Below, piece after piece: positions 1-32,000 of a stretch of DNA of 32,000 bases. The stretch covers positions 1 through 32,000 of the forward strand of contig JBHLKY010000002.1 in the NCBI GenBank assembly GCA_048886185.1. Direction: 5' to 3'. Position 1 is the stretch's first letter. Every line of letters begins with the position of its first letter. Both the position numbers and the translations under genes were made by a program. This DNA comes from Candidatus Hermodarchaeota archaeon. Its GTDB lineage: Archaea > Asgardarchaeota > Heimdallarchaeia > Hodarchaeales > Hodarchaeaceae. The notes beneath the pieces are model-generated. The model was not told the DNA's origin. It was given only the letters and a program-made list of their open reading frames with translations, and did no database searches.

Positions 1-416
1 AGATCGAAGCTTTCATTCCCAATACCAGTACCAAGAATAGTAAAAGGCCGAGTTAGCTCGTTTCCAACTCTAATAAGATACTCTCCTCCTTTAGCAAACA
101 CAGTAAAGTCAGAACCAGTACCATTAATGATTTCCTGTTTTAATCCCATATCTAACGTTAGATATCCATTGCCATAATCTGGGTAGATTAATGCAAAGGA
201 GTCATCTGGGGGGCCAAGTGCATTTTCCCCGTTGAGAAACCATATGGAATTGGCTGTGACCTCATCAGCATATGCATTAATATAAGTTGCTGCAAATTGG
301 AACCCTAAGATTTGATTTTCAGCCAAAGGATAACTCATAGCATTTTGGTTTAACCCAAAACCTATAAGAAGAAGTAAAAAGATCAATGTCACTCGTTGTA
401 ACGCTTTAACACTCAA
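1..416 (-). CDS. Secreted/cell-surface protein, N-terminal part only (runs off the window edge)
   Basis: Manual translation, not in the ORF track: TTG at 416 with GGAGTGA SD just upstream; open frame to the window edge, MSVKALQRVTLIFLLLLIGFGLNQNAMS (signal peptide)...NALGPPDDSFALIYPDYGNGYLTLDMGLKQEIINGTGSDFTVF. The ALGPPD...LTLD.G...I.NG.G.DF.VF pattern recalls extracellular beta-sandwich domains. Confidence 0.75.
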   Translation of the reverse strand, partial: MSVKALQRVTLIFLLLLIGFGLNQNAMSYPLAENQILGFQFAATYINAYADEVTANSIWFLNGENALGPPDDSFALIYPDYGNGYLTLDMGLKQEIINGTGSDFTVFAKGGEYLIRVGNELTRPFTILGTGIGNESFD

Positions 417-767
417 AATAATTCACTCCAGAGAACAGCTCATCATTTAATACCGTTGAACACTCACTTCAAAATAATTTTCATAGATCTAACTCTCATT
501 ATAGATAATATTCCGTCTCTATTCTTCAATAGAATTCAGTTTTAAACCCCAGAAAAGGAGAAAAGAAAGTTAATTGTAAGTTTTTTTGAAACAATCTCAT
601 GGTGACCTAATCGATGAAAATCAAATGTGAATTACCCGTTAACTTATAATTTATTATGATTCAAGTAGTTAGAGGTTTCTGCTGGATTTTGATTCAGGGT
701 GCTTTAAAAAGAATGCAAACAATAGAAATCACATAAGCTCACAATAAACTAACGAAAAATTTGGTGA

Positions 768-3365
768 TTGAAACTGAAAAACTATTCAAAATTGTTAAGC
801 ATGACTCTAGTGGTCATCTTCATTTTAATGGTCTTCAATGGCCAAGTAGCTCCGGAAGGAGCTACAGCTGACTTAGGGGATGACTATTTCGAAGACTTTG
901 AAGGAACAGTATTTCCTGGATGGACAAAAACTGGTTTTTGGCATATCGAAGATAATGATACTTCCCTCTGGTCCGTCTTTAACATCCCAAGCGACTCTCA
1001 TTACGCGTGGTATGGAAACAGCACCTCAGGAAACTATTATACAGGTGACAGTCCGAATTATGGAGATCTCACCTCTGATACCATTGATTTGACGGGATTG
1101 GCTGAACCTATTGAATTAGGATTCCATAGTCGTGCCCAAACAGAAAACATTGAAGGTGTGGATACAAAAACAGTTCTCATCTCCTCCGATGGAGGTAACT
1201 CTTGGAAAGAGCTAGGCCAGATTCCAGATGATGATACCTGGAAATATTGGTCTTTTGATATCACTGATTTTAAGGCAAGTAACAACGTAAAGATCCGCTT
1301 CTCATTTGATACAGGTGATTCGATAGCAAATATGTACCCTGGTTGGATGATTGATAATATAAGAATTGGAAAACCCATAGGTCGATTTGATCTTTGGATT
1401 AAACAAGATTCCTATGCGTTCATATACGACATTCGAATGATGGAATTCTTTGCCACCTCATTTTATGATTATTCAATGTATGTCAATATTAGCATTGACA
1501 TTCTTACACCAAGTGGAATGCAAAATCTGTATTATGAAGAAAATGTGTTCATTGATAGATATGGAACCTGGGATTACTGGATTGATTATCAATTTAACGA
1601 AGCAGGTGATTTTTGGGTTTATTTCAGTCTAATAAATGAAACAGGGACAGAATGGGTCACTGAATGCTGGTGGATCGTCGAGAAGAATGTTTTTGGACTT
1701 TGGATTGAACAAGATAATTATGCCTTTCAATATGAAAGTCGACCGATGAATTTTATAGCCAAATCTTATTTCAGTCATGGTATGTATGCCAATATAACTG
1801 CTTTCATCGATACACCCAGCTACTCAACAGAATCTCTCTTCAATGAGATAGGAGTATGGATTGAGCCGTACGGAAGATTAGAGAGAACTTTTGATTATGA
1901 GTTTAAAGAACATGGAAGATATTGGGTTTACTTCATCCTAATTGACGAAAATGGAACAGAGTGGTACATGGATTGTTGGTGGGATATTGAAGCTCCAAAA
2001 CAAGATATTTTCATCCTTTGGATCGAACAAGACAATTATGCGGGAATAACGGACATCCGAAAAATGGGATTTCATGTAGAGTCCTATTTCAGCTATTCAA
2101 TGGAAGTTGACATCCTTGTAGAAATTATCACACCCAGTAGTGTTTATGAAACACTCTTTATAGAAGAGATGGTTCAAATTGAGGCCAATGGATACTGGGA
2201 AAATTGGCTCGATTATACCTTCACCCAGACAGGTGAATATCTTGTCATCTTTACACTTATTGATAATCTAGGAAATGAATGGGTAGTTGATTGTTGGTGG
2301 GTAGTTGAAGCAAATTTCTTTGATCTCTGGATAGAACAAGAATACTATGCAGGTGTTACCGACTGGCGAAACATGTCTTTCCATATGAAATCTTACTATA
2401 ATTACGGAATGTATGTCAATATCAGTATTGACATTCTCACACCTAGTGGAATTGAAAATATTGTGTCCTTCGAAAGCGTGTGGACTGAGGCTTTTACTTC
2501 TTGGGACTACTCCTTAGAATATCAATTCACTGAAGTAGGAGAGTATAGTGTCTTATTCAGTGTTGTAGACGAAACCGGAGCTGGGTGGGCTCGTGAATGC
2601 CCTTGGTCTGTTGAAAGTGACTTCTTTGGTACTCGAATTGAACAGGATTATCAGGCTTTTGTTGGTGAGACACGCACTATGAAATTTATTACTAAATCTT
2701 ACTTTAATTATAGTAAGTATGTTGATATCTTTATCGAGATCTATACTCCCTATGGAGTAGAAATCCTCTACCAAGAAGAGGCAGTCTGGTTCGACGCATT
2801 TACCTCATGGGACTATTCCATTGACTATACTTTCACTGGAATAGGAGATTATAAAGTTCTCTTTAGTGTTATTGATGAATATGGCTCAGAATGGGGAATA
2901 GATTGTTTATGGAAGATAGTGGAGAAAGGTTACTTCAATCTCAAGATTGACCAAGATCAAAGTGCTGAAGTAGGCGATTTAGGAAAAATGACGTTCCTTA
3001 TCCAGTCTCATTTCAACTACAACATGGAAGTCAACCTCAATGTAACTATTAAAACGCCTAGTGGAATAATAGAACCCCTATATAATGAAATCGTTTGGAT
3101 AGAAGAGGGTGGAACTTGGAGTCACACCCTTGGATACGAATTCAAAGAAATTGGAAAATACCAAGTTCTATTTGTATTAATCGATGATATCGGAGTTAAA
3201 TGGACAACAGACTGCATTTGGGATATTGTAAGCCCAGGTACTGAGGAAACAGAATCAACAGGTAATACAGAAATACCTTCTGTTAATACCCCAGGATTTG
3301 AAACTCTTATCATTATTGTGGCAATAGCGGCAATAGCAACTCATTATAGAAGACGTCATGGTTAA
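768..3365 (+). CDS. Cell-surface protein: signal peptide, MAM/jelly-roll-like domain, six tandem ~102-aa beta-rich repeats, PGF-CTERM-type anchor
   Basis: 865-aa ORF (TTG 768; ATG 801 is an alternative start). Hydrophobic N-terminus; domain with LTSDTIDL...ISSDGGNSW...KIRFSF...GWMIDNIRI; six visible repeats; Thr/Glu linker, then PGF, a hydrophobic helix and RRRH. Confidence 0.9.
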   Translation: MKLKNYSKLLSMTLVVIFILMVFNGQVAPEGATADLGDDYFEDFEGTVFPGWTKTGFWHIEDNDTSLWSVFNIPSDSHYAWYGNSTSGNYYTGDSPNYGDLTSDTIDLTGLAEPIELGFHSRAQTENIEGVDTKTVLISSDGGNSWKELGQIPDDDTWKYWSFDITDFKASNNVKIRFSFDTGDSIANMYPGWMIDNIRIGKPIGRFDLWIKQDSYAFIYDIRMMEFFATSFYDYSMYVNISIDILTPSGMQNLYYEENVFIDRYGTWDYWIDYQFNEAGDFWVYFSLINETGTEWVTECWWIVEKNVFGLWIEQDNYAFQYESRPMNFIAKSYFSHGMYANITAFIDTPSYSTESLFNEIGVWIEPYGRLERTFDYEFKEHGRYWVYFILIDENGTEWYMDCWWDIEAPKQDIFILWIEQDNYAGITDIRKMGFHVESYFSYSMEVDILVEIITPSSVYETLFIEEMVQIEANGYWENWLDYTFTQTGEYLVIFTLIDNLGNEWVVDCWWVVEANFFDLWIEQEYYAGVTDWRNMSFHMKSYYNYGMYVNISIDILTPSGIENIVSFESVWTEAFTSWDYSLEYQFTEVGEYSVLFSVVDETGAGWARECPWSVESDFFGTRIEQDYQAFVGETRTMKFITKSYFNYSKYVDIFIEIYTPYGVEILYQEEAVWFDAFTSWDYSIDYTFTGIGDYKVLFSVIDEYGSEWGIDCLWKIVEKGYFNLKIDQDQSAEVGDLGKMTFLIQSHFNYNMEVNLNVTIKTPSGIIEPLYNEIVWIEEGGTWSHTLGYEFKEIGKYQVLFVLIDDIGVKWTTDCIWDIVSPGTEETESTGNTEIPSVNTPGFETLIIIVAIAAIATHYRRRHG
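1386..3239 (+). repeat. Six tandem intragenic protein repeats
   Basis: Repeats start at 1386, 1692, 2010, 2319, 2625 and 2934. Consensus F.L.I(E/D)Q..YA......M.F...S.(F/Y)...M.V.I...I.TPS...W.....Y.F...G.Y.V.F...D..G..W...C.W. Repeats 1 and 4 share YVNISIDILTPSG; repeats 4 and 5 share AFTSWDYS. Confidence 0.9.
3291..3362 (+). other. PGF-CTERM-like archaeosortase sorting signal
   Basis: CCA GGA TTT (PGF) at 3291-3299, then ETLIIIVAIAAIATHY (transmembrane) and a basic RRRH tail: the tripartite structure of archaeosortase substrates. Confidence 0.75.
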
Positions 3366-3385
3366 TTAAACCATGACTTCCAACC

Positions 3386-3414
3386 TTTTTTTCTTGAAAC
3401 TCCCCCTTCTTTTT
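3386..3414 (+). terminator. Putative archaeal oligo-T terminator
   Basis: T7 run at 3386-3392 and T5 at 3410-3414 in a pyrimidine tract about 20 nt after the stop of the 865-aa gene. Confidence 0.4.
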
Positions 3415-3581
3415 AGGATATTCTTATGTCTAAATTGCCGTGTTAAAATTATATTACCACTAGTCTTTTTTACAAAAATTGATAGCTATATTTTTTTGGA
3501 GACTAAAAATTTTTTTGATAATGTTGGCTTGAGATAAACCAATCTGATTTATTTAAGATCAGACCTTCTATGGTGATCCTG

Positions 3582-4233
3582 ATGGAGTACAGAAATTAGT
3601 GAGATTTCTTTGGGATCATGGCTAACATACGGAGGACCGCTAGAAAAAAACCAAAGTAAGATATGTCTGACGAGAGCGATTGAATTAGGGGGAAATTTTA
3701 TCGACATTGCAGATGTCTACGCTCGTGGGAGTGCTGAAAAAGTTATAAGTGAAATTTTAAGAGATGATAATTACAATAGACAGGATTTAGTTATCGGTAG
3801 TAAGGTCTTTTAGCCAATGAGTGACAATATTAATGATCGGAACTTAAGTTGAAAACATATCCGCGAATCGATAGAAAATACGTTGGATCGGCTTCAAACA
3901 GATTACTTGGATATTTACTTTTGTCATCGTTTTGATCCATATACTCCACTAGAAGAGACGATTCGTACAATGTCCAAACTTGTAGAACAAGGATATGTTC
4001 ACTATTGGGGGACCTCTGTATGGTCAGCAGTCCAATTAGAGTAACTTACTCTTGTAGGGATTCTCCGTAGAGAAGAAGTAAGGTGTGTTATCACTAGTGT
4101 AACAAAACCAGAACAGGTAAGAGAGAATGTTGAAGCTTCTGATGTAGTACCTAAAAGTGATATTCTTCATCAAATTGAAGAGATTCTTAAAAATGAGCCA
4201 AAGAGGCATCCCCTATATAATCCACCGTGGTAA
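3582..4233 (+). pseudogene. Aldo/keto reductase pseudogene (Kv-beta/Tas/YghZ-like)
   Basis: ATG 3582 (GGTGA SD) gives MEYRN, then a frameshifting deletion. The following frame reads SEISLGSWLTYGG...NFIDIADVYARG...LVIGSKVF*PM...LS*KHIRESIENTLDRLQTDYLDIYFCHRFD...YVHYWGTSVWSAVQLE*...ILRREEVRCVITSVTKPEQVRENVEAS...PPW*. Internal stops TAG 3811, TGA 3850, TAA 4042; a large central segment of the barrel is missing. Confidence 0.9.
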
Positions 4234-4329
4234 AGAACTATTAACTCCCCAAAAAAAGGAAAAATGTGAGGAATCACTCGTTCTTTGGTATTAGAGTATT
4301 TTTGATCTTATTAAAACACTGTAGCGAAT

Positions 4330-4479
4330 TTAAAAAGCAGAAGACGCAACTATCTTAGATAATCCGTTTTTTCTGTCTGTTTCGTAATCGGGAGGCAACT
4401 CTGAAAACAAAGGACCATTATAATTTAAGTACTCAATTGTAATCTGTAGCTCTTCTTGTGTAATTGGTTCTGGAGACAT
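4330..4479 (-). CDS. Putative 49-aa small acidic protein
   Basis: ATG 4479 preceded by GTGAGG SD; MSPEPITQEELQITIEYLNYNGPLFSELPPDYETDRKNGLSKIVASSAF; fills the intergenic gap and is below the ORF-track cutoff. Confidence 0.35.
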   Translation of the reverse strand: MSPEPITQEELQITIEYLNYNGPLFSELPPDYETDRKNGLSKIVASSAF

Positions 4480-4533
4480 TGGTTTCCTCACAAGTAAATA
4501 TGATAATCAACAAGTATTATATAGATAAGTGAT

Positions 4534-5184
4534 ATGTTTGTAATACATCCGTTGAAGAATATGACTTCGTTTGACCATTTCAAAAAACAGGCGAGAACTC
4601 TGAGTAATATTCAAATTCAGGTGAATCCCACCGATTTGTTTTCTCCTCTTAAGGAATACTTCCAAAATTATCCTATTTCAACCTGGATTGATCTGTATAA
4701 ATTTATTTACCAAGGAACCTGCGGCTGGAGCCATTTAATTTACAATATCGCAAATCGGACACATAAAAATCTTATTCAAGAACTTTCTGCAATTGAAATT
4801 ATTCCAAATGATCCGACCCCTCTGCTTGAATTGTTAGACAAAAAAACTCAGTTTGCACGACTTCATCTAAGACCTTGGAAAAAAAAATATCAGAATCAAT
4901 ATGATCTAATTCTTGAAAGTATGAAAAAGGTCTTAATTCAAACTCCCCAGAATATCACTCTTTTCAGATCTCGAATACAATCTATCGTAAGGCTTGTTAA
5001 ACAAGATATACTTACGATCGACGAAAGTGGTGACAAAAGGGTATTATCCTGGCTTAATTTGCTCTTAAAATCTACAAAAGATACTGATCCTGTTTCAATC
5101 CTACCTTTGTTTCACCATACTACCATGTTTCGGGATAAATATAATCCAAGCTATCGTATTGTATATTATCCTGATTTTTATTGA
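4534..5184 (+). CDS. Hypothetical protein
   Basis: 216-aa ORF with motif-like segments WIDLYKFIYQGTCGWSHLI, RLHLRPWK and FHHTTMFRDKYNPSYRIVY; start uncertain. Confidence 0.8.
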   Translation: MFVIHPLKNMTSFDHFKKQARTLSNIQIQVNPTDLFSPLKEYFQNYPISTWIDLYKFIYQGTCGWSHLIYNIANRTHKNLIQELSAIEIIPNDPTPLLELLDKKTQFARLHLRPWKKKYQNQYDLILESMKKVLIQTPQNITLFRSRIQSIVRLVKQDILTIDESGDKRVLSWLNLLLKSTKDTDPVSILPLFHHTTMFRDKYNPSYRIVYYPDFY

Positions 5185-5607
5185 AAATTGATCTCAGAAT
5201 GTACCTCTTATTCAGGCTACAGGCCCTCCGTTTTTATCATTAAATTCGCGATCTGAGGGGAGTTTAATAAACAAAGGCCTATAATAATTTAAGTATTCGA
5301 TAATATAATTAAGTTGATTGTGAATTGAAGGCTCTTCAGACATTGGGAATCTTCAATCTTAGAAATTAATATTGTTTTAAAGAATCACAAAAACTCCAAT
5401 CAATCTAGATAATGTTTAATCTTTGAAAAAATTCAGGAGCTTTGGTCCATCTCCTTTTAATGATAATCAGCACCAGAAAATCTAGACTTATTGCCTTCAC
5501 AGCCTCCATACTAGCTTTCCTCAGTTTTTATTGGATCATTAGCTTATAGTCACCATATGTTAAGAAATTATTTAACAGAAAGTTAATACATTATATCTAA
5601 GCATTGC

Positions 5608-6270
5608 TTGAGACGATTGTCCGTGAAAGAACTTACCCGCGGTGTCCTTATAGCATTTGAAGGCATAGATGGATCAGGGAAAACTACACAAATCCATGAG
5701 ATTGCCCATTTATTAAGAAAACATAGTTACAAGGTGACAGTCACTCATGAGCCTAATCACCACTCAAAATGGGGAAAATTAATACAAAATCGAGTCAAAA
5801 AACATCGTGAAGAGGTTCCCCCTGAAACAGAACTAGAATGGTATTTGAAAGATCGTCAATGGGATTTAGCTAATAATATCCTTCCTGCTTTAGAGAAAAA
5901 GCATATTGTTCTCGTTGATCGTTATTTCTTATCGAATGCAGCCTATCAAGGAGCACTTAACAGTTTTACACCAGATTATATACTTCAAAAGAATGATTTT
6001 GCCCATAAACCCGATCTATGGATAATTTTAGACGTTTCAGTCCAACTCGGGCAGACCCGTTTGTATCAACGTGATAAACAAGATAACGAAGATCAATTAG
6101 AACTAGCTGATTACCAAGAGAAAGTTAGACAGAACTACAAGAAGATTACAGGAATGAACATTGGAGGGAAAATCGAATGGGTTGACGCCAGTTGTGGAGA
6201 AAAGGAGCTTACACAGATTCTAAAAGCACTAATATTAGATTTTCTCAAAGATTTCCAAATAAAAAAATGA
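5608..6270 (+). CDS. tmk: Thymidylate kinase (dTMP kinase)
   Basis: LIAFEGIDGSGKTTQ P-loop, THEP, LVDRYFLSNAAYQG, KPDLWIILDV. Confidence 0.95.
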   Translation: MRRLSVKELTRGVLIAFEGIDGSGKTTQIHEIAHLLRKHSYKVTVTHEPNHHSKWGKLIQNRVKKHREEVPPETELEWYLKDRQWDLANNILPALEKKHIVLVDRYFLSNAAYQGALNSFTPDYILQKNDFAHKPDLWIILDVSVQLGQTRLYQRDKQDNEDQLELADYQEKVRQNYKKITGMNIGGKIEWVDASCGEKELTQILKALILDFLKDFQIKK

Positions 6271-6735
6271 TTATTTCCTCACTAATTCTTTGGAAGAATT
6301 CAGATAACGCTGTAAATAGTCAATCGTGGTCTGTCGAAACGCTTCCACTTCCTTCTTCCCAGAAGCTGTATCGTACATGATGCTAGCTTGCTGTTGGATT
6401 TTAATATCACGAATAAAAGAATTAAGATCTTCTAGCAATTTCTCATCTTTAATGTTCATATTTCGGATACGAACCAGGAGGGCTAACGCATCAGTAAATT
6501 GAAGATCATAAACCAGAATGAGAGCTCGAATAAATAAGCTTTGAATAATTACGGTTTTAGCGTTATGACTAGTATGCTCTATTCTCTTCAAGAATTGCAT
6601 AGCTGTATGAATCTGGCCTTCCTCAAGATAAGACTTTGCTAGCATAAAATTTCGAAAATCATGAAGTTCCATGACATTCTGTAAAGCATTTTCTATTCGT
6701 TGAAGACTGATTCTAATTTCGGAATCAAGCACCAT
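6271..6735 (-). CDS. Hypothetical alpha-helical (TPR-like) protein
   Basis: 154-aa ORF, ATG start, amphipathic helices (LAKSYLEEGQIHTAMQFL; RALILVYDLQFTDALALL); abuts tmk tail-to-tail. Confidence 0.7.
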   Translation of the reverse strand: MVLDSEIRISLQRIENALQNVMELHDFRNFMLAKSYLEEGQIHTAMQFLKRIEHTSHNAKTVIIQSLFIRALILVYDLQFTDALALLVRIRNMNIKDEKLLEDLNSFIRDIKIQQQASIMYDTASGKKEVEAFRQTTIDYLQRYLNSSKELVRK

Positions 6736-6869
6736 AAGTTATCACTTTGATCGATCGATACTAAAAATTCTTTAGATAAAAAGATTTGTATGAAAAAAAG
6801 GAGATTAAAATACAAGTCTGGTTTTTTAAAAGGTCCTAAAAATTTTCAGATAATTTATAGTAATCTAGT

Positions 6870-7148
6870 CTATCTTACTCGTTTGATAATATGGTATCCA
6901 AATTTCGTTTTTACAGGAATTTGTGTTACTTGATTCTTGTTTAAAGCAAAAGCTGCAGTTTCAAATTCTTTTACCATTGCCCCACGTCCAAATTCTCCAA
7001 GATTTCCTCCACGCTTACGACTGGGGCATGTGGAATATTTCTTGGCAAGATCTTCAAACTTCTTTCCAGTATTAATCTGTTCAATAATATCTTCAGCAAG
7101 TGTCTTCTTATCTACTAGAATGTGTTTCGCAATTATCTTGTTTGACAT
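6870..7148 (-). CDS. ppiC: Single-domain parvulin peptidyl-prolyl cis-trans isomerase
   Basis: AKHILV, FEDLAKKYSTCPSRKRGGNLGEFGRGAMVKEFETAAF, VKTKFGYHII. Start reassigned to ATG 7148 (GTGGTGA SD), giving 92 aa. Confidence 0.95.
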   Translation of the reverse strand: MSNKIIAKHILVDKKTLAEDIIEQINTGKKFEDLAKKYSTCPSRKRGGNLGEFGRGAMVKEFETAAFALNKNQVTQIPVKTKFGYHIIKRVR

Positions 7149-7206
7149 AGTCACCACTGTTTGAAGGTATTGAATGATGTAAAATATCAAGATTTCTAAA
7201 TAGAAA

Positions 7207-10200
7207 TTATCCACTCAACTTTGTCCAATCATAATTCTGTTCAGTTATCCAAGTACGATTTACAAAAAGATGTATTTTCCACCAGCTAGTCAAACCAACA
7301 ATATCATCGACACACACAAGATGTTCATGGGTAGTTAACCAACGGTAAGACTCAGTATAATTGATAGCATAAGGTGGTACATCATGGTGTTTGGAGTTAT
7401 TAACAACCAACCAAAATTTGATGTGGGGACGAGCCTCATAATATGCGTCCATTTTAGCAGGGTCATCTTCAGAAAAGGGAATATGATAAAAACGATTACG
7501 CCATTCTCTATCTTCAACTTCATATCCTAGGTAGTAACGCATTGCAAATTGAGAACCAGCGTCAGGAATGACCCAAGTGCTAAAATTATAATCACCACCG
7601 TGATTTTTGATGTAAATGGCCATTTCTTGATATCGAACATCAAAAATTTGGTTGATATGAACAAGAACCGAGGCGTTGATAAGCATAGCAGATAGTGTTA
7701 ATCCCAGAATGATCAGAGCTTGTGGCTTAACTTGTGGTTTTAGCCAATATAATCCCAAAATAAGTAAAACTACACCAATGAGTGTTGCGATTGGAGCTCC
7801 ATGCTCTACAACATCCAGTATCCATCCAAGATCTAGAGAAAAGATAGTTTCCAATAGATCATGGAAAAGGACATCATACAACGTTTTCAACCCATTAGCC
7901 TTAAACCATGAATCAATAAAGAATTTATAAGCAAAACCAGTTGTTATAACCCCAGGGAAAGTTTTAAGATAATAAAAGGCTATTATGGTGAAGGGTACAA
8001 GGTAAATAACAGCTACAAACAGATAGAATCCTAGGCTATCCAAATCCTCTAAGAAATGGGATAGTGATGTACTTCCAGATAGCAAACTTATTGGAGTATC
8101 CACAAAGTCAATAAAAGGTAAAATTAAGTATGTATATCCAATCTCAAGGTAAAAAATAAAACCTGCTAAAAAGCGTTCAACGTTATCTACTACAGTAATT
8201 CTCCAACGTTCGGAGGAATAAATATATTCAATTCCTTTTGCCGCAATGGCTAAGTACGGAATAGCTAATGGAATATAGTAATAATTCAACTGGAATTGTG
8301 CAGGAAAGAATATAAAAGGAATAGTTATCAACCACGCTAATAGTGCCGAACCTAAAGCAGGATTTCGTTTACTAGAGAAGAAAAAAGCAATAACACCCAC
8401 AATAAAAAATGGAAGCATAACAATTAAGGCATAATCGTTGATTGCACTCCCAACACTCCGTGCTAGGTCACCAGAATTTGTTGCATGTGAGTATCTCCAA
8501 CCTATATAGTAAGTGAAAAAAAGAAAGGTATAAGTTACGGGATCTGGTCTCTCTGGATCTCTTGATAATTCTCCTGGTGTACGGACAATCCAAGGGAAAG
8601 TTCCATTCGCAATATTCGCATCCAAGTATTGGACCCAGTACACAAAAGGATAAAAACTAATAATGATAAGGATAATAGCCACTGATAGGAAAAGTAAGTG
8701 ACTAGCAAATGCAGATACTTCCTCTGTTGATCGTAAATATGCTCCTAATTTAAAATATTTAGTGATTCTATTCTTCAACGTTGGGTAAGCTGTTACCAGA
8801 GGTATGAGTATTAGGGTAATAATCACACCAAATTGAGTAATCAAAAGTGCATCACGATCAAAGAATTGACCTACGAGAAGTATTGCTGCAAACCAATAAG
8901 CAAGCCATATCCCAATGATAACAAGAGGAATTAAGTCTAATCCTTCATATATTACCTTTAAAAAAATTGATTTACGATTAAATAGATCCAGAAGAACTCC
9001 AGAGAAAAAGAATACAATTCCAAAGGTGAGAATAAGTCCAAAAAGGGCAGCTATTATCTCAAGAGTCAGTAAAGCCAAGATTTCATTTGAGAATATCTCC
9101 TCTAATCCAGAAAAGAATCCAGATAAGACGTCTTCATCACCTAGTGCTTCTGCAAACAGAATGGCAGAACTTTCCAGTCTTCCATAAAAAACTTTAACTA
9201 CTAAATTCCCCGCAAATCCAGCAAGATATCCTGTGACTACAGCGGTTATTAATCCATCCGATCGCAATTGGCTTTTCTGTTCAAAACTTGCTCGTAAAAA
9301 TACAATATAACAGCCAATAGCAGCCACTACAGCTAAAATAATGCTGGAGACGAGTAATTGACCTGAGAAGAATGCTCCAAGGAATGAAGCACCTCCAGCG
9401 ACAAGACCTACAATATATGGGAAAGGTATCCCTTCTTTGAAATATTTTGACTGGATTAATTGATAGGCTTCCATATCTTTCGAAGATACAGTAAATCGTG
9501 TGCAGATCTCTGACCAGATAGTACGTAAATCATCAAGATTCATGTGACGCTCAAGATATCTAATTGTCAAATATATTGCAATGGCGGGATAAGTTAAAAT
9601 CCCCTGCCATGCTTTTGTTAAGATATTAAAGATATTCAGAATGAAAGTAACAATTAACAGAAAATATCCCTTACGAAGATTATTTTCTACAAAAATCGCA
9701 TCAACTGCCCTGATCCCGAATAACATCACTACTGCAGACATAAAGACTACAAAAGAATCAATATATGCCGTTCGTGAGTAAAAAGTCAAAAAATGAGCTA
9801 GTGCAACAAGCAATCCCGCAACTACTGCAGCGCTTCTGTTTTCTATCTGATGATTATATAGGAAATACACAACTAAGGCTAGGCCTGAACCGCCAAGAAT
9901 GACGACCCCTTTGACTGCAATAGTTGTACGACCAAATATTAACATTAAGAAAGCGCCCACCCAAAACGTAAAAGGAGGTTTATCAAAGAATTTAATGTCC
10001 CCCCCTTCTGCAGGATAGTAGAGAGGAAGCCAAGGGTCAGACGGGGGTGGTCCAAACGCCATTCTACTAGCTATTGCCGAAAACCATCCTTCATCCCACA
10101 TATCTATGCTGTGGGTAAATGCTACTTTAACCCAGAAAGCCAGAAGAGCTATTATTATGATGAATCGAAATTTAGTAATGATTGACCAAATCTTCTCCAA

Positions 10201-10266
10201 ATATCTAAGAAGTTGAGAAGAGGGTTTCAAGGAATCTGTTTCTTCATCTTGGGATGGCATATTCAT
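7207..10266 (-). CDS. Large GT-C fold glycosyltransferase (ArnT/PMT_2 family)
   Basis: 1019 aa, many TM helices; first-loop DMWDEGWFSAIASRM (DE motif), FFDKPPFTFW, SRTAYIDSFVVF, NILTKAWQG, and a late YYYIPLAIP motif. Confidence 0.85.
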   Translation of the reverse strand: MNMPSQDEETDSLKPSSQLLRYLEKIWSIITKFRFIIIIALLAFWVKVAFTHSIDMWDEGWFSAIASRMAFGPPPSDPWLPLYYPAEGGDIKFFDKPPFTFWVGAFLMLIFGRTTIAVKGVVILGGSGLALVVYFLYNHQIENRSAAVVAGLLVALAHFLTFYSRTAYIDSFVVFMSAVVMLFGIRAVDAIFVENNLRKGYFLLIVTFILNIFNILTKAWQGILTYPAIAIYLTIRYLERHMNLDDLRTIWSEICTRFTVSSKDMEAYQLIQSKYFKEGIPFPYIVGLVAGGASFLGAFFSGQLLVSSIILAVVAAIGCYIVFLRASFEQKSQLRSDGLITAVVTGYLAGFAGNLVVKVFYGRLESSAILFAEALGDEDVLSGFFSGLEEIFSNEILALLTLEIIAALFGLILTFGIVFFFSGVLLDLFNRKSIFLKVIYEGLDLIPLVIIGIWLAYWFAAILLVGQFFDRDALLITQFGVIITLILIPLVTAYPTLKNRITKYFKLGAYLRSTEEVSAFASHLLFLSVAIILIIISFYPFVYWVQYLDANIANGTFPWIVRTPGELSRDPERPDPVTYTFLFFTYYIGWRYSHATNSGDLARSVGSAINDYALIVMLPFFIVGVIAFFFSSKRNPALGSALLAWLITIPFIFFPAQFQLNYYYIPLAIPYLAIAAKGIEYIYSSERWRITVVDNVERFLAGFIFYLEIGYTYLILPFIDFVDTPISLLSGSTSLSHFLEDLDSLGFYLFVAVIYLVPFTIIAFYYLKTFPGVITTGFAYKFFIDSWFKANGLKTLYDVLFHDLLETIFSLDLGWILDVVEHGAPIATLIGVVLLILGLYWLKPQVKPQALIILGLTLSAMLINASVLVHINQIFDVRYQEMAIYIKNHGGDYNFSTWVIPDAGSQFAMRYYLGYEVEDREWRNRFYHIPFSEDDPAKMDAYYEARPHIKFWLVVNNSKHHDVPPYAINYTESYRWLTTHEHLVCVDDIVGLTSWWKIHLFVNRTWITEQNYDWTKLSG

Positions 10267-10373
10267 CTATTCCTCCCTTAAGAAAGAGATATTTAAGTTA
10301 GTTCCTAGCTCACTGCAGTGTACTTACGAGGTGTTTTTATTCACTAGATTCTGTTAAAAAATATTCAGAGAAT

Positions 10374-10796
10374 TTGGTGAAATTAATGCGTTTCTGGGTT
10401 TATATGCTCTTTGTTGGGAAAAAAATCCAAGGAAATAAGAGAAGAATCTACACTGGATTTACTAGTCGCTTAATGTCACGAATAGCACAGCATAGTGGAC
10501 TAGCTTCTACAAAGGGATCCCGAACTACCCGAAGGCAACGGATAGAACTTGTTTATTTGGAGTTATTTCCATCACGAAAAAAGGCGATGCAACGAGAGTG
10601 GCAACTCAAACATGAAAACCCATTCAATCAGAAAGAACATAAACTAACCCTTATTCAAGAATTCCAATTAAATTATGGAGAGCTTTTACAGGAATTAAAC
10701 ACTAAACTCGATAAACACTATGAATTTCTTATAGACATTGGTAAGACAATGCAGAGAGTCGAAAGAAGGCTTATTAGCGAGATAAGAAATAAATAA
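10374..10796 (+). CDS. GIY-YIG nuclease (UPF0213/YhbQ, SLX1-like)
   Basis: WVYML...IYTGFTSRLMSRIAQH...GSRTTR...LVYLELFPSRKKAMQREWQLK matches the family pattern including the conserved Arg and Glu; C-terminal helical extension. Confidence 0.85.
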   Translation: MVKLMRFWVYMLFVGKKIQGNKRRIYTGFTSRLMSRIAQHSGLASTKGSRTTRRQRIELVYLELFPSRKKAMQREWQLKHENPFNQKEHKLTLIQEFQLNYGELLQELNTKLDKHYEFLIDIGKTMQRVERRLISEIRNK

Positions 10797-10889
10797 TCCT
10801 ATTTGAGTCGAATAAATTCAAGTATTAATAAAATTCATTATCTGAGTATAATCCGAATATAATAGCAAGTTTGGAAGTGAAAGGAATCA

Positions 10890-12356
10890 ATGTTATATGA
10901 ACTCCTATTATTTTTTATATTGATTATTCCAATTATCCTTGTAGCACGTTATTTAGAAGCAATACCAAGCTTAGTATTTTGGTATTATGCGAGAAATATT
11001 TCGAATGAAGGTTTTGCTTCAAAAACTCTCGATGATCTTGGATTAGCTGCTGAATACATAGATATCCCATCGGAAGACGCACCACTAAGCGCTTTATTCT
11101 TTACTAGTGAGGTAACTTCAGAAACAGGTATTTTAATGATACCAAATTGGTTTAAAAAGGAAGACCTTGAAAATAACCTTAAAACTGCTGGTATTTTACA
11201 AACTGTAGGGTATAATGTGTTACTACCGATTTATCATTGGAACCTGAACGATAAAAATGAATTCACACTAAATAAGAAAACTGTGTCCCCTAAACAGTAC
11301 CAAAAAGTAATTAGTAGAGCTTATGACTACTTTCTCAACCGGCCAGAGATTGACCGAAGAAATATTGGGATTTGGAGTAATTCCTTTGGTACAATACTAG
11401 CTTGTCAGCTAATCAAGGATCAGCCTATAAAAGCTGTTGTATTAGAAGATGGCCCTGTATCCCTTCTGGATAGCATTTCAGCTAGGATACATGAACAAGG
11501 GCCCTTTATATCCCACCTAATGAAATTTATTCTATTTACTCTGTTGATTCCATTTTTATGGAGAACTAGATGGGAAAGCCAACGAGTCATCAAAAATATA
11601 CGAACCTGTCCTTGTTTTCTCATTGCTATAAGAGAGGATCCCGGAAAAAAATTATTCAGAACGTTTTCCAAGCTCCACAAACCTCGTCAGTTGTGGTTGG
11701 AGCACGCTATTGATCCAAAAGACATCCGTGGTACTTGGCCTCAGGAATATTCTCAGCTTATTCACACCTTTTATGATCGATTTTTGCTTGATATACCTGA
11801 AAATCCTCCTGAGTTTCACTCGGAATTTTCAATTAAAAAAAAGAAGAAAGGATTGTGGCCAGTAGAAATGCGAATATCTGCTGTACCCCCTCAACTAGAA
11901 AATATCCCATTGCAAATCATTCTCTCAAATGATACTCATGTCAGCGAATTCCGTATTTGGTTTAGTGGAGCACTAGCGACTATATCTCACTTCATAAAAT
12001 ATAAACCAAACAACATTTCCGTCATTCAATACACGAATGTGGAACCGAACGATCATCCTCGTCATCAATGGCTCAAACGAGATGCTAAGAAAGCATTATT
12101 TACAATAATTGAGAAATTATTTCAGGAATCTCCTGAAAAGCTAGATAAACAAATAAATCGTTATTTCTACCTTAAAGGAATACTTTTAAACGAATACGGA
12201 CGTAAAGAAGAAGCTAAAGAAACCTTCCGGACCTCAATAAGTTCAAAGTATTGGAAAACAAGAATTACTAAAGATTCAGACGCAGAAATTATCATTCAAA
12301 ATGAACTAGATACACCTCTCATCTCTTTGGTTGATACAACTTTCTTAACAAGATAA
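10890..12356 (+). CDS. Membrane-anchored alpha/beta-hydrolase-fold protein with C-terminal extension
   Basis: N-terminal TM; GILMIPNW, VGYNVLL, IGIWSNSFGTILA (nucleophile elbow S-x-S-x-G), IKAVVLEDG, PCFLIAIRED. Confidence 0.7.
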   Translation: MLYELLLFFILIIPIILVARYLEAIPSLVFWYYARNISNEGFASKTLDDLGLAAEYIDIPSEDAPLSALFFTSEVTSETGILMIPNWFKKEDLENNLKTAGILQTVGYNVLLPIYHWNLNDKNEFTLNKKTVSPKQYQKVISRAYDYFLNRPEIDRRNIGIWSNSFGTILACQLIKDQPIKAVVLEDGPVSLLDSISARIHEQGPFISHLMKFILFTLLIPFLWRTRWESQRVIKNIRTCPCFLIAIREDPGKKLFRTFSKLHKPRQLWLEHAIDPKDIRGTWPQEYSQLIHTFYDRFLLDIPENPPEFHSEFSIKKKKKGLWPVEMRISAVPPQLENIPLQIILSNDTHVSEFRIWFSGALATISHFIKYKPNNISVIQYTNVEPNDHPRHQWLKRDAKKALFTIIEKLFQESPEKLDKQINRYFYLKGILLNEYGRKEEAKETFRTSISSKYWKTRITKDSDAEIIIQNELDTPLISLVDTTFLTR

Positions 12357-12493
12357 TACCACTATAGCAAGTTACCTGTTCTAGATAGCTTTTCTCGTGT
12401 TGATTACTTTGCTACTGAGGGAATAGGGCGACTAGAGAATTCTGGTAAAATATCCTGATTTTAAATATATAACGAAGCATCTGATATCTATTA

Positions 12494-12964
12494 ATGAGAG
12501 AAGCTGATATCATGATATTCAATTTTATACAGGATCCTGAATCCATTTTATATGAGAACTTGTTCTTTTGGTTAACAGTAGGGAAATATGATACAATTCT
12601 AGAGGGTGATTTGGAAGGTTATCACTATGAGGAATTCATAATTGTGAAAGATGAATGGAAGGAGAGAATTCTGTATCTGGAAAATATCGTTCCAATTCAA
12701 ACTCAAAGATTTCTTAGAGAACTAGGATCGATAAACGCGAGAAAAATCTTTCATAACAGTCACTTCAAGATATACTTCGTTATATATACCGTCGTTGGAA
12801 GATTAATCGGATTAGGACTTAGAATAATAACGCGTAATAATTTTTACGACTTGGCCTCAACCCCTGAAGACAGACTTCAAAAATCTATGTACCTCCTTAC
12901 CCGAGGCCTCTTAAGATCATTTTATCACCGAATTGACCAGATCGAATGTTCAATTCCCGCATAG
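12494..12964 (+). CDS. Hypothetical protein
   Basis: 156-aa ORF, ATG start, ending 12 nt before the Cas4-like gene; no motif recognised. Confidence 0.7.
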   Translation: MREADIMIFNFIQDPESILYENLFFWLTVGKYDTILEGDLEGYHYEEFIIVKDEWKERILYLENIVPIQTQRFLRELGSINARKIFHNSHFKIYFVIYTVVGRLIGLGLRIITRNNFYDLASTPEDRLQKSMYLLTRGLLRSFYHRIDQIECSIPA

Positions 12965-12976
12965 GAACATAATTAA

Positions 12977-13741
12977 ATGAGAAGTATCTCACCCTCCCTA
13001 ATAAAGGAATTCATGTTTTGTCCTCAAGCCTTTTTGTATCGAAAGGTACATAGATTAAGCCTAATCCCTCCAATGGAGATTAATGAAATCATTCTGGCTC
13101 AAGAAAGAGTGGATAGGATTACAGAAGCTTTTTTTTCTATTTTAAAAACTCATTGGTATAGAAGAAATGACCTGAAAACCCAATTCAACTTGAATTCCTT
13201 TTTCGATTCAATGTTCTCGTTTTTTTTAAAATATAATACTCAAGATGAAGTTTTAACCTATCAGGAACTTGGTGAAAAAGTTTTTACACTATTATCATGG
13301 CTAGTTCAATATTTATGGACAATAAATGTTCTTAATGATAAAATCCCCCAGTTCCTCCCTATCATGGTTAACCATTTTATTCAAGCACCTAGCATATATT
13401 TACAAGGACGACCATCTGCAGTATTCAAAATTCCTAAGGATTCTGTCCTTATTCTGATTCAAACGTATAGCAGAGAACTTCCACATACGAGGGATCAAGA
13501 ACTCCTCCAAGCCTCTATTTATGCCCGAATTTTGGAAACGATGGGCTTAAAAGCCCAAAACTTTCTTTATATTAATTATTGTACAATGAGTCTGGTATTT
13601 CAAGAATTAAAACATGTTGATTTTCTAAAAATGGAGATTTCTCTTAGTAAATTTCGATCAAATTTAGATGAAGGCAATTTTGATCCCCCAAACAATCCAC
13701 CATGTGACATATGTGAATTTAATTGTTTGTGTGACCGTTAG
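12977..13741 (+). CDS. PD-(D/E)XK superfamily Cas4/AddB-like protein, apparently catalytically degenerate
   Basis: ISPSLIKEFMFCPQAF (C15), LQASIYA (Q-x-x-x-Y motif), C243-x2-C246-x5-C252. Catalytic region reads LQGRPSAVF...LILIQTY in place of GxxD...D/ExK. Confidence 0.8.
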   Translation: MRSISPSLIKEFMFCPQAFLYRKVHRLSLIPPMEINEIILAQERVDRITEAFFSILKTHWYRRNDLKTQFNLNSFFDSMFSFFLKYNTQDEVLTYQELGEKVFTLLSWLVQYLWTINVLNDKIPQFLPIMVNHFIQAPSIYLQGRPSAVFKIPKDSVLILIQTYSRELPHTRDQELLQASIYARILETMGLKAQNFLYINYCTMSLVFQELKHVDFLKMEISLSKFRSNLDEGNFDPPNNPPCDICEFNCLCDR

Positions 13742-13877
13742 GAGAAAAAAGCAATATAACTCTCTTCACTCTCTCTTTTTAATTCTACAGAATTATGTCT
13801 AAAGATCACAAAGCAATATATTCAGAGAATCGTAAAGATGTTTTTTCTAAATGATGAAATAAATACTAATTAACAGC

Positions 13878-14585
13878 TTGGAGATTTTTATGAAGAAAAT
13901 GTGGGCTAAAATAATAATTTTAGGGGGAATATTGATGCTTGCTACTATTGGTTTCAGTCAAGGTGGTAGCAATCATGAGAAAAACTCATCATTAACTAAA
14001 TCATTGCAATTTTCTGATGTTAGGGCTTTGGATTTCACAATTCAAATGATTAATGAAACTGAAATTTATATGAGCGAATTATATGGAGATATAATTCTTT
14101 TAGATTTTATGGCAACATATTGTCTGAATTGTTTGATACAAATTGACATTCTACGATCAATTTACCAAAGGTTTGAAAGAATTTTAATTGTAACAGTATC
14201 AGTTTCACAAGCAGATTCAATCGAAATATTAAATCAGTATGCACAAGATTATGAAATTTCATGGATTATAGGACGAGATTTATATCAAGAAGCAGTAAGT
14301 GTATTCAATGTGACCATTATCCCAACTGTTGTTTTAATCAATCAACATGGAATAATTCAATATTATAACAAAGGAGTTGTATTGGAACCTCAATTAGAAG
14401 ATTGGATCATGAGTATAGGTGATTCTAGTTCTGTAACAAAAGTTTTTGATACAACTGTTGATTCTGATTTAACCTCATCAGTCTCCATTCCTCAAACATC
14501 TCCGAGTTTCACATTATTAATGACTGCAGCCTTTTTACACATAATGATTTTTATTCATCATATTCATCAAAAGAAAAATTACTAG
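13878..14585 (+). CDS. TlpA/ResA-like thioredoxin-fold protein, membrane anchored
   Basis: ILLDFMATYCLNC (CxxC), IVTVSVS, VFNVTIIPTVVLINQHGII; N-terminal signal/TM, Ser/Thr linker and C-terminal hydrophobic tail. ATG 13890 (GGAG SD) is the likelier start. Confidence 0.85.
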   Translation: MEIFMKKMWAKIIILGGILMLATIGFSQGGSNHEKNSSLTKSLQFSDVRALDFTIQMINETEIYMSELYGDIILLDFMATYCLNCLIQIDILRSIYQRFERILIVTVSVSQADSIEILNQYAQDYEISWIIGRDLYQEAVSVFNVTIIPTVVLINQHGIIQYYNKGVVLEPQLEDWIMSIGDSSSVTKVFDTTVDSDLTSSVSIPQTSPSFTLLMTAAFLHIMIFIHHIHQKKNY

Positions 14586-14595
14586 AATAGATTGT

Positions 14596-15348
14596 TTAAT
14601 ATTTTGATCTATTCTTATTGAATTTATGAGGTATAAGTACAAAATTGGAATATACAGCGATTTCCTGAAAAATTCTGAGCTCTAAACAATGTGTTTGGTC
14701 AATTTTTCGTATTAATATTTCAATGGGAGCAAATTGCTCTACTAGATACCCACCATGCTGATTTAATGAAGAAAAAGGGTTAAAATTTTCTCCAGGATAT
14801 ATTAAATGATTAGTCATTAGTATTGGAATGTTATTTTTCATAGCTAGTTGACTTAAATCATGGAGGTGGAAAAAAATCCTTTTTTCCCAGGGTCTTGCAT
14901 TTTTATAGAAATATTGCAAAGCATGTAAAGGAGACCCAAAAAGGGAATCCAATATTATTAAATCATATGGACACCTCGAGTTTTCCAGTAACTTACGAAA
15001 AAAGACGATCTGTTCAAATAAATTTGTTGGTTGGATAATTATAACCTGTTGGAGTAAAGAAGGATTTGGAAAGAGTTTTCGTAAATTAGAAATTCTGAGA
15101 TTTCCGCAGAAATCACTGAATAGAATTTTGGCGTCAGACTTTCCCTTAAAAAGACTATCGATAGCGCGAATACAGAACCAGGTCTTACCTACTCCTGAAT
15201 AACCAATTATATTGTGAATATAGCAAGGAAGAAGGCCTCCAATAACATCATCAATTTCCTGTATGTTAAGAGGGATAGCAGATTGTTTATTCCACCTTGC
15301 AAGTATATCTCTAAAGGGAATTGGTTGAAGGAAACTCAATTTTCTCAC
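14596..15348 (-). CDS. RadB/Rad51-paralog-like RecA-family ATPase
   Basis: IPLNIQEIDDVIGGLL...NIIGYSGVGKT (Walker A), YDLIILDSL (Walker B), PILMTNH; no N-terminal HhH domain. GTG start overlaps the upstream TGA (GTGA). Confidence 0.8.
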   Translation of the reverse strand: MRKLSFLQPIPFRDILARWNKQSAIPLNIQEIDDVIGGLLPCYIHNIIGYSGVGKTWFCIRAIDSLFKGKSDAKILFSDFCGNLRISNLRKLFPNPSLLQQVIIIQPTNLFEQIVFFRKLLENSRCPYDLIILDSLFGSPLHALQYFYKNARPWEKRIFFHLHDLSQLAMKNNIPILMTNHLIYPGENFNPFSSLNQHGGYLVEQFAPIEILIRKIDQTHCLELRIFQEIAVYSNFVLIPHKFNKNRSKY

Positions 15349-15782
15349 TCCACTTTAATTAACTTAATTTTAGTTCTTGGAAGTATTAACTTATCCATAA
15401 GCATAATAACGTTGATATATCTACAAAACTCACGAATTTGTATCTGAAAATCATGGTATAAGTTAAAATAATTGGGAATATGAATGATAACTGTAGAAAA
15501 TCCATTTTGGGCAACGAAATACAGCTCATTGGATCTAATCAGCTGTTCTATTATATCAATGCGGGGAAATTCAAGGAAAAATAATTGATCCAATATGTAT
15601 GAGTAATCTCGTAAATTCCTTATAAGAGTAAGAATTGGTATAACACAATAATCTATCCAAATTATTTTTGGTATTAAAAGCGTGATATTTTCATCACTCA
15701 AAAGACGTTTAACCACTTCAAGATAGTTTCCTATAAAAACAATAGGTTTTCTCTTTATTGAATGGGAAATCAAAGTCAACAC
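15345..15782 (-). CDS. Hypothetical protein, possibly a degenerate RecA-fold core
   Basis: 145 aa within the operon; strand pattern PIVFIG / KIIWID / ILDQLFFLE / FSTVIIH parallels the RecA core but has no GKT. Confidence 0.6.
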   Translation of the reverse strand: MLTLISHSIKRKPIVFIGNYLEVVKRLLSDENITLLIPKIIWIDYCVIPILTLIRNLRDYSYILDQLFFLEFPRIDIIEQLIRSNELYFVAQNGFSTVIIHIPNYFNLYHDFQIQIREFCRYINVIMLMDKLILPRTKIKLIKVE

Positions 15783-15792
15783 TCATTGCTAT

Positions 15793-16851
15793 TCATAATT
15801 TTGTCTGTTTTTTTGGATCAAGAATTGTCTGTTCTCTTTCGGTCAAATGTTCCCTATAAATCATGTAATATGGTACGCCAAAAAAACCAATTAAGAGAAG
15901 AGGAATCATTAATACTCCAGGAACAGGATGTGATCCTAATATATCACCGAACGGGTAAGTTGATCGAGATTGATAGATACCAACAACAGAAATAGATAAC
16001 ACGATTCGTGTTGTTTCACTCAAGCTTTCATAATCAGGAGAAATTAATAAAAAAAGAGGTTCTTTATCAGTTTTTGTCAAAGATGAATTGAAACGAATTG
16101 AATGACTCCCTTTACTCACAGAAAGGGTCTGATCATCTACTTTTAAGTAGTTAACACCTATTGGCTGCATTCTAATTGAAATTGTACATAATAGCTGCAT
16201 TTGGGGGGGCATATGAACAAAGAGAATTAGAGAAGCTAATAAGTCCTTCTCTAAGAAAGAGTATTTTACAGGTTGAATCTGGTACAAATGATCTGCATTA
16301 TATAATAGTTGACTTTCCCACGGTTCACCTAGGTCAAGAAGTATTAAACGAGCTTCTTGAACATAGAAATCAACGAGTGGGTCTCTCCATGATACATCAT
16401 GATCTAATTGAAGAAGGATTTCTAACTGAATCTCAGTTTGACCAGTATAGTTCAAAATTATACTAAGTATTTGAGGAAGTTCAAATTGATAAGAATAGGC
16501 TTGAATTAATCCTACTTGTTCAGATTTCCTAAATGTAGCCTGTACAGGGGCTCCATTTGTTTTCACATTAAGTGAAATACTGTCGAGCTGATCCCCAAAA
16601 TTCTGAACACTCATATTCAGTAAAATTCGATCCCAAACTCGGGATAAAACAAGGTTTCGTTTAAAAGAAGTTTCCACCTCGGTTATAGTTCGGGATATCC
16701 CGAGATTTATTGACTCTGAAACAATCGAGGTATTGTTAGGAATTTGAGATTTTGCAATAGGGACCGAAAGGATTTCATCACTATAAATACTCATTAATAA
16801 GATGAAAATCAGTAAAACAAAGGTTTTATTCATTCGACTGAGATTAACCAA
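15793..16851 (-). CDS. Secreted, C-terminally membrane-anchored protein of unknown function
   Basis: 352 aa (TTG 16851; ATG 16833 alternative); signal peptide KTFVLLIFILLMSI, beta-rich body, C-terminal TM PGVLMIPLLLIGFFGVPYYMIY and a short charged tail. Confidence 0.8.
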   Translation of the reverse strand: MVNLSRMNKTFVLLIFILLMSIYSDEILSVPIAKSQIPNNTSIVSESINLGISRTITEVETSFKRNLVLSRVWDRILLNMSVQNFGDQLDSISLNVKTNGAPVQATFRKSEQVGLIQAYSYQFELPQILSIILNYTGQTEIQLEILLQLDHDVSWRDPLVDFYVQEARLILLDLGEPWESQLLYNADHLYQIQPVKYSFLEKDLLASLILFVHMPPQMQLLCTISIRMQPIGVNYLKVDDQTLSVSKGSHSIRFNSSLTKTDKEPLFLLISPDYESLSETTRIVLSISVVGIYQSRSTYPFGDILGSHPVPGVLMIPLLLIGFFGVPYYMIYREHLTEREQTILDPKKQTKL

Positions 16852-17440
16852 AAAGAGTCACCTCGGAGATAACTTGAAAATGGTTAAGAATTAAATTGGC
16901 AATATTCAATGACAGCAGAAACAATCCAAGATGTGAACACCTATCATTAGCTTTTAAGTTGTTAAACGGAATTCTAGCTAATCTAAAGGTTTTAGAATTA
17001 GTGAGTTGACGCCAAGAATAATGCTTGACGGGGTGGGGTAAATAAACAGGAGTTTTTCCTAAAGGTATCCCCTCAGGATTCAAAGCATCCAAGAAAAGAT
17101 GTGAAGACCATCCTATTGTGATATTTAAGAAAATTATAAGGATCACAGGTTCAGAGACTTCCTCCACAATGTAGAAAATTGGTACAAAATAACCAAGAGT
17201 CCAAGGAGAATGGGTTAACGGATGACGATATTGAATGGTACCTCCATATGTGAAATGTACTCTTTCATACTGCCAATTTGTAGTAATATAAGTGTCTAAA
17301 ATGTTGGGAATAATACTAATCCCACTTAAAGGGATGGATAAAACAAACGAAAGCCATGCAAGAAGTGGGTTTGTAATAAAAATTAATATGTAAAGATTAT
17401 ATACACCAACAGCAAAGAAGTAGTGAGTATTATTTTTCAG
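16844..17440 (-). CDS. YdjM/DUF457-like membrane metal-dependent hydrolase
   Basis: Frame is open 91 codons upstream of the track's GTG (17167) to CTG 17440. 198-aa product has N-terminal TH, IPNILD, RHPLTHS and SHLFLDALNPEGIPL, the family's His/Asp motifs. Confidence 0.8.
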   Translation of the reverse strand: MKNNTHYFFAVGVYNLYILIFITNPLLAWLSFVLSIPLSGISIIPNILDTYITTNWQYERVHFTYGGTIQYRHPLTHSPWTLGYFVPIFYIVEEVSEPVILIIFLNITIGWSSHLFLDALNPEGIPLGKTPVYLPHPVKHYSWRQLTNSKTFRLARIPFNNLKANDRCSHLGLFLLSLNIANLILNHFQVISEVTLFG

Positions 17441-17450
17441 AATCTCAACC

Positions 17451-20400
17451 TCATTTCTTTTTAGTAAGAATCTTTCCTACTGCTACAAATGCTGCAAAGA
17501 TGCTCCCTGCAAAACCAAGTTCAAATAATTCATTGATACCTTCAGTTTCTTTAGATCCTAGAGAATCATCATTGGGTAAAGAAGTGAGAACAGCACTAGT
17601 ATCAGGAGTCTTGGTCGATACATCCAAATCATCAATTTCAACTGTAATAGAAGGAAGATATTTAAAAGTTTCTTGTTGAATATCATCATATGCCACCAGT
17701 TGAAGGCTATGCGTTCCCTCTTTTAACCAAATCTCAAAGATGAAATGTGTGCCGTTTTGAGAGACAGCTGCTAATTCTATGCCATCAACAAAGAGTATAA
17801 CGTTCTCAACACTGTAATCATCGTTGACAGCCACTTCAACTCTCCACAATTCTCCTGTAGTGTACCTCGCAATGAGAATAACTTCTTCTACTTTGAATCT
17901 GGGAGGTGTGTCAGAAGCATTAAAGAGTCCTCTAATAACCCGTTCGACTCCCTGACTATCAGAGGCAACAATGGCATAAGTCCAGATACCAGGTTGAAGA
18001 TTAGGTGATGTAAACTCCCATTCTTGGTAATCTTCCGCAATATACTCATAGAAGGAAGTTTCATTCACTTTAATCTGATTATATCCATTACTAATGGTCA
18101 ATTCTACTGATGATGTATCTATTGAGGCGTTTTGCCTTTCAATTTGAACTATTAGGGAGAAGTTTGTCCTAGTAGGATTATACTCTGCTATTATTGAGGG
18201 AGCGTACCAGTGAATATCAAACTCTTGCACAGTAGATGGATTTTTATCCCACGGATACCAAATAAAAAATATTGTTGTAGTATTTTGAGGATAGAAGGGA
18301 AGACTTGTTTCCCAACGATTCCCATAATATTCTGTTAGATTGTACGTAACATTATTGTACGAAACCTGAACTGTGTCAAGAGGGAGAGTTCCTGAATCAA
18401 TGTAAACACGCACCCCATATGAGGACGAATCAAATGATATAGAAATTGATTCAAAGACTGGAGGAGGAGGAGCCCATTCAATAATGAAATATTGAAAATC
18501 ATACTCAGTCAAAGTAGTATTTGCACTAAGCGTGAGTTGCCAAACACCAGGTGTCTCGAGCTGAAATGTTGTTCTATAATCCTGATGAATGATACTCCAT
18601 TCTAAGTTATCAAAATAAGTGCCATTAAGAAAAATTCCAATTATATCAAAATTTGGGTGATTTAGTATTTGTGTATAAACAAGGTAATTCCCTGCGTCAT
18701 CAATGATCTCCCAACCAGAATTAATAAGTAAATCAATAGGTTGGACAATAGAGAACGTAATAGATTCTGTATTACAATTACCTGCATCATCAAATGCATA
18801 TACATTAAGAGTATAGTAGCCTATTGAAAGATTGAGCAATAAAGGTTGTGTATATGTGTGATTGAATGCATGAACTTGAGAAATTGAGTATAATATCGTA
18901 CTAGCATTTGATCCAATAATTATCTCAACACCCCCAATATACCTCTGGTTATAAGGAGAATATATCTCTAAACTTGGAGTAATTGTATCAATAGTGAATA
19001 TAGCTAAAGAAGTGACATTATTTCCAACTTTATCTCCTGCTACAATTGTTAAATTATGTGTTCCTTCTTTTAAATCAGTGAGTAGTGTTTCTGTTTCAAT
19101 TTTTTCTAATTCTGACCCATCTAAGAATATTGATACTTCAGTTTCGTCCGTTATGTATGATATAAGAATATCATTAGTTGTATAAGTAGTATTGGTGGGA
19201 TTGATCAAAATTAAGGAAGGGGCTGTCGTATCTACTGTAAATGTAGACCAAACATATGAAACAACTCCATAATCATTTATACCATACACATGGCATTTAA
19301 AGCTCCCCTCTGGTAAATTTCGATAAATTGGAGCTGTCCATGATGTATTAGTTTGATCTTTTGGTTCAATACGATACCAATAATCCTTTGCATCCCCTAT
19401 TATGGACACTTCAACAATAGATCCGTATGTCTGATTTTTAGGACTTATAATCTCAATATTCGCAGGAATTGAGTTAATTAATAAAATTGATTCCTCACTA
19501 GAGGCGGAATTGTAAAAATCGGTCTCACTAACGGCAGTTCTCACTACAAGGCCATAATACCCTGGATTACTGATTGCAAACGAAAAATAATATCGACCTG
19601 CTCCATCAGTTGCATCAACCTGCAATCTAGTACCATTCACCTCTAGAGTAGCATCAATTCCCTGAATTGGACCAGACACCTCTCCAATTACTGTACCATC
19701 TAGATTGAAGGTGATATTTGTCATTACTTCCAATGGTGCGTACAGAAAAACAAACAACTCTTCATATACTTTGACCTCATGATGGAATTCATGGTAATAG
19801 ACATAAGTCTCATTACTAATAATTGTGATTTCCTTTAATCCACGATAGGGAAAAACACACTCATATTGATGAATACCAGCTTGGTTCCAGTCTTGCCAAA
19901 GCTGATCCTCTATCCAAATTTGAAATTGTTCGGATGAATTAACTGTAAAAGGATAAGGGTCATTTACGTTTCCCTTTTTATCGCCTAAAATGATTATTTC
20001 AGGAATTGCATACATAGAAGAGAAATCGTATTTTGTGCTCTTCGGGCCAATAGCTCGAATAGTAAAATCTCCTTTATAATATGGAGTAGACCAATTATAA
20101 AATCCTTGGCCTGATGAGCTAAGTTCGACAGATGTGATATGATTCCAGCTGGATTCACCATTTTTCTGCCATTGTAATTCAACAATATCTTGTAATCCTC
20201 CCTCCAAAGAGATGTTTGTCCAATGATTAGCTAAGACCTCGGTTTCTACCATAATAGATAATGATGGTCTTACTATAAAACTAACCACTGGACTGTTAAT
20301 TGAAGGATGATAATACTTTAGGATGTTGCCTAGATACGTCACTTCAACGAAGTGAACTCCAATTTGAGTAGAATCTGATATTTCATAATCATAGAAGAAA

Positions 20401-22256
20401 ATTCCTTGGTCATTGGTTTCACTTGTGCCTATAAACATGCCAATGGTATTGTCAGTTAGTATGATCTCTTCATAAATTAAAGGATGACTAAGTTCATCAC
20501 GTAACTTTCCCCAGATTCTTACTGTGTGCCCCTTGATAACTTCTGATCCATTTGTCCCCGTAGTATTGAACATTGGATTAGCAAATACTGTAAGAAAAAA
20601 TGATTCTACATGTTCATCATAATTAGAAGAATCAAAGAAACGAACTTGATAGTTTGTAACACCACGGGGGTGTGAAATTTTTATATGGTAATAAAATTCT
20701 AATCCAGGTTCACAGCTTTTTGTCTCAATAATTGAACTATTGGCCGAAAACTCTAAAGAAACACGTCCTTCATTGATTGGTGAATCTCCTGAAAGAACAG
20801 TCACTTGAATGATGGTAATAGCATTTCGGACAACTCCTCCAACCTCATAAGTCAAGTCAATTTCCGTCAAACCTTTAATAATAATAGGAAAGATTTCCAT
20901 ATTGCCTAGAATGAACTCATTGGTATCATGAGTCTGTAAGCTGAACTCATGACTTCCAACGGTTAAGTTATGAGGAATAGGATATTCAATTATAACAAAA
21001 CCATCTTGGTTTGTAGTCTTATTTATTAATGAACGGTTATTCTCTGTTACATCCATTAATTCAACTTTCGATACAACAGGGTGAGTCCAAACATCCTCTT
21101 CAGTTACATAAATTTCAAAACGAATAGTTTCATTATGTCTATATACAGTAGAATTCTCTGAATGAGCAATTCTTGCACGATCAATGATCGATACTTCTTC
21201 TATTGAATTTGCGTATTGAAGTTCTGTACTAGGGTCAATAAGTATTGTGAAAATTGATAGTACTCCTATTGGTATTGAACTATTTGGAGAAAAATACGTA
21301 ATTAAATTTCGGGAGATAAGAAAACGCTTATCAATGATAACCTCTTTTTCATCCAAATAATAGTAGGTTTTAAGCTCTAATCCTATCGGATTATCCCCTA
21401 ACACAGTGGTATTAAGTTCTAAAGTGCCTTCTTCACGTTGAAGAGCATTTTGGTCTAAAGTTTGGACTAACCAAAATCCTGTACTTAGAACGGTGACGTT
21501 TTGAAGAGAGGATGTACAAAATTTTGTCTGTGATTGTGAACTCCCAGTATACTGAGCAAGAAATGAATTAATACCGACAGATGTGAAGACAGGTATTTTG
21601 TAATCAAAAGAAAATGTCAGTACAGCCGATGGAATGAGTGGTAAGGGACCATAAGTATAAATTGTTGGAGTTCCATTGAGATCTTTGTTTTTAACATAAA
21701 TATACCCCCCTTTGAAGTAGGGTTGTACAGAGTTAAGAATTTCAAGTTTGACTGTAAATCTAATTGAAGAATTCTTATAAACAACGGTAGAATTACTAGA
21801 GAGATCAATAGCGGTAGTTATAGTGCTTCCTGAACTGAAATCATCGAAATTTATTAGACAAATCCCTGAAGAGGGAGAATAATCGAGAAAACCCTGGAAT
21901 TCAGCTTCAAAGATATGGATCCCTTCAATAAAAGGATCCGTTACTGTCCAATTAATCGTTGCTTTCCCCGCTAGAATTGTACTATCGATAGATTCACTCG
22001 TATTAGTATCTGTAATTTGAATGGGACCAGTTGGCACAGGATTAAATCCTGTAAACACCCATATTGAAAATTGAATAGTATTATCAGGCCCAATGGCCCC
22101 AACATCAGAAAGAATTGTTGTCGATGTTTCCATTGGTGCTGCTATGCCATTAGGAACCGCAATCAAAACTAAAACGAAATAAATGTTAGTTAAAAACCAT
22201 AGTCCTACAATTTTGTCACTTCTAATTCTTGACTCTAAGTTCATAGTAGTAACCAC
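17451..22256 (-). CDS. Giant multi-Ig-like-domain cell-surface protein
   Basis: 1601 aa (ATG 22244 with GGTGGT SD is a likely start); signal peptide; many beta-sandwich modules, repeated I.I.SP.N.TY / DT..P motifs, many N-x-S/T sequons; C-terminal TM plus KKK. Confidence 0.9.
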   Translation of the reverse strand: MVTTMNLESRIRSDKIVGLWFLTNIYFVLVLIAVPNGIAAPMETSTTILSDVGAIGPDNTIQFSIWVFTGFNPVPTGPIQITDTNTSESIDSTILAGKATINWTVTDPFIEGIHIFEAEFQGFLDYSPSSGICLINFDDFSSGSTITTAIDLSSNSTVVYKNSSIRFTVKLEILNSVQPYFKGGYIYVKNKDLNGTPTIYTYGPLPLIPSAVLTFSFDYKIPVFTSVGINSFLAQYTGSSQSQTKFCTSSLQNVTVLSTGFWLVQTLDQNALQREEGTLELNTTVLGDNPIGLELKTYYYLDEKEVIIDKRFLISRNLITYFSPNSSIPIGVLSIFTILIDPSTELQYANSIEEVSIIDRARIAHSENSTVYRHNETIRFEIYVTEEDVWTHPVVSKVELMDVTENNRSLINKTTNQDGFVIIEYPIPHNLTVGSHEFSLQTHDTNEFILGNMEIFPIIIKGLTEIDLTYEVGGVVRNAITIIQVTVLSGDSPINEGRVSLEFSANSSIIETKSCEPGLEFYYHIKISHPRGVTNYQVRFFDSSNYDEHVESFFLTVFANPMFNTTGTNGSEVIKGHTVRIWGKLRDELSHPLIYEEIILTDNTIGMFIGTSETNDQGIFFYDYEISDSTQIGVHFVEVTYLGNILKYYHPSINSPVVSFIVRPSLSIMVETEVLANHWTNISLEGGLQDIVELQWQKNGESSWNHITSVELSSSGQGFYNWSTPYYKGDFTIRAIGPKSTKYDFSSMYAIPEIIILGDKKGNVNDPYPFTVNSSEQFQIWIEDQLWQDWNQAGIHQYECVFPYRGLKEITIISNETYVYYHEFHHEVKVYEELFVFLYAPLEVMTNITFNLDGTVIGEVSGPIQGIDATLEVNGTRLQVDATDGAGRYYFSFAISNPGYYGLVVRTAVSETDFYNSASSEESILLINSIPANIEIISPKNQTYGSIVEVSIIGDAKDYWYRIEPKDQTNTSWTAPIYRNLPEGSFKCHVYGINDYGVVSYVWSTFTVDTTAPSLILINPTNTTYTTNDILISYITDETEVSIFLDGSELEKIETETLLTDLKEGTHNLTIVAGDKVGNNVTSLAIFTIDTITPSLEIYSPYNQRYIGGVEIIIGSNASTILYSISQVHAFNHTYTQPLLLNLSIGYYTLNVYAFDDAGNCNTESITFSIVQPIDLLINSGWEIIDDAGNYLVYTQILNHPNFDIIGIFLNGTYFDNLEWSIIHQDYRTTFQLETPGVWQLTLSANTTLTEYDFQYFIIEWAPPPPVFESISISFDSSSYGVRVYIDSGTLPLDTVQVSYNNVTYNLTEYYGNRWETSLPFYPQNTTTIFFIWYPWDKNPSTVQEFDIHWYAPSIIAEYNPTRTNFSLIVQIERQNASIDTSSVELTISNGYNQIKVNETSFYEYIAEDYQEWEFTSPNLQPGIWTYAIVASDSQGVERVIRGLFNASDTPPRFKVEEVILIARYTTGELWRVEVAVNDDYSVENVILFVDGIELAAVSQNGTHFIFEIWLKEGTHSLQLVAYDDIQQETFKYLPSITVEIDDLDVSTKTPDTSAVLTSLPNDDSLGSKETEGINELFELGFAGSIFAAFVAVGKILTKKK

Positions 22257-22329
22257 CCTCTATTCCTAATGAACCTTAAATACTAGAAATTAACATTGGG
22301 CTGATTCTGAATATAAAAGTCAGAGAAGG

Positions 22330-22344
22330 AATCTACAGTAGATT
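22330..22344. promoter_or_regulatory. Palindrome AATCTAC-A-GTAGATT, candidate operator
   Basis: Perfect 7-bp arms with a 1-nt spacer inside the 136-bp divergent intergenic region. Confidence 0.4.
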
Positions 22345-22364
22345 ATTAATTTAAAATCATGTGG

Positions 22365-22372
22365 TATAAAAA
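22365..22372 (+). promoter_or_regulatory. Putative TATA box of radA
   Basis: TATAAAAA ending 20 nt before ATG 22393; spacing fits a leaderless or short-leader archaeal promoter. Confidence 0.45.
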
Positions 22373-22392
22373 AGAGAATAAAGTGAATAACA

Positions 22393-23415
22393 ATGGCAAA
22401 AGTCGAAACAAAAGAAAAAGAAATGCTACCTGAACCAACTAAAGAAGAAAAGCAGAAGAAATTAAAAAAGAAAGCTGAAGATTCCGAAAAGGCTTTTTTA
22501 GAGACAATTTCAGGGATTGGTCCAACGACACGGTCCCGCTTGGAGGAAGCTGGCTTTGGAAGTAAAGAAGCCATTGCTTTGGCCACACGGTCGCAATTAA
22601 CAGAAATTTCAGGGATTGCAGAAAAAACTGCCTCACTTCTGATTAGAGAAGCCCGTGCACGATTTGATTTAGGATTAAAAAAGGGGACTGATTTTGAGGC
22701 GGCTGCTAAAACCCGAGTCAGATTAACAACTGGTTCTAAGGTTTTCAATGAACTGCTTGGAGGGGGATTTGAAACAGGAAGTATCACAGAAATCGCAGGT
22801 GAAAATGGATGTGGGAAAACTCAGATTGTACACCAATTAGCAGTTAATTGTGTTAAGTATCTTGATCAAGATGTAATATGGATTGATACAGAGGGAACTT
22901 TTCGATTTAATCGGATTGTACAGATGTCAGAGGCTTTAGGAATTGATCCAGACAATGTTCTCGCTCGTATTACTGTTGGGAGGGCCTATAATAGCGAACA
23001 TCAAATGGCATTGACAGAAGAAGCCTTAACTATGGTTCCCAATGTTGGCTTGATCATAATAGACTCCCTCATGTCACATTTCCGTAGCGAATTTGCAGGT
23101 CGTGGGACACTGGCTGAACGTCAACAACTTATAGGAAAACATTTAGCATTTATTTCAAAACAGGCAGAGATGCTTAATTGTGTTGGTATTGTAACGAATC
23201 AAGTTTCAGCAAAACCTGATGCTATATTCTTTGGGGATCCAAACAGACCAGTTGGAGGTAATGTTGTAGGTCATTCAGTTACCTCACGATTGATGATTAG
23301 AAAAGGAAAAGCGATTAAACGAACTGCCACTTTAACAAAAAGCCCCGAACTGCCTGATGGGAAAATTGAGTTTGCTATCACTACTGAAGGTGTTCGCGAT
23401 TACTCATCTAATTAA
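22393..23415 (+). CDS. radA: DNA repair and recombination protein RadA
   Basis: HhH (ISGIGP), LTTGSKVFNELLGGGFETGSITEIAGENGCGKTQ, WIDTEGTFR, LIIIDSLMSHFRSEFAGRGTLAERQQ, TNQVSAKPD...GGNVVGH. Confidence 0.95.
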   Translation: MAKVETKEKEMLPEPTKEEKQKKLKKKAEDSEKAFLETISGIGPTTRSRLEEAGFGSKEAIALATRSQLTEISGIAEKTASLLIREARARFDLGLKKGTDFEAAAKTRVRLTTGSKVFNELLGGGFETGSITEIAGENGCGKTQIVHQLAVNCVKYLDQDVIWIDTEGTFRFNRIVQMSEALGIDPDNVLARITVGRAYNSEHQMALTEEALTMVPNVGLIIIDSLMSHFRSEFAGRGTLAERQQLIGKHLAFISKQAEMLNCVGIVTNQVSAKPDAIFFGDPNRPVGGNVVGHSVTSRLMIRKGKAIKRTATLTKSPELPDGKIEFAITTEGVRDYSSN

Positions 23416-23437
23416 GCCTGATAGTTCCCTCCTGTCA

Positions 23438-25249
23438 TCAATCTTCTCTTATTAGTGATTCAAACTCATCTGTAAGTTTGGAATATTGTTGTAGTCCGCT
23501 TTTCCAGAAGGAGGAACCAATCTTTTTAAACCCAAGATATGAAGCAATTTCCTGAGGAGACATACTTCCTCCTGCTTCTAATACGGTTTTAAACTTTGGC
23601 ATAAATTGTACTTTATTTCTCTTATACTCTTGAAAACAATTATACACGAAGATCAAAGCAAAAATATATGGATAATTATAGAACTTTAAATCAGGAATAT
23701 AATAATGGGGTGTTGTTGCCCATTCCCATTTCATTTTTTCTGGGAACATCATAGCATCTCCATAAACTTTTTGTCGTGCAGCTACATAATATTGATTTAT
23801 AGTATCACCATCTAAAAATACGTTTCTTTCAATAGCCTCATAGACACTCTTCTCAAACCAGAAACGTAAACTCCCCCAAAACATTGAAAAACCGTTAAAG
23901 TCCAAGATTTCAGTTAATACTTGGATCTTTTCGTCTTTAGTCTTGAAATAACCCAGTAAATAATCAGTAAGAATTAGTTCGCCAAATTTTGAGGCGATCT
24001 CTGCAACAATTGGGCCTGAACTGACATTTAATGGTTTCTGCTTTCTTAAAATGAGATAACTATGTACAGCATGCCCAAGTTCATGCGCTAAGGTGTAAAT
24101 ATCGTTTAAATGACCATTATAGGAAAGTAAAACAAATGAAGACTTATCTCTTAACCAGTAATTACAAAATGCTCCATTAGTTTTTCCCTGCCTAGGAGAG
24201 GCATCAATTCGTTGAGAATCAAACATTTTTTGAACTAGATTTCCTAATTCCTGATCACATGAATTAAAAGTATTTAAAATAATTTCTTTAGTCTGGCTCC
24301 ATGAATATTTTTTCGGAGATTGTATTCGTGGAGGAGCAAATCTATCAGATCCACTTAAAACTGGAACTTTTAATTGTTGGGCCTTAAGTTTTAAGTATCT
24401 CTGATAAAGGCTGACATTTTGTTCCATAATTAGCATTAAATCTTCAATAGACTGACGATCAATGTTTCCAATTATTAAGCTGTGGTGGATAGGATCTTGA
24501 TATTTACGTCGTTTAGATATTAAAACCCAATCATTACATATACTTCGAAACACAGTTGAATAAATCTCTTGATCACACTCCACTTTACTGTAAAGAGACT
24601 TAATTGCTGCTTCACGCACTTGTGAATTTGAATCATGAAACAATCCCATTATTTTCCCATATGAATATTGTCGAATTTGATCATCAATGGTGATGGAGTA
24701 TTCTTGGCTATTGAGCCACTTATTACGCAATTCTACCAATTCAGAAATACCAAATCTATCTTTCTCAATGATCAACTCTTCTGTATTCATATTGAGTTGA
24801 TGTCGAAATTTCTCTAATTCTTTTTCGAGATAGGGTTTATACTCGTGTAAAATTGGATCTCTGAGTAATTCAGAATTTGACATAAGAATTTGATTTATTT
24901 TGAGCTTAAATTTTATCGAGAGTCGTTTGATTTTATTTTTAATATTAAGTGCAAAATTCATTGCTATTTGATTTAACTTAAGACTAGTGTTGGCTGCAAA
25001 TGACAAGCCCCCATAAATAATGAGATCATGTGTATCAATAAGTAATTCTTCAAAATCTTCCAACAGCTGTTTAATTTCATTTGCTTTCAGGGAATCTTTA
25101 TCCAAGAATGGATCGTATTTTATAGAAAGGAGGTCAATAGATTCTTCATTATTTTTTGCAAGAGACTTTAACTTCTCTTCAGTTGCATTTGGAATTACTT
25201 GTCCAAGGTTCCACTTAATTTCTTCTGAATTTTGACTCATATTCGTCAC
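23438..25249 (-). CDS. pepF: Oligoendopeptidase F (M3B zinc peptidase)
   Basis: RIDASPRQGKTNGAFC, TLAHELGHAVH (HExxH), AEIASKFGE, HYYIPDLKFYNYPYIFA. Confidence 0.95.
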   Translation of the reverse strand: MTNMSQNSEEIKWNLGQVIPNATEEKLKSLAKNNEESIDLLSIKYDPFLDKDSLKANEIKQLLEDFEELLIDTHDLIIYGGLSFAANTSLKLNQIAMNFALNIKNKIKRLSIKFKLKINQILMSNSELLRDPILHEYKPYLEKELEKFRHQLNMNTEELIIEKDRFGISELVELRNKWLNSQEYSITIDDQIRQYSYGKIMGLFHDSNSQVREAAIKSLYSKVECDQEIYSTVFRSICNDWVLISKRRKYQDPIHHSLIIGNIDRQSIEDLMLIMEQNVSLYQRYLKLKAQQLKVPVLSGSDRFAPPRIQSPKKYSWSQTKEIILNTFNSCDQELGNLVQKMFDSQRIDASPRQGKTNGAFCNYWLRDKSSFVLLSYNGHLNDIYTLAHELGHAVHSYLILRKQKPLNVSSGPIVAEIASKFGELILTDYLLGYFKTKDEKIQVLTEILDFNGFSMFWGSLRFWFEKSVYEAIERNVFLDGDTINQYYVAARQKVYGDAMMFPEKMKWEWATTPHYYIPDLKFYNYPYIFALIFVYNCFQEYKRNKVQFMPKFKTVLEAGGSMSPQEIASYLGFKKIGSSFWKSGLQQYSKLTDEFESLIRED

Positions 25250-25386
25250 ATACTTCGCATGAATACAAAATGGTCCTAAATATTTCAGCTAATTATAAGT
25301 ATAAAAAGCAGGGAGGGAATCTATATTGAGAATATAAGTTCGAAGTAACTATTCTCAAGAATAAAAAGCAAATAAAAGATGTAAAA

Positions 25387-27129
25387 ATGATTGGTACCAA
25401 TCTTCCAGCTTCATTACAACTCTTTCCTCACCCCGAACTACGAGCATATCAAACAAAATTTCTCCGATTTGTAGAGAAAAATCCTAAAGCAATGATCCAT
25501 GCTCCAGTGGGATTTGGAAAAACCATAATGGCTTTAATCCATGCTCTTCCTCTAGTACGATCAAAAAACTATCAACTCTTTATTTTTGTAAGAACGAAAA
25601 CCCAGGTCTTTCGTGTTTTCCTTAATGAAATATATAAAATCGCTAATAGCAGAAAATACGGATACTTAACTGCTGTTCCTCTCATCCTAAAATCAGATCT
25701 TTGTTTGAAAATAAATGAAATTCCCCAATTCTATCACGAAATTTGCGGACAAATTCGATGTCCTTTTCTAGAACAAACAAAGTCGATCCCGGAAGAAGAT
25801 TTCTTAGCGATTGTAGAACAAATACCTATCACGGCTCACGAAGGTTCTATCTCGGTCGAAACATATAAAGAGGCATTTAGAGAATTTGGCTGCCCATATC
25901 ATGTAATTAAACGTTGTATTCCATTTACAAATATTATTGTCACAACTCATACATACTTGAGGAGTAAAAATCTTCAAGAGATGTTCTCAAAGCTGATTTC
26001 ACGGAGTTCATTCACAAGGAAAATGGCCATAATTGATGAAGGGCATAATTTTACTGCTGATATAGAATCAGAAATTACTATAACTGATTTGAATAAAGCA
26101 CGAACTATTATCCCTTTAAAAGTCATTGATGGCCTTCAGGAGCTGATTTTATCTCAGAATGGAAGAGTGGAAAGACCTAAAAACATGTCATCTGCATCAT
26201 TGGATGCGTTCTTAGATCATGAATATAAAATATCACTAGCAGACAAAAATCATCTGTTAAAGGTCAAAGATTTTCTTGATTCCCGAGGGGACATATGGGT
26301 TTCGGAAGAAAACAAGCTCATTCAGTTAAATCCATATCCACATCATGCTTTTGATTTTGTGAATTCTCACTTTGATGATGTAGTCATAATGTCAGGTACT
26401 TTCACTCCCCTCTCATTGTACAAGACCCTTTACAATTTAGATTTTGCCACGCTTCAGATTCCTTCAGATTTTCAGTTTAGCCTAAATGGGATCCTCTATC
26501 ATCGTCAATTTACTTCAAAATTTACTGAACGAAATGCAAAGACGTATGAAGCAATGGCTGCAGTCATACAACGATTACATTCAAGTAATCCATTTCATAC
26601 AATTGTCTATGCCACATCACATGAAATGAAACAGAAGATTCAGGCACATATTTCCTTACAAAAAATTTATAGTGAAAGTCCTAGGGTTACTCCATTTTTC
26701 ATTGATGAATTAAGAAAGAAGAATCATGAATGTATCTTTGGCGTGATAGCTGGGAAGCTGTCCGAAGGTATCGAGATTCTAGATTCCAATACAAATCAAA
26801 GCTTGTTATCACTAATAATCATTGCGGGCCTGCCGTTTCCTCGCCCTGATGCTACCAATCAGCTGTTACAATCTCTTTATAGACAAAAATGGGGTTGGAG
26901 AATATCAAAACTATTCTCAATGTTACCAGTCACCCGAAGTATTTCTCAAGCTATTGGTAGAGGTATAAGATCTGAATCAGATTTTGCAGCTAGCCTCATC
27001 CTAGATTACCGTGCAGTGAAGATGCGAGTAATGTTACCCCCGACGCATATTTTTCGTAATCTCCAGACATTATATAATGCATATGATATCTTTTTTGCCA
27101 AAATGAAAAAGTTATTCGATTTGCACTGA
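25387..27129 (+). CDS. Rad3/XPD/DinG-family Fe-S DNA helicase
   Basis: ELRAYQ (Q motif), APVGFGKT, four Cys (DLC, EIC, IRC, GCPY), IIDEGHN, IMSGT, LSEGIE, AGLPFP, SQAIGRGIRSESD. Confidence 0.9.
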   Translation: MIGTNLPASLQLFPHPELRAYQTKFLRFVEKNPKAMIHAPVGFGKTIMALIHALPLVRSKNYQLFIFVRTKTQVFRVFLNEIYKIANSRKYGYLTAVPLILKSDLCLKINEIPQFYHEICGQIRCPFLEQTKSIPEEDFLAIVEQIPITAHEGSISVETYKEAFREFGCPYHVIKRCIPFTNIIVTTHTYLRSKNLQEMFSKLISRSSFTRKMAIIDEGHNFTADIESEITITDLNKARTIIPLKVIDGLQELILSQNGRVERPKNMSSASLDAFLDHEYKISLADKNHLLKVKDFLDSRGDIWVSEENKLIQLNPYPHHAFDFVNSHFDDVVIMSGTFTPLSLYKTLYNLDFATLQIPSDFQFSLNGILYHRQFTSKFTERNAKTYEAMAAVIQRLHSSNPFHTIVYATSHEMKQKIQAHISLQKIYSESPRVTPFFIDELRKKNHECIFGVIAGKLSEGIEILDSNTNQSLLSLIIIAGLPFPRPDATNQLLQSLYRQKWGWRISKLFSMLPVTRSISQAIGRGIRSESDFAASLILDYRAVKMRVMLPPTHIFRNLQTLYNAYDIFFAKMKKLFDLH

Positions 27130-27132
27130 AAA

Positions 27133-28200
27133 TTAGATGATTTTCTGGACCTCATCCAGAACTTCATTCACATCCATTGGTTGAAATCCTTTTTTAAAAT
27201 TGTTCTTAGAGAGATTATACACAGTTTTATTATAGGGAGCACTAACTTTATGTTTCTCAGCCAATTTCACAATATATCCATTAAGTGATTCTAACTCAGA
27301 CACACCAAGATCCCTCTGTATGATATCCTGTGTCATTGAGGATATTTTCATCTTAGACATGTTCTCTTTGAATTGTTTTTGAGTTGCTGATAAAGGTAAT
27401 TTGATTGTTGCTTCTAGGGAAGACCAAGAGGTGAAACCAGGAAGCTTATATTCGTTAAAGCCTGCTGCTTTAAGGATTTGTACCGCTTCCCAAATAGTAT
27501 TAGTAATCAAAATTTGGAAGGCACTGTAATCAGATATGGGGAGAATTCCATATCCAATAAGAGTAGATAAGGCATTTACAACATTCAATGCGATTTTATT
27601 ATGCACTGCATCCTGTAATTTATCTATAATTATCGTCTCAAGGGCTTGATTAAAGATCCTCTTTATTGATCTCATCTCGTCCAGTAATGTATTATTTGGT
27701 GTTCCCAACAAAAGTGGGCCTCTTTTCTGGGATCCTACTATTAACTTATTCTCTCTATCAATATAGTCCATATCTCTCCATGCATTATATAACACAACAG
27801 AGTAGATGACTTTTGAAAAAAACTGAGGGAGAATTTCTTGATTAAAACTACCATTTGCTAGAGAGACAATGATTGGTTTATCATCACATTGAGACTTAAT
27901 CTGTTCTGCTACATCCATAAGACTGTAGTTTTTTACTCCTAGAGCAATAACATCATTCTCTGAAATGTCTTCAAGATTTTCAAGAATTTGTATTGGATGA
28001 ATAGTTGAGATTGTTTTCTCTTTAAGTGATACATCGATACTGTCATATAAGTAATGAGTAATCCCATTTGCTTTGAGGGCTGCTTTGGTTTTTTCTCGTG
28101 CTAAAAAATAGGTTTTATCATAAATTTCAGCGACCCATGCGCCTAATGAGGCCCCTATTGCTCCAACACCAAAAAAAATAATTTTGTTAACATCTAGCAT
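27133..28200 (-). CDS. panE: 2-dehydropantoate 2-reductase (PanE/ApbA) family protein
   Basis: IFFGVGAIG Rossmann motif, ALGVKNY, SLANG, NKIALN (catalytic Lys), SSMTQD...SELESLNGYIV (catalytic Glu). Confidence 0.85.
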   Translation of the reverse strand: MLDVNKIIFFGVGAIGASLGAWVAEIYDKTYFLAREKTKAALKANGITHYLYDSIDVSLKEKTISTIHPIQILENLEDISENDVIALGVKNYSLMDVAEQIKSQCDDKPIIVSLANGSFNQEILPQFFSKVIYSVVLYNAWRDMDYIDRENKLIVGSQKRGPLLLGTPNNTLLDEMRSIKRIFNQALETIIIDKLQDAVHNKIALNVVNALSTLIGYGILPISDYSAFQILITNTIWEAVQILKAAGFNEYKLPGFTSWSSLEATIKLPLSATQKQFKENMSKMKISSMTQDIIQRDLGVSELESLNGYIVKLAEKHKVSAPYNKTVYNLSKNNFKKGFQPMDVNEVLDEVQKII

Positions 28201-28277
28201 GAGTTAATGAGTATTTTTTCTTCTGATTTAAGATTATCCCCTGATGTGGATAAATCCAGTTTTGAATGTGCCACGAA

Positions 28278-30194
28278 TCAATGAGAATCAGATAAATTGA
28301 AGTTATACAACGGTTTGTCAATAACTCGTTTGACTAACTTAGGAATATCCTGTTCTTCTGTAAGAAAAAATATCCAAATATCTGGGTGATGAAGAATGTC
28401 ACATCGAAAGTCAAAGGATAATGTAGCTAGACTCTGAGGGAAGATAATAAGGTGAACTTGAGAAAATTCTTTGAATAATGAATTAATTAGTTGATGCGGC
28501 TTTTCAGAGAAATAATACGCAATAGTTTCAGGTACTAGAATTAAGAAACAAATTTTTTGATCAAGAATGAAACCAGGGAAATTATAATCATCAGTAACAT
28601 GAATAGAATATTCTTTTTTAGAAAATAGGTAAGGAAATCCAAGTTCAAAGAGGGAGGAATTAAAGGTCAGGATATTCTTTAAGGTTCCTGACTCATTTGT
28701 ATCGTTCGTTCCTGTTTCCAACCCTATTTCAGATTCACTCTCTTTAATTTCTACTAAGCTTTGATTAAGAGCATGAAAATTTGAATTTCTTACTTGAGGC
28801 TGTGATCCCAGTCTTTTAAGATAAAAAAATCTCGCCTCTTCATTTGTTTGCTTCGCAACTAGAAAAACTTTAGGAATATCTACATTTAAATTGTTAAGAG
28901 TATCAACAATATCTGCATTAACATCATACGCGACAATGATTGCTGCTTTCCGAGCGATGATCTCATTAACAGTATTGGTTATACAGATGCGAACTTTATT
29001 TTCAGTAAAGGGAAGAAGAACTCGTTCTAGGCCGATCTCTGTAAAAGAGCTAAGAGGATCATTTAATTGGATGACTGAATGATTGTGTAATTTTAAATAT
29101 TCTTTCAAAAATCTGGCATTGTGATAATTGTGACTGACAATAGATATCCTAGAATTATATTGAGAGATTAGTTTTAAAACCATTTGAATTTTTGGATGCT
29201 GGAGGCTCTTCTGAATAGATATGAAATCCCGTATTTTTCTAATTTTAACATCAGCAAGGAACTCCACAATAGCTAGTTTTCCTTGAAAATTGTTTTCATC
29301 TTCAAGTCGAGATTCAAGATTATTAAAATATGTGTAAACAGCTGGGAATCCTTGAGATACAACGATTTTTTGCAAGTTCATAATTCTCAGTAGATTACTA
29401 ATGCGAATAAGCATTTTTGGATTATTTTCTTTTTTTAGGCTTTCATGAATTGCATTAATCTCATTGTATTTGCTTTTAGATGAAATATCATAACCTTGTT
29501 TATTTATCTCTTCCAATTCATGCATTTTGATTTGATCTAAGATTTCAAGCATGAAAAAGTATTCTTGAGGTAAAGGAAGGGAATAATGTTGAATATTTGA
29601 TTTTTCGTGCTTATTAAATGATTCCTCTAGTGGAATTACTTTATTTAGCTTAAGATTGATACAAACCTGCTTCAAACGTCCCGAATCAGTCATTTGGGTA
29701 AGTCCAATGATGCGACATTTGGTTAATTTATTCACGATGTATCTAAGTAAGCTGGAAGATGATCCTAGTTCTGCTTGATGGACTATTATTAAAGAAAAAT
29801 GGTTAGGTGGGAAAAAATTATCTATCAAATCGTTTTTTATTATCTTTGGAGTCGAAAAAATAACTGAATAACTATTGTAATCATGTCTTCTGGCATTGGG
29901 AAGAATAGATCCATTGAGAATGGTCGTACGCTGTGATAAATGAGTTTTTAGTGAAGATTGAAACTTTAATTGATTATTTCTTTTCGCTAAAATCAGAATC
30001 CTAGGATTTCGATCATTTGATACTTGATTAAGATAAAAAAGAATTAAGAGAGCATGAATACGAATAGAGGCTTCCTCTGTGGAATATACTACTAATACAT
30101 TGTTGTTCTGAATTTGAGGAAGAAGAAGTTGTTCCTGTAAAGAAGGCTCAAATTTGAGCTTTTCAGAATGAGGACATACTTCTGTTGATGTCAC
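28278..30194 (-). CDS. Hef/FANCM/XPF-like protein with degenerate SF2 helicase and degenerate ERCC4-like domains
   Basis: Hef-like landmarks EPSLQEQ, NVLVV, IFSTPKIIKNDL, RIIGLT, QHPKI, VAKQTNEEARFF are present, but Walker A reads YSTEEASI, DEAH reads HQAE, and no QRxGRxGR or ERK motif is found. Confidence 0.8.
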   Translation of the reverse strand: MTSTEVCPHSEKLKFEPSLQEQLLLPQIQNNNVLVVYSTEEASIRIHALLILFYLNQVSNDRNPRILILAKRNNQLKFQSSLKTHLSQRTTILNGSILPNARRHDYNSYSVIFSTPKIIKNDLIDNFFPPNHFSLIIVHQAELGSSSSLLRYIVNKLTKCRIIGLTQMTDSGRLKQVCINLKLNKVIPLEESFNKHEKSNIQHYSLPLPQEYFFMLEILDQIKMHELEEINKQGYDISSKSKYNEINAIHESLKKENNPKMLIRISNLLRIMNLQKIVVSQGFPAVYTYFNNLESRLEDENNFQGKLAIVEFLADVKIRKIRDFISIQKSLQHPKIQMVLKLISQYNSRISIVSHNYHNARFLKEYLKLHNHSVIQLNDPLSSFTEIGLERVLLPFTENKVRICITNTVNEIIARKAAIIVAYDVNADIVDTLNNLNVDIPKVFLVAKQTNEEARFFYLKRLGSQPQVRNSNFHALNQSLVEIKESESEIGLETGTNDTNESGTLKNILTFNSSLFELGFPYLFSKKEYSIHVTDDYNFPGFILDQKICFLILVPETIAYYFSEKPHQLINSLFKEFSQVHLIIFPQSLATLSFDFRCDILHHPDIWIFFLTEEQDIPKLVKRVIDKPLYNFNLSDSH

Positions 30195-30238
30195 ATTAAT
30201 TCCTATCCTCTTAACTCTTGATCATCATGTTGATTCAT

Positions 30239-30559
30239 TTAATCATTCGTAATTTCATGATCATCGGAATTTTCCCAATGAGAAGAGACATCTAATGTGA
30301 TTAATGCTCGAATCCAATTACGGTGGGCTGAACAGCTCACAACTTGAGAGTTTTTAACTACTAAATGTACAGGAAGGCGTCTATTTAATAGGAGTGAACA
30401 AATACAGCCAAATATACTTGCATACTCACAAATTTGACACAGTGGACTATTTAAAACCACTTCATCAAGAAAAGGAGAAACAAGGATTTCAGGATTATTT
30501 GCCAATATCAACTCACCAAGAATTACTTGTCTATTTCTGTCTATGATTTCTTGATACAA
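30239..30559 (-). CDS. Small Cys-rich hypothetical protein, possibly Zn-binding
   Basis: 106 aa, TTG start; CQIC...CIC...CSAH; co-oriented 44 nt upstream of the Hef-like gene. Confidence 0.5.
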   Translation of the reverse strand: MYQEIIDRNRQVILGELILANNPEILVSPFLDEVVLNSPLCQICEYASIFGCICSLLLNRRLPVHLVVKNSQVVSCSAHRNWIRALITLDVSSHWENSDDHEITND

Positions 30560-30564
30560 TTTAA

Positions 30565-30795
30565 AAATCCAAAAAGCAGTATGAATCCTCTTCTATAGCT
30601 GATGAACAAATTACAAAGAAAGAAATTTCTAGCAAAACATTCTAGCAAATAACTATTAGGGATTATATAGCAAAAATACAACGCGAAATCCATTTAGATT
30701 TACCTCAAGAAAGAAATAAAACATTAATAGAGGCTTATGAGGCCTTCCCAGACCATCCCGAGTTAAAACTCCTCATACAAGAACAAGATCAATAA
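30565..30795 (+). pseudogene. Possible gene remnant
   Basis: Protein-like frame YESSSIADEQITKKEISSKTF*QITIRDYIAKIQREIHLDLPQERNKTLIEAYEAFPDHPELKLLIQEQDQ* with TAG at 30643 and no start codon. Confidence 0.25.
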
Positions 30796-30872
30796 CTGGG
30801 CTAATTTTATTGAGGAACTTTAGAAGTAAATTCATTTTGATTATATATAATTTCAATTCTAATTAAATATGA

Positions 30873-31397
30873 ATGGTAATGTTAACTGAAATAGAATTAA
30901 TTAATCATCTAGAGGATGTTTTAGTTGACAAGCTTCAGTTTCAAACTTATCCAGAGCTGACTGTCACCTCACAACATTTAGATCTTCAAAAATTGATTAA
31001 TCAAGATCAGTTCAGGATAGATTTAGCTGCAATCAACCGAATCGATAGTTCGATTCACTTTTTTGAAGCAGAAACACAGCTCCACATCAAACATCCTGCT
31101 TTGTACCGAATTTTTTGCGATTACTGTTATCTAATTTGTCCAGAAGAACAATTTGATTTATTGGATTCGGTGACGAAAAGACAACAGCTATCTTGGGCTG
31201 ATGAGATAGGAATAGGAATCTTAACGATTTCAGAGAAAGGATCACTAAGAGGACGACTTCGTTCAAAACAACAACTATTGAAACCAGAGATACGAAAAGA
31301 AGTGCTACATGTGATGAATAAGCGTTACCGTATACGTTTTGTAACTCAACCATTATGGGAACGATCTCATAAAAACCAGTCCAATGTAGAGGTATAA
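30873..31397 (+). CDS. PD-(D/E)XK (restriction endonuclease-like) fold protein
   Basis: N-terminal helix Glu (TEIEL), RIDLAA...IHFFEAE, then CDYCYLICP and GIGILTI strands typical of MmcB-like or solo archaeal nucleases. Confidence 0.65.
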   Translation: MVMLTEIELINHLEDVLVDKLQFQTYPELTVTSQHLDLQKLINQDQFRIDLAAINRIDSSIHFFEAETQLHIKHPALYRIFCDYCYLICPEEQFDLLDSVTKRQQLSWADEIGIGILTISEKGSLRGRLRSKQQLLKPEIRKEVLHVMNKRYRIRFVTQPLWERSHKNQSNVEV

Positions 31398-31401
31398 TAG
31401 A

Positions 31402-31908
31402 ATGCCACAATCTACTAAAACTAAAGTGTGCTCAGAAACAGATAATAGGAAGGCAGAGATTTTTAACCATATTGATGATCTGATCACCAGAGGATTTTGG
31501 GATAAAGCATTAGATGATTTACAATATCTTTTCCGAAATGCACCTAGTTTACGCAGTCAAGTTCATCTAAAACTCGCTTGGCTTTATTATGAAATGAAAA
31601 ATTTTTATCAAGCATTAGCTCACCTTCAAACCATGATACCGTCGAGAGAAGTATATATTAATCGAATGATAATTGATTGTCTCCTAAAAATAGATAAGAA
31701 AGATGTTGCCATCTTTCATCTTGCGAGAACTCCTCTTAAACTTCCTGAGAAGCGAAATTTATTCTTCCTTATATTTCCAGAATTGCAGGAAAGTTTTAAT
31801 GTAAAAAGATCAGACCATTGGTCATCACAAATTAACATTCGTTGTCCCAGGTGTACACAATTTCTTTTCTTTACTCAAAAGAGGTTGAAATGTTTATTCT
31901 GTGAATAA
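31402..31908 (+). CDS. TPR-like protein with C-terminal zinc ribbon
   Basis: Helical repeats (HLKLAWLYYEMKNFYQALAHL) and CPRC-x12-CLFC at the C-terminus; 4 nt downstream of the nuclease gene. Confidence 0.7.
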   Translation: MPQSTKTKVCSETDNRKAEIFNHIDDLITRGFWDKALDDLQYLFRNAPSLRSQVHLKLAWLYYEMKNFYQALAHLQTMIPSREVYINRMIIDCLLKIDKKDVAIFHLARTPLKLPEKRNLFFLIFPELQESFNVKRSDHWSSQINIRCPRCTQFLFFTQKRLKCLFCE

Positions 31909-32000
31909 AACTAAGCTCATACATACTTTACAGATTATTTTAGGGGATTTTTTGATGAAACTGTCTAATCTTGGCTATTTTAGCTTCTTTAGGAAGGGTT

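Follow-up and report, generated by a model that had tools for sequence, protein, structure and literature searches.

A genus-restricted Hodarchaeales gene cluster joining surface proteins and a putative RecA-fold accessory pair beside a RadA paralogue

We analysed a cluster of five minus-strand genes, lying head-to-head with the RadA-family gene radA-w, in a 32,000-nucleotide stretch of archaeal DNA (hereafter the window). On balance we favour the view that this locus is a genus-restricted operon of two separable modules, in which a recombination-accessory pair hitch-hikes with a surface module. The first module would be formed by big1601, a YdjM-like gene and sec352, whose products would be a glycosylated Ig-like surface protein of giant size, a putative YdjM-family membrane hydrolase and an anchored secreted protein. 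The second, g145 and r250, would encode two RecA-fold proteins whose translation is coupled. The pair has been lost repeatedly while the surface genes stayed in place.

Results

Layout of the locus

The open reading frames lie as originally predicted, five tightly packed minus-strand genes separated by 10, -8, 10 and -4 nt, and a spacer of 136 bp before radA-w:

14596..15348, minus strand: r250, 250 aa, core-only RadA/RadB-like protein
15345..15782, minus strand: g145, 145 aa, degenerate RecA-fold protein without P-loop
15793..16851, minus strand: sec352, 352 aa, secreted protein with C-terminal anchor (hydropathy)
16844..17440, minus strand: YdjM-like gene, YdjM/DUF1286-family polytopic membrane protein, putative metal-dependent hydrolase
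17451..22256, minus strand: big1601, 1601 aa, surface protein rich in Ig-like domains
22257..22392, no strand: divergent control region, 136 bp (spacer alignment and sequence)
22393..23415, plus strand: radA-w, full-length RadA-family recombinase paralogue

The 10-nt gap between big1601 and the YdjM-like gene requires a CTG start at 17440. This frame runs from stop to stop over 16844-17476 and holds no ATG, GTG or TTG before 17167, and the CTG stands at the very alignment column where 12 out of 12 orthologues have their ATG (MKNxTHY). The packing is too tight to leave room for promoters between the five genes, which are probably co-transcribed. The stop of g145 overlaps the start of r250 (GTGA), a start-stop coupling kept across genomes. 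Upstream, the sec352-to-g145 junction measures between -4 and +21 nt wherever the two genes occur together; its spacing is kept although protein identity is only 22-55%.

When eight orthologous spacers are aligned, two conserved TATA-like elements appear about 30 bp apart within 22257-22392:

22275..22290: TATA-like element CTTAAATACTAGAAAT, facing the envelope operon (8-spacer alignment)
22311..22318: TATA-like element ATATAAAA, facing radA-w (8-spacer alignment)
22303..22307 / 22329..22333: inverted repeat GATTC / GAATC, flanking ATATAAAA

A conserved AAAGTGAA stands immediately upstream of the radA-w ATG. The divergent region may thus carry two back-to-back promoters, as judged from these motifs.

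The envelope genes

The product of big1601 gives a Pfam match to Big_13 (4.8e-9) plus weaker Ig-like matches, and its Atlas leads are Ig-like repeat proteins. Hydropathy reveals a signal-like hydrophobic segment at the N-terminus and, at the C-terminus, a TM segment followed by KKK; the protein carries 40 N-glycosylation sequons (NxS/T), and its orthologues are 43-62% identical. In the YdjM-like protein of the window PF04307 is found at E 4.4e-4, with 20.2 bits against a Pfam gathering cut-off of 29; a paralogue reaches 30.5 bits, and 13 of 13 orthologues match at E 0.01 or better, the best at 4.2e-8 (one orthologue, on L065, was already annotated PF04307). Among orthologues H6, H73, H77, H114, D118, H136 and H140 are invariant, and by Atlas features YdjM accounts for 85 of the 100 top matches, with a score of 0.93. 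The window copy thus resembles the YdjM/DUF1286 family (PF04307, PF06939) as a polytopic membrane protein with conserved His and Asp; it differs by falling below the Pfam cut-off and by being always paired with a genus-specific sec352-type protein.

The N-terminus of sec352 is signal-like and a TM segment lies towards its C-terminus (hydropathy); about 20 aa of cytoplasmic tail follow and are conserved. Pfam search recognised no domain in sec352. Its tail is also conserved in genomes devoid of the g145/r250 pair. None of the five proteins of the cluster matches the anti-phage defence models of PADLOC.

Five genomes contain paralogous YdjM-like plus sec352-like modules without RecA genes. That the two genes also form a pair at other places in the genus makes it probable that their products cooperate at the cell surface. 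Beside the paralogous envelope cluster there is always a different ATPase (AAA, PF00004), whose gene is convergent and belongs to a separate operon.

The g145/r250 pair

Both small proteins have the RecA fold and r250 belongs to the RadA/RadB lineage, so that the RecA-fold and RadB-like labels first given to them are borne out by profiles, AF2 models, Foldseek and VIA-align; the Ig-like, YdjM-like and anchored secreted labels likewise agree with Pfam, hydropathy and Atlas features. For r250 (pLDDT 82.6), PDB profile searches find RadA at 6e-12, RAD51D at 1.5e-8 and RadB at 2.5e-7 (structure 2cvf), and Foldseek finds Dmc1, RAD51 and paralogues at E 1e-15 with a TM of about 0.7. Its best NCBIfam match is RadB (TIGR02237; 4.2e-11, 43.1 bits, below the cut-off of 172.4). 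KaiC_arch_4 scores 0.099 against this 4e-11 for RadB, and KaiC matches cover the P-loop region only. Alignment and model show a core-only RecA fold in which Walker A (GYSGVGKT) and Walker B (LIILD) are present and conserved, the Walker A Gly and Lys and the Walker B Asp being invariant. Missing from r250 are the catalytic Glu, the glutamine of TNQ and the arginines of L1, and its L2 varies; by contrast catalytic Glu, TNQ and L1 are kept in all five RadA paralogues of the genome.

No Pfam, NCBIfam or PHROG match was found for g145, and a search of 1.84 billion proteins gave it just 17 representatives. Its AF2 model (pLDDT 86.9) displays a RecA-like core, close to KaiC, RAD51 and RadA by Foldseek (E about 1e-4) and, by VIA-align, to XRCC3/RAD51C (Z 9.8), BCDX2 (9.6), RecA (9.5), FlaH (9.3), Psy3-Csm2 (8.8) and RadB (8.4).

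Modelled together, g145 and r250 yield a predicted heterodimer with an ipSAE of 0.77, the best control giving 0.00; 58 of 80 solved complexes attain this mark, against 2 of 110 mismatched pairs, but the pass may owe to likeness to solved RecA-family interfaces. Three runs have at least 82% of contacts in common, with a partner pLDDT of at least 80, and place residues 4-19 of r250 on residues 67-75 of g145. The N-terminal strand of r250 would dock on the edge of the g145 beta-sheet, akin to the joining of RadA/Rad51 protomers.

radA-w and its neighbourhood

The product of radA-w matches Rad51 (1.6e-71) and HHH_5 (1.1e-13) in Pfam and has the architecture of RadA: an HhH N-terminal domain and an ATPase core with Walker A (GENGCGKT) and B (IIIDS), catalytic Glu (IDTEG), L1 (HFRSEFAGRG) and L2 with TNQ. 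The name radA given in the original prediction holds as far as the family is concerned, but the gene is one of five full-length paralogues in this genome; in the genus the family comprises, beside five full-length genes, two short core-only members and one without P-loop. It scores 356.6 bits on NF003301 (cut-off 259) and 336.4 on TIGR02236 (cut-off 361.15), and the genome has three other RadA genes with 423-446 and 402-437 bits respectively. Orthologues are 71-85% identical within the genus, 54% in G022 and 47% or less elsewhere; on these comparisons radA-w is specific to this lineage. It belongs to a repair-rich neighbourhood, with PD-(D/E)XK and GIY-YIG genes nearby and, in close relatives, an XPD-like helicase about 25 nt after it.

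Distribution of the locus and loss of the pair

Conservation of this gene order across Asgard genomes had been proposed as a check of the prediction. At least 16 genomes do keep the order, with the divergent RadA gene in its place, but these form a single GTDB genus whose flanks are collinear too, so that synteny is not independent evidence. Sec352 is present in 19 of the 20 genomes of the genus and in 0 of 280 other Asgard genomes searched; 22 such proteins were found in 5.8 billion, all from Hodarchaeales-type MAGs.

The g145/r250 pair is absent from G003, G008 (99% complete) and G012, where the envelope trio and radA-w remain in place; G003 retains a 26-aa remnant of g145. On the tree this corresponds to at least two independent deletions, one in G003 and G008, the other in G012. 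In G021, where no radA-w orthologue was found, in-frame stops interrupt both g145 and r250 and the envelope genes stay. The two genes are always kept, lost or broken together, and they were never seen apart from the envelope trio. At least 14 genomes have both frames intact, although the pair is deeply divergent (22-55% identity, versus 70-85% for radA-w within the genus). All these comparisons are drawn from one genus and hence are not independent. RadA-w can do without the pair, since it is intact in G003 and G012, where the pair is missing.

Discussion

We propose that r250 binds ATP, probably without hydrolysing it, beside a partner devoid of P-loop, and that the pair is most likely a recombination accessory, of the mediator or filament-capping type, for RadA-family recombinases. 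The recombinase served would plausibly be the adjacent, lineage-specific radA-w. The position of the pair at the 3' end of the envelope operon would reflect genomic hitch-hiking, with at most shared regulation, rather than membership of one machine. RadB is a recombination mediator in Haloferax (PMC5480776), and we infer a comparable mediator role for g145/r250. Some observations go against an accessory function: r250 has no L1/L2 DNA-binding signatures, g145 is about as similar to ArlH/FlaH and KaiC as to Rad51 paralogues (Z 9.3 versus 9.8), radA-w is intact in the pair-less G003 and G012, and the constant association with the envelope trio, together with the steady sec352-to-g145 junction, would equally suit a functional link with the envelope genes.

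Along this line the pair could be a membrane-associated regulatory ATPase module which, in the manner of ArlH or KaiC, serves envelope assembly, signalling or turnover without any role on DNA. It shares a probable transcript with membrane proteins and is never found apart from them, g145 resembles FlaH/ArlH and KaiC, r250 lost its DNA-binding loop signatures and catalytic Glu, and the paralogous envelope cluster also stands beside an ATPase. We nevertheless hold this unlikely: the profiles of r250 are nearer to RadA, Dmc1, RAD51D and RadB than to KaiC or ArlH, the envelope trio of three genomes manages without the pair and there the sec352 tail is unchanged, and the AAA gene of the paralogous cluster is convergent, in a different operon. 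It is quite improbable, too, that a local duplication in the RadA family left the pair as a decaying relic that now does little or nothing. Its fast evolution, the loss of the catalytic Glu, at least three independent deletions or breakages and its limitation to one genus agree with decay, but the many intact frames, the invariant Walker residues, the maintained start-stop coupling and the confident, reproducible predicted interface do not.

The original prediction had joined surface proteins, RecA pair and radA-w into one candidate DNA-damage-induced cell-contact or DNA-exchange system, which would be controlled from the shared divergent region and analogous to Ups/Ced. The operon-like packing, an order kept in at least 16 genomes, the two promoter-like elements with the inverted repeat around the radA-side TATA, and the number of lineage-specific genes at the locus (radA-w, the pair, sec352) would suit it, as would the increase of E. 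coli ydjM alongside SOS genes upon irradiation (PMC12346926). However, at least three lineages have lost the pair or carry it broken, yet keep the envelope genes, the sec352 tail is conserved without it, paralogous envelope modules do without RecA genes, and synteny is limited to one collinear genus; besides, radA-w is neither the sole RadA-family gene of the genome nor its best match to RadA models. A Pfam scan of the 24 window ORFs of at least 110 aa revealed no pilin, secretion ATPase, VirB4/HerA-like, ComEC-like or other DNA channel, in agreement with the absences noted at first, nor any Ups/Ced-type gene (type IV pilin, assembly ATPase, CedA/CedB-like). A single system thus seems highly doubtful. 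Nothing here ties the surface genes to DNA exchange, and such a coupling is unsupported and has little chance of being real. We give equally little credit to a membrane-anchored machine of trio and pair that would couple surface contact with recombination carried out by a dedicated RadA paralogue, whether as a non-homologous analogue of Ups/Ced or as a primitive device of cell-cell genetic exchange.

Several known systems help to situate our favoured reading of two separable modules. Like RadB of Euryarchaeota (TIGR02237), r250 is a core-only RecA fold of about 230-250 aa with Walker A/B and no HhH N-terminal domain; unlike it, r250 comes from an Asgard genus, reaches 43 bits against a cut-off of 172, lacks the catalytic Glu, and has a P-loop-less partner gene within an operon with envelope genes. 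RAD51D-XRCC2, RAD51C-XRCC3, Rad55-Rad57 and Psy3-Csm2 also associate two diverged RecA-fold proteins, one of which has degenerate nucleotide-site motifs. Both models have such eukaryotic Rad51-paralogue complexes as their closest structural neighbours, and g145/r250 are predicted to bind, as they do, via a RecA-type protomer interface. No sequence orthology with them is detectable however, and because the pair is genus-restricted and fast-evolving it is probably an independent invention. ArlH/FlaH and the archaeal KaiC-like ATPases are small RecA-superfamily proteins at membrane machines, with FlaH a neighbour of g145; by contrast there are no archaellum genes near our locus and the r250 profile favours the RadA/RadB lineage. 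As to the Ups pili and Ced of Sulfolobales, which are UV-induced, the likeness stops at the notion of linking envelope functions with recombination; the locus differs by having no type IV pilin, assembly ATPase, CedA-like or CedB (HerA/VirB4-like) gene.

A true envelope link would be far more striking, but it is unlikely on present evidence, and citing the locus as a DNA-exchange system would be unwarranted. Hodarchaeales figure widely in discussion as the closest archaeal relatives of eukaryotes, and this genus has an unusually large RadA family together with a predicted two-subunit accessory complex resembling eukaryotic Rad51-paralogue pairs. If the pair modulates the RadA filament, mediator heterodimers would have arisen independently in Asgard archaea, and this one would offer a simple model for the evolution of such complexes.

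Organization of the locus

The locus best fits two modules within one putative transcription unit. The surface module would have as its core the YdjM-like protein and sec352 (an anchored secreted protein), to which the giant Ig-like protein big1601 adds; the second would be a Rad51-paralogue-type accessory heterodimer formed by g145 and r250 (hereafter the pair), whose function would belong with the surrounding RadA-family and repair genes. The ORF listing, on an assembly of 4.84 Mb in 75 contigs, agrees with the original prediction of five minus-strand genes separated by a 136-bp spacer from a divergent radA, here radA-w. The genes discussed are the following.

10374-10796, GIY-YIG nuclease domain, few kb from radA-w
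12977-13741, PD-(D/E)XK (Cas4-like), few kb from radA-w
13878-14585, membrane-anchored thioredoxin-like gene (AhpC/TSA, Thioredoxin_8), convergent with r250 and 10 nt from its stop
14596-15348, minus strand, r250, 250 aa
15345-15782, minus strand, g145, 145 aa
15793-16851, minus strand, sec352, 352 aa
16844-17440, minus strand, YdjM-like frame, ending at 16844, with CTG 17440 as putative start (ORF listing and orthologue alignment)
17451-22256, minus strand, big1601, 1601 aa
22393-23415, plus strand, radA-w, RadA-family gene
23438-25249, minus strand, M3 oligopeptidase, separating radA-w from the helicase
25387-27129, XPD-like helicase

The predicted spacings of 10, -8, 10 and -4 nt are correct provided that the YdjM-like gene starts at CTG 17440. 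Its frame has no ATG, GTG or TTG before 17167, and this CTG (preceded by ATT; 17438-17443) aligns with the ATG of the MKNxTHY start in 12/12 YdjM-like orthologues; possible explanations are a non-canonical start, a recent mutation of the start codon or an error in sequencing.

With its GIY-YIG, PD-(D/E)XK (Cas4-like) and XPD-like helicase genes the neighbourhood is repair-rich; in close relatives the XPD-like helicase lies about 25 nt after radA-w on the same strand. None of the relatives examined has a counterpart of the thioredoxin-like gene at that position. No description of the operon turned up in the literature searched.

The RecA-fold pair

A profile of r250 built from 11 orthologues matches RadA in the PDB (6e-12), and also Dmc1, RAD51D and RadB; its AF2 model (pLDDT 82.6) finds Dmc1, RAD51 and the RAD51 paralogues as structural matches (E 1e-15). 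In an alignment with its genome's five RadA genes, r250 retains Walker A and Walker B and has lost the catalytic Glu (IDTEG becomes SDFCG, among other variants); TNQ is changed to TNH, the L1 arginines are absent and L2 is variable. The label "RadB-like" holds: the matches are RadA/RadB-like and the Walker motifs are kept. RadB, the best NCBIfam model, scores 43 bits, under its cut-off of 172. Scanning contigs by alignment returned for r250 only Hodarchaeales- or Heimdall-labelled MAGs and one weak Altiarchaeota P-loop match; the only PHROG match obtained is a weak one, of r250 to a "DNA repair protein" family, and none of the five operon proteins matches a PADLOC defence model.

For g145 no family is detectable from sequence, and only 17 representatives occur among 1.84 billion proteins; the more divergent ones, P0036 and P0038, lie either in the identical gene order or on a contig of just 1.1 kb. 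Modelled at pLDDT 86.9, g145 forms a RecA-like core lacking a P-loop, with VIA-align Z scores of 9.8 for XRCC3/RAD51C, 9.6 for BCDX2, 9.5 for RecA, 9.3 for FlaH, 8.8 for Psy3-Csm2 and 8.4 for RadB. Predicted model and structural neighbours therefore bear out the proposal that the 145-aa product has a RecA fold.

Complex prediction supports the binding of g145 to r250, with an ipSAE of 0.77 against 0.00 for the best control; 58 of 80 solved complexes attain the mark applied, as do 2 of 110 mismatched pairs. At least 82% of contacts are common to the runs, with partner pLDDT of at least 80, and in the predicted interface residues 4-19 of r250, its N-terminal strand, lie on strand 67-75 of g145. 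Solved structures exist for RecA-family interfaces, and resemblance to these may account for the pass, which does not prove binding. The architecture of the pair resembles that of eukaryotic Rad51-paralogue dimers but probably arose independently.

radA-w and the other RadA genes

The genome carries five full-length RadA-family genes and, besides r250, another short core-only protein of RadB-like type (203 aa, without the catalytic Glu). RadA-family or core-only loci of this genome, outside the window, are listed here.

C13:19852-20544 (L056)
C1:129389-130081 (L057)
C14:111288-111968 (L059)
C14:24570-25244 (L060)
C3:76398-76847 (L061)

The name "radA" stands insofar as radA-w belongs to the RadA family with all catalytic and DNA-binding motifs kept; yet it is one of five, and three others outscore it on the RadA models (423-446 bits against 357 on NF003301). 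On TIGR02236 it reaches 336 bits, under the cut-off of 361. Within the genus its orthologues share 71-85% identity; in G022, a genome of a sister family, identity is 54% and the gene order is the same, on a contig of only 2.6 kb, so that the context is uninformative. No other match in the class exceeds 47% identity, which is paralogue level. Since its orthologues are confined to the genus and this one sister-family genome, radA-w is, on these comparisons, a lineage-specific RadA paralogue. RadA matches number 3-5 per genome in this genus and 1-4 in the other Heimdallarchaeia searched; RadA duplication in Heimdallarchaea-type lineages is also reported by a published analysis (PMC12722695). At a position that is Glu in the window, the radA-w orthologue of G008 (L040, C27, 5803-6819) has a single in-frame TAG, for which nonsense mutation and misassembly are both possible causes.

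The divergent control region

Alignment of eight orthologous spacers revealed two TATA-like elements about 30 bp apart, common to all eight, and a conserved element before radA-w.

22275-22290, CTTAAATACTAGAAAT, TATA-like, facing the envelope operon
22311-22318, ATATAAAA, TATA-like, facing radA-w, within the inverted repeat GATTC...GAATC
AAAGTGAA, conserved, preceding the radA-w ATG

Back-to-back promoters can reasonably be inferred from this arrangement, and the position of CTTAAATACTAGAAAT suggests that the envelope-operon transcript would be leaderless or short-leader.

The envelope proteins

Domain matches and hydropathy support the labels surface protein, YdjM-like and anchored secreted protein. 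big1601 matches Ig-like domains (Big_13 in Pfam, 4.8e-9); its N-terminus is hydrophobic, KKK follows its C-terminal TM segment, and the sequence holds 40 NxS/T sequons. Taken alone, the window's YdjM-like copy falls under the Pfam cut-off; PF04307 is matched by 13/13 orthologues (best 4.2e-8), seven His/Asp positions are invariant in their alignment and the Atlas features are concordant. sec352 combines a signal-like N-terminus with a C-terminal TM segment and a cytoplasmic tail that is conserved; no domain is recognisable in Pfam, NCBIfam or Atlas, and its Atlas model is poor (pLDDT 0.49, TM below 0.45).

Distribution and separability of the two modules

The five operon genes and radA-w keep one order across genomes of a single GTDB genus. 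sec352 occurs in 19/20 genomes of the genus and in 0/280 other Asgard genomes searched, and a word-index search yields just 22 proteins, every one from MAGs of this type. r250 is present in 17/21 genomes of the genus, with paralogue-level matches only elsewhere. The sec352-to-g145 junction measures -4 to +21 nt wherever both genes are present. The flanking genes are likewise collinear within the genus, so that synteny does not independently argue for a functional tie. An apparent RadA-surface protein fusion (1964-aa frame; G015 C1, L014) was rejected, as the frame crosses a run of N, a scaffold gap, at about 12600-12700; this "single-contig" genome contains runs of N, making adjacency across that one unreliable.

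Three genomes, G003, G008 (99% complete) and G012, retain the envelope trio and radA-w but lack the pair, with no copy elsewhere in these genomes by profile searches; G003 has a 26-aa g145 remnant. In the big1601 tree G003 and G008 are sisters and G012 stands apart, which implies at least two deletions of the pair. The cytoplasmic tail of sec352 is unchanged in these pair-less genomes. In G021 (L024, C49; 5009-6162 and 7837-10821) both pair genes are interrupted by two in-frame TGA codons, of which one falls at a Trp position and the other within Walker A; the big surface protein spans just 994 aa, and no radA-w orthologue is found upstream or elsewhere in this 88% complete genome.

Five relatives (G020, G002, G018, G012 and G003; L043-L047) also possess a paralogous cluster that has no RecA-like gene and is absent from the window's genome. 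It comprises the gene of a 563-aa protein, oriented divergently from genes for a YdjM-like, a sec352-like and a 233-aa protein, next to a convergent 425-aa AAA (PF00004) ATPase and a 295-aa protein. The 233-aa protein, which follows sec352-like, was considered as RecA-like and rejected (hhalign probability 0.1%); in G003 it forms a single 988-aa fusion protein with the 563-aa part.

The original prediction united surface and RecA genes in one candidate cell-contact or DNA-exchange system linked to DNA damage. Because the pair has never been observed apart from the envelope genes this proposal keeps a low probability, but it finds no positive support: the presence of the RecA genes varies among genomes that keep the envelope genes, synteny is limited to one genus, and the window contains, among its ORFs of 110 aa or more, no pilin, secretion ATPase or channel, as the prediction itself had remarked and the Pfam-level search confirms. 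Two rival readings concern the pair itself, which might act as a membrane ATPase in the manner of ArlH/KaiC, or might be in slow decay.

What is new at this locus is r250 and g145, two RecA-fold families restricted to the genus; the remainder is ordinary lineage-specific envelope biology.
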